Of a DNA stretch of 64,000 nt, positions 1 to 64,000 are shown piece by piece. The stretch lies in IMG/VR virus record IMGVR_UViG_3300021963_000057, positions 32,001-96,000 of that record. One strand, 5' to 3'. The position numbers and the translations under genes are program-made. The stretch's first letter is position 1. The number at the start of each line of letters is the position of its first letter. The DNA comes from a virus. The notes beneath the pieces are model-generated. The model worked only from the letters and a program-made list of their open reading frames with translations. It was not told the DNA's origin and made no database searches.

Positions 1-58
1 TTGATACTGCAAATAATATTATTGACTTTACAGAAACAAATCCGTTTGGAAGAATTTA

Positions 59-1075
59 ATGTCAACATATAATCGTGTCATAAGAAAATTGGTTGTCGGA
101 TTTGGTAATCTGTTTGATAACATTACCTTGTATAGATTTAAACCAGATGAAACAGAATCAGAAAGATTCATTGTTCCTATTACATATGCAAGTAAAGAAC
201 GTTATGTCATGCGTATTGAACAAGATGCGACACTAGACAAAAAGGTTCAGATAACTTTACCTCGTATGTCATTTGAGATGGCCGGTCTGTCTTATGATTC
301 TAGTAGAAAACAAAACACAAACATTAAGAATTTTTCTGGAACTCCACCATCAGGAATTTTATCACAATATAATCCAGTACCATACAATTTTGATTTTAAC
401 TTATACATCTATGTTCGAAATATAGAAGATGGTACACAAATCATTGAACATATATTGCCATTTTTTACACCAGATTATACGATTAAATTGAATTTGATTC
501 CTGAAATGGGTATCATCAAAGAAGTTCCTGTCATTTTAAATTCCACATCACATGAAATTACATATGAAGGTGGTAGAGAAAATGAAACACGTATGATTGT
601 TTGGACATTAAACTTTACAGTTAAAGGTTTCATATTTGGTAAGGTTTCAGAAACTGGTGTCATCAACCGTGCATTTGTTTCTGTATACAATCTAGTATCT
701 CCACAAGAGGTGATTGAATTCTACATGAATTTAGATTCTGGTTTTGGTACCTACAAAGTGGGTGAAACAGTTTATCAAGGTTACACACCAGATGATGCAA
801 CAGCAACAGCTGTTGTAGTACAATTCACCGATAACGTATTGAGACTAAAAGAACTAACAGGAAACTTCGTGTCAGATAAACCTATATACGGAATTAACAC
901 ATTGGCAAACTATAACTTTACATCATACAACTTGAACCCATTGAAATTCGTTGAAGTTGATTCTGTTGGCAGAGTTAGTACAGATATCGACTATATGTCT
1001 GTTGATAAAGAAGATGCTAAGGCTGATAATACATTGGCTGAAGTCACAACAATCAACAAGGCTGCAAACCAATAA
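59..1075 (+). CDS. gp15: tail sheath stabilizer/terminator (T4 gp15-like)
   Basis: LPRMSFE and PVPY motifs, EQILPFF-like segment; upstream of terminase. Confidence 0.85.
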   Translation: MSTYNRVIRKLVVGFGNLFDNITLYRFKPDETESERFIVPITYASKERYVMRIEQDATLDKKVQITLPRMSFEMAGLSYDSSRKQNTNIKNFSGTPPSGILSQYNPVPYNFDFNLYIYVRNIEDGTQIIEHILPFFTPDYTIKLNLIPEMGIIKEVPVILNSTSHEITYEGGRENETRMIVWTLNFTVKGFIFGKVSETGVINRAFVSVYNLVSPQEVIEFYMNLDSGFGTYKVGETVYQGYTPDDATATAVVVQFTDNVLRLKELTGNFVSDKPIYGINTLANYNFTSYNLNPLKFVEVDSVGRVSTDIDYMSVDKEDAKADNTLAEVTTINKAANQ

Positions 1076-1093
1076 ACAAAACGAGAGAATTAA

Positions 1094-3085
1094 ATGTCTA
1101 AACAAACTATTAATATTGGTATTAGAGCAAATGATGGTAAAGGTGATTCATTACGAGTTGCTTTTACTAAAACAAATAACAACTTCACTGAGTTGTATAC
1201 CACAGTTGCAAATAATTCTAATACATCAAACACCTACTATGAAACCAACCAAGAGTTGGCACAGAATGCTTACAACAAGGCAAACACCGCATCACTAGGT
1301 GACATTTTGTTTGACCACACAACGATGTATAGTAATACTCACGTTGAAGTTGGTAATGACCACCATGGCCGCAGAGCATGGGGTTTAACATTTGGCCAAA
1401 CAACAACAGTTGCAAATAGTGTTTTTGGTACCAGTGTTGCATTTGATACTGCAAATAATATTTTGGTTGCAATGACAACTCCAAATGAAGTTACGGGTCT
1501 ACCACAATCAACAGTTATTAAATTTGATCCATATGGATCAATTTTCTGGAGAAAATCGGTACCAGCATCAAACGTAAACAATACATTACTACCAAGTTAT
1601 GCCGAATCTGTTGCTGTTGATGCAAACAACAACGTGTATCTATTAACAAATATACCAGATGATTCATCAACACTGGTAACCAAGTTTAACTATCTTGGTC
1701 AAAATGTATGGAATACCTTAATTTCTGATTCTATTGGTTCAACTGAAATTGTTGTTGATGACCAAGAATTTCCATACTACATTGGTCAACACAATTTAAT
1801 TACAGGTTTAGATATTACAGGTGAATTATATTTCACACACTTTAATGCAGGTATAGGTAATGCATATTCTATTATTACATTACCAACTGCATATAGTGGA
1901 GGTGGTGTGTTGGTTGGTTCGGATAATGGTCATGTACACAAGTTTGATACAGAAGGTGTTTATTTGTGGTCAAACGAAGTTGATTCTGGTGGAAATCACA
2001 TCGTATCATTAACTTATGATACCTCAAATAATTGGTATGCAGCAACAAACACAAACATTTATAAGTTTAGAGCCAACAATCAATTAATTTGGGAAAAAGA
2101 AATAACAGGATTAAATGCAAATCTTTCCGCAATTAAATATAGTGGTGATTATTTGTATGCAACACAAACAGGTACAGTAGAAAATAATGAAAGAGGTTTT
2201 GTAAACTATAAGTTACATGCAGCAAACGGAGAACTTGTTTGGGCAAATGCATTACAAATACCTTACGTTGATAATGAACACCGAAATGGTTACCGAAACT
2301 TTGATGTTAAAGGTGACTTCATGGTTGGTGTTGGCCATGCTTCTTTTGATGTAGATGTTGCAACAATATACCAATTACCCGTTGATGGTACTTTGGCAGG
2401 AACTTATTTTGGTGCTCAGTCTACGAAGTGGGCTGAAGGTAATCCTATAGAATTTACATACGTTACTGTACCAGAAGCTGGAACTACAACAAGTTCAACA
2501 GTTGGTTCAGGCAATACAACAATAACTATTGCAGAGAATACCAACTATTCTTACACAATGAATACTGTTGTATATCAAAACCCAAGTCCAGAAAACGAAG
2601 AAACATTAACATATTTCACACAAAATTGGGACTTCACTGGAGACGGAACATTAGTTATTCCATCTTCTGGTTCTGATTTGGCAATAGAGTTTAGCGGTAA
2701 AGGTGTTGCTAACGTTGGTTCAATCACTGCTAGAACTGCTGCAGCGACATGGAATGGAAATACTTCATTTGAATTAGATGTTACTGCATTAATTAATAAA
2801 TTAACACCACAACTAGGTGATGGTGGTGAACAATATCACTTAGCGGATGGCGTTGAAGGTCAAATAATGTATATTGTTCCAGGAACTGGTGGCGAGATGA
2901 ATAATCAATTCACAACTATGTCTTTTGATAATGCAAGATGGTCTAATGGTAATGGTGTGATTAATGAAAATACATCAGTGTCTTGGTGGTTGCCATTTCA
3001 AAACCCAAATGGTGGCAGTACTGCTGTACTAACTTTGATATTCACTGACGGCGCTTGGAACCTACCACACAACTGGTTCGATTAA
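1094..3085 (+). CDS. virion structural protein, gp9/gp10-like N-terminal motif plus beta-propeller-like repeats
   Basis: N-terminal INIG..ANDGKGDSLR.AF.K.N.NFTELY; repeated KFD..G..W blades. Confidence 0.6.
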   Translation: MSKQTINIGIRANDGKGDSLRVAFTKTNNNFTELYTTVANNSNTSNTYYETNQELAQNAYNKANTASLGDILFDHTTMYSNTHVEVGNDHHGRRAWGLTFGQTTTVANSVFGTSVAFDTANNILVAMTTPNEVTGLPQSTVIKFDPYGSIFWRKSVPASNVNNTLLPSYAESVAVDANNNVYLLTNIPDDSSTLVTKFNYLGQNVWNTLISDSIGSTEIVVDDQEFPYYIGQHNLITGLDITGELYFTHFNAGIGNAYSIITLPTAYSGGGVLVGSDNGHVHKFDTEGVYLWSNEVDSGGNHIVSLTYDTSNNWYAATNTNIYKFRANNQLIWEKEITGLNANLSAIKYSGDYLYATQTGTVENNERGFVNYKLHAANGELVWANALQIPYVDNEHRNGYRNFDVKGDFMVGVGHASFDVDVATIYQLPVDGTLAGTYFGAQSTKWAEGNPIEFTYVTVPEAGTTTSSTVGSGNTTITIAENTNYSYTMNTVVYQNPSPENEETLTYFTQNWDFTGDGTLVIPSSGSDLAIEFSGKGVANVGSITARTAAATWNGNTSFELDVTALINKLTPQLGDGGEQYHLADGVEGQIMYIVPGTGGEMNNQFTTMSFDNARWSNGNGVINENTSVSWWLPFQNPNGGSTAVLTLIFTDGAWNLPHNWFD

Positions 3086-3100
3086 AATAAATAAAAAACT

Positions 3101-3520
3101 ATGAATACATTTGACAAAAACATGGAAAAATTATTTGATGTAACACCGGTCGAACAAGAGGCAAAGCCTTTGGTGCCGGTGGTTACCACACCAGTTGAAG
3201 ATGGTCCTGATTTAAAAACAGACTTGCATGATGCATATCAACAAACAAAAGACAATCTACAAGAACTAATTGATAATGGCAAAGATGCAATGGAAGAATT
3301 GCGACAGATTGCTGCAGCAGGACAACATCCACGTGCGTTTGAAGTCTATGCAACATTACTAAAGAACGTGGTTGATGCAAACAAAGAACTACTTGCAGTG
3401 CAAAAACAAATGCGTACCATGGATGGTAAGCCTAGAGAAGGTGATACCAAAATTGATAAAGCCATTTTTGTTGGTTCAACCGCAGAATTAAATAAATTCC
3501 TCAAAGGTAAAGATGAGTGA
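3101..3520 (+). CDS. gp16: terminase small subunit
   Basis: HPRAFEV and FVGSTAEL motifs; overlaps gp17. Confidence 0.9.
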   Translation: MNTFDKNMEKLFDVTPVEQEAKPLVPVVTTPVEDGPDLKTDLHDAYQQTKDNLQELIDNGKDAMEELRQIAAAGQHPRAFEVYATLLKNVVDANKELLAVQKQMRTMDGKPREGDTKIDKAIFVGSTAELNKFLKGKDE

Positions 3521-5201
3521 TTTAAGAAACGGCGAAGCATACCGTGACAATCCTTTACTTAAAAAGGCAGGTGTCAAGGTAGAATATACAGAAGAACAAG
3601 TTGCTGAGTATATTAAATGTTCTAAAGACCCTGTTTATTTTGCCAAGAATTATGTGAAGATTGTTAACGTTGACGAAGGTCTAATCAACTTTAAGATGTG
3701 GCCATTCCAAGAAAAGATGTTGAAACTTTTTAAGGACAATCGTTTCGTAATTACCAAATGTCCTCGACAAGTTGGTAAAACTACCACAACCGTTGCATAC
3801 ATGTTATGGGCAACCATCTTTACAGACAGTCAAAACTGTGCAGTTCTAGCCAACAAGGGTTCTCTTGCAAGAGATATTTTATCCAAATACCAACTTGCAT
3901 ACGAAAACTTACCTATGTGGTTGCAACAAGGTATTGTGACCTGGAACAAAGGTAACGTTGAATTGGAGAACGGTTCTAAGATTGTTGCAGCATCTACATC
4001 AAGTTCTGCAATTCGTGGAGGTTCTTTTAACATCGTATTTTTGGATGAATTTGCGTTCGTTCCAAACAATATTGCGGAAGAATTCTTTAACTCTGTTTAC
4101 CCTGTAATTTCATCAGGTAAAAAGACAAAAATTATTATTGTGTCTACACCAAATGGTATGAATCTATTCTACAAGTTATGGATGGACTCAATCAATAAGA
4201 AAAACAACTATGTGAATTTTGAAATTCATTGGTCACACGTACCAGGCCGTGACGAAAAGTGGAAAGAAGAAACCATTCGTAACACTTCCGAAAGACAGTT
4301 TGCACAAGAGTTTGAAACAGAATTTTTGGGTTCTTCCAACACATTGATTTCTGGATACAAATTACAACAATTGGTATACATTGACCCTATTGCAAACCAT
4401 GACCTATTAAAAATTTACGAACATCCGGTTAGAGAAGGTGTCAATGAATCCAAATCAGACCACCTGTATGCAATTACGGTTGACGTTTCAGAAGGTAAGA
4501 ACCTTGACAGTTCAGCCTTCTCTGTAATTGATATCTCACAGACACCATACAAACAAGTGGCAACTTATAAGAGTTCGTCAATTACACCCATTCTTTTTCC
4601 AACTGTGATTTATAATACCGCAAGATATTACAATGATGCGTATGTACTCGTAGAAATTAATAACAACCCACAGGTGGCAGATTCGTTACATGCGGATTTT
4701 GAATATGAAAATCTATGGAAGATATTTACAGGCAATAAGAAGCCCCAACAATTATCAGCAGGTTTTGCCCGTGGTGTCCAGATGGGTCTAAAAATGTCAC
4801 CGCAAGTCAAGGCAATTGGTTGTTCAAACCTTAAGACTTTGATTGAAGGTGACAAATTACTAATACAGGATTTTGATACATACTCAGAGTTGACCACTTT
4901 TATTCAACAGAAGAACTCTTTTTCTGCGGAAGAAGGTGCAAACGATGACATGGTTATGTCTTTGGTGATGTTTTCGTGGGTAACAACCCAACAATATTTT
5001 AAAGAAATTGTTAATCACGATATTCGTAAACAAATTCAATTGGAGAATATGAACCAGATGGACGATGATGTTCTACCGGCTCCAATTATAGAAGATGGTT
5101 TAGAACATGATTTTGAAATTGTTGGTGGTGATATGTGGGAACTTGCAGACGGTGGAGAAACGTATGCGAAGTTTATGAGAAACAGATTGGAAAGGTTATA
5201 A
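3513..5201 (+). CDS. gp17: terminase large subunit
   Basis: PRQVGKTT Walker A, FLDEFAF Walker B, C-terminal nuclease DD motif. Confidence 0.97.
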   Translation: MSDLRNGEAYRDNPLLKKAGVKVEYTEEQVAEYIKCSKDPVYFAKNYVKIVNVDEGLINFKMWPFQEKMLKLFKDNRFVITKCPRQVGKTTTTVAYMLWATIFTDSQNCAVLANKGSLARDILSKYQLAYENLPMWLQQGIVTWNKGNVELENGSKIVAASTSSSAIRGGSFNIVFLDEFAFVPNNIAEEFFNSVYPVISSGKKTKIIIVSTPNGMNLFYKLWMDSINKKNNYVNFEIHWSHVPGRDEKWKEETIRNTSERQFAQEFETEFLGSSNTLISGYKLQQLVYIDPIANHDLLKIYEHPVREGVNESKSDHLYAITVDVSEGKNLDSSAFSVIDISQTPYKQVATYKSSSITPILFPTVIYNTARYYNDAYVLVEINNNPQVADSLHADFEYENLWKIFTGNKKPQQLSAGFARGVQMGLKMSPQVKAIGCSNLKTLIEGDKLLIQDFDTYSELTTFIQQKNSFSAEEGANDDMVMSLVMFSWVTTQQYFKEIVNHDIRKQIQLENMNQMDDDVLPAPIIEDGLEHDFEIVGGDMWELADGGETYAKFMRNRLERL

Positions 5202-5268
5202 AACCAGCCTTTCATAAATACTCTTATGGTATTTTGCCAAAAGAACATAATAATTCAAGGAGAATAAA

Positions 5269-6960
5269 ATGGCATTTCAAATCTCTCCAGGCGTAAATGT
5301 AGCTGAGGTGGATGCAACAACAGTTGTACCCGCAGTTCAACAGACCGCTGGTGCATTTGCTGGAAACTTCCAATGGGGTCCAGCAGACAAGGTAAAACAA
5401 ATAGATAGTGAAATAACACTTGTAAGTACATACGGTAAACCTAATTCAGACTCAGCAGTATCATTTTTTACAGCTGCAAACTTCTTGTCTTATGGTAACA
5501 ACTTAAGTATTGTGCGTTCTATTGGTGCATTAGCAAACAATGCAACCGATGGTAGTACATTGAATGTACAAATTAAAAACGAAGACGTTTATGAAGCTTC
5601 ATATTTGTTAAGTGACAATGGCAACGACTATGGTCCGTTTGCAGCTCGTTATGCAGGTTTATTAGGTAACTCTCTGACTGTACACGTTTGTGCAAACACA
5701 ACAACATATAGCACATGGGCATACAAAAACTATTTCACATCAGCGCCAGGTACATCAGACTTTGCAGATTCTGTGAATGGATCAGATGACGAAATGCATA
5801 TTGTGGTTGTTGACACAGACGGTTTATTTACAGGTTCAGCTGGTTCAATTTTAGAAACATATGGTTTCGTTTCAGCTGCTTCTGATGCTGTAATTAACGG
5901 TGTTACAAATTACTATAAACAAGTTATTTTTAATAACTCAAGATATATCTATGCAATGGATCCTGTTGATTATGCAACAACATCTGCGACATGGGGCACC
6001 ACAGCTGCAGGCAAAACTTTTGCGAGACCAGCAACCAACCAAACAGTGAGTTTGACTACAGGTTCTTCTGTAAATCCTACAGACGGAAACATACAATCAT
6101 CTTACGATTTGTTTGCAAATAAAGAAGCTATTGATGTTGCATTGGTGTTGTCAGGTGGCCATTCAATTACAGTCCAACAATATGTTATAGACAATATTGC
6201 AGTTGGTCGTGCTGATTGTGTTGCCTTCATTTCTCCAAGATATGCAGACGTTGTAAACAAAGCAGGTCAAGAAACCACTAATATCGAAGACTGGTTAACA
6301 ACACTGTCAAGAAGTTCTTCTTACGTTGTTGCCGACTCTGGTTGGAAATATCAATTTGACAAGTACAACAACACATACCGTTGGATTCCATTGAATGGCG
6401 ATGTTGCTGGTCTATGTGTATACACAGATAATATTCGTGACCCATGGTTCTCTCCAGCAGGTTTCAACCGTGGTTCAATTAAGAACTGCATTAAGTTGGC
6501 ATGGAATCCAAATAAATCATACCGTGACACATTGTATGCCGCAGGTGTAAACCCTGTTGTATCTTTCCCTGGTCAAGGTACAGTGTTGTTTGGTGACAAA
6601 ACATTGTTGAACAAACCATCTGCATTTGACAGAATCAACGTTCGCCGTTTGTTCATCACACTTGAGAAAGCAATTGCACAAGCTGCTAAGTTCTCAATGT
6701 TCGAATTGAATGATGAGTTTACTAGAGCACAATTCATCGCTTTAGTATCACCATTCTTGCGTGACATTCAAGGCCGCCGTGGTTTAACAGACTTTAGAGT
6801 TGTTTGCGATGCAACAAATAACACACAACAAGTTATTGATAGTAACCAATTTGTTGGTGATATCTACATTAAACCTGCACGCTCTGTCAACTACATTCAG
6901 TTGAACTTTGTCGCTGTTGGCACTGGTGTTGACTTCGTAACAATCGTTGGCGCAGCTTAA
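5269..6960 (+). CDS. gp18: tail sheath protein
   Basis: ISPGV start, PWFSPAG, FDRINVRRLF. Confidence 0.97.
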   Translation: MAFQISPGVNVAEVDATTVVPAVQQTAGAFAGNFQWGPADKVKQIDSEITLVSTYGKPNSDSAVSFFTAANFLSYGNNLSIVRSIGALANNATDGSTLNVQIKNEDVYEASYLLSDNGNDYGPFAARYAGLLGNSLTVHVCANTTTYSTWAYKNYFTSAPGTSDFADSVNGSDDEMHIVVVDTDGLFTGSAGSILETYGFVSAASDAVINGVTNYYKQVIFNNSRYIYAMDPVDYATTSATWGTTAAGKTFARPATNQTVSLTTGSSVNPTDGNIQSSYDLFANKEAIDVALVLSGGHSITVQQYVIDNIAVGRADCVAFISPRYADVVNKAGQETTNIEDWLTTLSRSSSYVVADSGWKYQFDKYNNTYRWIPLNGDVAGLCVYTDNIRDPWFSPAGFNRGSIKNCIKLAWNPNKSYRDTLYAAGVNPVVSFPGQGTVLFGDKTLLNKPSAFDRINVRRLFITLEKAIAQAAKFSMFELNDEFTRAQFIALVSPFLRDIQGRRGLTDFRVVCDATNNTQQVIDSNQFVGDIYIKPARSVNYIQLNFVAVGTGVDFVTIVGAA

Positions 6961-6985
6961 TAAATAAACGATATAGGAGAAAACA

Positions 6986-7528
6986 ATGGCATTTAATGTA
7001 GCAGAATTCAGAGCTAATATGATTGGAGACGGCGCACGTCCTAATCTATTCTCTGTCTCTTTAATATTCCCTTCAAACGTATCGAACTCAACAGCTGCAG
7101 GTCAAAAACTAACCTTTATGGCCAAGACAGCTCAATTACCAGGTTCGTCAATTGGTACTGTTCCAGTGTATTACTTTGGCCGTGAAATGAAATTTCCTGG
7201 CAATAGAACATTCGCTGATTGGACATTAACCATCATCAATGATGAAGATTTCGTGATTAGAAATTCTTTAGAAAACTGGATGAATTCTATCAACAGTCAT
7301 GCAACCAATGTAAGAAGTGGTGCAGCCAGAAATTCTAACGGATATTCTGTTGACGCAAACGTTATTCAATATGGTAAAACAGGTAACGAATTGAAAAAAT
7401 ATAAATTCGTTGGTATGTTCCCATTAGATTTGGCACCAATCGACCTAGATTGGGGTTCAAATGACTCAATTGAAGAATTCACTTGTACGTTTGCATACCA
7501 ATTCTGGGAAACAGACACAACATCTTGA
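6986..7528 (+). CDS. gp19: tail tube protein
   Basis: GARPNLF, GNRTFADWTLT; follows sheath. Confidence 0.95.
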   Translation: MAFNVAEFRANMIGDGARPNLFSVSLIFPSNVSNSTAAGQKLTFMAKTAQLPGSSIGTVPVYYFGREMKFPGNRTFADWTLTIINDEDFVIRNSLENWMNSINSHATNVRSGAARNSNGYSVDANVIQYGKTGNELKKYKFVGMFPLDLAPIDLDWGSNDSIEEFTCTFAYQFWETDTTS

Positions 7529-7535
7529 TATATGA

Positions 7536-7567
7536 GGGAGGCCCGTTAGGGTCTCCCATGTTTTTTT
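7536..7567 (+). terminator. intrinsic terminator after gp19
   Basis: GGGAGGCCC-GTTA-GGGTCTCCC then T-run. Confidence 0.8.
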
Positions 7568-7589
7568 GATTTTATAATTACACACAAAT

Positions 7590-9341
7590 ATGGCAAATAA
7601 CACAAATAAATTTTCATTGTTCGGTTTTACTATTTCTCGTCAGAAGGATGAGGAAGATGCAATCGTCCAACAATCATTTGCACCACCAACGCAAGACGAT
7701 GGGGCATTAACTATTACATCTGCCGCTTATTACGGCACATACGTTGACCTTGACGGTACCGCAAAGAATGAGGTGGAACTTATTTCTCGTTACCGTGAAA
7801 TGGCAATGCAACCTGAAATAGAATCTGCAATAGATGATATAGTTAATGAAGCCATTGTGCAAGACGATGATGGTAAAATAACACAAATCATTTTGGATGA
7901 TTTGAAAGTAAATGACAAAATCAAAAAAGCCATCAAAGAAGAATTCAATACCGTTTTACGTATGTTGGATTATAGAAAAATGGCCCAAGATATTTTCCGC
8001 CGTTACTATGTTGATGGTAGAATGTATTATCACATCATTATTGACCGTGAGAATCCACAAGAAGGTATCAAAGAACTTCGTTACATAGACCCACGTAGAT
8101 TACGTAAGGTCCGTGAAATGAAGAAACAAAAGGATGAAAGAACTGGTGCAGATATTATGCAACCAGTCAACGAATACTATATCTACAACGACAAAGTTGT
8201 TAGTGGTAGTGCATCCAATTTTGGTCCTGTTGGTGTTCGTATTACAACAGACTCTATTATTTCGGTGGTATCGGGCCTTATGGACTCCCGCCGTGCCGTG
8301 GTGTTATCATATCTACACAAAGCAATCAAGCCTCTTAATCAATTAAGGATGATTGAAGATGCAACTGTTATCTATCGTATTTCACGTGCTCCTGAGCGCC
8401 GCATTTTTTATATTGACGTTGGTAATTTGCCTAAGTTAAAAGCAGAACAATACCTACGTGATATCATGGTCAAGTATAAAAACAAACTTGTGTATGATGC
8501 GAACACAGGTGAAGTGCGTGATGACCGTAAGTTCATGTCTATGATGGAAGACTTTTGGTTACCACGTAGAGAAGGTGGCAAAGGCACAGAGATTACTACA
8601 CTACCAGGTGGACAAAACCTAGGTGAGTTGGAAGACGTTAAATACTTTCAAAAGAAACTGTATGGTGCCTTGTGTGTTCCAATCTCCAGGTTAGAACCTA
8701 ATCAAGGATTCTCACTTGGTCGTTCATCAGAAATTACACGTGATGAATTGAAGTTCTCTAAGTTTGTGGACAGACTAAGAAACAAATTCTCCGATGTATT
8801 CAACCAAGCCTTGCGTGTACAGTGTGTACTAAAAGGTATCTGTACAGATGAAGAATGGGAATTGTTTAGAGAAAACATTCATTATGATTTCATCAAAGAT
8901 AATAATTTCTCCGAATTAAAAGAAGCGGAATTAATTTCACAACGATTATCTCTACTTCAATCGGTTGATCCATATACTGGTCGTTACTTCTCACAAAAAT
9001 GGATTCAACAAAATGTGTTGCGTCTAACAGATGATGAGATTGCTGAAATGGATTCAGAGATTGAAAAAGAAAAAGAAATGGGTCTTGGATTACCAGTCTC
9101 AGTAACAAATGATGTTGCACAACAACAAATGATGGGACAAGTTCAGACCGACCAAATGGTACAACAATCAGAATTAATGCCTGATAATGCACCGACTGGT
9201 GGTTCCAGTTCTGGTGGTGATACTTCATCATCAAAAAGTAAACCAAAAGAAAAAAGTTCCAGTGGATCAAAATCAGTTAAAGGTGACCTCAGCTTAGAAG
9301 AAGTTGAAACAACGTTTACTAGATTAAAACGTATTTTATAA
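7590..9341 (+). CDS. gp20: portal protein
   Basis: YRISRAPERRIFYIDVGNLPK, EDFWLPRREGGKGTEITTLPGG. Confidence 0.97.
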   Translation: MANNTNKFSLFGFTISRQKDEEDAIVQQSFAPPTQDDGALTITSAAYYGTYVDLDGTAKNEVELISRYREMAMQPEIESAIDDIVNEAIVQDDDGKITQIILDDLKVNDKIKKAIKEEFNTVLRMLDYRKMAQDIFRRYYVDGRMYYHIIIDRENPQEGIKELRYIDPRRLRKVREMKKQKDERTGADIMQPVNEYYIYNDKVVSGSASNFGPVGVRITTDSIISVVSGLMDSRRAVVLSYLHKAIKPLNQLRMIEDATVIYRISRAPERRIFYIDVGNLPKLKAEQYLRDIMVKYKNKLVYDANTGEVRDDRKFMSMMEDFWLPRREGGKGTEITTLPGGQNLGELEDVKYFQKKLYGALCVPISRLEPNQGFSLGRSSEITRDELKFSKFVDRLRNKFSDVFNQALRVQCVLKGICTDEEWELFRENIHYDFIKDNNFSELKEAELISQRLSLLQSVDPYTGRYFSQKWIQQNVLRLTDDEIAEMDSEIEKEKEMGLGLPVSVTNDVAQQQMMGQVQTDQMVQQSELMPDNAPTGGSSSGGDTSSSKSKPKEKSSSGSKSVKGDLSLEEVETTFTRLKRIL

Positions 9342-9354
9342 TTAGGAGATAAAA

Positions 9355-9567
9355 ATGCCAACAGCAAGAGAAATCATAGATTATGCAGAAACAGACAATG
9401 CGGTTGAAATGCGTGATGCATTATATGCTGCACTACATGATAGAGTTATGTCTCATATCGAAACACATAAAGCAGAAGTTGCAAAACAACTGATGAATCC
9501 AGAAGGTGCAACCGCTGAAGATGAAGTTGTGTATGCATCAGAACCTGCCGCAACAGAAGCAGAATAA
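9355..9567 (+). CDS. small acidic prohead core protein (gp67-like)
   Basis: synteny after portal, acidic, GGAG SD. Confidence 0.5.
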   Translation: MPTAREIIDYAETDNAVEMRDALYAALHDRVMSHIETHKAEVAKQLMNPEGATAEDEVVYASEPAATEAE

Positions 9568-9579
9568 TTTTGACACTGG

Positions 9580-9587
9580 TATAAATA
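9580..9587 (+). promoter_or_regulatory. T4-type late promoter
   Basis: TATAAATA; another copy at 10792-10799. Confidence 0.7.
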
Positions 9588-9613
9588 TTATTCAAACATA
9601 ACAGGAATTACAA

Positions 9614-10135
9614 ATGTCAAATTCATTTACATATCAAGTAATAAAGGATACCACAGAACATACAGTTATTAAATTAACCGGTTCTTTTGATGGTACAGGC
9701 CAAGAAGCCAATGCTGTTCGTATTCAAGCAAATACACTATACGGTGCAATGGATACTTCTAAAGGTAACTTACTTTCTTCTAGTGCAAATACAGGTGCAT
9801 TAGATTTTTACGGTTTATCTGTATATCGTTTATGGTATGACTGTGCATCTGGTGGTGACGTAACACTTTCTTGGAACGCAGCAACACCATTGCCTATATT
9901 TGTAATGAATGGTAACGGTGAATATGATTCTGCTGGTAACTGGGTAACAATACCAAACAACGCAAAAGGTACCACCGGATGCAAAGGTGATATTGCTGTT
10001 ACAACTAGAGGTATGGCAGCAAATGATAGTTACACAATGATTTTGGAATTACGTAAAGACAACGAACATTATCAACGTGGTCATTTGAGTGATCCAGCTG
10101 CGTTTAACTATGGCCCATATGCCATGAAACCATAA
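9614..10135 (+). CDS. hypothetical virion protein
   Basis: ORF in head cluster after late promoter. Confidence 0.6.
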   Translation: MSNSFTYQVIKDTTEHTVIKLTGSFDGTGQEANAVRIQANTLYGAMDTSKGNLLSSSANTGALDFYGLSVYRLWYDCASGGDVTLSWNAATPLPIFVMNGNGEYDSAGNWVTIPNNAKGTTGCKGDIAVTTRGMAANDSYTMILELRKDNEHYQRGHLSDPAAFNYGPYAMKP

Positions 10136-10145
10136 GGTAACAATA

Positions 10146-10790
10146 ATGAAACTCATACGAGAACTTACCGAATCGGTACAATACTTAACGGAAGAAAAAG
10201 ATGGAAAGAAAACACTTTACATCGAAGGTCCGTTTCTAGTAGCAGAAGCAGTTAACAAAAACAAACGCATGTACAAAGAAGAAACAATGCGTAATGAAGT
10301 TAACCGTTACAACGAAGAATACATTTCTAAAAATCGTGCCTTTGGTGAACTGGGACATCCAGACACCCCATCCATTAATCTTGACCGTGTATCACACTTA
10401 ATTGTTGGTCTGCGTCAAGAAGGAAATGCTTGGATAGGCAAAGCAAAAATTCTTGAAACCCCTATGGGTAACATTGCAAGAAATCTTATTGAAGGTGGGG
10501 CACAACTTGGTGTATCATCTAGAGGTATGGGTTCTCTTAAAATGGAAAACGGCATCAATGTCGTTCAAGGAGACTTTCATCTGGCCACAGCGGCAGATAT
10601 TGTAGCAGACCCTTCTGCACCTGGTGCTTTTGTGCAAGGTATTATGGAAGGTAAGGAATGGATGTTAGTTAATGGTATCTGGACAGAACAACATTACGAT
10701 GTTGCTAAACAGGAAATCAAACAAGCATCAAGCAAAGATATTGAAGCAGTAAGCTTAAAAATCTTTGAAAACTTCCTTAAAAAACTTTAA
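10146..10790 (+). CDS. gp21: prohead core protease
   Basis: GELGHP, GVSSRGMGSL, DIVADPSAP. Confidence 0.95.
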   Translation: MKLIRELTESVQYLTEEKDGKKTLYIEGPFLVAEAVNKNKRMYKEETMRNEVNRYNEEYISKNRAFGELGHPDTPSINLDRVSHLIVGLRQEGNAWIGKAKILETPMGNIARNLIEGGAQLGVSSRGMGSLKMENGINVVQGDFHLATAADIVADPSAPGAFVQGIMEGKEWMLVNGIWTEQHYDVAKQEIKQASSKDIEAVSLKIFENFLKKL

Positions 10791-10827
10791 ATATAAATAT
10801 CCAATATAAATCAAGGAGATTCTCAAA

Positions 10828-12090
10828 ATGGGAAAATTTAATCTGACAGACGCCGCTAAAGCAATTCTAACAGAAGGTGCAAAAGAAAATTTTGAAGCTT
10901 CTGTAAGCCGTGGCCACAAAGACGGTCCTTCAAAGTTGCCTACATCTGTTGCTTATGGCACTAAAGATGTTGGTGAAGTTGCAGGCGAAATCAAGAAGCA
11001 AGACGATGAGACTGGTGACTACACAAAAGGTACACCAACAGCAACACCTCCAGGTGCAACACCACCAGTTGGTTCACAACCTGCACAGAAGTTGTCTGGT
11101 CCTGCTGACTCACAAGGTTCTGAACACAAAGCTGTTCAAGCTGCAGCAACTGATTACAACGCAATTCGTGACCGTATCAAAGCTAAACTTGCTCCACAAA
11201 TGATGCAAGCAAATCCAGGTGCAACATTCCAATCTTATGCTGAAGAAGCAGAAGAAGAATCTGATGATGTTGTTGCTGAAGAAAAAGAAGGTCATGAAGA
11301 CTCAGCCGAAGACAAAAAAATGATTAAGGCCATGATGAAGAAACAAAAGATGAAAGAACAAATGGACCAAGACGTAGGTGCATTGCTTTCAGGTGAAGAC
11401 CTTTCAGAAGAATTCAAATCAAAAGCTACTACAATTTTCGAATCTGCCGTTGTTGCTCGTTCACAATCTATCATGGAAGAAGTTGAAGAAGCATTGTACG
11501 AAGAATTCGAAGTTGCTGTTGAAGCAGTTAAAGAAGATTTGGCTAAGAAGTTGGATGACTACATCAACTACATGGCTGAAGAATGGTTCAAAGAAAACCA
11601 ATTGGCAATCGAAAAAGGTCTACGTGCCGAAATCGTTGAAGATTTCATCCGTGGTCTAAAAGGTCTATTCGAAGAACACTATATTGACATTCCAGAAGAA
11701 AAAGTGGATGTTGTGGAAGAATTGACAACTAAGGTTGAAGAATTGGAATCTTCTATCAACGAAGAAATTTCACGTAACGTTGAAATGAAGAAACAAATTA
11801 ACGAGTTTAAAAAGAATGAGGCTATACATGCAGTATGTGAAGGCCTAACGCAGACACAAGTAGAGAAACTTAAATCACTCGCAGAGAGCGTTGAGTTTAC
11901 TACTGAAGAAGAATTTGGTCGCAAACTAGAAACATTGGTAGATTCATACTTCCAACAATCAGTTAAAGCACCAGTTAGTTCTGCCCTGAACGAAGCTGTT
12001 GAAGTTGAGGACGAAAAAGCACCATCGGCTGCTGTTGATCCTGCAATTGCACAGTACGCACAAATCATCTCTAAATCATTGGTTAAATAA
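10828..12090 (+). CDS. gp22: prohead core scaffold protein
   Basis: acidic coiled coil, LSEEFKSKATTIFE; precedes major capsid gene. Confidence 0.9.
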   Translation: MGKFNLTDAAKAILTEGAKENFEASVSRGHKDGPSKLPTSVAYGTKDVGEVAGEIKKQDDETGDYTKGTPTATPPGATPPVGSQPAQKLSGPADSQGSEHKAVQAAATDYNAIRDRIKAKLAPQMMQANPGATFQSYAEEAEEESDDVVAEEKEGHEDSAEDKKMIKAMMKKQKMKEQMDQDVGALLSGEDLSEEFKSKATTIFESAVVARSQSIMEEVEEALYEEFEVAVEAVKEDLAKKLDDYINYMAEEWFKENQLAIEKGLRAEIVEDFIRGLKGLFEEHYIDIPEEKVDVVEELTTKVEELESSINEEISRNVEMKKQINEFKKNEAIHAVCEGLTQTQVEKLKSLAESVEFTTEEEFGRKLETLVDSYFQQSVKAPVSSALNEAVEVEDEKAPSAAVDPAIAQYAQIISKSLVK

Positions 12091-12130
12091 ATAAAATTTA
12101 CCAACAAAAGATACTTACAAGGAGACACTC

Positions 12131-13477
12131 ATGTATCTAACAGAAGAACTACAAAAGAAATGGGCACCAGTGCTTGAGCACGAAGGCCTAGAGTCTATCA
12201 AAGACCCATACAAGAAAGCTGTTACAGCACTTGTTTTGGAAAACCAACAACGTGAAATGGCTGCTGCTGCACAACAGTTGAATGAAACTGCTGTTTCTGC
12301 TGCACCAACAAACGTTACAGGTTCTGGCATTTCTAACTACGATCCAATCTTGATTAGCTTGGTTCGCCGTGCATTGCCTAACTTGATTGCTTATGACGTT
12401 GCTGGCGTTCAGCCAATGACAGGACCTACAGGTCTTATCTTCGCAATGCGTGCTCGTTACGACACACAATCAGGTGGTCCATCAAATACAAACGAAGCAT
12501 TCTTCAACGAAGCAAATACAGAATTCTCTGGTGCATTGTCTACATCTAACCCATACGGTTTTCGTGGTAACAACGCAACTGACATCCGTACAAGCCCTGT
12601 TCAAGACTTGACTGCTAACCACTATACAACTGGTATCGCAATGACTACAGCAACTGCTGAAGCTTTGGGTGCTGATACAGATAGTCCTTTCAAACAAATG
12701 GCATTCTCAATTGAGAAAGTTACTGTTACTGCACAATCACGTGCTTTGAAGGCTGAATACTCTCTAGAACTTGCACAAGACTTGAAGGCAATTCATGGCT
12801 TGGACGCAGAAACAGAGTTGTCAAACATCCTTTCTACAGAAATTTTGTCTGAAATCAACCGTGAAGTTATCCGTACAATCTATACAACTGCTGTTGCAGG
12901 TGCTCAATATGGTACCACAACTGCTGGTGCATTTGACTTGGACACAGACTCTAACGGTCGTTGGTCAGTTGAACGTTTCAAAGGTTTGATTTTCCAAATC
13001 GAACGTGATGCTAACGTTATTGCAAAACAAACTCGTAGAGGTAAAGGTAACGTGATGATTGTATCATCTGACGTTGCTTCCGCTATGGCTATGGCTGGTG
13101 TTCTACAGTACACTCCTGCATTGTCTGCTGACTTGCAAGTTGATGACACTGGTAACACATTTGCTGGTATGTTGCACGGTCGTATCAAGGTCTACATCGA
13201 CCCATACTTCGGTGGTTACACATCTAACCAAGAATTGGTTACAATCGGTTATAAGGGTTCTTCTCCTTATGACGCTGGTCTATTCTACTGCCCATACGTT
13301 CCTCTACAAATGGTTCGTGCAGTTGACCAGTACACATTCCAACCAAAGATTGGTTTCAAGACTCGTTACGGCATGGTTGCAAACCCATTCGCAAACGGTC
13401 TTGCATCTGGCAACGGTGCATTGAACCCACGTACAAACGTGTACTACCGTATCTTCCAAGTTAAAAACTTGATGTAA
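12131..13477 (+). CDS. gp23: major capsid protein
   Basis: GVQPMTGPTGLIFAMR, ELAQDLKAIHGLDAE, FQPKIGFKTRYG. Confidence 0.98.
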   Translation: MYLTEELQKKWAPVLEHEGLESIKDPYKKAVTALVLENQQREMAAAAQQLNETAVSAAPTNVTGSGISNYDPILISLVRRALPNLIAYDVAGVQPMTGPTGLIFAMRARYDTQSGGPSNTNEAFFNEANTEFSGALSTSNPYGFRGNNATDIRTSPVQDLTANHYTTGIAMTTATAEALGADTDSPFKQMAFSIEKVTVTAQSRALKAEYSLELAQDLKAIHGLDAETELSNILSTEILSEINREVIRTIYTTAVAGAQYGTTTAGAFDLDTDSNGRWSVERFKGLIFQIERDANVIAKQTRRGKGNVMIVSSDVASAMAMAGVLQYTPALSADLQVDDTGNTFAGMLHGRIKVYIDPYFGGYTSNQELVTIGYKGSSPYDAGLFYCPYVPLQMVRAVDQYTFQPKIGFKTRYGMVANPFANGLASGNGALNPRTNVYYRIFQVKNLM

Positions 13478-13506
13478 GATAAAAAGTCACCGCAGAGTGA
13501 TATTTT

Positions 13507-13534
13507 AAGACCACCTTCGGGTGGTCTTTTTTTT
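13507..13534 (+). terminator. intrinsic terminator after gp23
   Basis: AAGACCACC-TTCG-GGTGGTCTT then T-run. Confidence 0.9.
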
Positions 13535-13563
13535 GGCTCCTAAATACTGATAGAGGAGATAAA

Positions 13564-14076
13564 ATGACAGCACTAAACAGAAGTCCTGAAAATACAAACC
13601 TATTACAACCAACAAAGTTTTTGTTGACATTTGACAGAATTAGAACCACACAATATTTCTGCCAAACAGTTAATCTTCCTGGTGTAAGTTTGGGTGAAGT
13701 AAGTAGGGCAACACCATTCTTGGATATGTTTTCACCTGGCACTAAACTAACATACGATCCATTGGTCGTAGAGTTTATATTGGATGAAGAATTGCAAGGA
13801 TGGAAAAATTTGTATGATTGGTTCTTGTCTATGGCTGATCCAAATGGTTTTGAAAAACGTGACGGTAGTAGAGAACTACAAATGAATAAACATTTTTCGG
13901 ATGCTACTTTAACTGTGTTGAGTGGATTAAATAATCCTTTGTTGAGAATACAATATGTTAACGTATTTCCATTGAGTATTGGAGATATTAGATTTGATAC
14001 CACACAATCTGCGGATACAATATTGACCGCAACGGCAACATTTAGATATCAATCATATACATACTTGACAGTTTAA
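13564..14076 (+). CDS. gp3: tail completion/tube terminator protein (gp3-like)
   Basis: YFCQTVNLPG, YDPL.VEFILDE; synteny. Confidence 0.8.
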   Translation: MTALNRSPENTNLLQPTKFLLTFDRIRTTQYFCQTVNLPGVSLGEVSRATPFLDMFSPGTKLTYDPLVVEFILDEELQGWKNLYDWFLSMADPNGFEKRDGSRELQMNKHFSDATLTVLSGLNNPLLRIQYVNVFPLSIGDIRFDTTQSADTILTATATFRYQSYTYLTV

Positions 14077-14160
14077 TCATTTTGTGTTATAATGTTTTGA
14101 ATAGATAGAATGACATTAAGTTGTTGATTCTAAAGAATAATTTGATATATTTGAATAGAT

Positions 14161-14595
14161 ATGGAAACACTTGAACAAGTTTTAAAAATGTGGGAATCGG
14201 ATGCGGTTATAGACCAAACCGAGCCATCTAAAGAACTACTAAACATTCCCAAATATCATAGTAAGTATCTTGGCATTCTTACTAAACATAAAATTGCATC
14301 AAAGAAAGCACACTTTGATTATCTACGTATGCGTAAAGTAAAATGGGAATACTTTACTGGCAAAATGTCCGAAGAAGAATTGGAACAATACGGTTGGGAA
14401 CCATTCCAGTTTGCACTCAAATCGGATATCAATACTTACCTAGAAGCAGACAAAGACCTTATCAAGTTGCTTGAGAAGAAGGTCTACCACGAAGAAGTTA
14501 TTTCTGTAATCGAATCCGTGTTAGCAGAACTTAAACAAAGAACGTGGCAGTTAAGAGATTTTATTTCTTGGGAGAAATTCGTTGCCGGACAATAA
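14161..14595 (+). CDS. uvsY: recombination mediator UvsY
   Basis: IPKYHSKY, YFTGK, YLEAD.DL. Confidence 0.85.
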   Translation: METLEQVLKMWESDAVIDQTEPSKELLNIPKYHSKYLGILTKHKIASKKAHFDYLRMRKVKWEYFTGKMSEEELEQYGWEPFQFALKSDINTYLEADKDLIKLLEKKVYHEEVISVIESVLAELKQRTWQLRDFISWEKFVAGQ

Positions 14596-14752
14596 TATAC
14601 TATCAATTTCAATTGATACATTAAACCTTTTTTCTTTTATGGTTGGCATGTTTTTTGCTGCAACCATGTGGAGAACTAGGGCTTTATATTATGTCGTTTT
14701 TTATTTTGTGTGTTTGGCATTATATTACGGTTTGAGATATCATTATGGTTGA
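14582..14752 (+). CDS. small hydrophobic membrane protein (TTG start, 56 aa; not in ORF track)
   Basis: GGAG SD, fills uvsY-uvsW gap, two hydrophobic stretches. Confidence 0.4.
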   Translation: MPDNNILSISIDTLNLFSFMVGMFFAATMWRTRALYYVVFYFVCLALYYGLRYHYG

Positions 14753-16232
14753 ACACATTACAATAACAAAAGTAAATGAGGTGTACGGCAAAGTGGTCTG
14801 TGAACGCCACGTTGCAAGGGAACTGTCAGAATACTTCACGTTCTTTGTACCTGGTTATCAGTTCGTTCCAGCCTATCGGAATCGCATTTGGGATGGTAAG
14901 ATTCGTCTATTCAATCTACAGACCAGTCAACTATATCTTGGATTGATTCCATATCTTACAGAGTTTTGTGATGAACGTGAGTATGCATACTCGCATGACC
15001 TGATTGAAGATGAATATTCTGTGTATCATGCACACAAGTTCTTTGATACTTTGAATCTACATTCAAATGGTAAACCAATCGGTGTCAGAGAACATCAACA
15101 AAATGCGTTTATTGAAGCAATACAGAAACGTAGAACCTTATTGTTGTCACCAACCGCATCAGGCAAATCACTTATCATATACTTGTTGTTTAGACAATTA
15201 TTGGATTATCAAGACCTGAAAGGTTTAATTATTGTACCGACAACATCATTGGTAGAACAGTTGTACACAGACTTCCAAGATTATTCAAGTGAAAATGGTT
15301 TTGATGTTGAAGATAATGTACACAGAATCTACCAAGGTAAAGATAAAGTAACTGATAAAAAACTTACAATATCCACTTGGCAATCATTGTACAAACTTCC
15401 ACCAGAGTATTTTCAACAGTTCGATTATGTGATTGGTGATGAGGCACACCTATTCAAGGCACAGTCTTTAACATCTATACTGACAGCCTGTGTTAATGCC
15501 AAATACCGAGTTGGTCTTACTGGAACTTTGGACGGAACCAAAACACACAAACTGGTATTAGAAGGTTTATTTGGCCCAACTAAAAAGGTTATCACCACCA
15601 AAGAGTTGATTGATAAGAAACAATTATCTCCATTTAATATCAAGTGTTTGGTGTTGAAACATTCTGATGAGATTTGTCAAGAAATGAAAGACAAGTCTTA
15701 TCCAGATGAATTGAAATTTTTAATTGAATCTGAAAATCGAAATCGTTTTATTCGTAACTTAGCCGTAAGTTTGAACAAGAACACGTTGGTGTTGTTTCAA
15801 ATGAAGAAGCATGGTAAGTTACTTTACGAAATGATTAAAGAAAAGGCAATTGGCCGAAATGTATTCTTTGTTGACGGTGACGTTGAAACGGATGTCAGAG
15901 AAGAAATACGCAGACTCATGGAGATATCCGAAAACGCCATCTTTGTGGCATCGTTTGGTACAACAAGTACCGGTATCAACATCAAAAACTTACACAATAT
16001 CATATTCACATCGCCGTCAAAATCGAGAGTTAGAAATTTACAATCTATTGGCCGTGGATTAAGGCAATCTGATAACAAAGAGATTGCAACACTTTATGAT
16101 ATTGCAGACGACTTAAGAATCAAAAAACACACAAACTTTACTTTACAACACTTCGTTGAAAGAGTGAAGATATATAATGAAGAACAGTTCTCTTTTAAGA
16201 TTTACAATATAGGACTAAAAAATGGCAGTTAA
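14745..16232 (+). CDS. uvsW: SF2 DNA helicase UvsW
   Basis: SPTASGKS, DEAH, QSIGRGLR. Confidence 0.95.
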   Translation: MVEHITITKVNEVYGKVVCERHVARELSEYFTFFVPGYQFVPAYRNRIWDGKIRLFNLQTSQLYLGLIPYLTEFCDEREYAYSHDLIEDEYSVYHAHKFFDTLNLHSNGKPIGVREHQQNAFIEAIQKRRTLLLSPTASGKSLIIYLLFRQLLDYQDLKGLIIVPTTSLVEQLYTDFQDYSSENGFDVEDNVHRIYQGKDKVTDKKLTISTWQSLYKLPPEYFQQFDYVIGDEAHLFKAQSLTSILTACVNAKYRVGLTGTLDGTKTHKLVLEGLFGPTKKVITTKELIDKKQLSPFNIKCLVLKHSDEICQEMKDKSYPDELKFLIESENRNRFIRNLAVSLNKNTLVLFQMKKHGKLLYEMIKEKAIGRNVFFVDGDVETDVREEIRRLMEISENAIFVASFGTTSTGINIKNLHNIIFTSPSKSRVRNLQSIGRGLRQSDNKEIATLYDIADDLRIKKHTNFTLQHFVERVKIYNEEQFSFKIYNIGLKNGS

Positions 16233-16572
16233 AATTTTACGTTTAAAAGATGGTCTGGATATAATCTGTGACTGCATTTTTGAAAAAGATAACAAAGTGG
16301 TGATTGACAATCCCATGTTGTTTGAACTCAGAGGCATGAATCTGGTATTGCAATACTGGTTACCAATGGCCGTAATGAAAGGTGAATCTGTTGAGATGAG
16401 AATGGATAACATTCTCTGCACGATGGATCCAACCGATGATTTTGAAGAATACTATTCAATGTCTGTTATTAGATTGAAAGACTCTGAGAGAAAAGAAAGA
16501 GAAGTGGATCTCAACGATGAGATACTAGCAGCTTTCGAAGAAAAGGAAATTGGTAAATCCTTAATACATTAA
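16222..16572 (+). CDS. conserved T4-like protein, possible Sm-like fold
   Basis: KILRLKDGLDII start resembles 41847..42158. Confidence 0.5.
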   Translation: MAVKILRLKDGLDIICDCIFEKDNKVVIDNPMLFELRGMNLVLQYWLPMAVMKGESVEMRMDNILCTMDPTDDFEEYYSMSVIRLKDSERKEREVDLNDEILAAFEEKEIGKSLIH

Positions 16573-16644
16573 TATCATAGGGGGACACCGTGGACTATAT
16601 CACATGTCAAGCCCTTTGTCAACAACTTTTTATGGTACATTTGA

Positions 16645-17190
16645 ATGAGTAAACAGAAACATTATATAAACAATGCAGACTTCCTAAAGGCACTTGTCGA
16701 TTACAAGACCAGATGCGTAGAGGCCGAACAGGCTGGCAAACCAAAACCAAACATTCCCAATTACATTGGTGAATGCTTTATGAAAATTGCCGAAGGTCTA
16801 TCACACAAACCAAACTTCATCAACTACACTTACCGTGACGAAATGATTTCCGATGGTATTGAAAACTGCTTGATGTACTTTGAGAACTTTGACCCGTCTA
16901 AGTCTAACAATCCATTTGCCTATTTTACACAAGTTATCTACTTTGCATTCCTACGTAGAATACAAAAAGAAAAGAAACAACTATACGTCAAGTACAAGGC
17001 CACAGAGATGTATGGTATTCTGGATGAATTTGAAATGTTAGAATCGGAAGATGGTAGTACCAAACAATTCGAACTATATGAAAATATTGCAGAGTTCATT
17101 GAAACATATGAAGATGCCAGAAAAACTAAGAAGGCTGGCAAAGACGCTGCAAAGAAACCAAAAGGGCTTGAAAAATTTATTGAGGAGTGA
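16645..17190 (+). CDS. gp55: late-transcription sigma factor
   Basis: HYINN.DF, YTYRDEMISDGIENC, NPFAYFTQ. Confidence 0.95.
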   Translation: MSKQKHYINNADFLKALVDYKTRCVEAEQAGKPKPNIPNYIGECFMKIAEGLSHKPNFINYTYRDEMISDGIENCLMYFENFDPSKSNNPFAYFTQVIYFAFLRRIQKEKKQLYVKYKATEMYGILDEFEMLESEDGSTKQFELYENIAEFIETYEDARKTKKAGKDAAKKPKGLEKFIEE

Positions 17191-17194
17191 TATA

Positions 17195-17635
17195 ATGAAA
17201 GTTGGATTTACTTGTTCCACTTTTGATTTGTTTCATGCTGGGCATATTATAATGCTCAAGGAAGCCAAACAACAGTGTGATTATCTTATAGTTGGATTAC
17301 AAACTGACCCCACTATTGATAGACCAAAAGAAAAGAACAGACCGGTTCAAAGCATTTTTGAAAGGTATGTACAACTACAGGCCTGCAAATATGTGGATGA
17401 AATTGTGGTTTATGCCACGGAAAAAGACCTGTTGGATATATTGCTTTCTTTTCCAATTAATGTTAGAATCTTAGGTGATGAGTATGAAAGCAAAACCTTT
17501 ACTGGTAGACAAGAGTGTATGAATAAAGGTATAAAATTTTACTTTAATAAACGTGAACACACCTTCTCAACAACAGAGTTGAGGCAAAGAGTTGTGGATG
17601 CGGAAGCAGAAAAGTTGATGAAAAATATAGTATGA
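17195..17635 (+). CDS. cytidylyltransferase (TagD-like)
   Basis: FDLFHAGH (HxGH) and FSTTELR; start moved to ATG after GAGGAG. Confidence 0.85.
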   Translation: MKVGFTCSTFDLFHAGHIIMLKEAKQQCDYLIVGLQTDPTIDRPKEKNRPVQSIFERYVQLQACKYVDEIVVYATEKDLLDILLSFPINVRILGDEYESKTFTGRQECMNKGIKFYFNKREHTFSTTELRQRVVDAEAEKLMKNIV

Positions 17636-18699
17636 AAGTTGCGATAATTACCGACCAACATTTTGGTGCCAGAAACGATTCAACATTGTTTTTGGATTTC
17701 TTTGAGAAGTTTTATAAAGAGACTTTCTTTCCGGCCTTGGTAAAAGAAAAAATTGATACCGTACTTATTCTTGGTGATACGTTTGACCGTAGAAAGTATG
17801 TTAACTTCTTCTCATTGAAACGTGCCAAACAAATGTTCTTTGACCCGTTGTTTGACTTGGGCATTCAAGTGCATATGTTGGCCGGTAACCACGACACATA
17901 CTTTAAAAATACCAACGATGTTAATTCTGCCGACTTGTTGTTAGGTGAATACGGTATTACACTAAATGTTATTGACCATCCAACCGAAATATATGTTGGA
18001 CCACATAAGATTTGTATGATGCCTTGGATTTGTCCCGAGAATTATGAAGATTCTTTAGAGACATTGAAAGAGACCGATGCAAAGTTTTGTATGGGTCATT
18101 TTGAAATTGCAGGCTTTGCCATGTATCGTGGTATGCCATCTGAAGGAGGGTTAGACCGTGGTATTTTTAGGAAGTTTAGTCACACTTTTAGTGGTCATTA
18201 CCATCACAAATCTTCTAGTGATGATATCTACTATTTGGGCAATCCATACGAACTTACTTGGCAGGATTATAATGACCCTCGGGGTTTTCATTTGTTTGAC
18301 TTGGATACTCACCAACTTGAATTCATAGAAAATCCAAATAAAATGTTCCATCGTATTATTTACGATGACAAAGAACAATCTATCAAAGAGATTGACGGTA
18401 AAGATTTAAAACCATACACAAACACATATGTTAAAGTGGTTGTAATTAATAAAAACAACCCGTATTTGTTTGACAAATTCATGAATAACCTGTATAATGT
18501 AAACCCTGCTGATATTACTATTGCAGAAGATTTTACAGAATTAGAAGATGGTGATGAAGCGATTGATGAAGCCGAAGACACACTCACCATATTAAACAAG
18601 TATGTTGATGGTATTACGGAAGAAAGTATTGACAACGACAAGTTGAAAACATTATTGAAAGAACTCTACGTAGAGGCATTGAATACTGAACAAGCATGA
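17632..18699 (+). CDS. gp47: recombination nuclease subunit (Mre11-like)
   Basis: TDQHFG, GNHD, SGHYH. Confidence 0.95.
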   Translation: MKVAIITDQHFGARNDSTLFLDFFEKFYKETFFPALVKEKIDTVLILGDTFDRRKYVNFFSLKRAKQMFFDPLFDLGIQVHMLAGNHDTYFKNTNDVNSADLLLGEYGITLNVIDHPTEIYVGPHKICMMPWICPENYEDSLETLKETDAKFCMGHFEIAGFAMYRGMPSEGGLDRGIFRKFSHTFSGHYHHKSSSDDIYYLGNPYELTWQDYNDPRGFHLFDLDTHQLEFIENPNKMFHRIIYDDKEQSIKEIDGKDLKPYTNTYVKVVVINKNNPYLFDKFMNNLYNVNPADITIAEDFTELEDGDEAIDEAEDTLTILNKYVDGITEESIDNDKLKTLLKELYVEALNTEQA

Positions 18700-20414
18700 T
18701 TTTATTCCAAAAGATTAAGTGGAAGAATTTTCTATCCACTGGAGCACACTTTACTGAAATTGATTTTACCAAGTCCAATAACACATTGATTATTGGTCAC
18801 AATGGCGCAGGCAAGTCCACAATTTTGGATGCATTATGTTTTGGATTGTTTGGTAAACCTTTTCGTAAGATTAACAAGCCACAATTACTCAACTCTGTCA
18901 ACGGCAAAGAAGCCGTTGTAGAAGTTCATTTCAATATTGGACAAAAAAGATACAAAGTAATTCGTGGTATTAAACCAAATGTATTTGAAATTTATCTGAA
19001 TGATGTATTGCTGAACCAAGATGCAGCTGCAAAAGACTATCAAGAGATACTAGAGAATAATATTCTCAAACTAAATTACAAGTCCTTTACGCAGGTTGTC
19101 ATTCTTGGTTCAGCATCATTTGTTCCGTTCATGCAGTTATCGGCATCTGACCGTAGAGCAATCATTGAAGACCTACTAGACATTCAAATTTTTTCCTCAA
19201 TGAACAATGTTATCAAGGAGAAGAACTCGGCCATCAAAGAAGAATTGAATAAAACCAAGTATGCAATTTCTCTTACCGAAGAAAAGATAACTCTACAAAA
19301 ACAAAACATCGAAGAACATAAAAAGAACCATGATGCAGAAATTAAACGCAAACAGGAAGAAATAGAAAAATCAAAAACTCAAATGAGTACATTGCAAAGT
19401 GATATTCAGTTGATTAATAAACATATTGCGGTATTACAGAATAGGGTTGGTGATAAGAAAGAGAAGCTGGATAAAAAATCCAAGAGTCTATTTCAAATCA
19501 AAGGTAAAGTGCAAACTAATATTGACCGAAACCAAAAGGAGATTGACTTCTATGAAAACAACCACGATTGTCCAACTTGCAAACAGTCTATCACACCTGA
19601 GTGGAAAGATTCTCAAGTACAAGAAAAGTCAGAGAAAATCACTACACAAAAAACTGGATTGGTTGAGATTGAACAGGAACTAACCAAAGTAACTGCCGAA
19701 ATCAAATTAATAACAGATATACTTTCGCATATCAGTGAACATAATGGTGAAGTTATTAAACATACTTCTACCATATCAGCAATAAACAACTACATCACCA
19801 AGTTGAATACTGAGATTGATGAGTTGACTAAGAAACAAACCAACACAGAAGGTAGTGACCAAAAGTTAACTGAATTGAATACTGCACTGGAAGAACACCG
19901 TAAAGCTTATGAAGTGAGTTTGACCGAAAAACATTACCATGAATTTGCAGGTACTTTGTTGAAAGATGGCGGCATTAAGACACGTATCATTAAACAATAT
20001 TTGCCAATTATGAATAAGTTGATTAACAAGTACCTGAAAGCCATGGACTTCTTTGTCAACTTTAACATCAACGAAAACTTTGAAGAAACAATTAAGAGTA
20101 GACACCGTGATGACTTCTCTTATGCCAATTTTTCGGAAGGTGAAAAAATGCGTATTGATTTGGCACTATTGTTTACTTGGCGACAGATTGCCAAACTAAA
20201 GAATAGTACGAATACAAATTTGTTGATACTTGATGAAGTGTTTGATTCTAGCCTTGATACCGTAGGTACTGAAGAATTTCTGAAGTTGATACAAGAAATG
20301 GGTGCAGATACGAACGTGTTTGTTATCTCACATAAAGGCGACCAACTGTTCGATAAGTTCCGTTCGGTTATTAAATTTGAAAAGAAAAATAATTTTTCAA
20401 GGATTGCAAAATGA
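18696..20414 (+). CDS. gp46: recombination ATPase subunit (Rad50-like)
   Basis: GHNGAGKST, CPTC hook, FSEGEK, LDEVFD. Confidence 0.95.
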   Translation: MILFQKIKWKNFLSTGAHFTEIDFTKSNNTLIIGHNGAGKSTILDALCFGLFGKPFRKINKPQLLNSVNGKEAVVEVHFNIGQKRYKVIRGIKPNVFEIYLNDVLLNQDAAAKDYQEILENNILKLNYKSFTQVVILGSASFVPFMQLSASDRRAIIEDLLDIQIFSSMNNVIKEKNSAIKEELNKTKYAISLTEEKITLQKQNIEEHKKNHDAEIKRKQEEIEKSKTQMSTLQSDIQLINKHIAVLQNRVGDKKEKLDKKSKSLFQIKGKVQTNIDRNQKEIDFYENNHDCPTCKQSITPEWKDSQVQEKSEKITTQKTGLVEIEQELTKVTAEIKLITDILSHISEHNGEVIKHTSTISAINNYITKLNTEIDELTKKQTNTEGSDQKLTELNTALEEHRKAYEVSLTEKHYHEFAGTLLKDGGIKTRIIKQYLPIMNKLINKYLKAMDFFVNFNINENFEETIKSRHRDDFSYANFSEGEKMRIDLALLFTWRQIAKLKNSTNTNLLILDEVFDSSLDTVGTEEFLKLIQEMGADTNVFVISHKGDQLFDKFRSVIKFEKKNNFSRIAK

Positions 20415-21004
20415 ATACAGAAGATATTGTCTTATATAACACAGAAGAAACGATTAAGGTTGCACCGACAGCCGAAAAGGTTGAAACGTTTGACTTGGTA
20501 CCGCCAGACCATCCAGCACTTTACAAAGTCCTACCAGAGTTTGATTTTGAAAATGCACCAATCAATCCAAATAGTTTTGCATCTACATTGGTGGAGACTT
20601 GTAGAAAACATCATGGTATTGGTCTATCTGCAAATCAATGTGGTTTTGAATACCGTGTTTTTGTTATGGGTGCCGGTGAAGAATATGTGGCATATTTCAA
20701 TCCAAAAATCATTTCATCAAGTGGCGAAAAACACATGGAAGAAGGATGCCTTTCATTTCCTTTCTTAAATCTCCACATTACCAGACCAGAAACTGTAGAG
20801 GTTGAATACCAGGATTTCACAGGTGAGAAACGTACCAAAACTTTTAATGGCATATCTGCAAGATGTTTTCTTCATGAGCTTGACCACATGAACGGGATAG
20901 TGTATACTAGTCGTGTAAAACCACTTGCGTTACAATTTGGTTTGAAAAAGTTGGATAAAATTAGACGCAAGTACTTTAACCCTAAGAAAACCAAAAGAAC
21001 TTAA
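20411..21004 (+). CDS. def: peptide deformylase
   Basis: GIGLSANQ, EGCLS, HELDH. Confidence 0.93.
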   Translation: MNTEDIVLYNTEETIKVAPTAEKVETFDLVPPDHPALYKVLPEFDFENAPINPNSFASTLVETCRKHHGIGLSANQCGFEYRVFVMGAGEEYVAYFNPKIISSSGEKHMEEGCLSFPFLNLHITRPETVEVEYQDFTGEKRTKTFNGISARCFLHELDHMNGIVYTSRVKPLALQFGLKKLDKIRRKYFNPKKTKRT

Positions 21005-22269
21005 TGGCCACACCTATAGATTATGTTGATGCTCAGTGGGAAAAATGGCAGGTACTAAATGATCCTGAACGTTTCGAACACATTGACACTGAGCAATTGA
21101 AAGAGATATTGATTAAGGACCTTACGTATGCCTCACAAATGGATGTACGTGAGTATACCTTATATCAAAAGTGGTTAGAGGTGCATGAGAAATATCCAAC
21201 CAGAACAATCAGTACACTCTTTGATGAAGAAGTGCAATTGGTAGATGTTACACAAAAGAAACTGGTTGAGAAAGTCAAAAAAAACTTTTGGATGCCAGAA
21301 GGTCCAGATGACTATGAAAAATTAAAGCCAAGATTAGTCTTATCTAACGGACCTTTGGCAGAAACATGGAATACAGTACGTACATTTTCTTCTACGATGA
21401 AGAATAACTCCAACATTGGCCGCAATCTTTATTACACTGTGGTTGATGAAAACACCGACAAGTATCTTGGTGTTATCTGTATATCATCTGACTTCTTGGA
21501 CTTGACTCCAAGAGATACCGCAATTGGTTGGCCACGTGATGTTAAGACACAACAAGGCATGATTAATCATACAGCAATTGGTTCTACAATCGTTCCACTA
21601 CAACCACTTGGTTTCAATTATATGGGTGGTAAATTGTTGGCATTGTTGTGTCTTGCTGATACCGTACAGAATGATTGGAAAAGACAATATGGAGACGTTC
21701 TTGTTGGAGTTACAACTACTTCCCTTTATGGCAACACTAAGTCCAATGGTCTATCTCAGTATGATGGTCTTGAACATTGGAACAAAATGGGTTTCTCTAG
21801 TGGTTCGGTTGCTTTTGAACCGTCCAGAAAAACCAGAGCAATGATTTATGATTGGGTAAAAGAGAATCACACACGTAAATATTTTGAGTGGTGGGAAGCC
21901 AAGAATCAAAAAGGTTTGCCACTTAAACGTGACCACAAAAATCGTACATTAAATTTTGCGTATGGTAAGTTGGGTATTCCAAAAGAACTTATCCGTACAG
22001 AGCATCAGAGAGGCATCTATTTCTCACCTCTCTATAACAACACCAATGAATATCTTAGGAAAGAAATTGGTGATGAACAACTGGTCAAATCATTTGATAC
22101 CAGTGAAGAAACCTTGACGCAAATTTGGAAAACCAAATATGCCAAAGGTCGTATATCAATGTTGAAGAAAAAGAATAATGTATCTTATGAATCATTATTT
22201 TATGATGACTTGATATACCTGTCTTGGGAAGAAACCAAGGCTAAGTATCTACCACAAGTTGGCAGATAA
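21004..22269 (+). CDS. DUF4338/DruA-like (GNAT-related) protein, paralog 1
   Basis: GFNYMGGKLLALLC and TTSLYG..SQYDG shared with 48739..49845. Confidence 0.5.
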   Translation: MATPIDYVDAQWEKWQVLNDPERFEHIDTEQLKEILIKDLTYASQMDVREYTLYQKWLEVHEKYPTRTISTLFDEEVQLVDVTQKKLVEKVKKNFWMPEGPDDYEKLKPRLVLSNGPLAETWNTVRTFSSTMKNNSNIGRNLYYTVVDENTDKYLGVICISSDFLDLTPRDTAIGWPRDVKTQQGMINHTAIGSTIVPLQPLGFNYMGGKLLALLCLADTVQNDWKRQYGDVLVGVTTTSLYGNTKSNGLSQYDGLEHWNKMGFSSGSVAFEPSRKTRAMIYDWVKENHTRKYFEWWEAKNQKGLPLKRDHKNRTLNFAYGKLGIPKELIRTEHQRGIYFSPLYNNTNEYLRKEIGDEQLVKSFDTSEETLTQIWKTKYAKGRISMLKKKNNVSYESLFYDDLIYLSWEETKAKYLPQVGR

Positions 22270-22376
22270 AAAAGTATACCGCCAATATACTTGACACACA
22301 CACTAAGTAATAGTATAATGTGAATACTTGCGAAATGCAAGACTTTTGTTTTTAACTTTGTCATTAGGAGATTATT

Positions 22377-22649
22377 ATGACTACCAAAATTTCTGCGAAA
22401 GAAAAAATCCTCAATTATTTGAGCAAGACTGAGGGTTACAACACCCTTTCCACAGCACAAGCACGTGCTCGTTTCGGAATCCAAAATGTTTCCGCACGTA
22501 TTGATGAGTTGCGCCAAGAAGGCCACTGCATCTACACCAACACCAAAACACGTGGTGATGGTTCTAAGGTATCTGTATACCGTTTGGGTACACCAACTAA
22601 AGCAATGGTTCGTACCGCACTTAAAGCTGGTTACAGCTTCAGCGCTTAA
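22377..22649 (+). CDS. winged helix-turn-helix DNA-binding protein
   Basis: ARFGIQNVSARIDELRQEG; own sigma70 promoter (TTGACA..TATAAT) and terminator. Confidence 0.7.
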   Translation: MTTKISAKEKILNYLSKTEGYNTLSTAQARARFGIQNVSARIDELRQEGHCIYTNTKTRGDGSKVSVYRLGTPTKAMVRTALKAGYSFSA

Positions 22650-22659
22650 TTATTAAGCT

Positions 22660-22689
22660 AATAGGGATCCATGCCGGATCCCTATTTTT
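22660..22689 (+). terminator. intrinsic terminator
   Basis: AATAGGGATCC/GGATCCCTATT then T-run. Confidence 0.75.
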
Positions 22690-22703
22690 GTTTTGGAGAG
22701 AAA

Positions 22704-23522
22704 ATGGAAATTTCAATTAAAAAAGAAGAACTTCAGAAGAAAAGCATTTTCGTTGCTACACCTATGTACGGCGGCATGAATCATGGACTTTATGCCAAGG
22801 CATGTCTTGATTTACAAGCACTCTGTATGCAATATGGTGTTACAGTGAAATTCTCATTTCTTTTCAATGAGTCTTTAATTACACGTGCTAGAAATTATCT
22901 TGTTGATGAATTCTTGCACCGTTCAGATTGCACACACATGTTGTTCATTGATGCTGATATTCACTTCAATCCACAAGATGTTATTGCCTTGTTGGCCTTA
23001 GACAAGGATGTTATTGGTGGTCCTTATCCTAAGAAAGCGATTAAGTGGTCGTCAGTTAAGAAAGCATTGGCTAAAAATCCAGATATGGAAGCAAGTGCTT
23101 TAGATAAAGTTACTGGTGATTATGTTTTCAATCCAGTAAGAGGCACAGATAAATTTAGTGTTGCCGATCCACTTGAAGTGTTGGAAATCGGTACCGGTTT
23201 TATGATGGTTAAACGTGAAGTTTTCCCTAAGTTTGCAGAAGCATTCCCACATCTACGTTACAAACCAGACCACGTTGGCCAAGCCAACTTTGATGGTTCA
23301 CGTTACATTCATGCGTTCTTTGATACGTTGATTGACACCAAAGATTCTCCAACAGGCGGTGGTTCAGACCGTTACTTGTCAGAAGATTACATGTTCTGTC
23401 AACTGTGGCGTAAGATTGGTGGTTCTATTTGGTTGTGTCCTTGGATGCGAGCAGACCACATTGGTACCTATCACTTTAAAGGTGATATGCCAGCAGTAGC
23501 AAATTACGTTGGAGAAATGTAA
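22704..23522 (+). CDS. GT-A-fold glycosyltransferase-like protein
   Basis: NESLITRARN, FIDAD (DxD), YLSEDY.FC. Confidence 0.7.
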   Translation: MEISIKKEELQKKSIFVATPMYGGMNHGLYAKACLDLQALCMQYGVTVKFSFLFNESLITRARNYLVDEFLHRSDCTHMLFIDADIHFNPQDVIALLALDKDVIGGPYPKKAIKWSSVKKALAKNPDMEASALDKVTGDYVFNPVRGTDKFSVADPLEVLEIGTGFMMVKREVFPKFAEAFPHLRYKPDHVGQANFDGSRYIHAFFDTLIDTKDSPTGGGSDRYLSEDYMFCQLWRKIGGSIWLCPWMRADHIGTYHFKGDMPAVANYVGEM

Positions 23523-24184
23523 TGATTGTTGGTTTACTTGGATTCATTGGTTCAGGTAAAGGCACTGCCGGTGACATTCTTAAAGACCTTGGCTTTACTC
23601 CTGTGAGTTTTGCCAAAGGTGTTAAAGATGTTGCCGCAGAAATGTTTGGTTGGCCACGACACCTATTAGAAGGTGATACTGAACAGTCCAGACAATGGCG
23701 TGAACAACCAGATAAATTCTGGTCAGAAGAATTTGGTCGTGAGTTTACACCAAGACTAGCACTACAATTAATGGGTACAGAAGTTGGTCGTGAAGTTTTT
23801 CACTCTGATTTTTGGATCATCAAATTGAAAAATTATATACAAAAAAATCCAAATCAAGATTATGTTATTACTGATGTACGTTTTCAAAATGAAATTGAAT
23901 TCGTTCATCAGAACAAAGGCATTCTCATAGAGATACAACGTGGTACTACACCACATTGGTATGAGATTGCATCCAAGGCCAATCGTGGTGACTGGAAAGC
24001 GGAAGAATTTATGTTGAAGCAATCTGGTGTACATGAATCTGAATGGCGTTGGATTGGTGGTTACGTTGACCATCACATTGACAACCAAGGTTCTTTGGAA
24101 GAATTAAAGAACAAATTGATTAAATGCTTGACAACCTCTTATGGTCCAGGTATAATGAGTGAATTGAAACAAGGAGTATCGTAA
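23522..24184 (+). CDS. dNMP kinase (T4 gp1-like)
   Basis: GFIGSGKGT, TPR.ALQ.MGTE, ITDVRF.NE. Confidence 0.9.
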   Translation: MIVGLLGFIGSGKGTAGDILKDLGFTPVSFAKGVKDVAAEMFGWPRHLLEGDTEQSRQWREQPDKFWSEEFGREFTPRLALQLMGTEVGREVFHSDFWIIKLKNYIQKNPNQDYVITDVRFQNEIEFVHQNKGILIEIQRGTTPHWYEIASKANRGDWKAEEFMLKQSGVHESEWRWIGGYVDHHIDNQGSLEELKNKLIKCLTTSYGPGIMSELKQGVS

Positions 24185-24861
24185 TGAAATTATCTAATGA
24201 GACCTTAACGGTTCTTAAAAACTTTGCCAACATTAATCCTGGTATTGAGTTTAAGACTGGTAAGAAATTGACAACTATTTCCGCAACAAAGACTGTCTTG
24301 GCAAAGGCAGGCATCAAAGATGACTTTCCACAGGATTTCTGCATCTATGATTTGAACCAGTTTTTGTCCGTACAATCTCTGTACAAAGATGGTGAAATTG
24401 ATTTTGATGACAAACATGTTATCTTCAAAGTTGGTCGTAAGAAACTAAACTATCGCAAAACTGCAAAGAGCATGATTGTGACACCACCAGATAAAGAATT
24501 AACATTGCCTTCTGTTGATGTGTCATTCACATTGAAAGAAGAAGAACTTGCTTCTATCCTAAAGACTGCGAGCATCCTACAATCACCTAACATTGCCATC
24601 ATGTCTGATGGTGAAAAGATTTCTATCACAACCTGTGATGCAAAAGATAACTCTGCACATACCGATTCAACAGAAATTGCTGATGGTAACGGCAAGAAGT
24701 TTAAGGCTTTGTTTTTGACAGAGAACTTTAAAATGATTTCTGGTTCTTATGAAGTACAAATTTCATCTAAAGGTTTGTCATACTTCAAGAACACTAAAGA
24801 AGATATGGAATACTGGATCGCCATCGAAGCCAAAGAATCTGACTTGTCGTTCGGAGAATAA
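24184..24861 (+). CDS. gp45: sliding clamp
   Basis: MKLS.ETL.VLKNFA.IN, IYDLNQFL. Confidence 0.93.
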   Translation: MKLSNETLTVLKNFANINPGIEFKTGKKLTTISATKTVLAKAGIKDDFPQDFCIYDLNQFLSVQSLYKDGEIDFDDKHVIFKVGRKKLNYRKTAKSMIVTPPDKELTLPSVDVSFTLKEEELASILKTASILQSPNIAIMSDGEKISITTCDAKDNSAHTDSTEIADGNGKKFKALFLTENFKMISGSYEVQISSKGLSYFKNTKEDMEYWIAIEAKESDLSFGE

Positions 24862-24862
24862 T

Positions 24863-25138
24863 ATGACTAAAGTAAATACACTATTTGGTTCTTTTGATGA
24901 AGACCAACTGAAAAAACTTAAAGGTTATGTTGATGAAATGGTTCTACACATGAACCGAAATCAATCAAACAACGATGCAATGAAAGACATTGTAGATGTT
25001 GCCAATGAAGAATTAAAAGTGCCTAAGAAGATTATCAAGCGTATGGCAAAAACACAATTTAAAAACTCATTTCAAACTGAAGTGGCAGAATCAAAAGAAT
25101 TTGAAGCCTTGTTTGAAAGTATGAATGGAGTTAAATGA
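24863..25138 (+). CDS. T4 DsbA-like dsDNA-binding protein
   Basis: KDI...EEL.VPKK.I.RMAK..FK.SF pattern. Confidence 0.6.
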   Translation: MTKVNTLFGSFDEDQLKKLKGYVDEMVLHMNRNQSNNDAMKDIVDVANEELKVPKKIIKRMAKTQFKNSFQTEVAESKEFEALFESMNGVK

Positions 25139-25335
25139 TGGGTGAAATACGCACATGGATTGATAAAGAACAGTACATTGCTGTACTTGAAAAAGAAATC
25201 AGTGTATTACAATCCAGATATGATCCAAGTCAAGAAGGCACTGGTCATTACAATACAGCAATTCATGTATTGCAAAATAGAGTCGCTGAACTTGAACTAG
25301 AAATGATTTGGCCATTTCCAGATGCAACAAATTGA
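25135..25335 (+). CDS. hypothetical protein
   Basis: translationally coupled ORF with SD. Confidence 0.55.
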   Translation: MMGEIRTWIDKEQYIAVLEKEISVLQSRYDPSQEGTGHYNTAIHVLQNRVAELELEMIWPFPDATN

Positions 25336-25672
25336 AATACCATTCTTCTATCCACTAACGGAACAAACTTCGTTGGAGTTAGATTTTACTCCAAGTGAAC
25401 AATGGATTGCAGAGTGGCGAAACAAACAATGGAGTCCTGTCACCAGTGGCAGTTACTTAATTAGTAATGGTGGTGTTGGTATTGGAACAATCGCAGCATC
25501 ATGGTCACAACCAACAACCGAGTTTGTTATAAGACCTAGTGAAAAGAATGTTGGTAAGTGGGAAATCACAAGCGGAATGTTTGTGTATAGACCCACTAAG
25601 CCAAATACAGTCGTAAGATTTTTTGCCAAGTTACTGCTTGGCTTTAAATGGCACGATGAAATTCAATCGTAA
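25322..25672 (+). CDS. hypothetical protein
   Basis: overlapping coupled ORF. Confidence 0.55.
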   Translation: MQQIEIPFFYPLTEQTSLELDFTPSEQWIAEWRNKQWSPVTSGSYLISNGGVGIGTIAASWSQPTTEFVIRPSEKNVGKWEITSGMFVYRPTKPNTVVRFFAKLLLGFKWHDEIQS

Positions 25673-25779
25673 AAAATTGGATATAGTATTGAAACAATAA
25701 TTATTGTTTCATTTTTAATTAGAGTTCGTGTCTTGTTAAGGTTTTCTTACAGCACCTACTTATTTTATAAGGAAAAATC

Positions 25780-26793
25780 ATGTTCGATACAAAAACTATC
25801 GACCCTAATAAGGTCACGTTTACACAAATCAAATCTCCAGGCATACGATTCAAAGACCGTGTCCGCATTAAATTCTCGGAGATAAATTCCCCTGCTTTTA
25901 AAACTGGTAATCCTGTTAGGATGAAAGGTAAAAACGTTTCTCATATTCAACGATTGGAAATTTCATTTGCTCAAGGTATTGATTACACCCAAATGCCTCC
26001 TTCGGTGATTGAAAAATCCAATAATGACGGTGGAATTATCACAAAGTATGAATTAATTACAGGCAACCATAGTTTCGAAGCCATGAAAAATATTGGTTTC
26101 GATGAATGGGTGTTTGATATCTATGAATTAATTCCAAATTCTGGATATGGATATGAAGATGCTATTCGTACATTCCAATTAAAAGAAAACAATGAATCTC
26201 CAAAGTTAGGTTCTTGCGAGGAAGATGTTGTAAATATTATTTGTCGATTGATAGACCATGCTTCAAAATTGGTTGAAGCAAAAGAGGATAGTATTAAATC
26301 TTATGTTGATTCTGTTTGCACATACATGCACTGGCAAACAAGATCCAAAATTGTGAGAGATACGATTCGTAAACTATCAAAGAGTGGTAAAAACCCATAC
26401 AGAGATTATATCACTTATACTGCAAGTGATGTGGGTGAATTTTTGCAAAAAAATACAGACCTTGTTGCTTTTGGTGAATTTGATATGACTCGACAAAAAA
26501 CTGGTTGGTCAATTTTAGAGGGATATGAATATGAAATTTTGATGAATGCTATTAAAAAATATCATTCTGAAAAACGTGAATCCTACTTCACACTACATAC
26601 AGGAAGTTTAACGGACAAACTATCAACTGCCAAAGAGAAACGTCAGAAGATGGTTAACAATCTAAGCAACCTCGAAAACTCTTTGTTGAGTGTTTTTGAA
26701 TATTATCAATTAAATGGAAAATTTCCATGGCATACTATGGGTGCTTTGCCACAAGATGTCCGTGGTGGTGAACAAGATTATATCTATTTCTAA
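25780..26793 (+). CDS. hypothetical protein, possible ParB/Srx-like N-terminus
   Basis: YELITGNH resembles ParB/Srx G.HR motif. Confidence 0.45.
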   Translation: MFDTKTIDPNKVTFTQIKSPGIRFKDRVRIKFSEINSPAFKTGNPVRMKGKNVSHIQRLEISFAQGIDYTQMPPSVIEKSNNDGGIITKYELITGNHSFEAMKNIGFDEWVFDIYELIPNSGYGYEDAIRTFQLKENNESPKLGSCEEDVVNIICRLIDHASKLVEAKEDSIKSYVDSVCTYMHWQTRSKIVRDTIRKLSKSGKNPYRDYITYTASDVGEFLQKNTDLVAFGEFDMTRQKTGWSILEGYEYEILMNAIKKYHSEKRESYFTLHTGSLTDKLSTAKEKRQKMVNNLSNLENSLLSVFEYYQLNGKFPWHTMGALPQDVRGGEQDYIYF

Positions 26794-26798
26794 GTGAC

Positions 26799-26827
26799 TT
26801 GACATGGCCTTCGGGCCATGTTATAAT
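26799..26827 (+). promoter_or_regulatory. sigma70 promoter with palindromic spacer
   Basis: TTGACA-17-TATAAT; ACATGGCC-TTCG-GGCCATGT hairpin in spacer. Confidence 0.75.
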
Positions 26828-26853
26828 TTTATTTTATATTATGGAGAATTTGA

Positions 26854-27786
26854 ATGTCGCACATTTTATGGGTCGAAAAGTATCGTCCTAAAACTATTGA
26901 AGATTGTATTCTTCCTGATGGTATCAAAGCAACATTTCAGGAGTATGTAAACCGCAAAGAGATTCCTAACCTCTTGTTGTCTGGTTCTGCTGGTGTTGGT
27001 AAAACTACAATTGCAAAAGCACTTTGTGAAGAAGTCGGTTGCGATTACATTATGATTAACGGTTCAGACGAATCGGGTATTGATGTTCTACGGAACAAAA
27101 TCAAGAACTATGCATCATCTATGTCCCTGTCAGGCGGCCGCAAGGTCGTTATCATTGACGAAGCGGACTATCTAAATCCAAATTCAACTCAACCTGCCAT
27201 GCGTGGTGCGATTGAGGAGTTTGCATCTAACTGTTCTTTCATCTTCACATGTAACTTTAAAAACAGAATCATTGACCCAATTCATTCTCGTTGTACCGTT
27301 GTTGATTTTAAAATCAATGGCAGTAAACAAAAGATGGCAGCTGCCTTCTTCAAACGTGTTGAGTGGATTCTTGAACAAGAAGGAGTTACTTATGATAAGC
27401 AAGTGGTTGCTGCCGTTATCACGAAACATTTTCCTGATAATCGCCGTGTTCTCAACGAGCTTCAGCGTTATAGTGTTAGCGGCACAATTGACAAAGGTAT
27501 TCTTGCATCAGTTTCCGATGTGCAGCTAAATGAGTTGGTGACTTCACTTATGAACAAAGACTTTGCTTCTTGTCGTAAATGGGTCACAAACAACCTTGAT
27601 AATGATATCACCAGAATCTTTAGAAATATCTATGATGGTTTGTATGAGAAGTTGAAACCAAATTCTGTGCCACAAATGGTACTAATCTTGGCAAAGTATC
27701 AATATCAATCAGCCTTTGTTGCAGACCATGAAATCAATTTGATTGCCTGTCTGACAGAAATTATGGTCGAATGTGAATTCAAATGA
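26854..27786 (+). CDS. gp44: clamp loader large subunit
   Basis: LWVEKYRP, GSAGVGKTT, IIDEAD, SRC. Confidence 0.96.
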   Translation: MSHILWVEKYRPKTIEDCILPDGIKATFQEYVNRKEIPNLLLSGSAGVGKTTIAKALCEEVGCDYIMINGSDESGIDVLRNKIKNYASSMSLSGGRKVVIIDEADYLNPNSTQPAMRGAIEEFASNCSFIFTCNFKNRIIDPIHSRCTVVDFKINGSKQKMAAAFFKRVEWILEQEGVTYDKQVVAAVITKHFPDNRRVLNELQRYSVSGTIDKGILASVSDVQLNELVTSLMNKDFASCRKWVTNNLDNDITRIFRNIYDGLYEKLKPNSVPQMVLILAKYQYQSAFVADHEINLIACLTEIMVECEFK

Positions 27787-28172
27787 GTCCGTTCGATTAT
27801 GCCGATTACATCCTGAGAAAGAAGGTGCCGGATGGTGAATTGGACTTCAAAGATTATGCACCTTTTCTAATCAATAGGTCTTTGTCCAACCATTTAGATT
27901 GTGTCTTGTACGCCAACGACATGAACCTCTGGCCAGGAATCGACAAGGACATGCAATACCAGTATCTTCTAAATAGTATCAGGCCTATGAAACGTAAGTT
28001 CGTTCCATGGCAAAAGGCCGATTCTGAGAAGGATATTGAGTGCGTGAAAACCTATTTTGGGTATTCAAACTCCAAGGCTAAAGAAGCCCTACGTATCCTC
28101 ACCGATGAACAAATCGCTGATATAAAAACAAAAATAGATACAGGCGGAGTGAAGAATAATGATAGAAATTAA
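27783..28172 (+). CDS. gp62: clamp loader small subunit
   Basis: PFLINRSLS, YFGYSNSKAKEAL. Confidence 0.92.
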   Translation: MSPFDYADYILRKKVPDGELDFKDYAPFLINRSLSNHLDCVLYANDMNLWPGIDKDMQYQYLLNSIRPMKRKFVPWQKADSEKDIECVKTYFGYSNSKAKEALRILTDEQIADIKTKIDTGGVKNNDRN

Positions 28173-28566
28173 AGACTTAGTTGAAGTGACGTTGGATGAC
28201 AAAGATGATTTTTTAAAGGTACGTGAGACACTGACCCGTATTGGTGTTGCCTCTAAGAAAGACCAGACACTGTACCAATCTTGCCACATTCTCCACAAGC
28301 GTGGACAATACTATGTGGTACATTTCAAAGAACTATTTGCCTTAGATGGCAAACCAACCGACATTACCGAAAACGACCTATCACGTAGGAATGCCATTGC
28401 AAACCTATTGGAAGATTGGGGTTTGGTAAAGATTGTCAACAAAAAACAAACCGAGGTGCCACCACCTATCTTCTTGTCACAGATTAAAATATTGTCACAC
28501 AAAGAAAAGAATGACTGGCAACTTACACCAAAGTATAATATTGGTAAAAAACCGAACGGTTCTTGA
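28159..28566 (+). CDS. regA: translational repressor RegA
   Basis: DFLKVRETLTRIG, LYQSCHILHK, HFKELF. Confidence 0.96.
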   Translation: MIEIKDLVEVTLDDKDDFLKVRETLTRIGVASKKDQTLYQSCHILHKRGQYYVVHFKELFALDGKPTDITENDLSRRNAIANLLEDWGLVKIVNKKQTEVPPPIFLSQIKILSHKEKNDWQLTPKYNIGKKPNGS

Positions 28567-28591
28567 CAACTAGTATAAATACTGATATAAT
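28563..28591 (+). promoter_or_regulatory. sigma70 promoter with embedded late promoter
   Basis: TTGACA-17-TATAAT; TATAAATA at 28574-28581. Confidence 0.7.
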
Positions 28592-28593
28592 AG

Positions 28594-28745
28594 TCCCATT
28601 CGGGATGGGAAAAAAGGTGCTCCACCTACCTTAGGAGCGTACTAAAACGGGCAAACGTATTGTCACTGGAGAACGTAACCAGTACCTCAACCGATACGCC
28701 TTCGGGGTATCAATTTTTTAATCTCGCTTTTAGGAGAAACACATG
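28594..28745 (+). promoter_or_regulatory. structured 5' UTR, ROSE-like RNA thermometer
   Basis: several hairpins; TCTCGCT-TTT-AGGAGA sequesters SD with bulged G. Confidence 0.6.
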
Positions 28746-29198
28746 ACAAATCTTATGAAAGATTTTTTCACGGCCGACAAAATGTTCAGCCAAATTCAAC
28801 CATTCAGTGTAGGATTCAACGACACGTTGGAACTTATGCGTGAAGCAGCAGCGGCCGCTGCATCTAAAGCCGTAGCATATCCTCCATACAACATCAAACA
28901 GGTAAAAGAAAACAAGTACGTCATTGAAATGGCAGTTGCTGGTTTTGCTAAGTCCGATATTGAGATGACTTTGGAAGGAAATAAACTTGTAATTAAAGCT
29001 GCATCTAAAGAAGATGATTCTGAGGAATATCTATACAAAGGTATTGCCAACCGTGCATTTGAACGCACCTTTACTCTCGCAGATAAAGTAGAAATCAAAG
29101 ATGCAGAAATGATGAATGGCATGCTTAAAATTTGGTTAGAAAACATGGTCAAAGTTCAAGATGCCGTTAAGAAAATTACTATTAAGGACAGCGAATGA
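28743..29198 (+). CDS. small heat shock protein (Hsp20/IbpA-like)
   Basis: YPPYNI, IEMAVAGF, YLYKGIANRAF.RTF.L. Confidence 0.95.
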   Translation: MTNLMKDFFTADKMFSQIQPFSVGFNDTLELMREAAAAAASKAVAYPPYNIKQVKENKYVIEMAVAGFAKSDIEMTLEGNKLVIKAASKEDDSEEYLYKGIANRAFERTFTLADKVEIKDAEMMNGMLKIWLENMVKVQDAVKKITIKDSE

Positions 29199-29310
29199 AT
29201 TGGTGGCCTGTCTCCGATGAGGAGTGGGAACAACTGAATTATCCAGAAAAGTTCCGGTAATAGTAAAGAGGTTGCTTGACAACCTCTTTTTTTACCTGTA
29301 TAATATCACT

Positions 29311-29493
29311 ATGAAAACTGAAAAACAATACATCAAAAAAGTTCGTGTTAAAACCACGTTGGAGAATTACTACGTGTGTTCACCAGAGACTAAAGAGATT
29401 GATGGTGTTCAATTCGTTTACGTAATTAAGAACATTGGTATTAGGGAAACACCTAAACTAATGAGGAAAGAATCATTAGAATACGTCAAATAA
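29311..29493 (+). CDS. small hypothetical protein, likely leaderless
   Basis: ATG 7 nt after TATAAT of a TTGACA-17-TATAAT promoter. Confidence 0.55.
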   Translation: MKTEKQYIKKVRVKTTLENYYVCSPETKEIDGVQFVYVIKNIGIRETPKLMRKESLEYVK

Positions 29494-29568
29494 GGGCCTA
29501 TAGCTTAATGGTAAAGCAGTGAACTCATAATTCATTGAGTCTAGGTTCAATTCCTAGTGGGCCCACCA
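29494..29568 (+). tRNA. tRNA-CAT (probably Ile2/lysidine type)
   Basis: cloverleaf, loop CTCATAA, CCA end. Confidence 0.85.
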
Positions 29569-29586
29569 TTTTTATTAAGGAGTATC

Positions 29587-30036
29587 ATGTCGATTACAAT
29601 TAAAAATCTTGAGAGTGCATTGGCTGGAGAAAGTCAGGCACATATCAAATATCGTTACTTTGCTAAGATTGCTCGTGAAGAAGGTCACGAAGAAATTGCA
29701 AAACACTTTGAACACACAGCTGACCAAGAATTGCTTCATGCATGGGGTCATTTGGAGTTGTTGATTGGTAAACCATCAACCAAAGAATGTTTGGAGAAAG
29801 CAATTGAAGGTGAAACATATGAGTTCACACAGATGTATCCAAATATGAAAGCAGAAGCAGAGTTAGAAGGAAATCAGGAAGCTGTTCGTGAAGCTGCACA
29901 TCAAATTGCAGAATCACAAACTCACGCTGAAGAATTCCGTGCAGTACTTGCTAAGGCAGAAAAACGTTTCGCTGCTTTGACTAAGATTGAAAAACGCCAT
30001 GCAGAAGCATATCAACAAAAATTGGGAGAACTATAA
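29587..30036 (+). CDS. rubrerythrin-like ferritin-fold protein
   Basis: ALAGESQA, ELLHA, EGETYE..MYP, E..H motifs. Confidence 0.9.
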   Translation: MSITIKNLESALAGESQAHIKYRYFAKIAREEGHEEIAKHFEHTADQELLHAWGHLELLIGKPSTKECLEKAIEGETYEFTQMYPNMKAEAELEGNQEAVREAAHQIAESQTHAEEFRAVLAKAEKRFAALTKIEKRHAEAYQQKLGEL

Positions 30037-30170
30037 TGAGTGAAATACATGTGTGCGTAGTTTGTGGACATGAACATGATGAAGCAACAGAAGGTGCATG
30101 GAACACATTGCCTGATGACTTTATTTGTCCTGAATGTGGATGTGGTAAAGAAGATTACGAGGTCCTGTGA
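30036..30170 (+). CDS. rubredoxin (44 aa; not in ORF track)
   Basis: CVVCG...W..LPDDF.CPECG. Confidence 0.9.
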   Translation: MSEIHVCVVCGHEHDEATEGAWNTLPDDFICPECGCGKEDYEVL

Positions 30171-30595
30171 AACAAAAATTTCGTGATGCGTATATGAAAG
30201 TGGCTGAGACATTCGCAGAATTGTCCTCGGCTGTTAGACTTCATGTTGGTGCCATTGTAGTCAAAGATGACAGAATTATTTCAATTGGTTACAATGGTAT
30301 GCCCTCAGGTTGGGATAACAACTGTGAGTATGAAGAAGGTGATGAGTTAGGTGGTTATTATTTAAAAACTAAACCTGAGGTGTTACATGCTGAAACAAAT
30401 GCGATTGCCAAGTTGGCTAAATCTAACGAATCTGGTATGGGTGCTACTATGTTTATTACCCATGCTCCATGTTTGGACTGTGCCAAACTTATCTACCAAA
30501 GTGGTATTAACCATGTTTTATACCGGAACTCTTATCGGAGTGATGATGGTATCAAGTTTTTGGAAAAAGCCTTAGTCACTGTGGAAAAAATCTAA
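30167..30595 (+). CDS. dCMP deaminase
   Basis: HAETNA, PCLDC. Confidence 0.92.
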   Translation: MKQKFRDAYMKVAETFAELSSAVRLHVGAIVVKDDRIISIGYNGMPSGWDNNCEYEEGDELGGYYLKTKPEVLHAETNAIAKLAKSNESGMGATMFITHAPCLDCAKLIYQSGINHVLYRNSYRSDDGIKFLEKALVTVEKI

Positions 30596-30638
30596 TCATC
30601 TAAATAACTAAGGGTAATGTCGCCCTTAGGAGACCAGG

Positions 30639-31157
30639 ATGATTATTCGTGTGGTTAACTGTCCGGATAGAGACTTCAAACCCTTTATAGAAAGGGCAGC
30701 ACAGTTTTACGCCAAGGAACTAATACCCAATACACGCATAAGAAACAACTGTACAACAGAAATAAAGTTCTGTACAAAGATTAATGAATATGGTTTTGCA
30801 AGTATTGAAGATTACAATACCAGAAAACAACCTCGAAAATTCTTAATAGAGATTCATCCCAACCTTGGTTCAAGAAGAATACTGGAAACACTGGCACATG
30901 AAATGGTTCATGTGAAACAATACATCGAAGGTGAAACCAATGATGAATTGACCAGATGGAGAGGTAAGAGAGTTGATCCAGACAAAATTGATTATTGGGT
31001 TCAGCCATGGGAGATAGATGCTTATGGTCGTGAACCAGGATTACTTACAAAGTTTGCAATATCGGAACATTTGTGGGAAGTATTTGATGATTTTGTTGAT
31101 CCTTCCGGTCCAATAAATTGTTATCCTATTGCATGGAAATTAAAGAATGTCAGTTGA
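30639..31157 (+). CDS. HExxH zinc metallopeptidase-like protein
   Basis: LAHEMVHVKQ, PWEIDA. Confidence 0.7.
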   Translation: MIIRVVNCPDRDFKPFIERAAQFYAKELIPNTRIRNNCTTEIKFCTKINEYGFASIEDYNTRKQPRKFLIEIHPNLGSRRILETLAHEMVHVKQYIEGETNDELTRWRGKRVDPDKIDYWVQPWEIDAYGREPGLLTKFAISEHLWEVFDDFVDPSGPINCYPIAWKLKNVS

Positions 31158-31686
31158 AGCGGATAGATTTACTTACGGCCAAGGTAACATAAAGATTGTT
31201 ACAAATTTTCCAGGAAAAAAAGTCAAGTTAGGAAAATATTGTTCAGTTGCAGCAGATGTTCAAGCTTTTCTTGGTGGTAATCACAGAGTTGATTGGATAA
31301 CAACGTTTCCTTTTGGTCACATAAGCACAAGCGAAATCAATGTATCTAAAGTAGATGGACATCCAGGTACAAATGGTGATATCATTATTGGCAATGATGT
31401 TTGGTTAGGAACAGGATGTGTCTTAATGTCTGGTATAACAATTGGTGATGGTGCTGTCGTTGCTGCACATTCTCATGTTGTTAAAGATGTTGCACCTTAT
31501 ACTCTTGTTGGTGGAAATCCAGCAAAGCCAATCAAACTTAGATTCGAACAACATATTGTTGATGCATTAATGGAATTAAAATGGTGGGATTTAGATGTTG
31601 ATGTGGTAAAGTTAATCGTTCCGGTCTTGTGTGCTGAACCAAATTATGATACAATCCAAGACTTAATACAAAAATATAAAAAATAA
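31147..31686 (+). CDS. hexapeptide-repeat O-acetyltransferase (CatB/Vat-like family)
   Basis: IGNDVWLG, IGDGAVVA, VGGNPAK, LKWWD. Confidence 0.85.
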   Translation: MSVEADRFTYGQGNIKIVTNFPGKKVKLGKYCSVAADVQAFLGGNHRVDWITTFPFGHISTSEINVSKVDGHPGTNGDIIIGNDVWLGTGCVLMSGITIGDGAVVAAHSHVVKDVAPYTLVGGNPAKPIKLRFEQHIVDALMELKWWDLDVDVVKLIVPVLCAEPNYDTIQDLIQKYKK

Positions 31687-31700
31687 TTTCAAAAAACCGC

Positions 31701-31729
31701 TTGCCGAGGCTTAAAAGTTCCTATATAAT
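31701..31729 (+). promoter_or_regulatory. sigma70 promoter of tRNA-operon leader
   Basis: TTGCCG-17-TATAAT; predicted +1 falls on ATG at 31736. Confidence 0.75.
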
Positions 31730-31735
31730 AACACT

Positions 31736-31849
31736 ATGAAAAATATTAAACACATATCCTTATCGTTGCAGCCGGAGTATCGCACATTTAATTGCGCTGA
31801 TAGCTCATGGGCGATTACGACCGGGTTTTGTGTAAAGATGGAGAACTAA
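31736..31849 (+). CDS. putative attenuator leader peptide (37 aa, all 20 amino acids)
   Basis: MKNIKHISLSLQPEYRTFNCADSSWAITTGFCVKMEN; overlaps antiterminator strand. Confidence 0.7.
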   Translation: MKNIKHISLSLQPEYRTFNCADSSWAITTGFCVKMEN

Positions 31850-31872
31850 TACAGAAGTTCTAAAAAAGACTC

Positions 31873-31917
31873 CAAACACAAAACCCTAGACCTAAAAAAT
31901 CTAGGGTTTTTTGTTTG
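31873..31917 (+). terminator. attenuator terminator
   Basis: AAAACCCTAGA/TCTAGGGTTTT plus T-tract; 5' arm also complementary to 31823-31833. Confidence 0.85.
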
Positions 31918-31967
31918 TTGTTTCAATACAACGTAGTGGTTGCCAGAATCTTTGGTTCTGTTACAAT
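31917..31967 (+). promoter_or_regulatory. palindromic operator plus sigma70 promoter
   Basis: GTTGTTTCAATACAAC, 7 nt, TTGCCA..TGnTACAAT. Confidence 0.65.
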
Positions 31968-31973
31968 ACACAC

Positions 31974-31999
31974 TGTTCTTTAAAAATTTGTTGTAGTTT
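31974..31999 (+). promoter_or_regulatory. boxA-like antitermination element, copy 1
   Basis: TGTTCTTTAAAAATTTGTTGTAGTTT, identical at 32857-32882. Confidence 0.6.
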
Positions 32000-32003
32000 A
32001 TGT

Positions 32004-32079
32004 TGGGGTTTCGCCTAGTGGCCTAAGGCAACGGTCTTTGAAATCGTCATCATCAGTTCGAATCTGATAACCCCTGCCA
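32004..32079 (+). tRNA. tRNA-Gln(TTG)
   Basis: cloverleaf, loop CTTTGAA, CCA. Confidence 0.9.
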
Positions 32080-32156
32080 TATAAAAACACACTGCTACAA
32101 TAGCAGGCGAAAGTCCTACGCTAGAAGTTAAAACTAGGTAGTGTGTTTCTATATGG
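32077..32156 (+). ncRNA. structured element with AAACACACT/AGTGTGTTT closing stem, copy 1
   Basis: long terminal stem with three internal hairpins. Confidence 0.45.
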
Positions 32157-32161
32157 TTAAT

Positions 32162-32253
32162 GGAAGATGATGCAGCGGGGATGGTCCTGCGACTGGCCTT
32201 GAAAACCAGGTTCTCAGAAATGGGATGGGGTTCGACTCCTCCGTCTTCCGCCA
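32162..32253 (+). tRNA. tRNA-Ser(TGA), 8/4-type cloverleaf
   Basis: 8-bp acceptor GGAAGATG/CGTCTTCC, 4-bp T stem, long V arm, G73. Confidence 0.75.
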
Positions 32254-32258
32254 AACAT

Positions 32259-32346
32259 AGAAGGTTGCCCGAGTGGTTAAGGGAGCAGTTTGCTAAACTG
32301 TCGTTGCGAAAGCGGCGCATCGGTTCGAATCCGATACCTTCTGCCA
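32259..32346 (+). tRNA. tRNA-Ser(GCT)
   Basis: cloverleaf, long V arm, G73. Confidence 0.9.
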
Positions 32347-32352
32347 GTAAAT

Positions 32353-32444
32353 GCCAGCGAGACTGGGTAGTCAGAGAGGTCTTATACACCTTTTAGCGCC
32401 AGATTAGCGTTCTTGAGTGAGTTCGAGTCTCACCGCTGGTACCA
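32353..32444 (+). tRNA. atypical tRNA, TAT anticodon with long variable arm
   Basis: GCCAGCG/CGCTGGT acceptor, loop CTTATAC, canonical T arm, ACCA. Confidence 0.7.
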
Positions 32445-32459
32445 AATGAAAGAGAAGTT

Positions 32460-32699
32460 ATGTGGAATATTAAAATTGAAAATGGAATGATATTAAATGC
32501 AAGTCCAACTTTGGACGATGCAATGAAGTTTGCAAAAGGTTACAACAAGTTTGTAACCATCACCGATGGCACTACAGAGATTGTAGGTAAGTTTGGTGTT
32601 GATGCAGTAGAAGAAAAAGTTTTACCAGATGGTGGAACATACGATTGGACTATGCGGCGTGATGAAACACACCGTAGTTCAAGGAAGAAATTAATGTAG
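32460..32699 (+). CDS. hypothetical protein
   Basis: ORF between tRNAs; stop overlaps tRNA-Cys 5' end. Confidence 0.6.
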   Translation: MWNIKIENGMILNASPTLDDAMKFAKGYNKFVTITDGTTEIVGKFGVDAVEEKVLPDGGTYDWTMRRDETHRSSRKKLM

Positions 32700-32771
32700 G
32701 TGTGACCCGAAAGGCTAGGGAACGGATTGCAACCCCGTTTTATGCAGGTTCGATTCCTGTCACCTACTCCA
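32696..32771 (+). tRNA. tRNA-Cys(GCA)
   Basis: cloverleaf, U73, CCA. Confidence 0.88.
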
Positions 32772-32776
32772 AACAC

Positions 32777-32828
32777 GTTGTAGAAATACAACACACTGGT
32801 TGACAATGATTCATGGTTGTGTTATACT
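32777..32828 (+). promoter_or_regulatory. palindromic operator plus sigma70 promoter
   Basis: GTTGTAGAAATACAAC, 7 nt, TTGACA-17-TATACT. Confidence 0.75.
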
Positions 32829-32838
32829 TCATCTATGA

Positions 32839-32882
32839 ATTGAGAAATCAATCAAATGTTCTTTAAAAATTTGTTGTAGTTT
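32839..32882 (+). promoter_or_regulatory. boxB-like hairpin plus boxA-like element, copy 2
   Basis: ATTGA-GAAA-TCAAT then TGTTCTTTAAAAATTTG. Confidence 0.6.
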
Positions 32883-32885
32883 TTT

Positions 32886-32960
32886 GCACCTATCGTCTAT
32901 CGGTTAGGACGCTGCCCTTTCAAGGCGGAAAGAGGAGTTCGATTCTCCTTAGGTGTACCA
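32886..32960 (+). tRNA. tRNA-Glu(TTC)
   Basis: cloverleaf, CCA. Confidence 0.9.
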
Positions 32961-33084
32961 TTTGTTTTGCTGATGTAAGCCACAGCAGAAACGTTCAATG
33001 CTGAGTAACTATGTATATAAACGGTCAGTTCTAGCTAGCAATCCCGTTGAGCATAGCAAATAGTGCGTCAGCAAAACAAATGGT
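32957..33084 (+). ncRNA. rod-shaped RNA with 21-bp closing stem and central bubble
   Basis: ACCATTTGTTTTGCTGATGTA pairs with TGCGTCAGCAAAACAAATGGT. Confidence 0.5.
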
Positions 33085-33091
33085 AAGATAT

Positions 33092-33166
33092 GGGGGTATA
33101 ACTTAACGGCTAAAGTATCTGGCTTTTAACCAGGAAATCAGAGTTCGATTCTCTGTGCCCCTACCA
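33092..33166 (+). tRNA. tRNA-Lys(TTT)
   Basis: cloverleaf, CCA. Confidence 0.9.
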
Positions 33167-33174
33167 AAAAATTT

Positions 33175-33260
33175 GGAGATGTAGGAAAATTGGTAACCCC
33201 AGTGGACTGTAAATCCGCCGCCCCTGTGCATTGTGTGTTCAAGTCACACCGTCTCCACCA
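33175..33260 (+). tRNA. tRNA-Tyr(GTA)
   Basis: cloverleaf, long V arm. Confidence 0.88.
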
Positions 33261-33265
33261 AATTT

Positions 33266-33340
33266 GGTCCTGTCATATAGTGGCTATTATACCGGCCTGT
33301 CTAGTCGGATATCGGGGTTCGATTCCCCGCAGGATCGCCA
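33266..33340 (+). tRNA. tRNA-Asp(GTC)
   Basis: cloverleaf, loop CTGTCTA, G73. Confidence 0.88.
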
Positions 33341-33413
33341 GAGCAAATGGCTAGGTACCTAGTCCAACGGTTGTAAGTGACGATGGGTGATATCGGAACT
33401 TTCAAGATTTTAT

Positions 33414-33488
33414 TCCACAGTAGCACAGCGGTAGTGCAGTTGACTGTTAATCAATTGGTCGTAGGTTCGATCCCTGCCTGTGGAGCCA
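33414..33488 (+). tRNA. tRNA-Asn(GTT)
   Basis: cloverleaf, G73. Confidence 0.92.
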
Positions 33489-33493
33489 TTTTT

Positions 33494-33555
33494 AGGATCG
33501 GTTCAGCAATAAACAAGCTAACTTTGGATGTCTAGCGACAAAAACGATCCTGTTG
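33494..33555 (+). ncRNA. Y-RNA-like scaffold element 1
   Basis: AGGATCG-GTT-CAGCAA...CGATCCT-GTTG; insert hairpin loop TTTGGAT. Confidence 0.65.
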
Positions 33556-33561
33556 TATTTT

Positions 33562-33635
33562 CTCGGTGTAGTGAAATGGTATCACCCGTGCTTTGGGAGC
33601 ATGTAGCGCAAGTTCGATTCTTGCCACCGAGACCA
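33562..33635 (+). tRNA. tRNA-Pro(TGG)
   Basis: cloverleaf, CCA. Confidence 0.9.
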
Positions 33636-33643
33636 GTATTTTT

Positions 33644-33718
33644 GGGCTGATGGTATAATTGGGAACACAGTGGCCTTGCAAGTCACAGTTGGGGGTTCGA
33701 TTCCCCCTCGGTCCACCA
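33644..33718 (+). tRNA. tRNA-Ala(TGC)
   Basis: cloverleaf, G3:U70. Confidence 0.9.
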
Positions 33719-33723
33719 AATTT

Positions 33724-33798
33724 GGTTCAGTAGCATAGTGGCAGTGCAGCATCTTCATACGGTGCCTTGTGTGAGTTCGATTCTCACCTGAACCACCA
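33724..33798 (+). tRNA. tRNA-Met(CAT)
   Basis: cloverleaf, loop TTCATAC. Confidence 0.85.
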
Positions 33799-33804
33799 GA
33801 TTAT

Positions 33805-33880
33805 GGGTCTTTAGCTCAGTGAACAGAGCTCTTGGCTACGAACCAAGAGGTCGGGGGTTTGAATCCCTCAAGACCCTCCA
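33805..33880 (+). tRNA. tRNA-Arg(ACG)
   Basis: cloverleaf, CCA. Confidence 0.88.
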
Positions 33881-33886
33881 TGATTT

Positions 33887-33960
33887 TCCCGGATAGTTAA
33901 ATGGCATAACAATCGGCTGATAACCGGTCATCGCAAGTTCGATTCTTGCTCTGGGAACCA
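33887..33960 (+). tRNA. tRNA-Ile(GAT)
   Basis: cloverleaf, CCA. Confidence 0.88.
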
Positions 33961-33965
33961 TTTTT

Positions 33966-34029
33966 AGGATAGTAACAGCAACTAAAATACTTCAAACTTG
34001 TAACTTGAAAAGTAAAATCTATCCTGTTG
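33966..34029 (+). ncRNA. Y-RNA-like scaffold element 2
   Basis: AGGATAG-TAA-CAGCAA...CTATCCT-GTTG; insert hairpin loop CTTGTAA. Confidence 0.65.
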
Positions 34030-34035
34030 TATTAT

Positions 34036-34109
34036 ATCTCGATAGTGTAATGGCAGCATACCAGTCTCCAAAACTGTTGGTCGGGGTTCGAGTCCCTGTC
34101 GGGATGCCA
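34036..34109 (+). tRNA. tRNA-Trp(CCA)
   Basis: cloverleaf, G73. Confidence 0.88.
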
Positions 34110-34129
34110 GTGTTAGTAAAAAAAGAAAG

Positions 34130-34627
34130 GTGATTGATATGAAAAAGTTCGACATACAAGAAGTTAAGCAATTCCTTGCAAGTCAAGGACCAGATACGAA
34201 AGTATATTTGGGTGCTGACTCAGAACGTATCCGTGTAAACGGTGTATGGTATGCAGACTATGCTTTGGCTGTCGTAGTTCATATTGATGGCCGCCATGGT
34301 TGTAAGATTTTTGGTTTCGTTCAACGTGAGTTGGACTATGACCACAAGAAAAGTAAACCTGCAATGCGGTTAATGACCGAAGTGTATAAGGTTTCAGAAT
34401 TGTTCCAAGACTTGGCTGATGTATTAGAAGATTTCCATGTTGAAGTTCATTTGGACTTAAACAAAGATGACTTGTACGGAAGTTCATGTGTTGTACAACA
34501 AGCGATTGGTTATATCAAGGGTACATGTAACATGACACCTATGGTTAAACCAGACGCACCAGCTGCAAGTTTCTGTGCTGACAGATTGAAAAGAATCTTG
34601 GCAGAACAAGAAGCTTTGCAGGTCTAA
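34130..34627 (+). CDS. RNase H-like protein (YkuK/DUF458-like)
   Basis: VYLGADS, RLMTEV, EVHLDLN, KPDAPAAS..AD. Confidence 0.75.
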   Translation: MIDMKKFDIQEVKQFLASQGPDTKVYLGADSERIRVNGVWYADYALAVVVHIDGRHGCKIFGFVQRELDYDHKKSKPAMRLMTEVYKVSELFQDLADVLEDFHVEVHLDLNKDDLYGSSCVVQQAIGYIKGTCNMTPMVKPDAPAASFCADRLKRILAEQEALQV

Positions 34628-34675
34628 CAGACCCCCGTGAATAAACACGGTTAAAAATTCCAAAGTTTACTTTGG

Positions 34676-34750
34676 GGAGATATTAGTTTAGTGGCAAAAC
34701 CACGGGTTGTGATTCCGTTATCATGAGTTCGATTCTCATATATCTCCCCA
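34676..34750 (+). tRNA. tRNA-His(GTG)
   Basis: G-1:C73, cloverleaf. Confidence 0.88.
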
Positions 34751-34763
34751 AAGTAAATTTTAT

Positions 34764-34838
34764 GCCTCGTTAACTCAGCGGTAGAGTAACTCTTTTACAC
34801 GGAGAAGGTCGGCAGTTCAATCCTGTCACGAGGTACCA
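34764..34838 (+). tRNA. tRNA-Val(TAC)
   Basis: cloverleaf, CCA. Confidence 0.88.
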
Positions 34839-34841
34839 AGT

Positions 34842-35008
34842 TTTGTAAGTGTAGATGTTGAGAAAGTTTTTGTAGGCATACAAGAATGAGGATAGTGCTT
34901 TGCCGATGCCAAGTATCAACTATTACTACGTACCTCTATACAGTCGGCCGCTTCAAAGAAAATACTGTTAAAATGGTGAGAAATAAGCGAGGTCTCATTA
35001 CTTACAAA
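34842..35008 (+). ncRNA. unknown multi-hairpin RNA
   Basis: TTTGTAAGTG/TACTTACAAA closing stem, internal GNRA hairpin. Confidence 0.4.
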
Positions 35009-35016
35009 TTCATTAT

Positions 35017-35092
35017 GCTGCTTTAGCTGATGTGGTCATAGCAGGGGTCTGAAGAACCTCGGAAAGTAGTTCGATTCTACTAGGCAGCACCA
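35017..35092 (+). tRNA. tRNA-Phe(GAA)
   Basis: cloverleaf, CCA. Confidence 0.88.
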
Positions 35093-35098
35093 AGTTTT

Positions 35099-35199
35099 AG
35101 GATAGGTTCAGCAAAAAATTCACATGCGAATGGTTCGCAATTTGCCTTTTAAGCAAACCTTGTGGGTTCAATTCCCACTGTAAAAAAACTATCCTGTTG
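35099..35199 (+). ncRNA. Y-RNA-like scaffold element 3 (tRNA-Lys body lacking a full acceptor stem)
   Basis: AGGATAG/CTATCCT scaffold enclosing D-like arm, TTTGC-CTTTTAA-GCAAA and GTGGG-TTCAATT-CCCAC. Confidence 0.7.
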
Positions 35200-35204
35200 T
35201 ATAT

Positions 35205-35281
35205 ACCCAAGTGACGGAATTGGTATACGTACTTGTCTCAAACACAAGGTTATGTGGGCTCGAATCCCACCTTGGGTACCA
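35205..35281 (+). tRNA. tRNA-Leu(CAA), short variable loop
   Basis: cloverleaf, 77 nt. Confidence 0.85.
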
Positions 35282-35284
35282 TAT

Positions 35285-35359
35285 GGGTTGTAAGCTTAAG
35301 TGATGAAGCAACCGGCTCTTAACCGGAAGAACAGAGTTTGATTCTCTGACGACCCACCA
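35285..35359 (+). tRNA. tRNA-Lys(CTT)
   Basis: cloverleaf, CCA. Confidence 0.85.
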
Positions 35360-35364
35360 ATCAT

Positions 35365-35438
35365 GCTCTTATAGGTAAATGGCATACCACATCCATGGTA
35401 AGGATGTATTCTAAGTTCGATTCTTAGTAGGAGCACCA
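35365..35438 (+). tRNA. tRNA-Thr(GGT)
   Basis: cloverleaf, loop ATGGTAA. Confidence 0.88.
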
Positions 35439-35635
35439 ACTTGTTTTAATGTTGTTAAGACAAACTCTTTTTCTTGTTGAATATATAATTCATCATCTAT
35501 GAAAGATTTTTTCTCAGTAACATATGATTCGATGAAATCAGATTCAATACAGTAATAAGCATGAGGCACATATTTTTGGTGTGCGAATAGTTTATAAAAT
35601 ATTTGTACTGTAGGTTTTTGTTCGTAAGGTATCAT
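35411..35635 (-). CDS. small antisense hypothetical protein
   Basis: fills AT-rich gap; late-like AATAAATA just upstream on minus strand. Confidence 0.35.
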   Translation of the reverse strand: MIPYEQKPTVQIFYKLFAHQKYVPHAYYCIESDFIESYVTEKKSFIDDELYIQQEKEFVLTTLKQVGAPTKNRT

Positions 35636-35648
35636 ATGAGTATTTATT

Positions 35649-35725
35649 GCCCCGGTGACGGAATTGGTATACGTGTTGGTCTTAGAAGCCAAATTTTAGG
35701 AGTTCGAGTCTCCTCTGGGGCACCA
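35649..35725 (+). tRNA. tRNA-Leu(TAG), short variable loop
   Basis: cloverleaf, 77 nt. Confidence 0.85.
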
Positions 35726-35731
35726 AACATT

Positions 35732-35806
35732 CCGGCGTTAGTATAATGGATAATACAGCGGTCTTCTACACCGTGAATGTGGGTTCGATTCCTGCACGCC
35801 GGACCA
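35732..35806 (+). tRNA. tRNA-Arg(TCT)
   Basis: cloverleaf, CCA. Confidence 0.88.
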
Positions 35807-35824
35807 TTTTTTGAGGAGTTTAAT

Positions 35825-36400
35825 ATGCCATCAGTATTTCTTACAAGTGACACACACTTTGGTCACGCTGGTGTGTGTAGATTTCTCCGTGATGACGGTG
35901 TGACAAAGCTTAGGCCATGGGATAATCCAGAAGAAATGGATGAAGAAATGGTGAAGCGTTGGAACGAAACAGTCGGGCCAAATGATAAAGTATATCATCT
36001 TGGTGATGTTGTTATCAACCGCAAAGCACTTAGCATTATGCATAGACTTAACGGTGATAAAGTTCTGATTCGTGGTAACCATGATATCTTCAAAGATGAG
36101 GATTATAGACAACACTTCCGTGAGCTACGTGCTTATCATGTAATGAACGGAATGATTCTGTCTCATATTCCAATTCATACAGAAAGTCTTGGTCGTTTTG
36201 GTGTCAACATTCATGGACATCTTCATGCTAACCGTGTGACTATGGGAAATGGATATAGAAGTGTAATCGACACCAGATACCATTGTGTTTGTGTTGAACA
36301 AACAGATTTCAGACCGATTCTTTTTGAGGATGTTATGAAACGAATCAAAGAAGAAGGTGGTGAGGTCGGTTTCCGTAATGGAAACGGACCTGCCATGTGA
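35825..36400 (+). CDS. calcineurin-like metallophosphoesterase
   Basis: SDTHFGH, LGDV, GNHD, HGHLH. Confidence 0.9.
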   Translation: MPSVFLTSDTHFGHAGVCRFLRDDGVTKLRPWDNPEEMDEEMVKRWNETVGPNDKVYHLGDVVINRKALSIMHRLNGDKVLIRGNHDIFKDEDYRQHFRELRAYHVMNGMILSHIPIHTESLGRFGVNIHGHLHANRVTMGNGYRSVIDTRYHCVCVEQTDFRPILFEDVMKRIKEEGGEVGFRNGNGPAM

Positions 36401-36401
36401 T

Positions 36402-36485
36402 GCGAGTATGGGGGAATTGGTAGACCCAGCAGACTTAAAATCTGCCGCCTTGTGCGTACCGGTTCGACTCCGGTTACTCGTACCA
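36402..36485 (+). tRNA. tRNA-Leu(TAA)
   Basis: cloverleaf, long V arm. Confidence 0.9.
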
Positions 36486-36505
36486 AATATTTTTTAAAAA
36501 TATGC

Positions 36506-36534
36506 TTGCCAAGAGATTGAAAAGCATATATAAT
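36506..36534 (+). promoter_or_regulatory. sigma70 promoter
   Basis: TTGCCA-17-TATAAT. Confidence 0.65.
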
Positions 36535-36545
36535 ACACACATGAT

Positions 36546-36620
36546 GCGGGCGTGGTGCTAGTGGTAACACGTAACCTTGCCAAGGTCAAGTTGCGGGTTC
36601 GATTCCCGCCGCCCGCTCCA
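36546..36620 (+). tRNA. tRNA-Gly(GCC)
   Basis: cloverleaf, U73. Confidence 0.9.
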
Positions 36621-36626
36621 ATTTTC

Positions 36627-36700
36627 GCCCTACTAGTATAATGGCATTACACTGGTTTTGTAATCCTGTGATGGCAGTTCGATTCTGTCGTGGGGCACCA
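36627..36700 (+). tRNA. tRNA-Thr(TGT)
   Basis: cloverleaf with imperfect anticodon stem. Confidence 0.82.
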
Positions 36701-36706
36701 AACATT

Positions 36707-36758
36707 GTGGTATATTTACAACATACCGCTTGACTACAACAAATTTTTGTGTTATACT
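36707..36758 (+). promoter_or_regulatory. palindromic operator plus sigma70 promoter of ncRNA/TROVE unit
   Basis: GTGGTATATTTACAAC, 7 nt, TTGACT-17-TATACT. Confidence 0.7.
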
Positions 36759-36787
36759 ACACAGTATTGAAAGATTGAAAAGGTTTT

Positions 36788-36943
36788 AGGTTAGTTACAG
36801 CATTATTCATTAATACTGGACTGTTAGGTAACTATGGTAAATGCTGGAGGTTTCGACCTTTGAAGGTGTTTATTGAAATAGTCCTAACAAAGGTGAGTTT
36901 CGATTTTCTCACTGTAAACAAAAAGTAGAAAGCTAACCTGTTG
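36788..36943 (+). ncRNA. Y-RNA-like scaffold element 4
   Basis: AGGTTAG-TTA-CAGCA...CTAACCT-GTTG; internal TGTTAGG/CCTAACA stem and T-loop-like hairpins. Confidence 0.65.
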
Positions 36944-36948
36944 TTTTT

Positions 36949-37068
36949 AGAATACTCACAGCAAACAATTTTTCCGCTTATAACGGAGAGGTTACAGGTT
37001 CGAATCCTGTTTTACGCTTCATGCGTGAATAGCACAATTGGTAGTGCGCTAAAAAATGTATTCTGTTG
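36949..37068 (+). ncRNA. Y-RNA-like scaffold element 5 (circularly permuted tRNA, TAT loop)
   Basis: AGAATAC/GTATTCT scaffold enclosing anticodon arm, T arm, loop-closed acceptor stem and D arm. Confidence 0.75.
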
Positions 37069-37089
37069 TTTTTTTATGAGGAGTAAGTT

Positions 37090-38517
37090 ATGTCAACTTT
37101 TGTAGATGCCGTTGTTAATCAAGATGCCCGTACCGCAAACGGTATGAAGGCTCGTAAGTCCACTGCTAATGCAGTTGTAGATTTGTTCTACAATGCAGGT
37201 GCTTCACGTGGTAAAAACATTGTGCCTGCTTTTGCAGCTGCAATGGCAGAAAACCGTGAACTCGCTTTGCGTGTTGCTGCTTGGTTGCGTGATGCTCGTG
37301 GTGGTGCCGGTGAACGTGAATCGTTCCGTACTATCTTGCGTTATTTGGAAAAGAATGACGTAGAAGCCGCAAAAGCATTGTTGACAAAGGTTCCTGAATT
37401 GGGCCGTTGGGACGACATTTTTGTATTTGATTCTGACGTTATGAAGTCAGCAGCATTCACTATGTTGGGTGATGCGCTTCGTGCGAAGAATGGATTAGCT
37501 GCAAAGTGGACTCCTCGCCAAGGTAAACTAGCGGCTGAAATCCGTCAGTTCTTTGGTATGTCCCCAAAGTTTTACCGTAAGTCTTTGGTTGAAATGACCA
37601 AAGTAGTTGAAACTCAAATGTGTGCGAAAGATTGGGATTCCATTAATTTCTCACACGTACCTTCCGTAGCGGCATCCCGTTACAAGAAGGCTTTTAATCG
37701 TAACACTCCAACTTATGCAGCTTATGTTGCTTCGTTGGTTAAGGGTGATAACCCTGAAGTTAAGGTTAATGCAGGTGCTGTGTTCCCATACGATGTGCTG
37801 AAAGGCCGTATCGGTGGTTACATTAAATTCGACAAGACCGAATTGGACTTGGTGCAAAAACAATGGGAGGCTTTGCCTAACTTTGTTGGTGACGCAAACA
37901 TTCTACCTTTGGTGGATGTTTCAGGTTCAATGACCTGCGCTGCAGGTGGTTATGGTTCCAAATCAGGTCTAACCTGTTTGGAAGTAGCAGTCTCTTTGGG
38001 ACTATACTTGGCAGATAAGAATGAAGGCAAGTTCAAGGACACCTTCCTAACTTTCTCTGACAAACCAGAATTGTTGCACTTGAAAGGTAACATTAACCAA
38101 AAGATTGACCAAATGGTTAAATCTGATTGGGGTATGTCTACTAACCTACACAAGGCGTTTGAAAGAATCCTTGATGTAGCAGTAAAAGGTGGCGTGCCAC
38201 AAGAAGAAATGCCAGCGATGGTATTGATTCTGTCAGACATGCAATTTAACGCTTGCGTTAGACATGATGACTCTGCTATGCAGATGATTGCACGTAAGTA
38301 CAAAGAAGCAGGATATGATTTGCCAAAAGTTGTATTCTGGAACTTGAATGCCGCATACGGCAACGCTCCAGTAAAGTTCGATACTTCTGGTACTGCATTG
38401 GTATCTGGTTTCTCACCAGCAGTCGTAAAACCACTGTTGGCTGGTGACCTAGAAACCTTTACACCAGAATCTGTGATGCTTAAAACCATCATGGATGACC
38501 GTTACAAAGTATTGTGA
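37090..38517 (+). CDS. TROVE/Ro60-related protein (DUF2828-like helical domain plus vWA)
   Basis: WLRDARGGAGER, GRWDD, AAKW.PR; MIDAS DVSGSM...TFS...LSDMQF. Confidence 0.75.
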   Translation: MSTFVDAVVNQDARTANGMKARKSTANAVVDLFYNAGASRGKNIVPAFAAAMAENRELALRVAAWLRDARGGAGERESFRTILRYLEKNDVEAAKALLTKVPELGRWDDIFVFDSDVMKSAAFTMLGDALRAKNGLAAKWTPRQGKLAAEIRQFFGMSPKFYRKSLVEMTKVVETQMCAKDWDSINFSHVPSVAASRYKKAFNRNTPTYAAYVASLVKGDNPEVKVNAGAVFPYDVLKGRIGGYIKFDKTELDLVQKQWEALPNFVGDANILPLVDVSGSMTCAAGGYGSKSGLTCLEVAVSLGLYLADKNEGKFKDTFLTFSDKPELLHLKGNINQKIDQMVKSDWGMSTNLHKAFERILDVAVKGGVPQEEMPAMVLILSDMQFNACVRHDDSAMQMIARKYKEAGYDLPKVVFWNLNAAYGNAPVKFDTSGTALVSGFSPAVVKPLLAGDLETFTPESVMLKTIMDDRYKVL

Positions 38518-38521
38518 TGGT

Positions 38522-38548
38522 ATGGGGACTCGAAAGAGTCCTCATTTT
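38522..38548 (+). terminator. terminator after TROVE-like gene
   Basis: ATGGGGACTC-GAAA-GAGTCCTCAT-TTT. Confidence 0.7.
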
Positions 38549-38625
38549 AAAACACACTGCCGAAGTTGGTTCGGTTAGGCAGGCTGCATCCAACAAGCCA
38601 TGTCCGTGAGTGTGTTTTAAAATGA
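38542..38625 (+). ncRNA. structured element with AAACACACT/AGTGTGTTT closing stem, copy 2
   Basis: perfect 17-bp terminal stem. Confidence 0.45.
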
Positions 38626-38642
38626 TGTATATATAGATATAT

Positions 38643-38716
38643 GCGGGATTAGTTTAATGGCAAAACTAGAGATTTCCAATCTTTCGTCATCAGTTCGATT
38701 CTGATATCCCGCTCCA
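38643..38716 (+). tRNA. tRNA-Gly(TCC)
   Basis: cloverleaf, U73. Confidence 0.9.
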
Positions 38717-38722
38717 TTTAAT

Positions 38723-38792
38723 GCGGCAAACGTAATAACATCACAGGAATGCCCTTCTTGTGACGGCTGTGGAAATCAGTCTTGCCGCTCCA
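38723..38792 (+). ncRNA. D-armless tRNA-like RNA with Gly-type acceptor
   Basis: GCGGCAA/TTGCCGC-T-CCA, 8-bp central stem, T-like arm with loop TGGAAAT. Confidence 0.55.
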
Positions 38793-38805
38793 CTTTGAGG
38801 ACACT

Positions 38806-39051
38806 ATGAATATTAAACCATTGCACGATAAAGTATTGATTGAACGGCTTGAGAACATCAAAGAGACCGCTTCAGGTATCATCCTAAGACACTCCGAAGA
38901 ACCTGATAGAGCAAGAGTACTTGCAGTTGGTCCATTAGTTACTGAGGTGCAGGTTGGTGATGTAGTTCAACCAGATTGGGGTAAAGCTGCAGCAGTGCAA
39001 GAATATTTCGTAGTGAAGATTGAAGATATTGCTTATATCTACGGAGAGTAA
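38806..39051 (+). CDS. GroES-like co-chaperonin
   Basis: IKPLHDKVLI, TASGIIL, VLAVGP..V.VGD.V. Confidence 0.88.
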   Translation: MNIKPLHDKVLIERLENIKETASGIILRHSEEPDRARVLAVGPLVTEVQVGDVVQPDWGKAAAVQEYFVVKIEDIAYIYGE

Positions 39052-39053
39052 AA

Positions 39054-39152
39054 ATGGAAATAGGAATTTTACTGTTAGGTGTGTCGTTTAGTTTAGGAAC
39101 GATTGGTGCTTTGGCAATTTATATCTCATACATACTCAATTCCGGAGAGTAA
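39054..39152 (+). CDS. 32-aa single-TM peptide (not in ORF track)
   Basis: GGAG SD; flanked by 15-nt direct repeat. Confidence 0.45.
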   Translation: MEIGILLLGVSFSLGTIGALAIYISYILNSGE

Positions 39153-39154
39153 AA

Positions 39155-39382
39155 ATGTCAGATGGTGGTAAAGGTTCTAGTCCAAGACCGTTCAGTGTTT
39201 CACAAGAAACATTTGGTAATAACTACGACAATATTTTTAGAAAACCATCACAAAAAGAAGTAGAACAAGATAAGTACGAACAAGAAGAATTCGATAGAAT
39301 CTTAGAAGAAAATCGTTTACGTCAAAAGGCTTTAGAAGCCATGGTCCATGAAAATGAAAGATTGGGCTTATACAAAGATTGA
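39155..39382 (+). CDS. conserved small phage protein
   Basis: MSDGGKGS.PRP start, SD present. Confidence 0.65.
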   Translation: MSDGGKGSSPRPFSVSQETFGNNYDNIFRKPSQKEVEQDKYEQEEFDRILEENRLRQKALEAMVHENERLGLYKD

Positions 39383-39455
39383 TGCGGATTGGTGAAATAG
39401 TATCACAGTGGGCTCATAATCCTCAGTTCCGGTGCAACTCCGTGGTCCGCAACCA
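39383..39455 (+). tRNA. tRNA-Met(CAT), initiator-like, divergent
   Basis: GGG-CTCATAA-TCC anticodon arm, AACCA end, atypical T loop. Confidence 0.65.
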
Positions 39456-40229
39456 CTAATCTTTATACACTTCATATATAAATTCCGCTTCAGGAATTCT
39501 AGTCTTAGTGTTCTTACTACCAAGAACCACAACAATTCTATCACCTTCACTTGTATCTAATAGAAGGGTGATACATCCACCCGATTCATTTATAAATCCA
39601 GTTTTACTAACTATGATATTTTGGTAATGACCAATCATAGGGTTTGTATTGCGGAAAACAAACCATTTTTTCTTCACTTGTATTTTTATTTCAGACCTAC
39701 GGCTAGCATAGACAATACTTTCATATTCAGCCGCTGCCTTTGTTAATGTTATAAGTTCTCTTGCCGTACTAACATTTCTTTCATCCAGACCAGTTGGTTC
39801 ATATACTATGGATTTTTCCATGTTTAATTTCTTCAACTTGTCATTCATTGCCTTTACACAGGCCGTCATACCACCAGGATAATTTTCACATAAAGTATAC
39901 GCAGCTCTGTTGTTGCTATGTACTATTGTCATCAAAATTAAATTTGACCTACTCACTAATTGGTTCTTTACTGGTAACCTATCACGCAATTTTGTAGTCA
40001 TTGTCAACATTTGGTTCATATCAGGTTTTGTGTCCATCACAACCATAACAGTTAACAATTTTGTTATACTAGCGATTGACCTAACCTTATCAACATCTTC
40101 GCCATCTATTATGGTACCATTTAAATCCGACACAAGCCAGGATTTGGCCGTAAAGAATCCTGCTTGGACTGTTTGTTGGCCAAGAAGTAAGGTAAAAAAT
40201 AACAGTATAGTAAAAATTCTATATAACAA
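39456..40229 (-). CDS. serine D,D-peptidase, family S11 (PBP7-like)
   Basis: signal peptide, SITK (SxxK), SNN (SxN), KTG. Confidence 0.88.
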   Translation of the reverse strand: MLYRIFTILLFFTLLLGQQTVQAGFFTAKSWLVSDLNGTIIDGEDVDKVRSIASITKLLTVMVVMDTKPDMNQMLTMTTKLRDRLPVKNQLVSRSNLILMTIVHSNNRAAYTLCENYPGGMTACVKAMNDKLKKLNMEKSIVYEPTGLDERNVSTARELITLTKAAAEYESIVYASRRSEIKIQVKKKWFVFRNTNPMIGHYQNIIVSKTGFINESGGCITLLLDTSEGDRIVVVLGSKNTKTRIPEAEFIYEVYKD

Positions 40230-40254
40230 TCGAATGCTCCGTAGGGATTATACA

Positions 40255-40533
40255 TCATGGTGCCTCCACCCTAGATTTACATGCTCTAGCATTGTTTATG
40301 GAAGTCGTATGTACAACTTTATTTCCACCTCTTGTTGATGGACATTTATATTCACACACTTGTAATCCTTTCGAATCGGTAAAAGTTCTGTCCAGTTTAC
40401 AGTATTCGGAACTTTGATAAGTGCTTTTTGTATATATGACAGCATCCGGCATCAAATTTATATTGATGGTCGGATGTGTAACAATTAATGTGGCACTAGT
40501 TGTCAACAATGTGAATAGAAGTTTATTTTTCAT
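40255..40533 (-). CDS. small secreted Cys-containing protein
   Basis: signal-like N-terminus, 4 Cys. Confidence 0.5.
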   Translation of the reverse strand: MKNKLLFTLLTTSATLIVTHPTININLMPDAVIYTKSTYQSSEYCKLDRTFTDSKGLQVCEYKCPSTRGGNKVVHTTSINNARACKSRVEAP

Positions 40534-40793
40534 TTGTTAAAAAAGTCCATGAAAAATTTAAAGAAACGCATTTTTTCGGCATCAAAGTCGTGCGTCAAAT
40601 CTTCAATTTGTTTATTCTTCCGATCCAATTCTTCTTTAATATCAATATACAAATAATAAGCAACTAATGAAAAACATAAACTAAATGTAACAATTACAAT
40701 AATTATGTTTATGAAATCTACCAGTAAAATAATAAAAACTGGTGAGAGCAGTAGACCAGCAACTATGAGTGCTGATTGGTAATTTGTTTTCAT
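40530..40793 (-). CDS. membrane protein
   Basis: two TM segments, coupled ORF. Confidence 0.55.
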   Translation of the reverse strand: MKTNYQSALIVAGLLLSPVFIILLVDFINIIIVIVTFSLCFSLVAYYLYIDIKEELDRKNKQIEDLTHDFDAEKMRFFKFFMDFFNK

Positions 40794-40930
40794 CTTTTAG
40801 TATACCACCAAACAAATGTTAGTACACCAGCACCAGCCAATAACAGTAAAAGATAAAAGAATAATAAAAATTTAGCTAATCCTAAGTCATCAAATACCCA
40901 TTCTAAAAATGTGTATCTATTGTTTTTCAT
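40790..40930 (-). CDS. small TM protein (46 aa; not in ORF track)
   Basis: fills gap with ATGA overlaps at both ends. Confidence 0.5.
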   Translation of the reverse strand: MKNNRYTFLEWVFDDLGLAKFLLFFYLLLLLAGAGVLTFVWWYTKR

Positions 40931-41757
40931 TCTTGATTTGTTATTAACCTCTTATTACTTTCGTAGTTTTGTTCATCCAGATATCTTATTGCATCTTTAA
41001 TTTTTTGAGCTTCATATCTTTTTTGTTTCTCCAATTCATTTCGATAGGTTCCACTCCATAATTCTGGATGTCTTTCTCTTGAATCATAGTATAACCAAGT
41101 CCAAAATAAACCCATGAAAACAAACAAAATAAGAAATGCACCAATCATACCAAATTCCATCTTATAGTGTTCAATTCTTTGTGCTCTTCTTTTTGCTTTT
41201 TTGGCTTCTTCTTCCATTTGTTTAGCAACAAGAATTTTTTGTTGAGCACCCAACTCCTTTGTCATATTCTCAACATCAGTATACAAAGCACCAAGTTCAG
41301 GTGGACTTTGATATATCATTAGTTCACGCAATTCTGTACCCATTTGTTCTAATTGTTTTTTCATTAGAACACGTTGCAAAGCACGTTTTGCTAAACTGTC
41401 GCCACCGGTATAGACTTCGGTTTTACTACGCTTTTCTTCTTGTTCTAATACTGCCAAACATTTGTAGTAATTGTCATAATATTGCCCAAGGTAATCACCT
41501 ATCTCTGTATAAATATTGGTGCTTTCTTCGCTACGTTTATTCAATTCTTTAATACGTGTTTTTTCTTCCTGTAACTGTTTCGCAGCTGCAGGAGGTACAG
41601 GTTTACCTTCATATTTTTTGTGGAACTGGTCGTCCAAATCCTTGAGGACTGCTTTAACATCCCCAGCGGCACCTTTAATATCTTTGTATAATTGACAACC
41701 TTTTTTGACAGCGGCAACTGCACCGTTGGCCAAGGCGAAAAGTGTGAACGGATCCAT
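40927..41757 (-). CDS. coiled-coil membrane-anchored protein
   Basis: MDPFTL.ALA..A start, C-proximal TM. Confidence 0.65.
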   Translation of the reverse strand: MDPFTLFALANGAVAAVKKGCQLYKDIKGAAGDVKAVLKDLDDQFHKKYEGKPVPPAAAKQLQEEKTRIKELNKRSEESTNIYTEIGDYLGQYYDNYYKCLAVLEQEEKRSKTEVYTGGDSLAKRALQRVLMKKQLEQMGTELRELMIYQSPPELGALYTDVENMTKELGAQQKILVAKQMEEEAKKAKRRAQRIEHYKMEFGMIGAFLILFVFMGLFWTWLYYDSRERHPELWSGTYRNELEKQKRYEAQKIKDAIRYLDEQNYESNKRLITNQE

Positions 41758-41846
41758 TTTATACCATTTTTTCTATTGACAGCATACTAAAAAAATGATA
41801 TAATGTTTGATCCAAATCAACTATAATTATTTAGGACAGGACTATT

Positions 41847-42158
41847 ATGAAAATATATGCAATGAAATTAGTAACCGGTGAAGAACTCATTGGTGAAGTT
41901 GAATCGGAATATGCTGATGGAATGGTAATTAAAAACCCATTGGGTATTGCGATTGTACGTGGTAAAGATGGTCAACCAAACGTAGGTTTTGCACCATTTC
42001 CAATCCACGCAGAACAAAAATCAGACTCAACCATTGACTTGAGGCGTGAACATATTGTATACTACTATGTTCCAGCAGAAGATTTTGTTAAGAACTACGA
42101 CCAAATTTTTGGTGTAGGCATCATTCTTCCAGGTCAACAACAAATTATTACAGGTTAA
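41847..42158 (+). CDS. conserved T4-like protein, possible Sm-like fold
   Basis: MKLVTGEELIG; directly upstream of gp43. Confidence 0.6.
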   Translation: MKIYAMKLVTGEELIGEVESEYADGMVIKNPLGIAIVRGKDGQPNVGFAPFPIHAEQKSDSTIDLRREHIVYYYVPAEDFVKNYDQIFGVGIILPGQQQIITG

Positions 42159-44701
42159 TGTCAACTTTTTACACAAATGTTCAATCTCTAGGTGGTAGAA
42201 TTCTTTACCGTGGTGTCAAAGACGGTAAAAAAATCAAACTAAAGATTGATTATGAACCACAGTTGTATCTTCCTGCACGTAGTGGCAAAGGTACACACAA
42301 ATCACTTGATGGTTTAGACCTTGTTCCAAAACGATTTGATGGCATTCGTGAAGCCAGAGAATACGTCAAACAATATGATGGTCTTCCAGGTGCACCAAAA
42401 ATCTATGGTAATACCAGATTTGAATATGCATTTATCGCCGAACAACATCCAGATATGGTTGATTGGGAACAAGATAAAATCAGCATTGCAATTATCGACA
42501 TTGAGGTTGGTTCGGAAAATGGTTTCCCTGATCCATATCTTGCAAATGAACCTATCACCGCCATCGCATTGACATTCTTAAATGGCCACACCTATGTGTT
42601 TGGTTGTGGTGATTTTCGTAATGACAATCCAGATACAGTAACATACATTAAATGTAAAGATGAATACAGTCTTTGCAATAAGTTTCTTGAGTTGTGGTCT
42701 AGAATGTATCCAGATGTTATCACTGGCTGGAACACCAAGTTCTTTGATATACCATATCTTGTCAATCGTTTTCGCAAGATTCTTGGTGAAGATAAGGCCA
42801 AGATGTTATCACCATGGAACTATATCAGTGAACGTAAAACCAATATCAATGGTCGTTTGTTGATTGCATACAGTTTTGTTGGTATCGAATCACTCGACTA
42901 CATTGAACTATACAAATGGTATGCGCCAGGTGGTAAGTCACAAGAATCTTATCGTTTGGATAATATTGCACAAGTGGAACTTGGTGAAGGCAAGATTTCT
43001 TATGATGAGTATGAAAACTTACACCAACTTTACCGATTGAATTATCAACTGTTTATTGAATACAACATTAAAGACGTTGCGTTGATTATCAAACTTGAAG
43101 ATAAATTGAAGTTATTGGAACTGGCCTTAACTCTTGCATATGATACCAAGTGTAACTATGAAGATGTATTTGCACAGACACGTATGTGGGATTCTCTGAC
43201 ATATTCCTATTTGCTGGGTAAAGACATTATTGTTCCACCAAAAGAAGTGCAAGACAAAGATGCTGCGTTCGAAGGTGCATATGTCAAAGAACCACAAGTT
43301 GGTCTACACAATTGGGTTGCATCGTTTGACTTGAACAGTTTGTATCCACACTTGATGATGCAATATAACATTTCACCAGAAACGTTGATTGAACCGGAAA
43401 ACTACACACAAGAAATGCGTGACATTCTTTCACAAGGTGTTACTGTTGATAAACTCTTGAAAAGACAAATTGACATGTCAAGTTTAGAAGGTGCCACATT
43501 AACACCTAATGGTCAATTCTTTCGTACAGACATGCAAGGTTTCTTACCTAAGATGATGGTCGAAATGTATGATGACCGTAAGAAATTCAAAAAGATGATG
43601 TTGCAGGCACAACAAGAGTATGAAAATGAGAAAGATGAATCTAAAAAATATGAAATCGAAAAACGAGTTGCAAGATATAACAACCTACAACTTGCAAAGA
43701 AGGTTTCTCTTAACTCTGCTTATGGTGCTCTTGGTAGCCAGTATTTCCGCTTTTATGATTTACGAATGGCTCTTGGCGTCACTACTGCTGGCCAGTTGTC
43801 TATTCGGTGGATTGAAGCTAAGATAAATCAATATATGAACAAACTTCTCGGTACAGAAAATGATTATGTTATTGCTTCTGATACCGATTCTATCTATCTC
43901 CGTATGAGTGAGTTGATGGATAAGTTTGTTAAAGACCAAACAGATAAACAGAAAGTCATTTCTGTCATGGATAAAATCTGTGAAGAAAAGATTCAACCAT
44001 ATATCGACAAGTCATACCAAGAGTTGGCCGATTATGTCCACGCATATGCACAGAAGATGCAAATGAAACGTGAAGGTCTTTCCGACAAAGGTGTATGGAC
44101 TGCCAAGAAACGTTATATTCTAAATGTGTATAACAACGAAGGTGTTCAGTATGCCGAACCACACATGAAAGTGATGGGTTTGGAAATGATTAAGTCTTCC
44201 ACACCATCTGCTATCCGTGAGAAGATGAAGGCTGCCATCAAGTTGATGATGACCGGTACAGAACAACAAGTACAAGACTTTATTGCCAACTTCAGGAAAG
44301 AATTTAGAACATTGCCTGCGGAAGAAATATCTTTTCCACGTGGTCTAAATGGGCTAAATACTTATTCCGATCCAGTGATGTTGTTCAAAAAAGGAACACC
44401 TATTCATGTTCGTGGTGCAATCGTATACAACCACAATCTAAAACAACTAGGTCTAACTAAGAAATATCCACTTATTCAAGAGGGTGAAAAACTTAAATTT
44501 ACCTATCTGAAAATGCCAAATCATTTTAAGAATGATGTGGTTTCTTTCCCTGGTAGAATACCTAAAGAATTCGAACTTGACAACTATATTGATTATGATG
44601 TACAATTCGACAAAGCGTTTCTGGAACCAATTGGTGTTATTTTAAAGTGTATGAATTGGTCTGCGGAAAAAACTAATTCTTTAGAGGACTTTTTCGGATG
44701 A
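42158..44701 (+). CDS. gp43: family B DNA polymerase
   Basis: DIEV exonuclease, SFDLNSLYP, LNSAYG, SDTDS. Confidence 0.98.
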   Translation: MSTFYTNVQSLGGRILYRGVKDGKKIKLKIDYEPQLYLPARSGKGTHKSLDGLDLVPKRFDGIREAREYVKQYDGLPGAPKIYGNTRFEYAFIAEQHPDMVDWEQDKISIAIIDIEVGSENGFPDPYLANEPITAIALTFLNGHTYVFGCGDFRNDNPDTVTYIKCKDEYSLCNKFLELWSRMYPDVITGWNTKFFDIPYLVNRFRKILGEDKAKMLSPWNYISERKTNINGRLLIAYSFVGIESLDYIELYKWYAPGGKSQESYRLDNIAQVELGEGKISYDEYENLHQLYRLNYQLFIEYNIKDVALIIKLEDKLKLLELALTLAYDTKCNYEDVFAQTRMWDSLTYSYLLGKDIIVPPKEVQDKDAAFEGAYVKEPQVGLHNWVASFDLNSLYPHLMMQYNISPETLIEPENYTQEMRDILSQGVTVDKLLKRQIDMSSLEGATLTPNGQFFRTDMQGFLPKMMVEMYDDRKKFKKMMLQAQQEYENEKDESKKYEIEKRVARYNNLQLAKKVSLNSAYGALGSQYFRFYDLRMALGVTTAGQLSIRWIEAKINQYMNKLLGTENDYVIASDTDSIYLRMSELMDKFVKDQTDKQKVISVMDKICEEKIQPYIDKSYQELADYVHAYAQKMQMKREGLSDKGVWTAKKRYILNVYNNEGVQYAEPHMKVMGLEMIKSSTPSAIREKMKAAIKLMMTGTEQQVQDFIANFRKEFRTLPAEEISFPRGLNGLNTYSDPVMLFKKGTPIHVRGAIVYNHNLKQLGLTKKYPLIQEGEKLKFTYLKMPNHFKNDVVSFPGRIPKEFELDNYIDYDVQFDKAFLEPIGVILKCMNWSAEKTNSLEDFFG

Positions 44702-45993
44702 TATTTTTAACCTTACTAACAGCAATAGCATTATCGGCCGTTGCTGGTTACTATTCTGTTATTGGTTTAGCAGAAATCTTTCCAGGTTCTTTCTGGCCAG
44801 TCATTATTATGGGTTCGATACTTGAAGCATCGAAACTAGTAACTGTATCTTGGTTGTATAGGAACTGGAAAAAATGTCCAATATTAATCAAATCCTATTT
44901 GTCAGTTGCCGTAACGATTTTGATGTTGATTACTTCCATGGGTATCTTTGGTTTCTTATCAAAGGCCCATCTGGAACATTCATCAGATAATGCACCACTT
45001 GTGGATAAAATTGCATTACTGGATGAAAAGATTAAAACGGAGAAAGAAAATGTCGAAGCAAACCGCAAGGCAATTAAACAGTATGATGAGGTTGTGGACC
45101 AAACTATGGGTCGCTCAACTGATGAAAAAGGTGCCGCAACAGCGCAAGCAATACGGCGTTCCCAACAGAAAGATAGGACTAGAATACTACAAGAAATTCA
45201 ACAGTCGCAAGCCGCCATTGCCAAATACTCCGAGGAACGTGCGCCTCTATCTACAGAGCTTAAAAAGGTCGAAGCGGATATCGGACCAATCAAATACATT
45301 GCAGCCTTGGCGTATGGTACAGAGGCTTCTACAGATATTATCGACAAAGCAGTAAGACTTGTTATTCTATTGATTATTGTTGTGTTTGATCCATTGGCAA
45401 TTTTATTGTTGATTGCATACAACATGTCAATGAAAGAAAAAGAAGGTTACAATGATGTTGAGACATTCTTTAAACGTGCTAGAGAAACTGCCAAAGAATT
45501 GGATGAAGAATCTAAAAAAGGTTTTGTAGCACAAGAGATTGCATCTGTGATACCTGAAGCGGTAATAGAAGAAGAACCTGAAACTGTGTCTGTCAATAGT
45601 GAATTGGTTATGGCTCACATGGTGAAAGCACTTCAAGAATTAAATGAAAAAGTTGATAATCGTGTTGATCCACATGCATACTTAAAGAAACCATTTAAAC
45701 ACTTTGAGAATTTGAAACCAATGGTTGCACCAGTTAAACAAATACCTGAAGCAATACCTGTTGAACAACCAAAACAAGATACTGTTGAAATTAAAAAAGA
45801 TAACATGATTGTAATTGATGATGTGACTGGTGAAACAATACCACCAATTACACATGAAAAAGTCGAGGTTCATGTGGCACCAGGAATGCATGAAGAACAT
45901 CATGTACCTATTAAAACACTTGAACCTAAGTATGATTATGAAGAACCTTATTCGTTCAAAGAAAAAGAAGTTCGTGATGCTGGTAAATTTTAA
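44698..45993 (+). CDS. membrane coiled-coil protein
   Basis: N-terminal TMs, GPIKYIA, VFDPLA. Confidence 0.65.
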   Translation: MIFLTLLTAIALSAVAGYYSVIGLAEIFPGSFWPVIIMGSILEASKLVTVSWLYRNWKKCPILIKSYLSVAVTILMLITSMGIFGFLSKAHLEHSSDNAPLVDKIALLDEKIKTEKENVEANRKAIKQYDEVVDQTMGRSTDEKGAATAQAIRRSQQKDRTRILQEIQQSQAAIAKYSEERAPLSTELKKVEADIGPIKYIAALAYGTEASTDIIDKAVRLVILLIIVVFDPLAILLLIAYNMSMKEKEGYNDVETFFKRARETAKELDEESKKGFVAQEIASVIPEAVIEEEPETVSVNSELVMAHMVKALQELNEKVDNRVDPHAYLKKPFKHFENLKPMVAPVKQIPEAIPVEQPKQDTVEIKKDNMIVIDDVTGETIPPITHEKVEVHVAPGMHEEHHVPIKTLEPKYDYEEPYSFKEKEVRDAGKF

Positions 45994-46003
45994 AGGATGA
46001 AAT

Positions 46004-47071
46004 ATGAGTATATTAGATAAAATTAAAAAGAATAGTAGTATCAAAGATTCTGCTATCTTAGCTAAATCAAAATTCTTCAATGAGAAGGATATGATTCCAA
46101 CAGCAGTGCCGATTATTAACGTGGCACTTTCTGGTAAATTAGACGGTGGTCTAACACCAGGTCTTACAATGTGGGCAGGTCCATCCAAACACTTTAAGAC
46201 AGCATTTTCCTTATTGATGGCCAAATCTTACTTGGACAAATATGAAGATGCAGCACTATTATTCTACGATTCGGAGTTTGGTACTCCGCAGTCTTACTTT
46301 GATTCTTTTGGCATCGACACTAACAGGGTGCTCCATACTCCTCTTACAGATATTGAACAACTCAAATTCGATGTGATGGCACAGTTGACACAATTGGAAC
46401 GTGGTGATAAATTAATTATCGTCATTGATTCTATTGGCAACTTAGCATCAAAGAAAGAAGTTGAAGATGCATTGGCGGAAAAATCAGTTGCTGATATGTC
46501 ACGTGCAAAACAAGTTAAGAGTTTGTTTCGTATGGTAACACCACACTTGTCTTTGAAAGACATTCCAATGATTGTTGTTAACCATACATACAAAGAGATT
46601 GGTATGTTCCCGAAAGATATTGTTGGTGGTGGTACTGGTTCATACTACTCAGCGGATAATATCTTTATTATTGGTAGACAACAAGAAAAAGACGGTACAG
46701 AAGTTACCGGTTACAATTTCATAATTAACGTAGAGAAAAGTAGATATGTCAAAGAAAAATCTAAAATACCTGTGTCTGTATCTTTTGACGGTGGTATTAG
46801 CACTTGGTCTGGTTTGTTGGACCTTGCTTTGGAATCCAAGCATGTGGTTAAACCAAAAAATGGTTGGTATCAACGTGTTGACGCTGATGGTGTGATTGAA
46901 GAAAAGAATTACCGTGAGAAGGACACCGATTCCAAAGAGTTCTGGATGCCTATTCTTAAACAGAAATCTTTCCGTGATTTCATTGAGAACAAATACCGTG
47001 TGGCCGCCGGAGAAATTATGACAAGTAATGTCGATGAAACATTTGACATTGAAACTATGAATGGTGCATGA
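46004..47071 (+). CDS. uvsX: RecA-like recombinase UvsX
   Basis: GPSKHFKT, YDSEFG, DSIGNLAS, DMSRAK. Confidence 0.96.
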   Translation: MSILDKIKKNSSIKDSAILAKSKFFNEKDMIPTAVPIINVALSGKLDGGLTPGLTMWAGPSKHFKTAFSLLMAKSYLDKYEDAALLFYDSEFGTPQSYFDSFGIDTNRVLHTPLTDIEQLKFDVMAQLTQLERGDKLIIVIDSIGNLASKKEVEDALAEKSVADMSRAKQVKSLFRMVTPHLSLKDIPMIVVNHTYKEIGMFPKDIVGGGTGSYYSADNIFIIGRQQEKDGTEVTGYNFIINVEKSRYVKEKSKIPVSVSFDGGISTWSGLLDLALESKHVVKPKNGWYQRVDADGVIEEKNYREKDTDSKEFWMPILKQKSFRDFIENKYRVAAGEIMTSNVDETFDIETMNGA

Positions 47072-47394
47072 TGGTAGAAGGAATAGATTACTGCTTCATC
47101 TATCCAAAGGATGATAAAACAGCAGTCAACATTAAATTTTTGGAAGGTCCTTACAAAGATACCATCTTCAAATATGGTAAAGTTAAATTTAAGGAAGAAA
47201 ACGAACAGGTCTATTTACTTTTTGCTTATGATGTGTTAGAATCACCAGTCAAGAAGCCAGCCAAGCTGGAAAAAGATAGTGACTTTAAAAATTATATTGG
47301 TGACTTATTGGTAGAAATAATGTCATCTAACATGGAACAGGAAGTGATTGATGAGACTGGAACAAACGATTCTCAAGAATTTAATTTACAATGA
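47068..47394 (+). CDS. conserved protein in the T4 gp40 position
   Basis: synteny uvsX-x-gp41. Confidence 0.5.
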   Translation: MMVEGIDYCFIYPKDDKTAVNIKFLEGPYKDTIFKYGKVKFKEENEQVYLLFAYDVLESPVKKPAKLEKDSDFKNYIGDLLVEIMSSNMEQEVIDETGTNDSQEFNLQ

Positions 47395-48742
47395 AGAATA
47401 CTTACGTAAGGTACTCCCGTTCATCAAAGAGGATTACTTCCCGGATAGGACCGACAGAGCAATCTTCATTGAGATTTCCAAGTTCACAGAATCTTACAAT
47501 TCTCCACCAACGATTGAAGCACTTGAATTGGCCGTCAAAGAGAGGCGAAATCTCACAGATGATGAAGTGGAGAAGTGCGAGACTAGTCTACAAGAGATTG
47601 TTAAATCTAAAGAAGAAATCTCCAAGATTGACTGGCTGGTTGATAAAACCGAAAAATTCTGCCAAGAGAAGGCCATATACAATGCTGTATTGGGGTCTAT
47701 TTCCATCCTTGACGGAAAAGACAAGACCCAAGATAAAGGGTCTATACCTAAATTACTTTCCGATGCGTTAGCAATTTCTTTTGATAGTTCGGTCGGTCAC
47801 GATTACTTGGAAAACTCCGATGAACGATATGAATTCTACCACAGACATGAAGAAAGAATTCCTTTTGACCTAGAATTCTTCAACAAGATTACAAAAGGTG
47901 GTTTGCCTAACAAAACACTTAACATTGCTCTTGCGGGTACTGGTGTTGGTAAATCATTGTTCATGTGTCACGTGGCCGCAGGTGCTATGGTACAAGGCAA
48001 GAATGTTCTTTATATCACCATGGAAATGAGTGAAGAAAAGATTGCTGAACGTATTGATGCCAACTTATTGAACGTCACAGTAGATGACCTTGTGAATTTA
48101 CCGAAAGATATGTATGATAAAAAGATTGAAAGACTTCGTGAAAAGACTGTTGGAAAACTTATCATTAAAGAATATCCAACAGCGTCTGCAAGCAGCACAC
48201 ACTTTCGGACCTTACTCAATGAGCTCAATCTTAAAAAGTCTTTTGTTCCTGATATTATTTTTATTGATTATCTCAATATTTGTTGCTCATCGAGGATCAA
48301 GGCCGGAGCTAACATCAACTCCTACACCTACGTCAAGTCCATTGCAGAAGAGCTGCGAGGTCTTGCCGTTGAGTTCGGAGTACCTATTGTTTCTGCGACA
48401 CAAACAACTAGAGGTGGATTTACTTCTTCCGATCCCGGACTCGAAGACACAAGTGAGTCTTTTGGTTTGCCCGCTACAGCTGACTTGATGTTTGCTCTTA
48501 TTTCTTCCGAAGAACTAGAAGAAATGGGACAGATTATGGTGAAACAGTTGAAGAATCGTTATAATGATCCAACATATTTCAAACGTTTTACACTAGGCAT
48601 AGATAGAGCAAAGATGAGACTATTTGATGTTGAACAATCGGGTCAAGATGGCATTACAGATTCTGGCCAAGATAAACCACTCAACACATTTGGTAACAGA
48701 GAGAAACCACAGAAGAAATCATTTGATGGATTTAAAGTATGA
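47348..48742 (+). CDS. gp41: replicative helicase
   Basis: AGTGVGKS, IDYLNI, SESFGLPATAD. Confidence 0.96.
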   Translation: MMRLEQTILKNLIYNEEYLRKVLPFIKEDYFPDRTDRAIFIEISKFTESYNSPPTIEALELAVKERRNLTDDEVEKCETSLQEIVKSKEEISKIDWLVDKTEKFCQEKAIYNAVLGSISILDGKDKTQDKGSIPKLLSDALAISFDSSVGHDYLENSDERYEFYHRHEERIPFDLEFFNKITKGGLPNKTLNIALAGTGVGKSLFMCHVAAGAMVQGKNVLYITMEMSEEKIAERIDANLLNVTVDDLVNLPKDMYDKKIERLREKTVGKLIIKEYPTASASSTHFRTLLNELNLKKSFVPDIIFIDYLNICCSSRIKAGANINSYTYVKSIAEELRGLAVEFGVPIVSATQTTRGGFTSSDPGLEDTSESFGLPATADLMFALISSEELEEMGQIMVKQLKNRYNDPTYFKRFTLGIDRAKMRLFDVEQSGQDGITDSGQDKPLNTFGNREKPQKKSFDGFKV

Positions 48743-49845
48743 AATTAGAATTTAATGATGCAGTACATTGTGCCAAAGTATTTGAAGATTACTTTGGTAA
48801 CTTTGACCGTATTGATGAATATATGCGTGACCAGAAGTTGAATTCTCTGGCTGAACTTCCAGCCAATCCATTGTTTCCAATTGAAGATGAGTTATTTCAA
48901 GACTTCACAATGAAACCGGAAGATATGGATTTTGAAGTTGTTGAGATTGATACCGAAACATGGACCAATCTATTGAACATCACTTCATCACATGTGAATA
49001 TTCCACCAGTTGGTCGTAATGTCAAAGTGGCAGTACGTGAGAAGAACACAGGAAAGTACGTAGGTTTCATCCGTCTTGGTTCACCTGTAATCAACTGTAA
49101 ACCTCGTAATGAATTGCTTGGACAAGTGTTTACACAAAAACCTGAGTGGGGTAAACGATTCAACAACTCTGCAATGATGGGTTTTGTTATCGTACCTGCA
49201 CAACCATTTGGTTATAATTATCTTGGTGGTAAACTTCTGGCTGCAATCTGTACGTCACATGAAGTACGTGAGATTGTGAATAAGAAGTATGGTATGAATT
49301 TATGTTTGTTTGAGACTACCAGTTTGTATGGTAGTTCTAAGACTGTATCTCAATATGATGGTATGAAACCATATATCAGATATAAAGGTCTGACAGATTC
49401 TGATTTTCTGCCGATGATGCACGGTAAACCTTATTCAGACCTACGTGATTTCGTGCAGGATAAAGTCGGACCTTTGGTTGAAGATGATGCTTCTAGTAAG
49501 AAACTAAAAATCTCCATGAAGATTATATCACTTACTAAAGCAGCACTTAAAGGTACACCTGAAGGGGATACATTCTTAGCAACGATTGAGAAGGCCAAGG
49601 GGTTGACAGAACAAAAAAGATATTACATTAGTGATTATGGTTTCAGTAACATGGTCGACTATGTAAATTGTAAGACGGACGTGCTTATTCCTGGTGAAAA
49701 TTATGAGAAACACAATCTGGTAAACTTGATTGAATGGTGGAGGAAAAAGGCTTGTAATCGGTATGAAACATTGTATAATGAAAACCGTTTGAAGAATGAA
49801 CTTGAAATTTGGACTTCCGGAAAGGAGATCCAAATTATAAGATAA
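48739..49845 (+). CDS. DUF4338/DruA-like (GNAT-related) protein, paralog 2
   Basis: GYNYLGGKLLAAIC, ETTSLYG..SQYDG. Confidence 0.5.
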   Translation: MKLEFNDAVHCAKVFEDYFGNFDRIDEYMRDQKLNSLAELPANPLFPIEDELFQDFTMKPEDMDFEVVEIDTETWTNLLNITSSHVNIPPVGRNVKVAVREKNTGKYVGFIRLGSPVINCKPRNELLGQVFTQKPEWGKRFNNSAMMGFVIVPAQPFGYNYLGGKLLAAICTSHEVREIVNKKYGMNLCLFETTSLYGSSKTVSQYDGMKPYIRYKGLTDSDFLPMMHGKPYSDLRDFVQDKVGPLVEDDASSKKLKISMKIISLTKAALKGTPEGDTFLATIEKAKGLTEQKRYYISDYGFSNMVDYVNCKTDVLIPGENYEKHNLVNLIEWWRKKACNRYETLYNENRLKNELEIWTSGKEIQIIR

Positions 49846-49866
49846 ATACTTTTTTTGAGGGTTATT

Positions 49867-50943
49867 ATGGCCTATACATTTTTTCCAAAAACAGCAACCG
49901 AAATCAAACAAACTTTAAAAGGCGACAAAGCAAAGATAGATGATATTATCAATGTCTTTGCTTATTTGAAATCAAAATTTCCAAAAGTCGAAACTCCAAT
50001 CAATGTTGATCCTGCAGCAATTGCTAAGATTAATGTTACAAGAGATTTACAAACTGATATTGACCTTGCAAAGATAAAAAGAGAAGCCAAAGTTACAAAA
50101 ATTACCATGAAATATGGTTCTGGATCATCTGGCGGCCGAGGTGTACAGAACAAAGGTAATGCATATGAAGGACAACTTGCAGACGCATTGAGACAATGGT
50201 GGAAAGGTGAAAAAATAACTGATCCAAAATTGTTGCAAGCAGTAGATGATGTAGTTAAACTTCATGATTTAAAAAAATGTAAAAGCCTAGAAGTCAAAGA
50301 GGTTGGTGAACTCAACAACAAAAGACCTTTCATCTTCTCACCACAAGTTCTCATTTCGTCAAAAATTCCTGTACATGATAATAATTTGGGGCCAGTTGTT
50401 ACCGACATTACATTGATTTGCGATAAAAAAGAAATCTATCTAAGTTTGAAAACTGGTGGTACTGTTACATTTTTCAACTCGGGTGTTAGGACTGTTCTTT
50501 CTCCGGCCGAAATCAAAACCGGAAGAATTGCCAACAAGGATGGTTTGAAAATACTTAATATGTTTAATATTAATGATGCTTTGTTTTGTGACATTTTTAA
50601 TGGTAAACTTAAACAAGGTTATGTTGAAGATGTTTGGAAAACAATGTCAGCAAAACAAAAAAGTGAATTGAAAAACTTTTTGATTTCTGGTGTTGGCCAT
50701 GGATATACGATTGTACATAAACTGACGGGTAAAACTGAAGTGTATGAGATTGACAAAAAGTATATGATGGAGGCTGCAACACCTAAATCGTGCAACGTCT
50801 ACTATGGTGGTAAATCGGGAACAGGTAAGCGTATTGACATGGAAATAGAAACAGGTCATTACATTCTTAAACTAAACATACGTGATACACAAGGTGGTGA
50901 TGGTTATCCTACCCGTATGATGTGTGACTACTCTTACATTTAA
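49867..50943 (+). CDS. putative PD-(D/E)XK-fold nuclease
   Basis: GNAYE...TDITL...YLSLK pattern. Confidence 0.45.
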   Translation: MAYTFFPKTATEIKQTLKGDKAKIDDIINVFAYLKSKFPKVETPINVDPAAIAKINVTRDLQTDIDLAKIKREAKVTKITMKYGSGSSGGRGVQNKGNAYEGQLADALRQWWKGEKITDPKLLQAVDDVVKLHDLKKCKSLEVKEVGELNNKRPFIFSPQVLISSKIPVHDNNLGPVVTDITLICDKKEIYLSLKTGGTVTFFNSGVRTVLSPAEIKTGRIANKDGLKILNMFNINDALFCDIFNGKLKQGYVEDVWKTMSAKQKSELKNFLISGVGHGYTIVHKLTGKTEVYEIDKKYMMEAATPKSCNVYYGGKSGTGKRIDMEIETGHYILKLNIRDTQGGDGYPTRMMCDYSYI

Positions 50944-50944
50944 A

Positions 50945-51247
50945 ATGGCACTAACTGATTTCGATAAAATTTTAAAAAGTTACGAAGATACTGAAAATGA
51001 TTTCGGTTTCTCCGCTATATCTGAACATGAATACAACTCTACAATCAAAGAGAGTGTGCAGACTGTTGAGAATTACAAAGTCAATTTGTCTGAAACGGAA
51101 AGACGTTTGGCTGAAGTGGAGAAGATGATTATCCCTTTCCTAAAGAAACTACATAGTACAGGAGATAAAGAATATATCTACTGGCCTAATCGTAAACCAG
51201 CAATTGAAAAACAGATTGAGGCAATTTTAAAATTAACTAGAGGATGA
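50945..51247 (+). CDS. conserved hypothetical protein
   Basis: DFGFSA, YIYWPNR. Confidence 0.65.
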   Translation: MALTDFDKILKSYEDTENDFGFSAISEHEYNSTIKESVQTVENYKVNLSETERRLAEVEKMIIPFLKKLHSTGDKEYIYWPNRKPAIEKQIEAILKLTRG

Positions 51248-51253
51248 TAAATT

Positions 51254-51973
51254 ATGAAGCCGTTAGTGACTGTGATTACACCTACAACAGGTGCACCGTA
51301 TCTACGCCAAGCGATAGAGTCGGTTAAAAATCAAACTTATGATAACATTCAACACTTAGTTGTTGTAGATGGACAACCAAAAGGTCGTGTGATTGCTAGA
51401 GAATATCCACACCTTGATGTAATCGACCTCCCATACCCAACAGGAACCGACCGGTTCAACGGACACCGAATCTATGGTGCATCAGTCTACCTTGCAAAAG
51501 GTGACTTGGTTTGTTTCTTGGATGAAGATAACTACTATGATTACACACATATTGAATCTCTTGTGGATGTAATTCAAAGAGGTAATGATTGGGCTTATTC
51601 TTTACGTAAGATTGTAGACAAAGATGGTAATCATGTCTGTTTGGATGATTGTGAATCATTAGGTAAATGGGAATCTTGCATTGGTGATTATTTTGTTGAC
51701 GTTGGTTGTTTCTTTTTACCAAAGATGATTGCAATTCAAACAAGTCCAATCTGGTACCGTAAGGCAAGAGAACCAGGAGTACCAGAAGTTGATAGAATGT
51801 TGACTCACGTATTGAGAAACAACAACTTGAAATACGACACTAATGCAAATTACAGTTTGAACTATCGTACAGGCAACACCCATTTGTCTGTACAATCTGA
51901 ATTCTTCTTACAAGGAAATAAGAAGATGCTTGAAAAATATAATGGAGATTTACCATGGAACAAAAAGACCTAA
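51254..51973 (+). CDS. glycosyltransferase family 2
   Basis: VTVITPT, SV.NQTY, FLDED. Confidence 0.88.
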   Translation: MKPLVTVITPTTGAPYLRQAIESVKNQTYDNIQHLVVVDGQPKGRVIAREYPHLDVIDLPYPTGTDRFNGHRIYGASVYLAKGDLVCFLDEDNYYDYTHIESLVDVIQRGNDWAYSLRKIVDKDGNHVCLDDCESLGKWESCIGDYFVDVGCFFLPKMIAIQTSPIWYRKAREPGVPEVDRMLTHVLRNNNLKYDTNANYSLNYRTGNTHLSVQSEFFLQGNKKMLEKYNGDLPWNKKT

Positions 51974-52815
51974 TCATAGGCGCATTTAAAAACTATAACT
52001 ACGAACAAGTCAAGCCTTGGATTGAATCAATCAATGAGTGTGGTTTCAAAGGCGATAAAGTACTGATTGCAATTGACGCAACACAAGAAACAATCAACAA
52101 GATTACACAAGCCGGATTCATTGCTATATCAGCAAAATCTATGTCTGGTGCAATGTTTCATATGGAACGTTTCATTCACATCTATGACTATCTGAAAAAA
52201 CATCGTGATGAATATCGTTATGTTGTTAGTACGGATGTGCGTGATGTAATCTTTCAAAAAGACCCTATGGAATATTTGTCACATATCATTACCAGAAATT
52301 CTGGTTATGAATTGATTGGTGTTTCGGAGTGTATCAAAATTAAAGATGAACATTGGAACCGTGATAACATTTTAAAGTGTTTTGGTCAATATTTTTATGA
52401 AGATATTAAAGACTATGAAGTTTTAAATGTTGGTACATTGGCCGGTCTTTCTCATGTTGTTTGTGATTTGTGTGGTATGTTATATCAGTTATCCATGAAT
52501 AGAGCAGATTGGGTTGCTGACCAAGCTGCATATAATGTATTGACAAGTTGGTATCCATACATTGACAAAATTTATATCAGTGGTTTGAATGATGGTTTCT
52601 GTTGCAACTTACACGTTACTAACAAACCAGTTGAGAAAGAACACTTCGCACCATTTATTACGGAAAAACATCCAATCTTTGAGGATGGTGTGATGAAAAC
52701 CGGTGATGGTCAACCATACTACATTGTACACCAATATGACCGTGATCCAGAATTGAAGAAATTTTATCATGATAAGTATAAGGTTGAAGAATTAATTACT
52801 TTTAGGACAATATAA
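51955..52815 (+). CDS. GT-A-like glycosyltransferase
   Basis: TDVRDVIFQ.DP, DQAAYN, VHQYDR. Confidence 0.7.
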   Translation: MEQKDLIIGAFKNYNYEQVKPWIESINECGFKGDKVLIAIDATQETINKITQAGFIAISAKSMSGAMFHMERFIHIYDYLKKHRDEYRYVVSTDVRDVIFQKDPMEYLSHIITRNSGYELIGVSECIKIKDEHWNRDNILKCFGQYFYEDIKDYEVLNVGTLAGLSHVVCDLCGMLYQLSMNRADWVADQAAYNVLTSWYPYIDKIYISGLNDGFCCNLHVTNKPVEKEHFAPFITEKHPIFEDGVMKTGDGQPYYIVHQYDRDPELKKFYHDKYKVEELITFRTI

Positions 52816-53618
52816 TGATTACTATCGTTACTGCTTTTTATGACATTGGCCGTGGTGAATGGACACCAGATAAGGGACTGCCACATTATCTACAGAGAAC
52901 TACTGATACATACATCGAGCGTTTTTCACATATGGCTCAGATGGAAAACGAAATGGTTGTATTCTCTACACCGGATATTATTGAGAAACTGAAACCTTTG
53001 CGTGGTGATAGACCAACAAAATTTGTTTCATTTGATATATTTGATAAGTATAAAGATTTGATTAGAGATGTACACAACATTCAAAAGACTGATGCATTTC
53101 AGAATCTAATCATTCCACAACAACGAGCAAATCCTGAATATTGGAATGCACACTATGTTGTTGTCAACTTTCTCAAGTCTGTGTTTGTAAATTTAGCAAT
53201 CAGACACAATATGGTTAGTAATGAATTGGTTTCTTGGTTGGATTTTGGTTACTGTCGTACAGCAGATAAAGTTCCCGCAAGTAAAAAATGGTCTTATGAT
53301 TTTGATGTTAATAAAATGCACTTATTCAATTACAAAGAATATGATGGTAAACCGATACATGAGATAATTGCAACAAACGATGTTTATATTCTTGGTGCAA
53401 AGATTGTTGGTGGTGTAACAGCATGGCCTAAATTTGAATCTGCAATGAAAGAGAATTTGGTTGACTTGGGCACGAACGGTTTAATTGATGACGACCAGAC
53501 ACTTATGTTAATGTCAACAATTAGATATCCAGAATTGTTTGAACTACACAAGATTCCAGACCACCAACTCGGTCTTGATCCGTTTGTTATTTTTAGTGAC
53601 TTTAATAAAGAGGTATAA
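52815..53618 (+). CDS. HtrL/YibB-family protein (putative glycosyltransferase)
   Basis: TIVTAFYDIGR, WLDFG, DDDQ. Confidence 0.75.
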   Translation: MITIVTAFYDIGRGEWTPDKGLPHYLQRTTDTYIERFSHMAQMENEMVVFSTPDIIEKLKPLRGDRPTKFVSFDIFDKYKDLIRDVHNIQKTDAFQNLIIPQQRANPEYWNAHYVVVNFLKSVFVNLAIRHNMVSNELVSWLDFGYCRTADKVPASKKWSYDFDVNKMHLFNYKEYDGKPIHEIIATNDVYILGAKIVGGVTAWPKFESAMKENLVDLGTNGLIDDDQTLMLMSTIRYPELFELHKIPDHQLGLDPFVIFSDFNKEV

Positions 53619-53619
53619 T

Positions 53620-54186
53620 ATGAGTGATGTAATTAAATTTAATACTGAAACACAAGCATTTGGTGTGCAACGTGCAGTAGCCAAGTGTTCCGGTTACGGA
53701 CTTGGTGAATTGACAAAAGGTATGAAACGTGGTTTAGAAATTGGATGTTCTGAAGCTCACACATCAAAGTTTCTACTTGATACTAATCCAGAATTGACAC
53801 TATATTCAATCGACCCATATGTTCTATATACAGATTGGAACGGTAATGTATTGAATGATAGACAAGAGTTCTTTGAACGTGTTACAAAAGAAATGGCTGT
53901 CTATGGTGATAGGTTTATTTTGATTAGAGATTTCTCGGACAATGTTTTTGGCCGTTTTGAGGATGGCGAATTTGACTTTATCTTTATTGATGGATTGCAC
54001 ACCTACGAACAATTAACAAAAGATTGTCACAACTACTATTCTAAAGTTAAAGTTGGTGGAATCTTCTCTGGTCACGACTATGAGGTTATTCCTGGTGTGA
54101 ATCGAGCAGTAAAAGAGTTTGCACCAACCAAAACTGACAAAGTTCTTACAACTGAATGTGATGTTTGGTACTGGTATAAAAAATGA
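53620..54186 (+). CDS. class I SAM-dependent methyltransferase
   Basis: LEIGC, FIFIDGLHTY, GGIFSGHDY. Confidence 0.85.
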   Translation: MSDVIKFNTETQAFGVQRAVAKCSGYGLGELTKGMKRGLEIGCSEAHTSKFLLDTNPELTLYSIDPYVLYTDWNGNVLNDRQEFFERVTKEMAVYGDRFILIRDFSDNVFGRFEDGEFDFIFIDGLHTYEQLTKDCHNYYSKVKVGGIFSGHDYEVIPGVNRAVKEFAPTKTDKVLTTECDVWYWYKK

Positions 54187-54857
54187 AATCCATTTTTATC
54201 GTAACTTCATGTTTGCGACCAGCAATCGGTGTCTTTAGTCCTGATGAACGTTTGAAACAAACATTAGAAACTATTGATTCCATTAGAAAAAAATCTCCAG
54301 ATTCATTCATCATATTGTCTGATATATCAATAGAACCACTGATAGAAATATATGGAGAGTTGATTTCTAAAGTGGACCTATTCTTAAATTTGAATCAAGT
54401 TGATTATCTATTACACTTCACTAAAAATGGAATGAAAAGCCAAGGTGAATGTGCTATGATGCATGTTGTATTGAACTACCTAAAACAAAATACACAATTA
54501 TTGGAAGGTGTTGACCGCATTTTTAAAATAACTGGTCGACTGCAACTTGATGATGGTTTTGATGTGAAAGAGTATGAAGGACTTAATGGTAAATATGTAT
54601 TTAAGAAACGTATACCAACTTGGATGACTGAACCAATTTATGGTGCAACACACGTTTTTGATACTAGACTGTGGTCAATGTGTACATCCTTGATTGAAAC
54701 TCACACGCAAGCACTAGAAAAAGTGTTTCCCCTATTAGGTCCAATCGACCTGGAACACGCATACTTCACTGTTTTAGATAAAGAAAAAGTGGTAGAATTT
54801 GACAAAGTGCATTGTCGGGGCCAAGTGGCATCTACCGGTGAATGGAAATTTGACTAA
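54183..54857 (+). CDS. hypothetical protein of glycosylation cluster
   Basis: FKITGR motif; coupled ORF. Confidence 0.6.
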   Translation: MKSIFIVTSCLRPAIGVFSPDERLKQTLETIDSIRKKSPDSFIILSDISIEPLIEIYGELISKVDLFLNLNQVDYLLHFTKNGMKSQGECAMMHVVLNYLKQNTQLLEGVDRIFKITGRLQLDDGFDVKEYEGLNGKYVFKKRIPTWMTEPIYGATHVFDTRLWSMCTSLIETHTQALEKVFPLLGPIDLEHAYFTVLDKEKVVEFDKVHCRGQVASTGEWKFD

Positions 54858-54971
54858 TTTAGTTCACTATATATCGAAGCCAAGATTTGACAGTTTTGTG
54901 AATCTGTGGTATAATCCATTATAAATAACCCTACGGACAACCAAAGTGTGTTGTATTTCAATAGGTAGACA

Positions 54972-56174
54972 ATGTTATCTTTCAAATCGTTTTTAACAGA
55001 GCAAGAGGATCCTGAAGAAGGCGCCAGTCGTCAGATTAAACACTTGACGCATGTGGAAGACCGTCCTCTCCAAACAGGTGAAAAAGGTGCAAAGCACGCT
55101 ATTGCTTCATTATCGGCCGCAGCAGAACACATCAAGTCTGGTAATAAATCCTCTGAACTGACCACAAAATATGATGGCTCACCCGCACTTGTTTATGGTC
55201 ACCACCCAAAGACAGGTAAGTTCTTTGTTGCATCTAAATCTGCTTTCAACAAAACACCAAAGATTAACTACACACCAAAAGATGTAGATATGAATCATGG
55301 CCATGCACCTGGTCTGGCCGCAAAACTAAAAGATGCACTGACACATTTACCTAAGATTGCACCTAAAAAGGGTGTTTATCAAGGTGATATGATGTTTGGT
55401 ACAGACAAAGAAGATAAGAAAAGTGAAAAGGGTGGTGGTACATCATTTCATCCTAATCCATCCGGTCTAACATACACTGCACATGGAACTCACGAAGGTT
55501 CTGTTAAAAAAGCAAAGATTGGTGTTGTGACACACTTATCCTACCATGGTAAAGATGCAGCAAGTCTAAATGCGTCACATGAAGTCGACCACGAAAACTT
55601 CAATAAACATTCGGATGTATTCTCTGTTGACCCAAGAATGGACACATCAAAAGTACATTTCAGTCCAGAAGAACAGAAGAAATTCAACAAACATATTACA
55701 GCAGCTCAAGCAGTACACGATACTCATGGTGATGATATGTATGCTGGTACCAGCGCACACCACGGAATTGGCGGTTCATTAGAAACATATATGAATCACA
55801 CTGTACGTACAGGTGAAGAAGCAAATCACAAAAACTTTAAGAATTGGTTGGAAACCAAAAAGAATAAAGATATTGATAAACTTAAAGTTGAAAAGAATAG
55901 AAAAACAAAACAAGCCGAACTTAAAGATGAACTAGGCAAGATTGAACGTAACAAGAAACATTACAATAATCTTTTCAAAATGCATGGTGAATTACAAAAA
56001 GCCAAAGATACACTCATTGGTGTTATGAATCAACACCAAGAATTCCAACACACACATGGCGGCGAATCTGCGAATCCTGAAGGATATGTTTTCCATCACG
56101 GTAAAGAATCTGATAAATTTGTTAATCGTGCGGAATTCTCACGTAGAAATTTTGCTGGAATAAGAAACATATGA
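54972..56174 (+). CDS. ligase-like nucleotidyltransferase with N-terminal capsid-targeting-like sequence
   Basis: TKYDGSP (KxDG), QGD, PEGYV, KFV; starts MLSFKSFLTE; late promoter upstream. Confidence 0.55.
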   Translation: MLSFKSFLTEQEDPEEGASRQIKHLTHVEDRPLQTGEKGAKHAIASLSAAAEHIKSGNKSSELTTKYDGSPALVYGHHPKTGKFFVASKSAFNKTPKINYTPKDVDMNHGHAPGLAAKLKDALTHLPKIAPKKGVYQGDMMFGTDKEDKKSEKGGGTSFHPNPSGLTYTAHGTHEGSVKKAKIGVVTHLSYHGKDAASLNASHEVDHENFNKHSDVFSVDPRMDTSKVHFSPEEQKKFNKHITAAQAVHDTHGDDMYAGTSAHHGIGGSLETYMNHTVRTGEEANHKNFKNWLETKKNKDIDKLKVEKNRKTKQAELKDELGKIERNKKHYNNLFKMHGELQKAKDTLIGVMNQHQEFQHTHGGESANPEGYVFHHGKESDKFVNRAEFSRRNFAGIRNI

Positions 56175-57952
56175 AAAAGTTTTTAGAAAAATTACACGAA
56201 GATGCACAGACCCACACACCTGTGGTGATGGCATTTGGTCGCATGAATCCACCAACTATTGGCCATGAAAAATTGGTTGATAGAGTAAAACAATTGGCCA
56301 AAGACTATAAAGCACCACATCACATTATTGTGTCACATTCTATGGACGCAAAGAAGAATCCATTGGAACTTGCAAGTAAAATCAAACACGCAAAAAGATT
56401 CTTTCCTGGTGCAAACATTACTGGTTCAAGTAAAGAGAAACCAACATTTCTACAACACGCAGCTGCATTACATCAAGCAGGTCACGACCACTTGATAATG
56501 GTTGCAGGTTCGGATCGTATACCAGAATATGAACAAAAACTAAACCAATACAATGGCGAAGGTCCAGGTAAACTATTCAACTTCAAGAAAATTGAAGTCA
56601 AGTCTGCTGGCCAACGTGACCCTGATGCTGAAGGTGCGGAAGGTATGTCTGCTTCTAAGATGCGTGAACACGCAAAGAGTGGTGATTTTAACTCCTTCAG
56701 ACAAGGTGTTCCATCACATGTTCCAGAAAAACATGCGAGAGAATTGTTCCGTGATGTTCGTAAAGGCATGGGACTAAATGAAGATTATAACCGTGGTCTA
56801 TTCAAAGCAATATTTGTGACTGGTGGACCAGGTTCAGGTAAAGATGTTATCATCCGTGAAGCAATTGCTGAAAGTAAAGCAGTTGAACTAAACTCAGTAC
56901 AAGCATTTGACTTATTAATGGACAAACAAAAATTGTCCGAAAAAACAACCGACTATCGTAGAGAAGCTATTCGTAATCGTAGTCCACTAATCATTAACGG
57001 TCCTGCTGATGACCACACAAGAATTATTACCATCAGAGAAGAACTAGAAGAATTTGGTTATGAAACTGTAATGGTGTTTGTTGATACAACTAACGAAGCC
57101 AGTAAAGAACGCAATGAGAAGTTGACCAAGTCAATTTCAGAATCAGTTAGATATGACAAGTGGCAATTAGCACAAACTTCAAAAGAAGCATATCGTCAGA
57201 ATTTTTCCAACTTTATAGATTTCAATAATAGTTCATCTTTTGAAGAAATTCAAGAGGATATTAGTGATACTTATGGAAAAATAAATAGGTTCATCGAGGA
57301 CAAAAATTACAATGAAATTGCGTTCTCTTGGTTGTCAAGTCGTGGTAAAATTAGTATCACATCATTATTTAAGGAAAATGAAAATGTTAAGAAAAATTCT
57401 AGATTTTTTGAAAGTTACAAAACCAAGCGCACCAGCGGAAGTCCAAGTCTCAACACCGGCACCGGTCCAAGAGCAGACGGTCCAGGAGACAGCACCCCAG
57501 ATAATCGTGCAGGAGACTCCAACGCAGACAACATCAAGTGGGACAGAAACAGTAAGCGAGGAAGTTACACCTTCAAAACCTACAGTGAAGAAGGCCCCAG
57601 CCTCAAAGTCAGCCCAATCCCCAAAGAAAGCAACTTCTCCAAGGACAAAGAAAAAGTAAAGCGTAATCGTTTTACCGACTCACCAACTGTTAATCAACGT
57701 ATGAGAAACATATCGACAGTTGGTCCAGAATTCGATACACGCCAACAGGGAACAGTATACCCTATGTCTGGTCTAGGCGATGTAACATATAGAGAACATG
57801 TAGATTTTAAGAATTTTAGGGAATCACATAATGATCCTTCTGATTCAGAAATGGGTGTTTATGGTGTTTTAGGTGGTTCTTCAAATAAAGAACCGATGGA
57901 AAACCCAAAAGATAAATTTGGTTCTAGTTCAATAAAGAAGAAAAAGAAATGA
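56171..57952 (+). CDS. HxGH nucleotidyltransferase fused to P-loop kinase
   Basis: FGRMNPPTIGH, MSASKMR; GGPGSGKD. Confidence 0.75.
   Translation: MKKFLEKLHEDAQTHTPVVMAFGRMNPPTIGHEKLVDRVKQLAKDYKAPHHIIVSHSMDAKKNPLELASKIKHAKRFFPGANITGSSKEKPTFLQHAAALHQAGHDHLIMVAGSDRIPEYEQKLNQYNGEGPGKLFNFKKIEVKSAGQRDPDAEGAEGMSASKMREHAKSGDFNSFRQGVPSHVPEKHARELFRDVRKGMGLNEDYNRGLFKAIFVTGGPGSGKDVIIREAIAESKAVELNSVQAFDLLMDKQKLSEKTTDYRREAIRNRSPLIINGPADDHTRIITIREELEEFGYETVMVFVDTTNEASKERNEKLTKSISESVRYDKWQLAQTSKEAYRQNFSNFIDFNNSSSFEEIQEDISDTYGKINRFIEDKNYNEIAFSWLSSRGKISITSLFKENENVKKNSRFFESYKTKRTSGSPSLNTGTGPRADGPGDSTPDNRAGDSNADNIKWDRNSKRGSYTFKTYSEEGPSLKVSPIPKESNFSKDKEKVKRNRFTDSPTVNQRMRNISTVGPEFDTRQQGTVYPMSGLGDVTYREHVDFKNFRESHNDPSDSEMGVYGVLGGSSNKEPMENPKDKFGSSSIKKKKK
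57384..57659 (+). CDS. putative overprinted protein (alternate frame)
   Basis: AAGGA SD; amphipathic N-terminus and Lys-rich tail. Confidence 0.4.
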   Translation: MLRKILDFLKVTKPSAPAEVQVSTPAPVQEQTVQETAPQIIVQETPTQTTSSGTETVSEEVTPSKPTVKKAPASKSAQSPKKATSPRTKKK

Positions 57953-58161
57953 AAAAATTCACAGAATTTGTAAAAGAATCCACACCAGAAACGGCACACC
58001 ACGATGCTCAAGAAATCAAACGTCAAAAGAAACATTTGATGGATAAAGCAAAAGAGTATGGTGACCAAGCTGATAGAGAAAAACAATTCGGTCACGGCGG
58101 CGCCGCACAAGCTAAAGGTGAAACTATGGCTGCAGCTGCAAAAAATATCAAAGGAGCATAA
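57949..58161 (+). CDS. small internal head protein-like
   Basis: starts MKKFTEFVKE. Confidence 0.6.
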   Translation: MKKFTEFVKESTPETAHHDAQEIKRQKKHLMDKAKEYGDQADREKQFGHGGAAQAKGETMAAAAKNIKGA

Positions 58162-58947
58162 ATGATTAACTTAAAAAAACAAGATCCTATTGCTGATGCA
58201 GTAAAAGAAATTTTACAACAAGAGGCACTAAAGGGCAATCAACATAAAATTGATAAAAACAAGAATAACAAAATTGATGCGGAAGACTTTAAACTTCTAC
58301 GCAAAGAAGAAAATGTTGATGAAGCTCTGAAAGGCAATCAACATAAGATTGACAAGAATAAAAACAATAAGATTGATGCAGAAGATTTCAAAATTCTTCG
58401 TAAAGAAGAAACTGTTGAAGAAGGCATCAAAGACATTGCTAAGAAAGCATTCAAAGCTTTGACTGGTGGTTCAGACGAAGACCAACGTAAAGACCTACAA
58501 CGTAAGATGGGTCTACCACAAACTGGTCAGAAACCAACTCAAAAAGAAGAAGTTGAACAGATTGATGAACTATCAAAATCAACTTTAGGTTCTTATGTAA
58601 AAGGTGCAGCAAGAGATGTTGGTGTTTCTCGTAAACTTAGTGCTGACTTTGAGAATAAGGCAGATAAGTCTAGAAATGCTAGCTCAAAGACAGCAAATTC
58701 TAGTATTTCCAAAAGATTCAATGACATAGCCAAAAAGCGTCAGGCAGGCATTGGCCAAGCAGTTGAACGATTAACAAAGGAAGAAGTCATGCCAAAAACA
58801 TTGAAACAATTCAAAGAAAATGCATTTGACTGGAAAAAGAAACCAGAACCAACACCAAACGGTGGTTCAGGTGTAAAACAAGGCACACGTTATGGTGGTT
58901 CCAAACAAAAAGATGTACCTGAAAAGGATACTGACGAAAAAAAGTAA
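58162..58947 (+). CDS. internal head protein-like with EF-hand-like tandem repeat
   Basis: EALKGNQHKIDKNKNNKIDAEDFK occurs twice. Confidence 0.65.
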   Translation: MINLKKQDPIADAVKEILQQEALKGNQHKIDKNKNNKIDAEDFKLLRKEENVDEALKGNQHKIDKNKNNKIDAEDFKILRKEETVEEGIKDIAKKAFKALTGGSDEDQRKDLQRKMGLPQTGQKPTQKEEVEQIDELSKSTLGSYVKGAARDVGVSRKLSADFENKADKSRNASSKTANSSISKRFNDIAKKRQAGIGQAVERLTKEEVMPKTLKQFKENAFDWKKKPEPTPNGGSGVKQGTRYGGSKQKDVPEKDTDEKK

Positions 58948-58993
58948 ATGAGGCAAAGGGACCAACCAGTCAAGAGGACGGTCCTTTTGTCTC
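58938..58993 (+). other. putative -1 ribosomal frameshift signal
   Basis: A_AAA_AAG, 5-nt spacer, 14-bp hairpin; -1 frame open to 59093. Confidence 0.65.
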
Positions 58994-59102
58994 TAGTATC
59001 AACGATACACACGATTTAAAGCCATTGAACCACGCAAGGTACTTAGCCAAACAATCGTTAGATAAAGTTCAAAAAGATATGATGAACAAATAAGGCACAA
59101 TA

Positions 59103-60548
59103 ATGAGCAAAGCACAAACATTAAAATCTATAATCAAAAAGGGTGGCGCAGAAAAGTCAACCTTTGGAACCAATCCTTGGGATCCATGGTCCGCAAAAGC
59201 AAACATTGCGGAAGATGCTGCTTTGGATCAATATTTGACTTCTAGAGGTATCAATCCAAAACATGTCACTAAAGACCAAAAGGTTGCACATTCTAAGATG
59301 GGTCAGTTCCTAAAATGGAAAAGAGACCATATGTCGGAAGCTGTGGATAGAAAAGACACTATCACTTTTGATATTCCCTTATTGATTCGTGTTTTGGAAT
59401 TTACTAGAGAAGATTTGAAGTCTGATATCAACCTACACAAGATGGTTGAAAGATTATTGAATATTCGTGGTAAAGGCACATTGACCATGAAAGAATATGG
59501 TAGAATTGTCAAAGAAGAATATTCAGAAGAAGAAGTTGAACAGATTGTTGAAATAACAACTACTGGTTATCACGCAGCTGCTATTAAGAGCAGAAATGAT
59601 GCTGCTGTTAAAGTCATGTCTAGTATGGGTAAAGACAAGGAAGCAAAAACAAAACTTGATGCTCGCAACAGAGGTCTTAAAAGACTAAGTGACAGGACAC
59701 ATGCTGATATGAAGAAGGCCAATTCTGGTCCACAAAAACCTATAGAACACAAACCAAGTAGCATGAGTTCTCCACAGGCATACTATGCATCCAAGAAACC
59801 AGGTGAATATACTGGTGACTCTGTTCAGTATTCAGATGACACAAATGTTATTTCCGAAATCAGTAGTGCAACTTTAGATAGTTACAAAGAAAAGGCTAAG
59901 AAGTCTGCTGATGAATTGTCAGCAAAAGGTCAATATAGAAAATCTACAAACCGTTGGGGTAACATTATGAAAGCCACCGGTAAACAGATTGATAAAACAA
60001 CTGCTGATATCAAGAAGTCTTTGAATAAAGAAGAAACTGTTTCGGAAGTTGCACCTCCAGGTTTTGAAGGCACTGTTAAAGCCATGAAGAAATACAAGGG
60101 TATTGATAATCCTTGGGCACTTGCATGGTCTATGAAGAACAAAGGTTACAAGTCTCACAAGAAGTCAGACGGTACACCTAAGAACGAAAATTACCAAGAC
60201 CCAATGGCCGCTTCGTCAATGCCTTGTGATTGTGCAAACAGTCCTGATGATGTGGAACCAAAAGATAAGAATAAAAAATTGATTCAAATGTCCAAGTCTG
60301 CTCGAATTATTAAAAACCTTTACAAAAAGAAAGGTATGAAAGAGGAAACTTACGACCATGAAAAGGAAGACAAATCTGTTGCAACATATGGTAAAAAACC
60401 AAAAATGCAACAGGTTAGTACAAGTTTAGAGGAACCAAAAGCCGCAGCGGTCCTAACAGGCGGTACCACCATGACTGGTGAAAAGCGTGATACCATCGAA
60501 ATCGACCCTATGATGAAGATGCGTAAACCAATTTCTGGAAAAAGATAA
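59103..60548 (+). CDS. charged internal head protein-like
   Basis: recurrent (I/V)xE motifs, Lys/Glu-rich. Confidence 0.55.
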   Translation: MSKAQTLKSIIKKGGAEKSTFGTNPWDPWSAKANIAEDAALDQYLTSRGINPKHVTKDQKVAHSKMGQFLKWKRDHMSEAVDRKDTITFDIPLLIRVLEFTREDLKSDINLHKMVERLLNIRGKGTLTMKEYGRIVKEEYSEEEVEQIVEITTTGYHAAAIKSRNDAAVKVMSSMGKDKEAKTKLDARNRGLKRLSDRTHADMKKANSGPQKPIEHKPSSMSSPQAYYASKKPGEYTGDSVQYSDDTNVISEISSATLDSYKEKAKKSADELSAKGQYRKSTNRWGNIMKATGKQIDKTTADIKKSLNKEETVSEVAPPGFEGTVKAMKKYKGIDNPWALAWSMKNKGYKSHKKSDGTPKNENYQDPMAASSMPCDCANSPDDVEPKDKNKKLIQMSKSARIIKNLYKKKGMKEETYDHEKEDKSVATYGKKPKMQQVSTSLEEPKAAAVLTGGTTMTGEKRDTIEIDPMMKMRKPISGKR

Positions 60549-60583
60549 ATACAAAGATAACCCTCGGTTAAAAGGAGAAAAAC

Positions 60584-61261
60584 ATGTCATCTTGGGGAAA
60601 TAACGATAACGCAGCTAACGCACCATATTGGGCCGTTAACTCAACAATAGTCAATGCAGCTGACGTAAAAGCAGTTGCAGCTGCGCCTACCGCAGCAAAC
60701 GTTGAATTACTTTATGGTAATACAACTGCTGATGTTTATACAACAGGTCAAACTATTGGTTTGTTTGCTGTTGATACACAAGAAGCTTCAGCAACAAATA
60801 GAGTACATTCTGGTTGGGTACTAAGAACTACTGGTTCTGGCGGCCGTGCCAACCGTGTACAAGAAGAAGTTTTGGTAGCATTAAGTGGTTTGTCTGCTGA
60901 TGGTGTTGATGGTGATGCACAAGCTTACGCTAACGTAACAATCACATTGTCTGGCCCATCTAGTGCATCAATTGTTGCAAATACAGACTACGCAAACTTG
61001 GTATCATTCAGTGTAACACCTACATTGGACGGAAACACCGCTGCAACATTGACATATCAGTGGCAATACAATGCAGGTTCAGGTTGGGCAAACATTCCTG
61101 CAAACACAGTGCCAATTCAGTACAACGGCGCAACGTCAGCAACATTGTTCGCAAGACCAAAGACTACAGCAAATACAGGAACAGTATATCGTGTTACCGT
61201 TACTGCTGCAGACCAAGGTGTGTCAGCAACATCTGCAAACGCAACTATCACTATAACCTGA
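60584..61261 (+). CDS. virion surface protein with C-terminal Ig-like domain
   Basis: LTYQWQ...W.NI..AT.ATL...YRV.V. Confidence 0.7.
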   Translation: MSSWGNNDNAANAPYWAVNSTIVNAADVKAVAAAPTAANVELLYGNTTADVYTTGQTIGLFAVDTQEASATNRVHSGWVLRTTGSGGRANRVQEEVLVALSGLSADGVDGDAQAYANVTITLSGPSSASIVANTDYANLVSFSVTPTLDGNTAATLTYQWQYNAGSGWANIPANTVPIQYNGATSATLFARPKTTANTGTVYRVTVTAADQGVSATSANATITIT

Positions 61262-61262
61262 T

Positions 61263-61285
61263 AGAAGGGGCTTCGGCCCCTCTTT
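61263..61285 (+). terminator. terminator
   Basis: AGGGGC-TTCG-GCCCCT-CTTT. Confidence 0.65.
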
Positions 61286-61288
61286 AAT

Positions 61289-61675
61289 ATGTTTGATGAT
61301 TTGAATGAAGACAATTTTATGATGTATGCTATGAAATGCTATACGTCACCACATTGTATTATGTCGGAATTTGAGGGAGATATCAAAAGAACAAAATACC
61401 TGAAAAGGTTGTTTCGTAGATACAAGGTAACTAAATCCCTCAAAGAACGACTAATTCTAAACCATATCATTTTATTGAATAATGTTTTTGGTACGGAAGC
61501 AACCGCAAGAATATTGTTCTATAAGACTGATGAACGAGATTATGATATTCTAAAAACTTTTTTAGATTACCTTGACATTATGCCCGACTTTGTTTATGGA
61601 ATTAATGGAAAAACTATATCATCATCCGATTTACCACTAGATATGAATGTCGCAGAGATATTAAGAAACATATGA
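61289..61675 (+). CDS. conserved T4-like hypothetical protein
   Basis: ERLILNHII.L.NVFG. Confidence 0.7.
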   Translation: MFDDLNEDNFMMYAMKCYTSPHCIMSEFEGDIKRTKYLKRLFRRYKVTKSLKERLILNHIILLNNVFGTEATARILFYKTDERDYDILKTFLDYLDIMPDFVYGINGKTISSSDLPLDMNVAEILRNI

Positions 61676-62325
61676 AAAAATTCAACGAATACATCAACGA
61701 AGTAAAAGAACCAACAGGTGACTTAAAAAAGGCTTGTTGGACTGGTTATACTGCTGTCGGTACAAAAAAGAAAAACGGTAGAACCGTTCCTAATTGTGTT
61801 CCGGAAGAAGTTGAAATAGACGAAAACCATATTGCCATCGCCATGGGTAAAGAGATGGATGATGAAGGTAGTATGATTATGAATCAGTTGGATCAAATGG
61901 AACGTTCCATCAACATGTTGCGTGGAGTCGTTAAGGATCCAAACATGCAAGTACCTGCATGGGTTCAGTCTAAAGTTACATTAGCAGCAGATTACATCGA
62001 AACTGTTGCTGGTTATATGTCTAGTAAAAACGAAGAAGTTGACCTAGAAGAAACTGCTGCATGGCAACGCAAAGAAGGTAAGAGTGAATCTGGTGGTTTG
62101 AATGCCAAAGGTGTTGCAAGTTATCGTAGAGAGAATCCAGGTTCTAAACTAAAAACAGCTGTCACAACTAAACCATCAAAATTAAAACCAGGTTCTGCTG
62201 CTGCAAATCGCCGTAAATCATTCTGTGCTAGAATGTCTGGTATGAAGAAAAGATTAACTTCAGCAAAAACTGCTAATGATCCAGATTCACGTATCAATAA
62301 GTCTCTACGTAAGTGGAATTGCTAA
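61672..62325 (+). CDS. internal head protein-like
   Basis: starts MKKFNEYINE; CWTGY motif; RRKSFCARM. Confidence 0.6.
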   Translation: MKKFNEYINEVKEPTGDLKKACWTGYTAVGTKKKNGRTVPNCVPEEVEIDENHIAIAMGKEMDDEGSMIMNQLDQMERSINMLRGVVKDPNMQVPAWVQSKVTLAADYIETVAGYMSSKNEEVDLEETAAWQRKEGKSESGGLNAKGVASYRRENPGSKLKTAVTTKPSKLKPGSAAANRRKSFCARMSGMKKRLTSAKTANDPDSRINKSLRKWNC

Positions 62326-62570
62326 TGGTAACATTCAAAGAATTTATTACAGAAAAGGGTAGATGTTGGACTGGTTACAAACCTGTTCCTGGTAAAAAAC
62401 CATATTCTGACGGCAGCTGTGTGAAAGAAGATGGTATGGCCGGTGCACCAGCAAATGCTGTGGGTGGTGGAAACATTGCTGGTTCAGGCGGAGCTGGCGG
62501 AGAACCTGGAGTTTCTAAGAAAAGAAATCCAGTAATGTCATTCTTCAAACGTAAACAGCAAAAGATGTAA
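62325..62570 (+). CDS. small internal head protein-like
   Basis: starts MVTFKEFITE; CWTGY motif. Confidence 0.55.
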   Translation: MVTFKEFITEKGRCWTGYKPVPGKKPYSDGSCVKEDGMAGAPANAVGGGNIAGSGGAGGEPGVSKKRNPVMSFFKRKQQKM

Positions 62571-62571
62571 T

Positions 62572-63027
62572 ATGTGGATATTGGAATGGTTGCCTAATTG
62601 GATTTTCTACGCCGTCTTATTAGCCGGCGTTTTTGGTTTGGTTGTTACGTATCTAATTCGATTCTTAAGTTTTATTCCTTTCCTTTACGTCTATAAGACT
62701 CCCATACAACTCATTTCTATTGCAGCAATTGCAATCGGCACTTTCATGGCCGGTGCTATACATGATAATGAATCGTGGGAAGCAAAAGTTCGTGAAATGG
62801 AAGAAAAAGTTGCCGCAGCAGAAGCACAATCAAAAGAAGAAAATATTAAGATAGTTGAGAAAGTGGTAAACAAAGTACAAATAGTCAAGACCCGTGGTCA
62901 AGACATTGTTAAATATGTAGATAGAGAAGTGGTCAAATACGACACAAAATTTGCACCTGGAGGTGTCTGTGAGATACCTAAAGAGTTTATCAAAGCACAT
63001 AATGATGCAGCAGAGGCACCAAAATGA
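62572..63027 (+). CDS. i-spanin (Rz-like)
   Basis: TM segments, coiled coil, C-terminal Cys; next to lipoprotein. Confidence 0.7.
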   Translation: MWILEWLPNWIFYAVLLAGVFGLVVTYLIRFLSFIPFLYVYKTPIQLISIAAIAIGTFMAGAIHDNESWEAKVREMEEKVAAAEAQSKEENIKIVEKVVNKVQIVKTRGQDIVKYVDREVVKYDTKFAPGGVCEIPKEFIKAHNDAAEAPK

Positions 63028-63284
63028 AATATTTGTTTATCATATTACTATTGGCTGGTTGTTCAACTACTGTTCCAGTTACAGCAAAGTTTCCTGATGC
63101 ACCAGGTAATGTGGCAATGACTGCTTGTCCACAATTACAAAAATTAAATGAAGATGCCAAGTTAAGTGATATTAGTAAAACTGTGTCTGTAAACTATGGT
63201 ACATACTATGAATGTGCTGTAAAAACAGATGCATGGATTGAATGGTATCAAATACAAAAACGTATTTTTGAAGGTGTAAAATGA
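63024..63284 (+). CDS. o-spanin lipoprotein (Rz1-like)
   Basis: LLAGC lipobox, Pro/Cys pattern. Confidence 0.75.
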   Translation: MKYLFIILLLAGCSTTVPVTAKFPDAPGNVAMTACPQLQKLNEDAKLSDISKTVSVNYGTYYECAVKTDAWIEWYQIQKRIFEGVK

Positions 63285-63802
63285 CAGAAGAACAAGAAGT
63301 TACAAAAGAACGCACTGGTTGGATTATCACATTTTTGGCTGCACTACTGGCCATCACATCACTTTTAGATGGTGGTAATTCATCACAAATTTTGGATAAT
63401 ACAATCGAAGCAAACAATGTTTGGTCGTTCTATCAAGCAAAAAGTATTAAACAATCGTTAGCTGAAATATCATATGATAATGCAGTTCGTAATGGTGACA
63501 AGAAAAAGGCTGAAGTTATGAAAGCCAAAATTGCACGTTATGAATCAGAACCTTCAACTGGTGAAGGTAAAAAGGAATTGTTGGAAAAGGCTCGTGCAAT
63601 TGAAGCAGAGAGAGCAGAAGCGGAACTAAGAAGTCCGTGGTACACATACTCAAATGCTTTCTATCAAATTGCAATTGTTATATTAGCTGCATCTATGTTG
63701 ACATTGAGTAAGAGAATGTATTGGATCGGCATCGGCCTCGGTGTTTTTGCAGTATTGTTGATGACTCAAGGTGCTTTGTTATGGTTACCGATAACATTAT
63801 AA
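63281..63802 (+). CDS. DUF4337-like membrane protein
   Basis: W.FYQAKSIKQ, three TMs. Confidence 0.65.
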   Translation: MTEEQEVTKERTGWIITFLAALLAITSLLDGGNSSQILDNTIEANNVWSFYQAKSIKQSLAEISYDNAVRNGDKKKAEVMKAKIARYESEPSTGEGKKELLEKARAIEAERAEAELRSPWYTYSNAFYQIAIVILAASMLTLSKRMYWIGIGLGVFAVLLMTQGALLWLPITL

Positions 63803-63811
63803 GGACTGAAA

Positions 63812-64000
63812 ATGGAATTAACAAAAGAACAATTAAAACAATTACTTCCAAAAAACCCATACATTGACCACTGGCACCATGCCTTGTCAATTTTATTACC
63901 TGATTATGAAATCAATACACCTCAGAGAATGGCGGCTTTCATAGCACAATGTGCTCATGAGTCTGGTGGTTTCATGGTTCTCAAAGAGAATCTAAATTAC
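63812..64000 (+). CDS. glycoside hydrolase family 19 endolysin (partial)
   Basis: INTPQRMAAFIAQCAHESGGF..LKENLNY. Confidence 0.85.
   Translation, partial: MELTKEQLKQLLPKNPYIDHWHHALSILLPDYEINTPQRMAAFIAQCAHESGGFMVLKENLNY

Follow-up and report, generated by a model that had tools for sequence, protein, structure and literature searches.

The tRNA array of an uncultured T4-like phage is probably headed by a ribosome-mediated attenuator whose short leader peptide would sample nearly the whole pool of charged tRNAs. This reading was put forward in an earlier inspection of the sequence (herein referred to as the original prediction) and is now supported by comparison with relatives, through a conserved open reading frame (ORF), retained amino-acid coverage, a covarying antiterminator and a shared tRNA context. 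Leader-peptide attenuation is itself a textbook mechanism that senses one or a few amino acids and controls biosynthetic operons; here, the known hardware appears to have been adapted to sense almost the entire tRNA pool and to control viral tRNA genes.

The stretch of DNA that we analyzed (the window; 64 kb, G+C of ~38%) is part of a 104.6-kb IMG/VR virus record with an estimated completeness of 62%. Its source is an uncultured T4-like phage, with a DNA polymerase that is ~50% identical to those of T4-like cyanophages, and the sequencing runs that contain the stretch are labeled as estuary, marine, aquatic, and freshwater metagenomes (the DNA runs as estuary, marine, and fresh water). The window encodes 28 tRNA genes, one at 29494 and 27 between 32004 and 39455, all on the plus strand, and the 27 genes downstream of the leader cover all 20 amino acids, in agreement with what had been claimed for them. 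The gene upstream of the leader encodes a hexapeptide-repeat acetyltransferase (Pfam match). The element and the beginning of the array are made up of the following features:

31701–31729, plus strand: promoter P1, TTGCCG-17-TATAAT, matching the consensus at 10 of 12 positions; in distant relatives, the two hexamers persist while the spacer diverges
31736–31849, plus strand: leader ORF of 37 codons plus stop, containing all 20 amino acids, with its ATG 6 nt past the −10 box
31750–31760, plus strand: segment 1 (anti-antiterminator); 31750–31754 pairs with 31829–31833 and 31758–31760 with 31823–31825 in the minimum-free-energy fold
31775–31810, plus strand: central hairpin domain within the ORF, consisting of an invariant 5′ strand GAGUAUCGCACA, a variable apex and UCAUGG
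31823–31833, plus strand: segment 2 (antiterminator 5′ strand), codons 30–33, with a GGAG extension at 31840–31843
31842–31861, plus strand: small predicted hairpin that includes the stop codon (31847–31849), conserved in the window's own clade only
31870–31890, plus strand: segment 3, CUCC followed by ACACAAAACCC, overlapping the terminator 5′ arm (31880–31890)
31900–31917, plus strand: segment 4, the terminator 3′ arm (31900–31910) and T-run, from the predicted fold and a covarying helix
31940–31967, plus strand: promoter P2, TTGCCA-16-TACAAT, the putative second input to the array; hexamers conserved and spacer free in relatives, absent in 9 relatives
31974–31999, plus strand: conserved 5′ leader of P2 transcripts, starting TGTTCTTTAAAAA, with a second copy at 32857–32882
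32004–32079, plus strand: tRNA-Gln(UUG), the first gene of the array, which ends at 39455

A renewed reading of the sequence found P1, the ORF, the 11-bp complement, the terminator, the helix extensions and P2 at the coordinates that the original prediction had given for them. The sequence GGGTTTTGTGT (31823–31833) is exactly complementary to ACACAAAACCC (31876–31886), forming 11 perfect pairs, and this alternative helix is lengthened by GGAG/CUCC and GAACU/AGUUC; the transcript from 31736 to 31917 folds much better than shuffled sequences (z = −5.6). The leader uses 31 different codons, including four Ser and three Thr codons, and its GC-ending codons, which had been noted as seemingly rare, are uncommon in the genes of this phage (GGG accounts for 1% of Gly codons; AGC, TCG, ACG, CCG, and CGC for 4–6% each). 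The adaptation index of the leader is 0.425, as compared with 0.70 ± 0.08 in gene windows, which places it at the 0.09th percentile.

The presence of all 20 amino acids in this single copy is close to what chance would deliver. When the chance of full coverage was computed, as the original prediction had suggested, all 20 amino acids were found in 0.25–0.47% of random 37-codon ORFs at the window's base composition and in 0.04–0.05% of real-protein or stop-free 37-codon windows. Full coverage is hence rare for any one ORF but not beyond chance across the 283 ORFs of 30–45 codons that the window contains, among which the leader is the sole ORF with all 20; one such ORF is close to the expectation for a window with ~280 short ORFs. 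The significance of the composition therefore rests on the relatives of the element and not on this copy alone.

The first relatives were obtained using the upstream acetyltransferase as a handle, which led to seven syntenic loci where tRNA-Gln is preceded by the same intergenic element. Two conserved nucleotide motifs were used as a search pattern, with a spacing of 15–30 nt allowed, and matched 115 IMG/VR stretches. The fetched loci yielded 74 distinct full-length matches, comprising 71 family members and three unrelated chance hits, and the 71 members encode 56 distinct peptides (31–44 residues) from 58 distinct coding sequences. The order of promoter, small ORF, intrinsic terminator, and same-strand tRNA array is kept in 71 of 71 elements, and a terminator made of a hairpin and a T-run is likewise present in all 71, such that an equivalent ORF with its alternative pairing is found upstream of tRNA arrays in relatives, where the original prediction had proposed to look for it. 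In cultured-phage records, a homologue of the leader was not found, and the tRNA-Gln gene alone was matched. A search of prokaryotes (one genome per species, ~185,000 species) gave 94 matches to the core pattern that look like chance, with spacings across 15–30 nt and no terminator in any of them, and we used these 94 as a negative control.

Full amino-acid coverage is kept across diverged members of the family, in line with the proposed test for conserved amino-acid and codon diversity in relatives. All 20 amino acids are present in 40 of the 56 distinct peptides and 19 in another 13, leaving three with fewer, and the shortest peptides with full coverage have just 31 residues. When the invariant residues are fixed, full coverage is expected in 0.07–1% of cases under proteome frequencies and in 0.4–6% under uniform frequencies, the most generous null. 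Seven of 13 representatives sharing <70% identity have all 20 amino acids, compared with 1.74 in within-column shuffles (P = 1.5e-4, where the relatedness of the family sequences means that shuffle P-values overstate independence), and their mean coverage is 19.3 against 18.3 ± 0.26 in column shuffles. Chimeras in which N-terminal, core or C-terminal parts were swapped between members drop from 54% to 28–39% full coverage.

Copy numbers are strongly under-dispersed (variance-to-mean ratios of 0.06–0.57), and His, Gln, Trp, and Tyr each occur exactly once in 46–52 of the 56 peptides. Depending on the clade, His is placed before Lys-Pro near the N-terminus, at codon 3 or after Trp; Cys is placed in N-C-G/A-D and G-F-C, or just before E-Y-R-T; and Gln is placed before E-Y-R-T or in D-N-Q. 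There is no run of regulatory codons, and use is even across all 20 amino acids. When codons are grouped into decoding classes defined by the window's tRNA set, each leader samples on average 24 of 27 classes (with both Ile, both Ser, both Gly, and both Thr classes present in most leaders), as compared with 17.3 in 37-codon gene windows, of which 0.09% reach 24. Part of the amino-acid coverage is imposed by RNA segments 1 and 2, which encode His-Lys-Pro (segment 1, most relatives) and Gly-Phe-Cys-Val (segment 2); considering only the clade of the window, we roughly estimate that chance supplies the remaining amino acids in ~10% of cases.

These observations bear on the hypothesis that the same hardware senses general translation status (such as ribosome availability, elongation inhibitors or host shut-off), with even amino-acid use arising as a by-product or from the avoidance of bias. 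A sensor of this kind has precedents: among known ribosome-mediated attenuators, those that control resistance genes react to any block of elongation (bmrCD, PMC4191407; vmlR, PMC9226507). It would, however, have no need to hold every amino acid, whereas the 20 amino acids and ~24 of the 27 decoding classes stay covered through single-residue relocations between clades, and the genes under regulation are tRNAs. We consider sensing of general translation status unlikely on these grounds and favor an attenuator that samples the tRNA pool.

The leader ORF is conserved and, judging from the pattern of sequence changes, behaves as a translated gene. Internal changes in ORF length within the family are multiples of three only, and differences of 1 and 2 nt occur outside the ORF. 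Likewise, the spacing between the two core motifs is restricted to 15, 18, 21, 24 or 27 nt in the family, with several independent origins, whereas the 94 chance cellular matches show every value from 15 to 30. Approximately two-thirds of the elements have a leader of 20–35 nt with GGAG, AGGAAG or AGAAAG positioned 7–9 nt before an ATG, GTG or TTG. The remaining third (two peptide clades, including the window) begins with TATAAT-N6-ATG, an arrangement that would put the transcript start on or beside the ATG. A second ORF in the window (29311–29493) has the same TATAAT-N6-ATG arrangement, which makes a leaderless reading plausible for this phage. Some copies thus appear to be leaderless, as had been proposed for the window, but this does not extend to the others, which are SD-led with their 20–35 nt leaders.

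Conservation of the reading frame also bears on whether the element could be a gene for a structured small RNA, either a phage sRNA or one that binds protein, with an incidental, untranslated ORF. Such a gene would account for the strong fold of the transcript (z = −5.6), for the invariant core nucleotides and a central hairpin present in all variants, and for the element having a promoter and terminator of its own. It is nevertheless hard to reconcile with length changes that are all multiples of three, with start sites (SD-led or at the transcription start) kept in every clade, with a stop codon that stays beside segment 2, or with an amino-acid coverage far above that of any nucleotide model, and we regard it as extremely improbable.

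Translation of the leader does not make its peptide the product, and the substitution pattern suggests that the peptide is probably not what is selected. Between the window and its relative L004, the leader has a pS of 0.12 and a pN of 0.12, as compared with a pS of 0.45 and a pN of 0.10 in the adjacent acetyltransferase gene; pooled over 121 family pairs, pN/pS is 0.53 (0.59 in the N-terminal part and 0.63 in the C-terminal part). Amino-acid changes are no less free than synonymous ones, and the suppression of synonymous change is what constraint at the RNA level would produce. The only residues that are invariant in the family are M1, E-Y-R-T and S-W, and searches of Pfam and PHROG returned no family for four diverse leader peptides.

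The central hairpin sits between segments 1 and 2, and its 5′ strand GAGUAUCGCACA and the UCAUGG are invariant at the nucleotide level. Patterns written at the amino-acid level, with synonymous positions left free, retrieved 48 instances, of which 47 have the same nucleotides and one carries a single GAG-to-GAA change; since the search was free at synonymous positions and the nucleotides were still the same, the invariance of the core is not merely an effect of the search. Each of the 25 distinct core variants is predicted to fold into a hairpin, and insertions of 3–9 nt extend its apex. By analogy with the 1:2 pause hairpin of trp, we conjecture that it is a transcriptional pause hairpin that would synchronize polymerase and ribosome. 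A degenerate tRNA or tRNA-like remnant was also considered for the core and rejected, as it gives no match to a tRNA model and contains a D-arm-like stretch without a partner strand.

The arrangement of promoters around the terminator differs between members. In most elements, a P2-type promoter lies within the ~95 nt that separate the terminator from the first tRNA, as P2 does in the window. In nine elements (from two clades; also L185), the first tRNA begins 9–15 nt after the start of the T-run, and the sole promoter-like site upstream of it is the one upstream of the leader. With no promoter between terminator and tRNA, at least the first tRNA of these nine relatives would be transcribed only through read-through of the terminator. 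Judged from sequence, the clearest evidence in the architecture for a regulatory terminator comes from these relatives.

One alternative to be weighed against this body of data is an ordinary gene for a small protein, equipped with a promoter and terminator, in which the peptide is functional and the complementarity to the terminator incidental. Its expectations agree with the conservation of the ORF and the in-frame nature of its length changes, with the invariance of E-Y-R-T and S-W and with the separate tRNA promoter found in most relatives. However, pN/pS is ~1 against the nearest relative with synonymous change suppressed; the motifs are invariant at synonymous sites as well (47 of 48), pointing to constraint on the RNA; the 3′ end of the ORF covaries with the flank of the terminator; nine relatives lack a promoter between the terminator and the tRNA; and a match to a Pfam or PHROG family is absent. 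A small-protein gene is hence very improbable, and the attenuator remains our preferred reading.

The predicted layout of the RNA is that of trp, with mutually exclusive 1:2, 2:3, and 3:4 pairings. The original account of the switch described the antiterminator and terminator pairings, both of which stand, but missed the third partner, segment 1 (31750–31760). In the predicted ribosome-free fold of the window, pairing of segments 1 and 2 closes the 5′ domain and the terminator then forms. When the first 45 nt are masked to mimic a stalled ribosome and the RNA stops short of segment 4, the 2:3 antiterminator is the best fold, with 11 pairs plus GGAG/CUCC, and a masked fold that places a ribosome on the stop codon yields the terminator. 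The antiterminator region and the terminator of the window have predicted energies of −20.7 and −19.4 kcal/mol, respectively, and are nearly isoenergetic; the order of synthesis should therefore decide which of the two forms. Segment 1 varies by clade yet stays complementary to segment 2, and most relatives have a stronger segment 1 than the window, where it forms 5 + 3 pairs.

Both competing helices are supported by coupled substitution. In alignment A2 (MAFFT, 38 sequences), the 2:3 helix is 81.8% paired, as compared with 76.1% in shuffles (0 of 500), and has a covariation score of 0.199 against 0.111 in shuffles, with four pairs that change on both sides. The terminator helix is 83.5% paired in the same alignment, with a covariation score of 0.222 against 0.123 and six pairs in which both sides have changed. 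The antiterminator pairing thus covaries about as well as the terminator, and the covariation of the two pairings that the original prediction had proposed as a check is present in both. Individual coupled changes include a pair that is U-A in the window but U.G in most relatives, with C-G found in L016 and L170, and the combinations GGGGGTTTGTG with CACAAACCCCC in L165, GGTTTTTGAA with TTCAAAAACC in L114, and GGTGA with TCACC in L167. RNAalifold recovered only three pairs from A2 and missed even the terminator, because the helices shift register between clades and compete with one another; we instead used pair counts on stated structures together with duplex tests that are free of alignment. 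Across 13 diverged representatives, cognate 2:3 duplexes have an energy of −19.0 kcal/mol versus −14.5 kcal/mol for non-cognate duplexes (P = 5e-5), and cognate 1:2 duplexes −22.1 versus −19.3 kcal/mol (P = 0.003); a same-sense control of the duplex test showed no effect.

The geometry of the segments relative to the stop codon is also consistent with control by a translating ribosome. In 61 of 61 distinct elements, the 2:3 duplex takes up at least 8 nt of the terminator 5′ arm. The median distance from the end of segment 2 to the stop codon is 3 nt in these 61 elements, such that a terminating ribosome should cover it, and segment 3 starts a median of 19 nt past the stop codon, beyond the footprint of the terminating ribosome. 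The duplex, covariation, fold, and geometry evidence would fit the sensing of general translation status equally well, and it is the amino-acid composition and the identity of the regulated genes, discussed above, that point to the tRNA pool.

For the tRNA-sampling attenuator, we propose the following mechanism. Transcription from P1 would yield a transcript of ~180 nt that carries the short translated ORF. Without translation, segments 1 and 2 would pair, the 3:4 terminator would form and the transcript would end at ~31912; under smooth translation, a ribosome at the stop codon would cover segment 2 and the terminator would again form. If a ribosome, or a queue of ribosomes, were to stall upstream of segment 2 because a charged tRNA is scarce, segment 1 would be occupied and segment 2 left free, which would then pair with segment 3 once this is made, block the terminator and let the polymerase enter the tRNA genes. 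A leader that uses each amino acid about once or twice, often through rare codons, would report on the weakest member of the tRNA and amino-acid supply. The phage would thus probably make more tRNA when ribosomes decode slowly. We infer the transcription start, the logic that leads from stall to read-through, the sensing of stalls in mid-ORF and the link to starvation or to tRNA-cleaving defenses.

One possible, if somewhat doubtful, extension is that the leader operates as a census device, in which the shortage or cleavage of any tRNA (for example through a host anticodon nuclease or during host shut-off) would stall ribosomes at the one codon that this tRNA reads and thereby de-repress the complete array, which would make the array an inducible countermeasure and not a constitutive supplement.

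Several features of the window would limit or modify this scheme. P2 (31940–31967) separates the terminator from the first tRNA and would serve as a second, unattenuated input to the array in this phage, as the original prediction had noted, and, given P2, read-through from P1 may add little to expression of the window's array. Any transcript that enters from the upstream gene would also encounter this terminator. Segment 2 contains Val and the sole Gly of the window's leader, and a stall there would favor termination over read-through, which agrees with the earlier suspicion that Gly and Val codons may escape sensing. For codons in the middle of the ORF, a stall is expected to leave segments 1 and 2 both uncovered, in which case read-through would depend on a hypothetical second ribosome queued over segment 1 or on steric exclusion.

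We also compared the contigs of four RNA libraries with positions 31100–32500. Short contigs of the leader of a relative (with the SD-led 5′ form) are present in RNA libraries of two freshwater studies, and these libraries may contain DNA; some such contigs span the terminator and, coming from libraries that possibly contain DNA, they show neither transcription nor transcript ends.

The closest known counterparts of the element are the attenuators of amino-acid operons (trpL, hisL, pheL, and leuL, and the multivalent thrL and ilvL). Shared with these are a short translated leader ORF followed by a 1:2 protector, a 2:3 antiterminator, and a 3:4 intrinsic terminator, a stop codon placed such that a finishing ribosome blocks segment 2, and an antiterminator and terminator that are nearly isoenergetic. 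The main departure is that, in contrast to their run of one or two regulatory codons, the phage leader has all 20 amino acids, each about once or twice; whereas their output is biosynthetic enzymes, the phage element would control tRNAs. Unlike them, it also has a central hairpin with invariant nucleotides inside the ORF, and some copies are apparently leaderless. The element shows no relationship in sequence to these attenuators, and a search of positions 29000–40000 against Rfam (E ≤ 1) returned only tRNAs and a sub-threshold match to Thr_leader (RF00506; 26.7 bits against a threshold of 55 bits, E = 0.14), which spans 31854–31915 and corresponds to the terminator part.

Drug-responsive attenuators (such as bmrB-bmrCD, the vmlR leader, and the mef/msr leaders) resemble the element in that a stall in a leader ORF frees an antiterminator and thereby turns on genes that relieve the translation problem. 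They differ in that the stall is caused by a ribosome-bound drug, sometimes together with a specific nascent peptide, and that the output is a resistance protein, whereas the composition of the phage leader points to decoding supply as the signal and its output is tRNA. T-box riboswitches likewise couple the charging status of tRNA to a choice between terminator and antiterminator ahead of genes for translation supply, but they bind one uncharged tRNA directly and independently of translation, in contrast to the translated ORF of the phage element; a T-box match (specifier loop, T-box sequence) is absent from positions 29000–40000 by Rfam at E ≤ 1.

Stress-induced accessory tRNA arrays have been described in the trn operon of Anabaena, which is turned on when translation is impaired (PMC8421152) and is controlled at its promoter by the repressor TrcR (PMC10272220). 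The likeness therefore lies in an accessory array induced by stress and the difference in promoter control. We rejected this operon as a precedent for attenuation, as the two reports name no leader peptide, terminator or attenuation and instead describe repression of the promoter by TrcR (PMC8421152, PMC10272220). A full-text literature search did not find a description of leader-peptide attenuation of tRNA genes.

If the proposed reading is true, phage tRNA arrays can be regulated by demand, which bears on why phages carry tRNAs at all (codon-usage compensation, host shut-off, escape from tRNA-cleaving defenses), and a peptide can be under selection for its composition instead of its sequence. 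The element would also constitute a natural reporter of global decoding stress in a compact format of ~180 nt, and its family is large and diverse enough to direct mutational tests. A minor observation concerns the transcripts from P2, whose conserved leader (31974–31999) may resemble the boxA of rrn operons.

The same 26-nt sequence occurs twice in the window, near the start of the tRNA array (27 genes) and again within it:

31974-31999 and 32857-32882, two copies of a 26-nt repeat
31974-31986 and 32857-32869, TGTTCTTTAAAAA, the start of each copy
32800-32828, internal array promoter

TGTTCTTTAAAAA lies downstream both of P2, the second promoter ahead of the first tRNA, and of the internal array promoter; its position at P2 is downstream of the terminator of the attenuator (the candidate leader-peptide element heading the array), and relatives keep it after P2. 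This motif appears similar to the boxA of rrn antitermination, TGCTCTTTAACAA, and if it does act as a boxA, array transcripts may recruit Nus factors.

Several tRNA or tRNA-like features stand out within the array:

32162-32249, tRNA-like gene scoring 35.5 bits, under the threshold, with the Rfam tRNA-Sec model
32353-32444, tRNA-Ile(UAU) gene, 92 nt
35118-35186, tRNA-model match, 36.3 bits, no ARAGORN call
35285-35356, tRNA-model match, 49.7 bits, no ARAGORN call

ARAGORN called no tRNA at the first of these in the window; it contains TGA in a stretch resembling an anticodon loop, and at the equivalent position of the IMG/VR relative L010 ARAGORN calls tRNA-Ser(tga). This gene probably serves the TCN decoding class, which the attenuator leader uses three times. 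For an Ile tRNA, the 92 nt of tRNA-Ile(UAU) are unusually many; the counterparts of this gene in L005, L008 and L010, all relatives, have kept a similar size of 92-98 nt.

The attenuator leader is apparently not the only leaderless ORF linked to a tRNA:

29265-29289, terminator-like hairpin
29276-29493, stretch containing a TTGACA-17-TATAAT promoter that overlaps the hairpin
29311-29493, 60-codon ORF with an ATG start

The ATG lies 6 nt past the TATAAT promoter, and tRNA-Met begins at 29494, exactly where the ORF, which had no match in a Pfam search, stops.

The array also encloses protein genes and a match to an RNA family:

34130-34627, RNase H-like protein (PF04308)
35777-36400, calcineurin-like phosphoesterase (PF00149)
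36962-37075, YrlA (Y-RNA-like family) match that scores 35.7 bits, short of the threshold of 69
37090-38517, 475-residue ORF with DUF2828 and DUF7788 domains

The YrlA match lies immediately 5' of the DUF2828/DUF7788 ORF.
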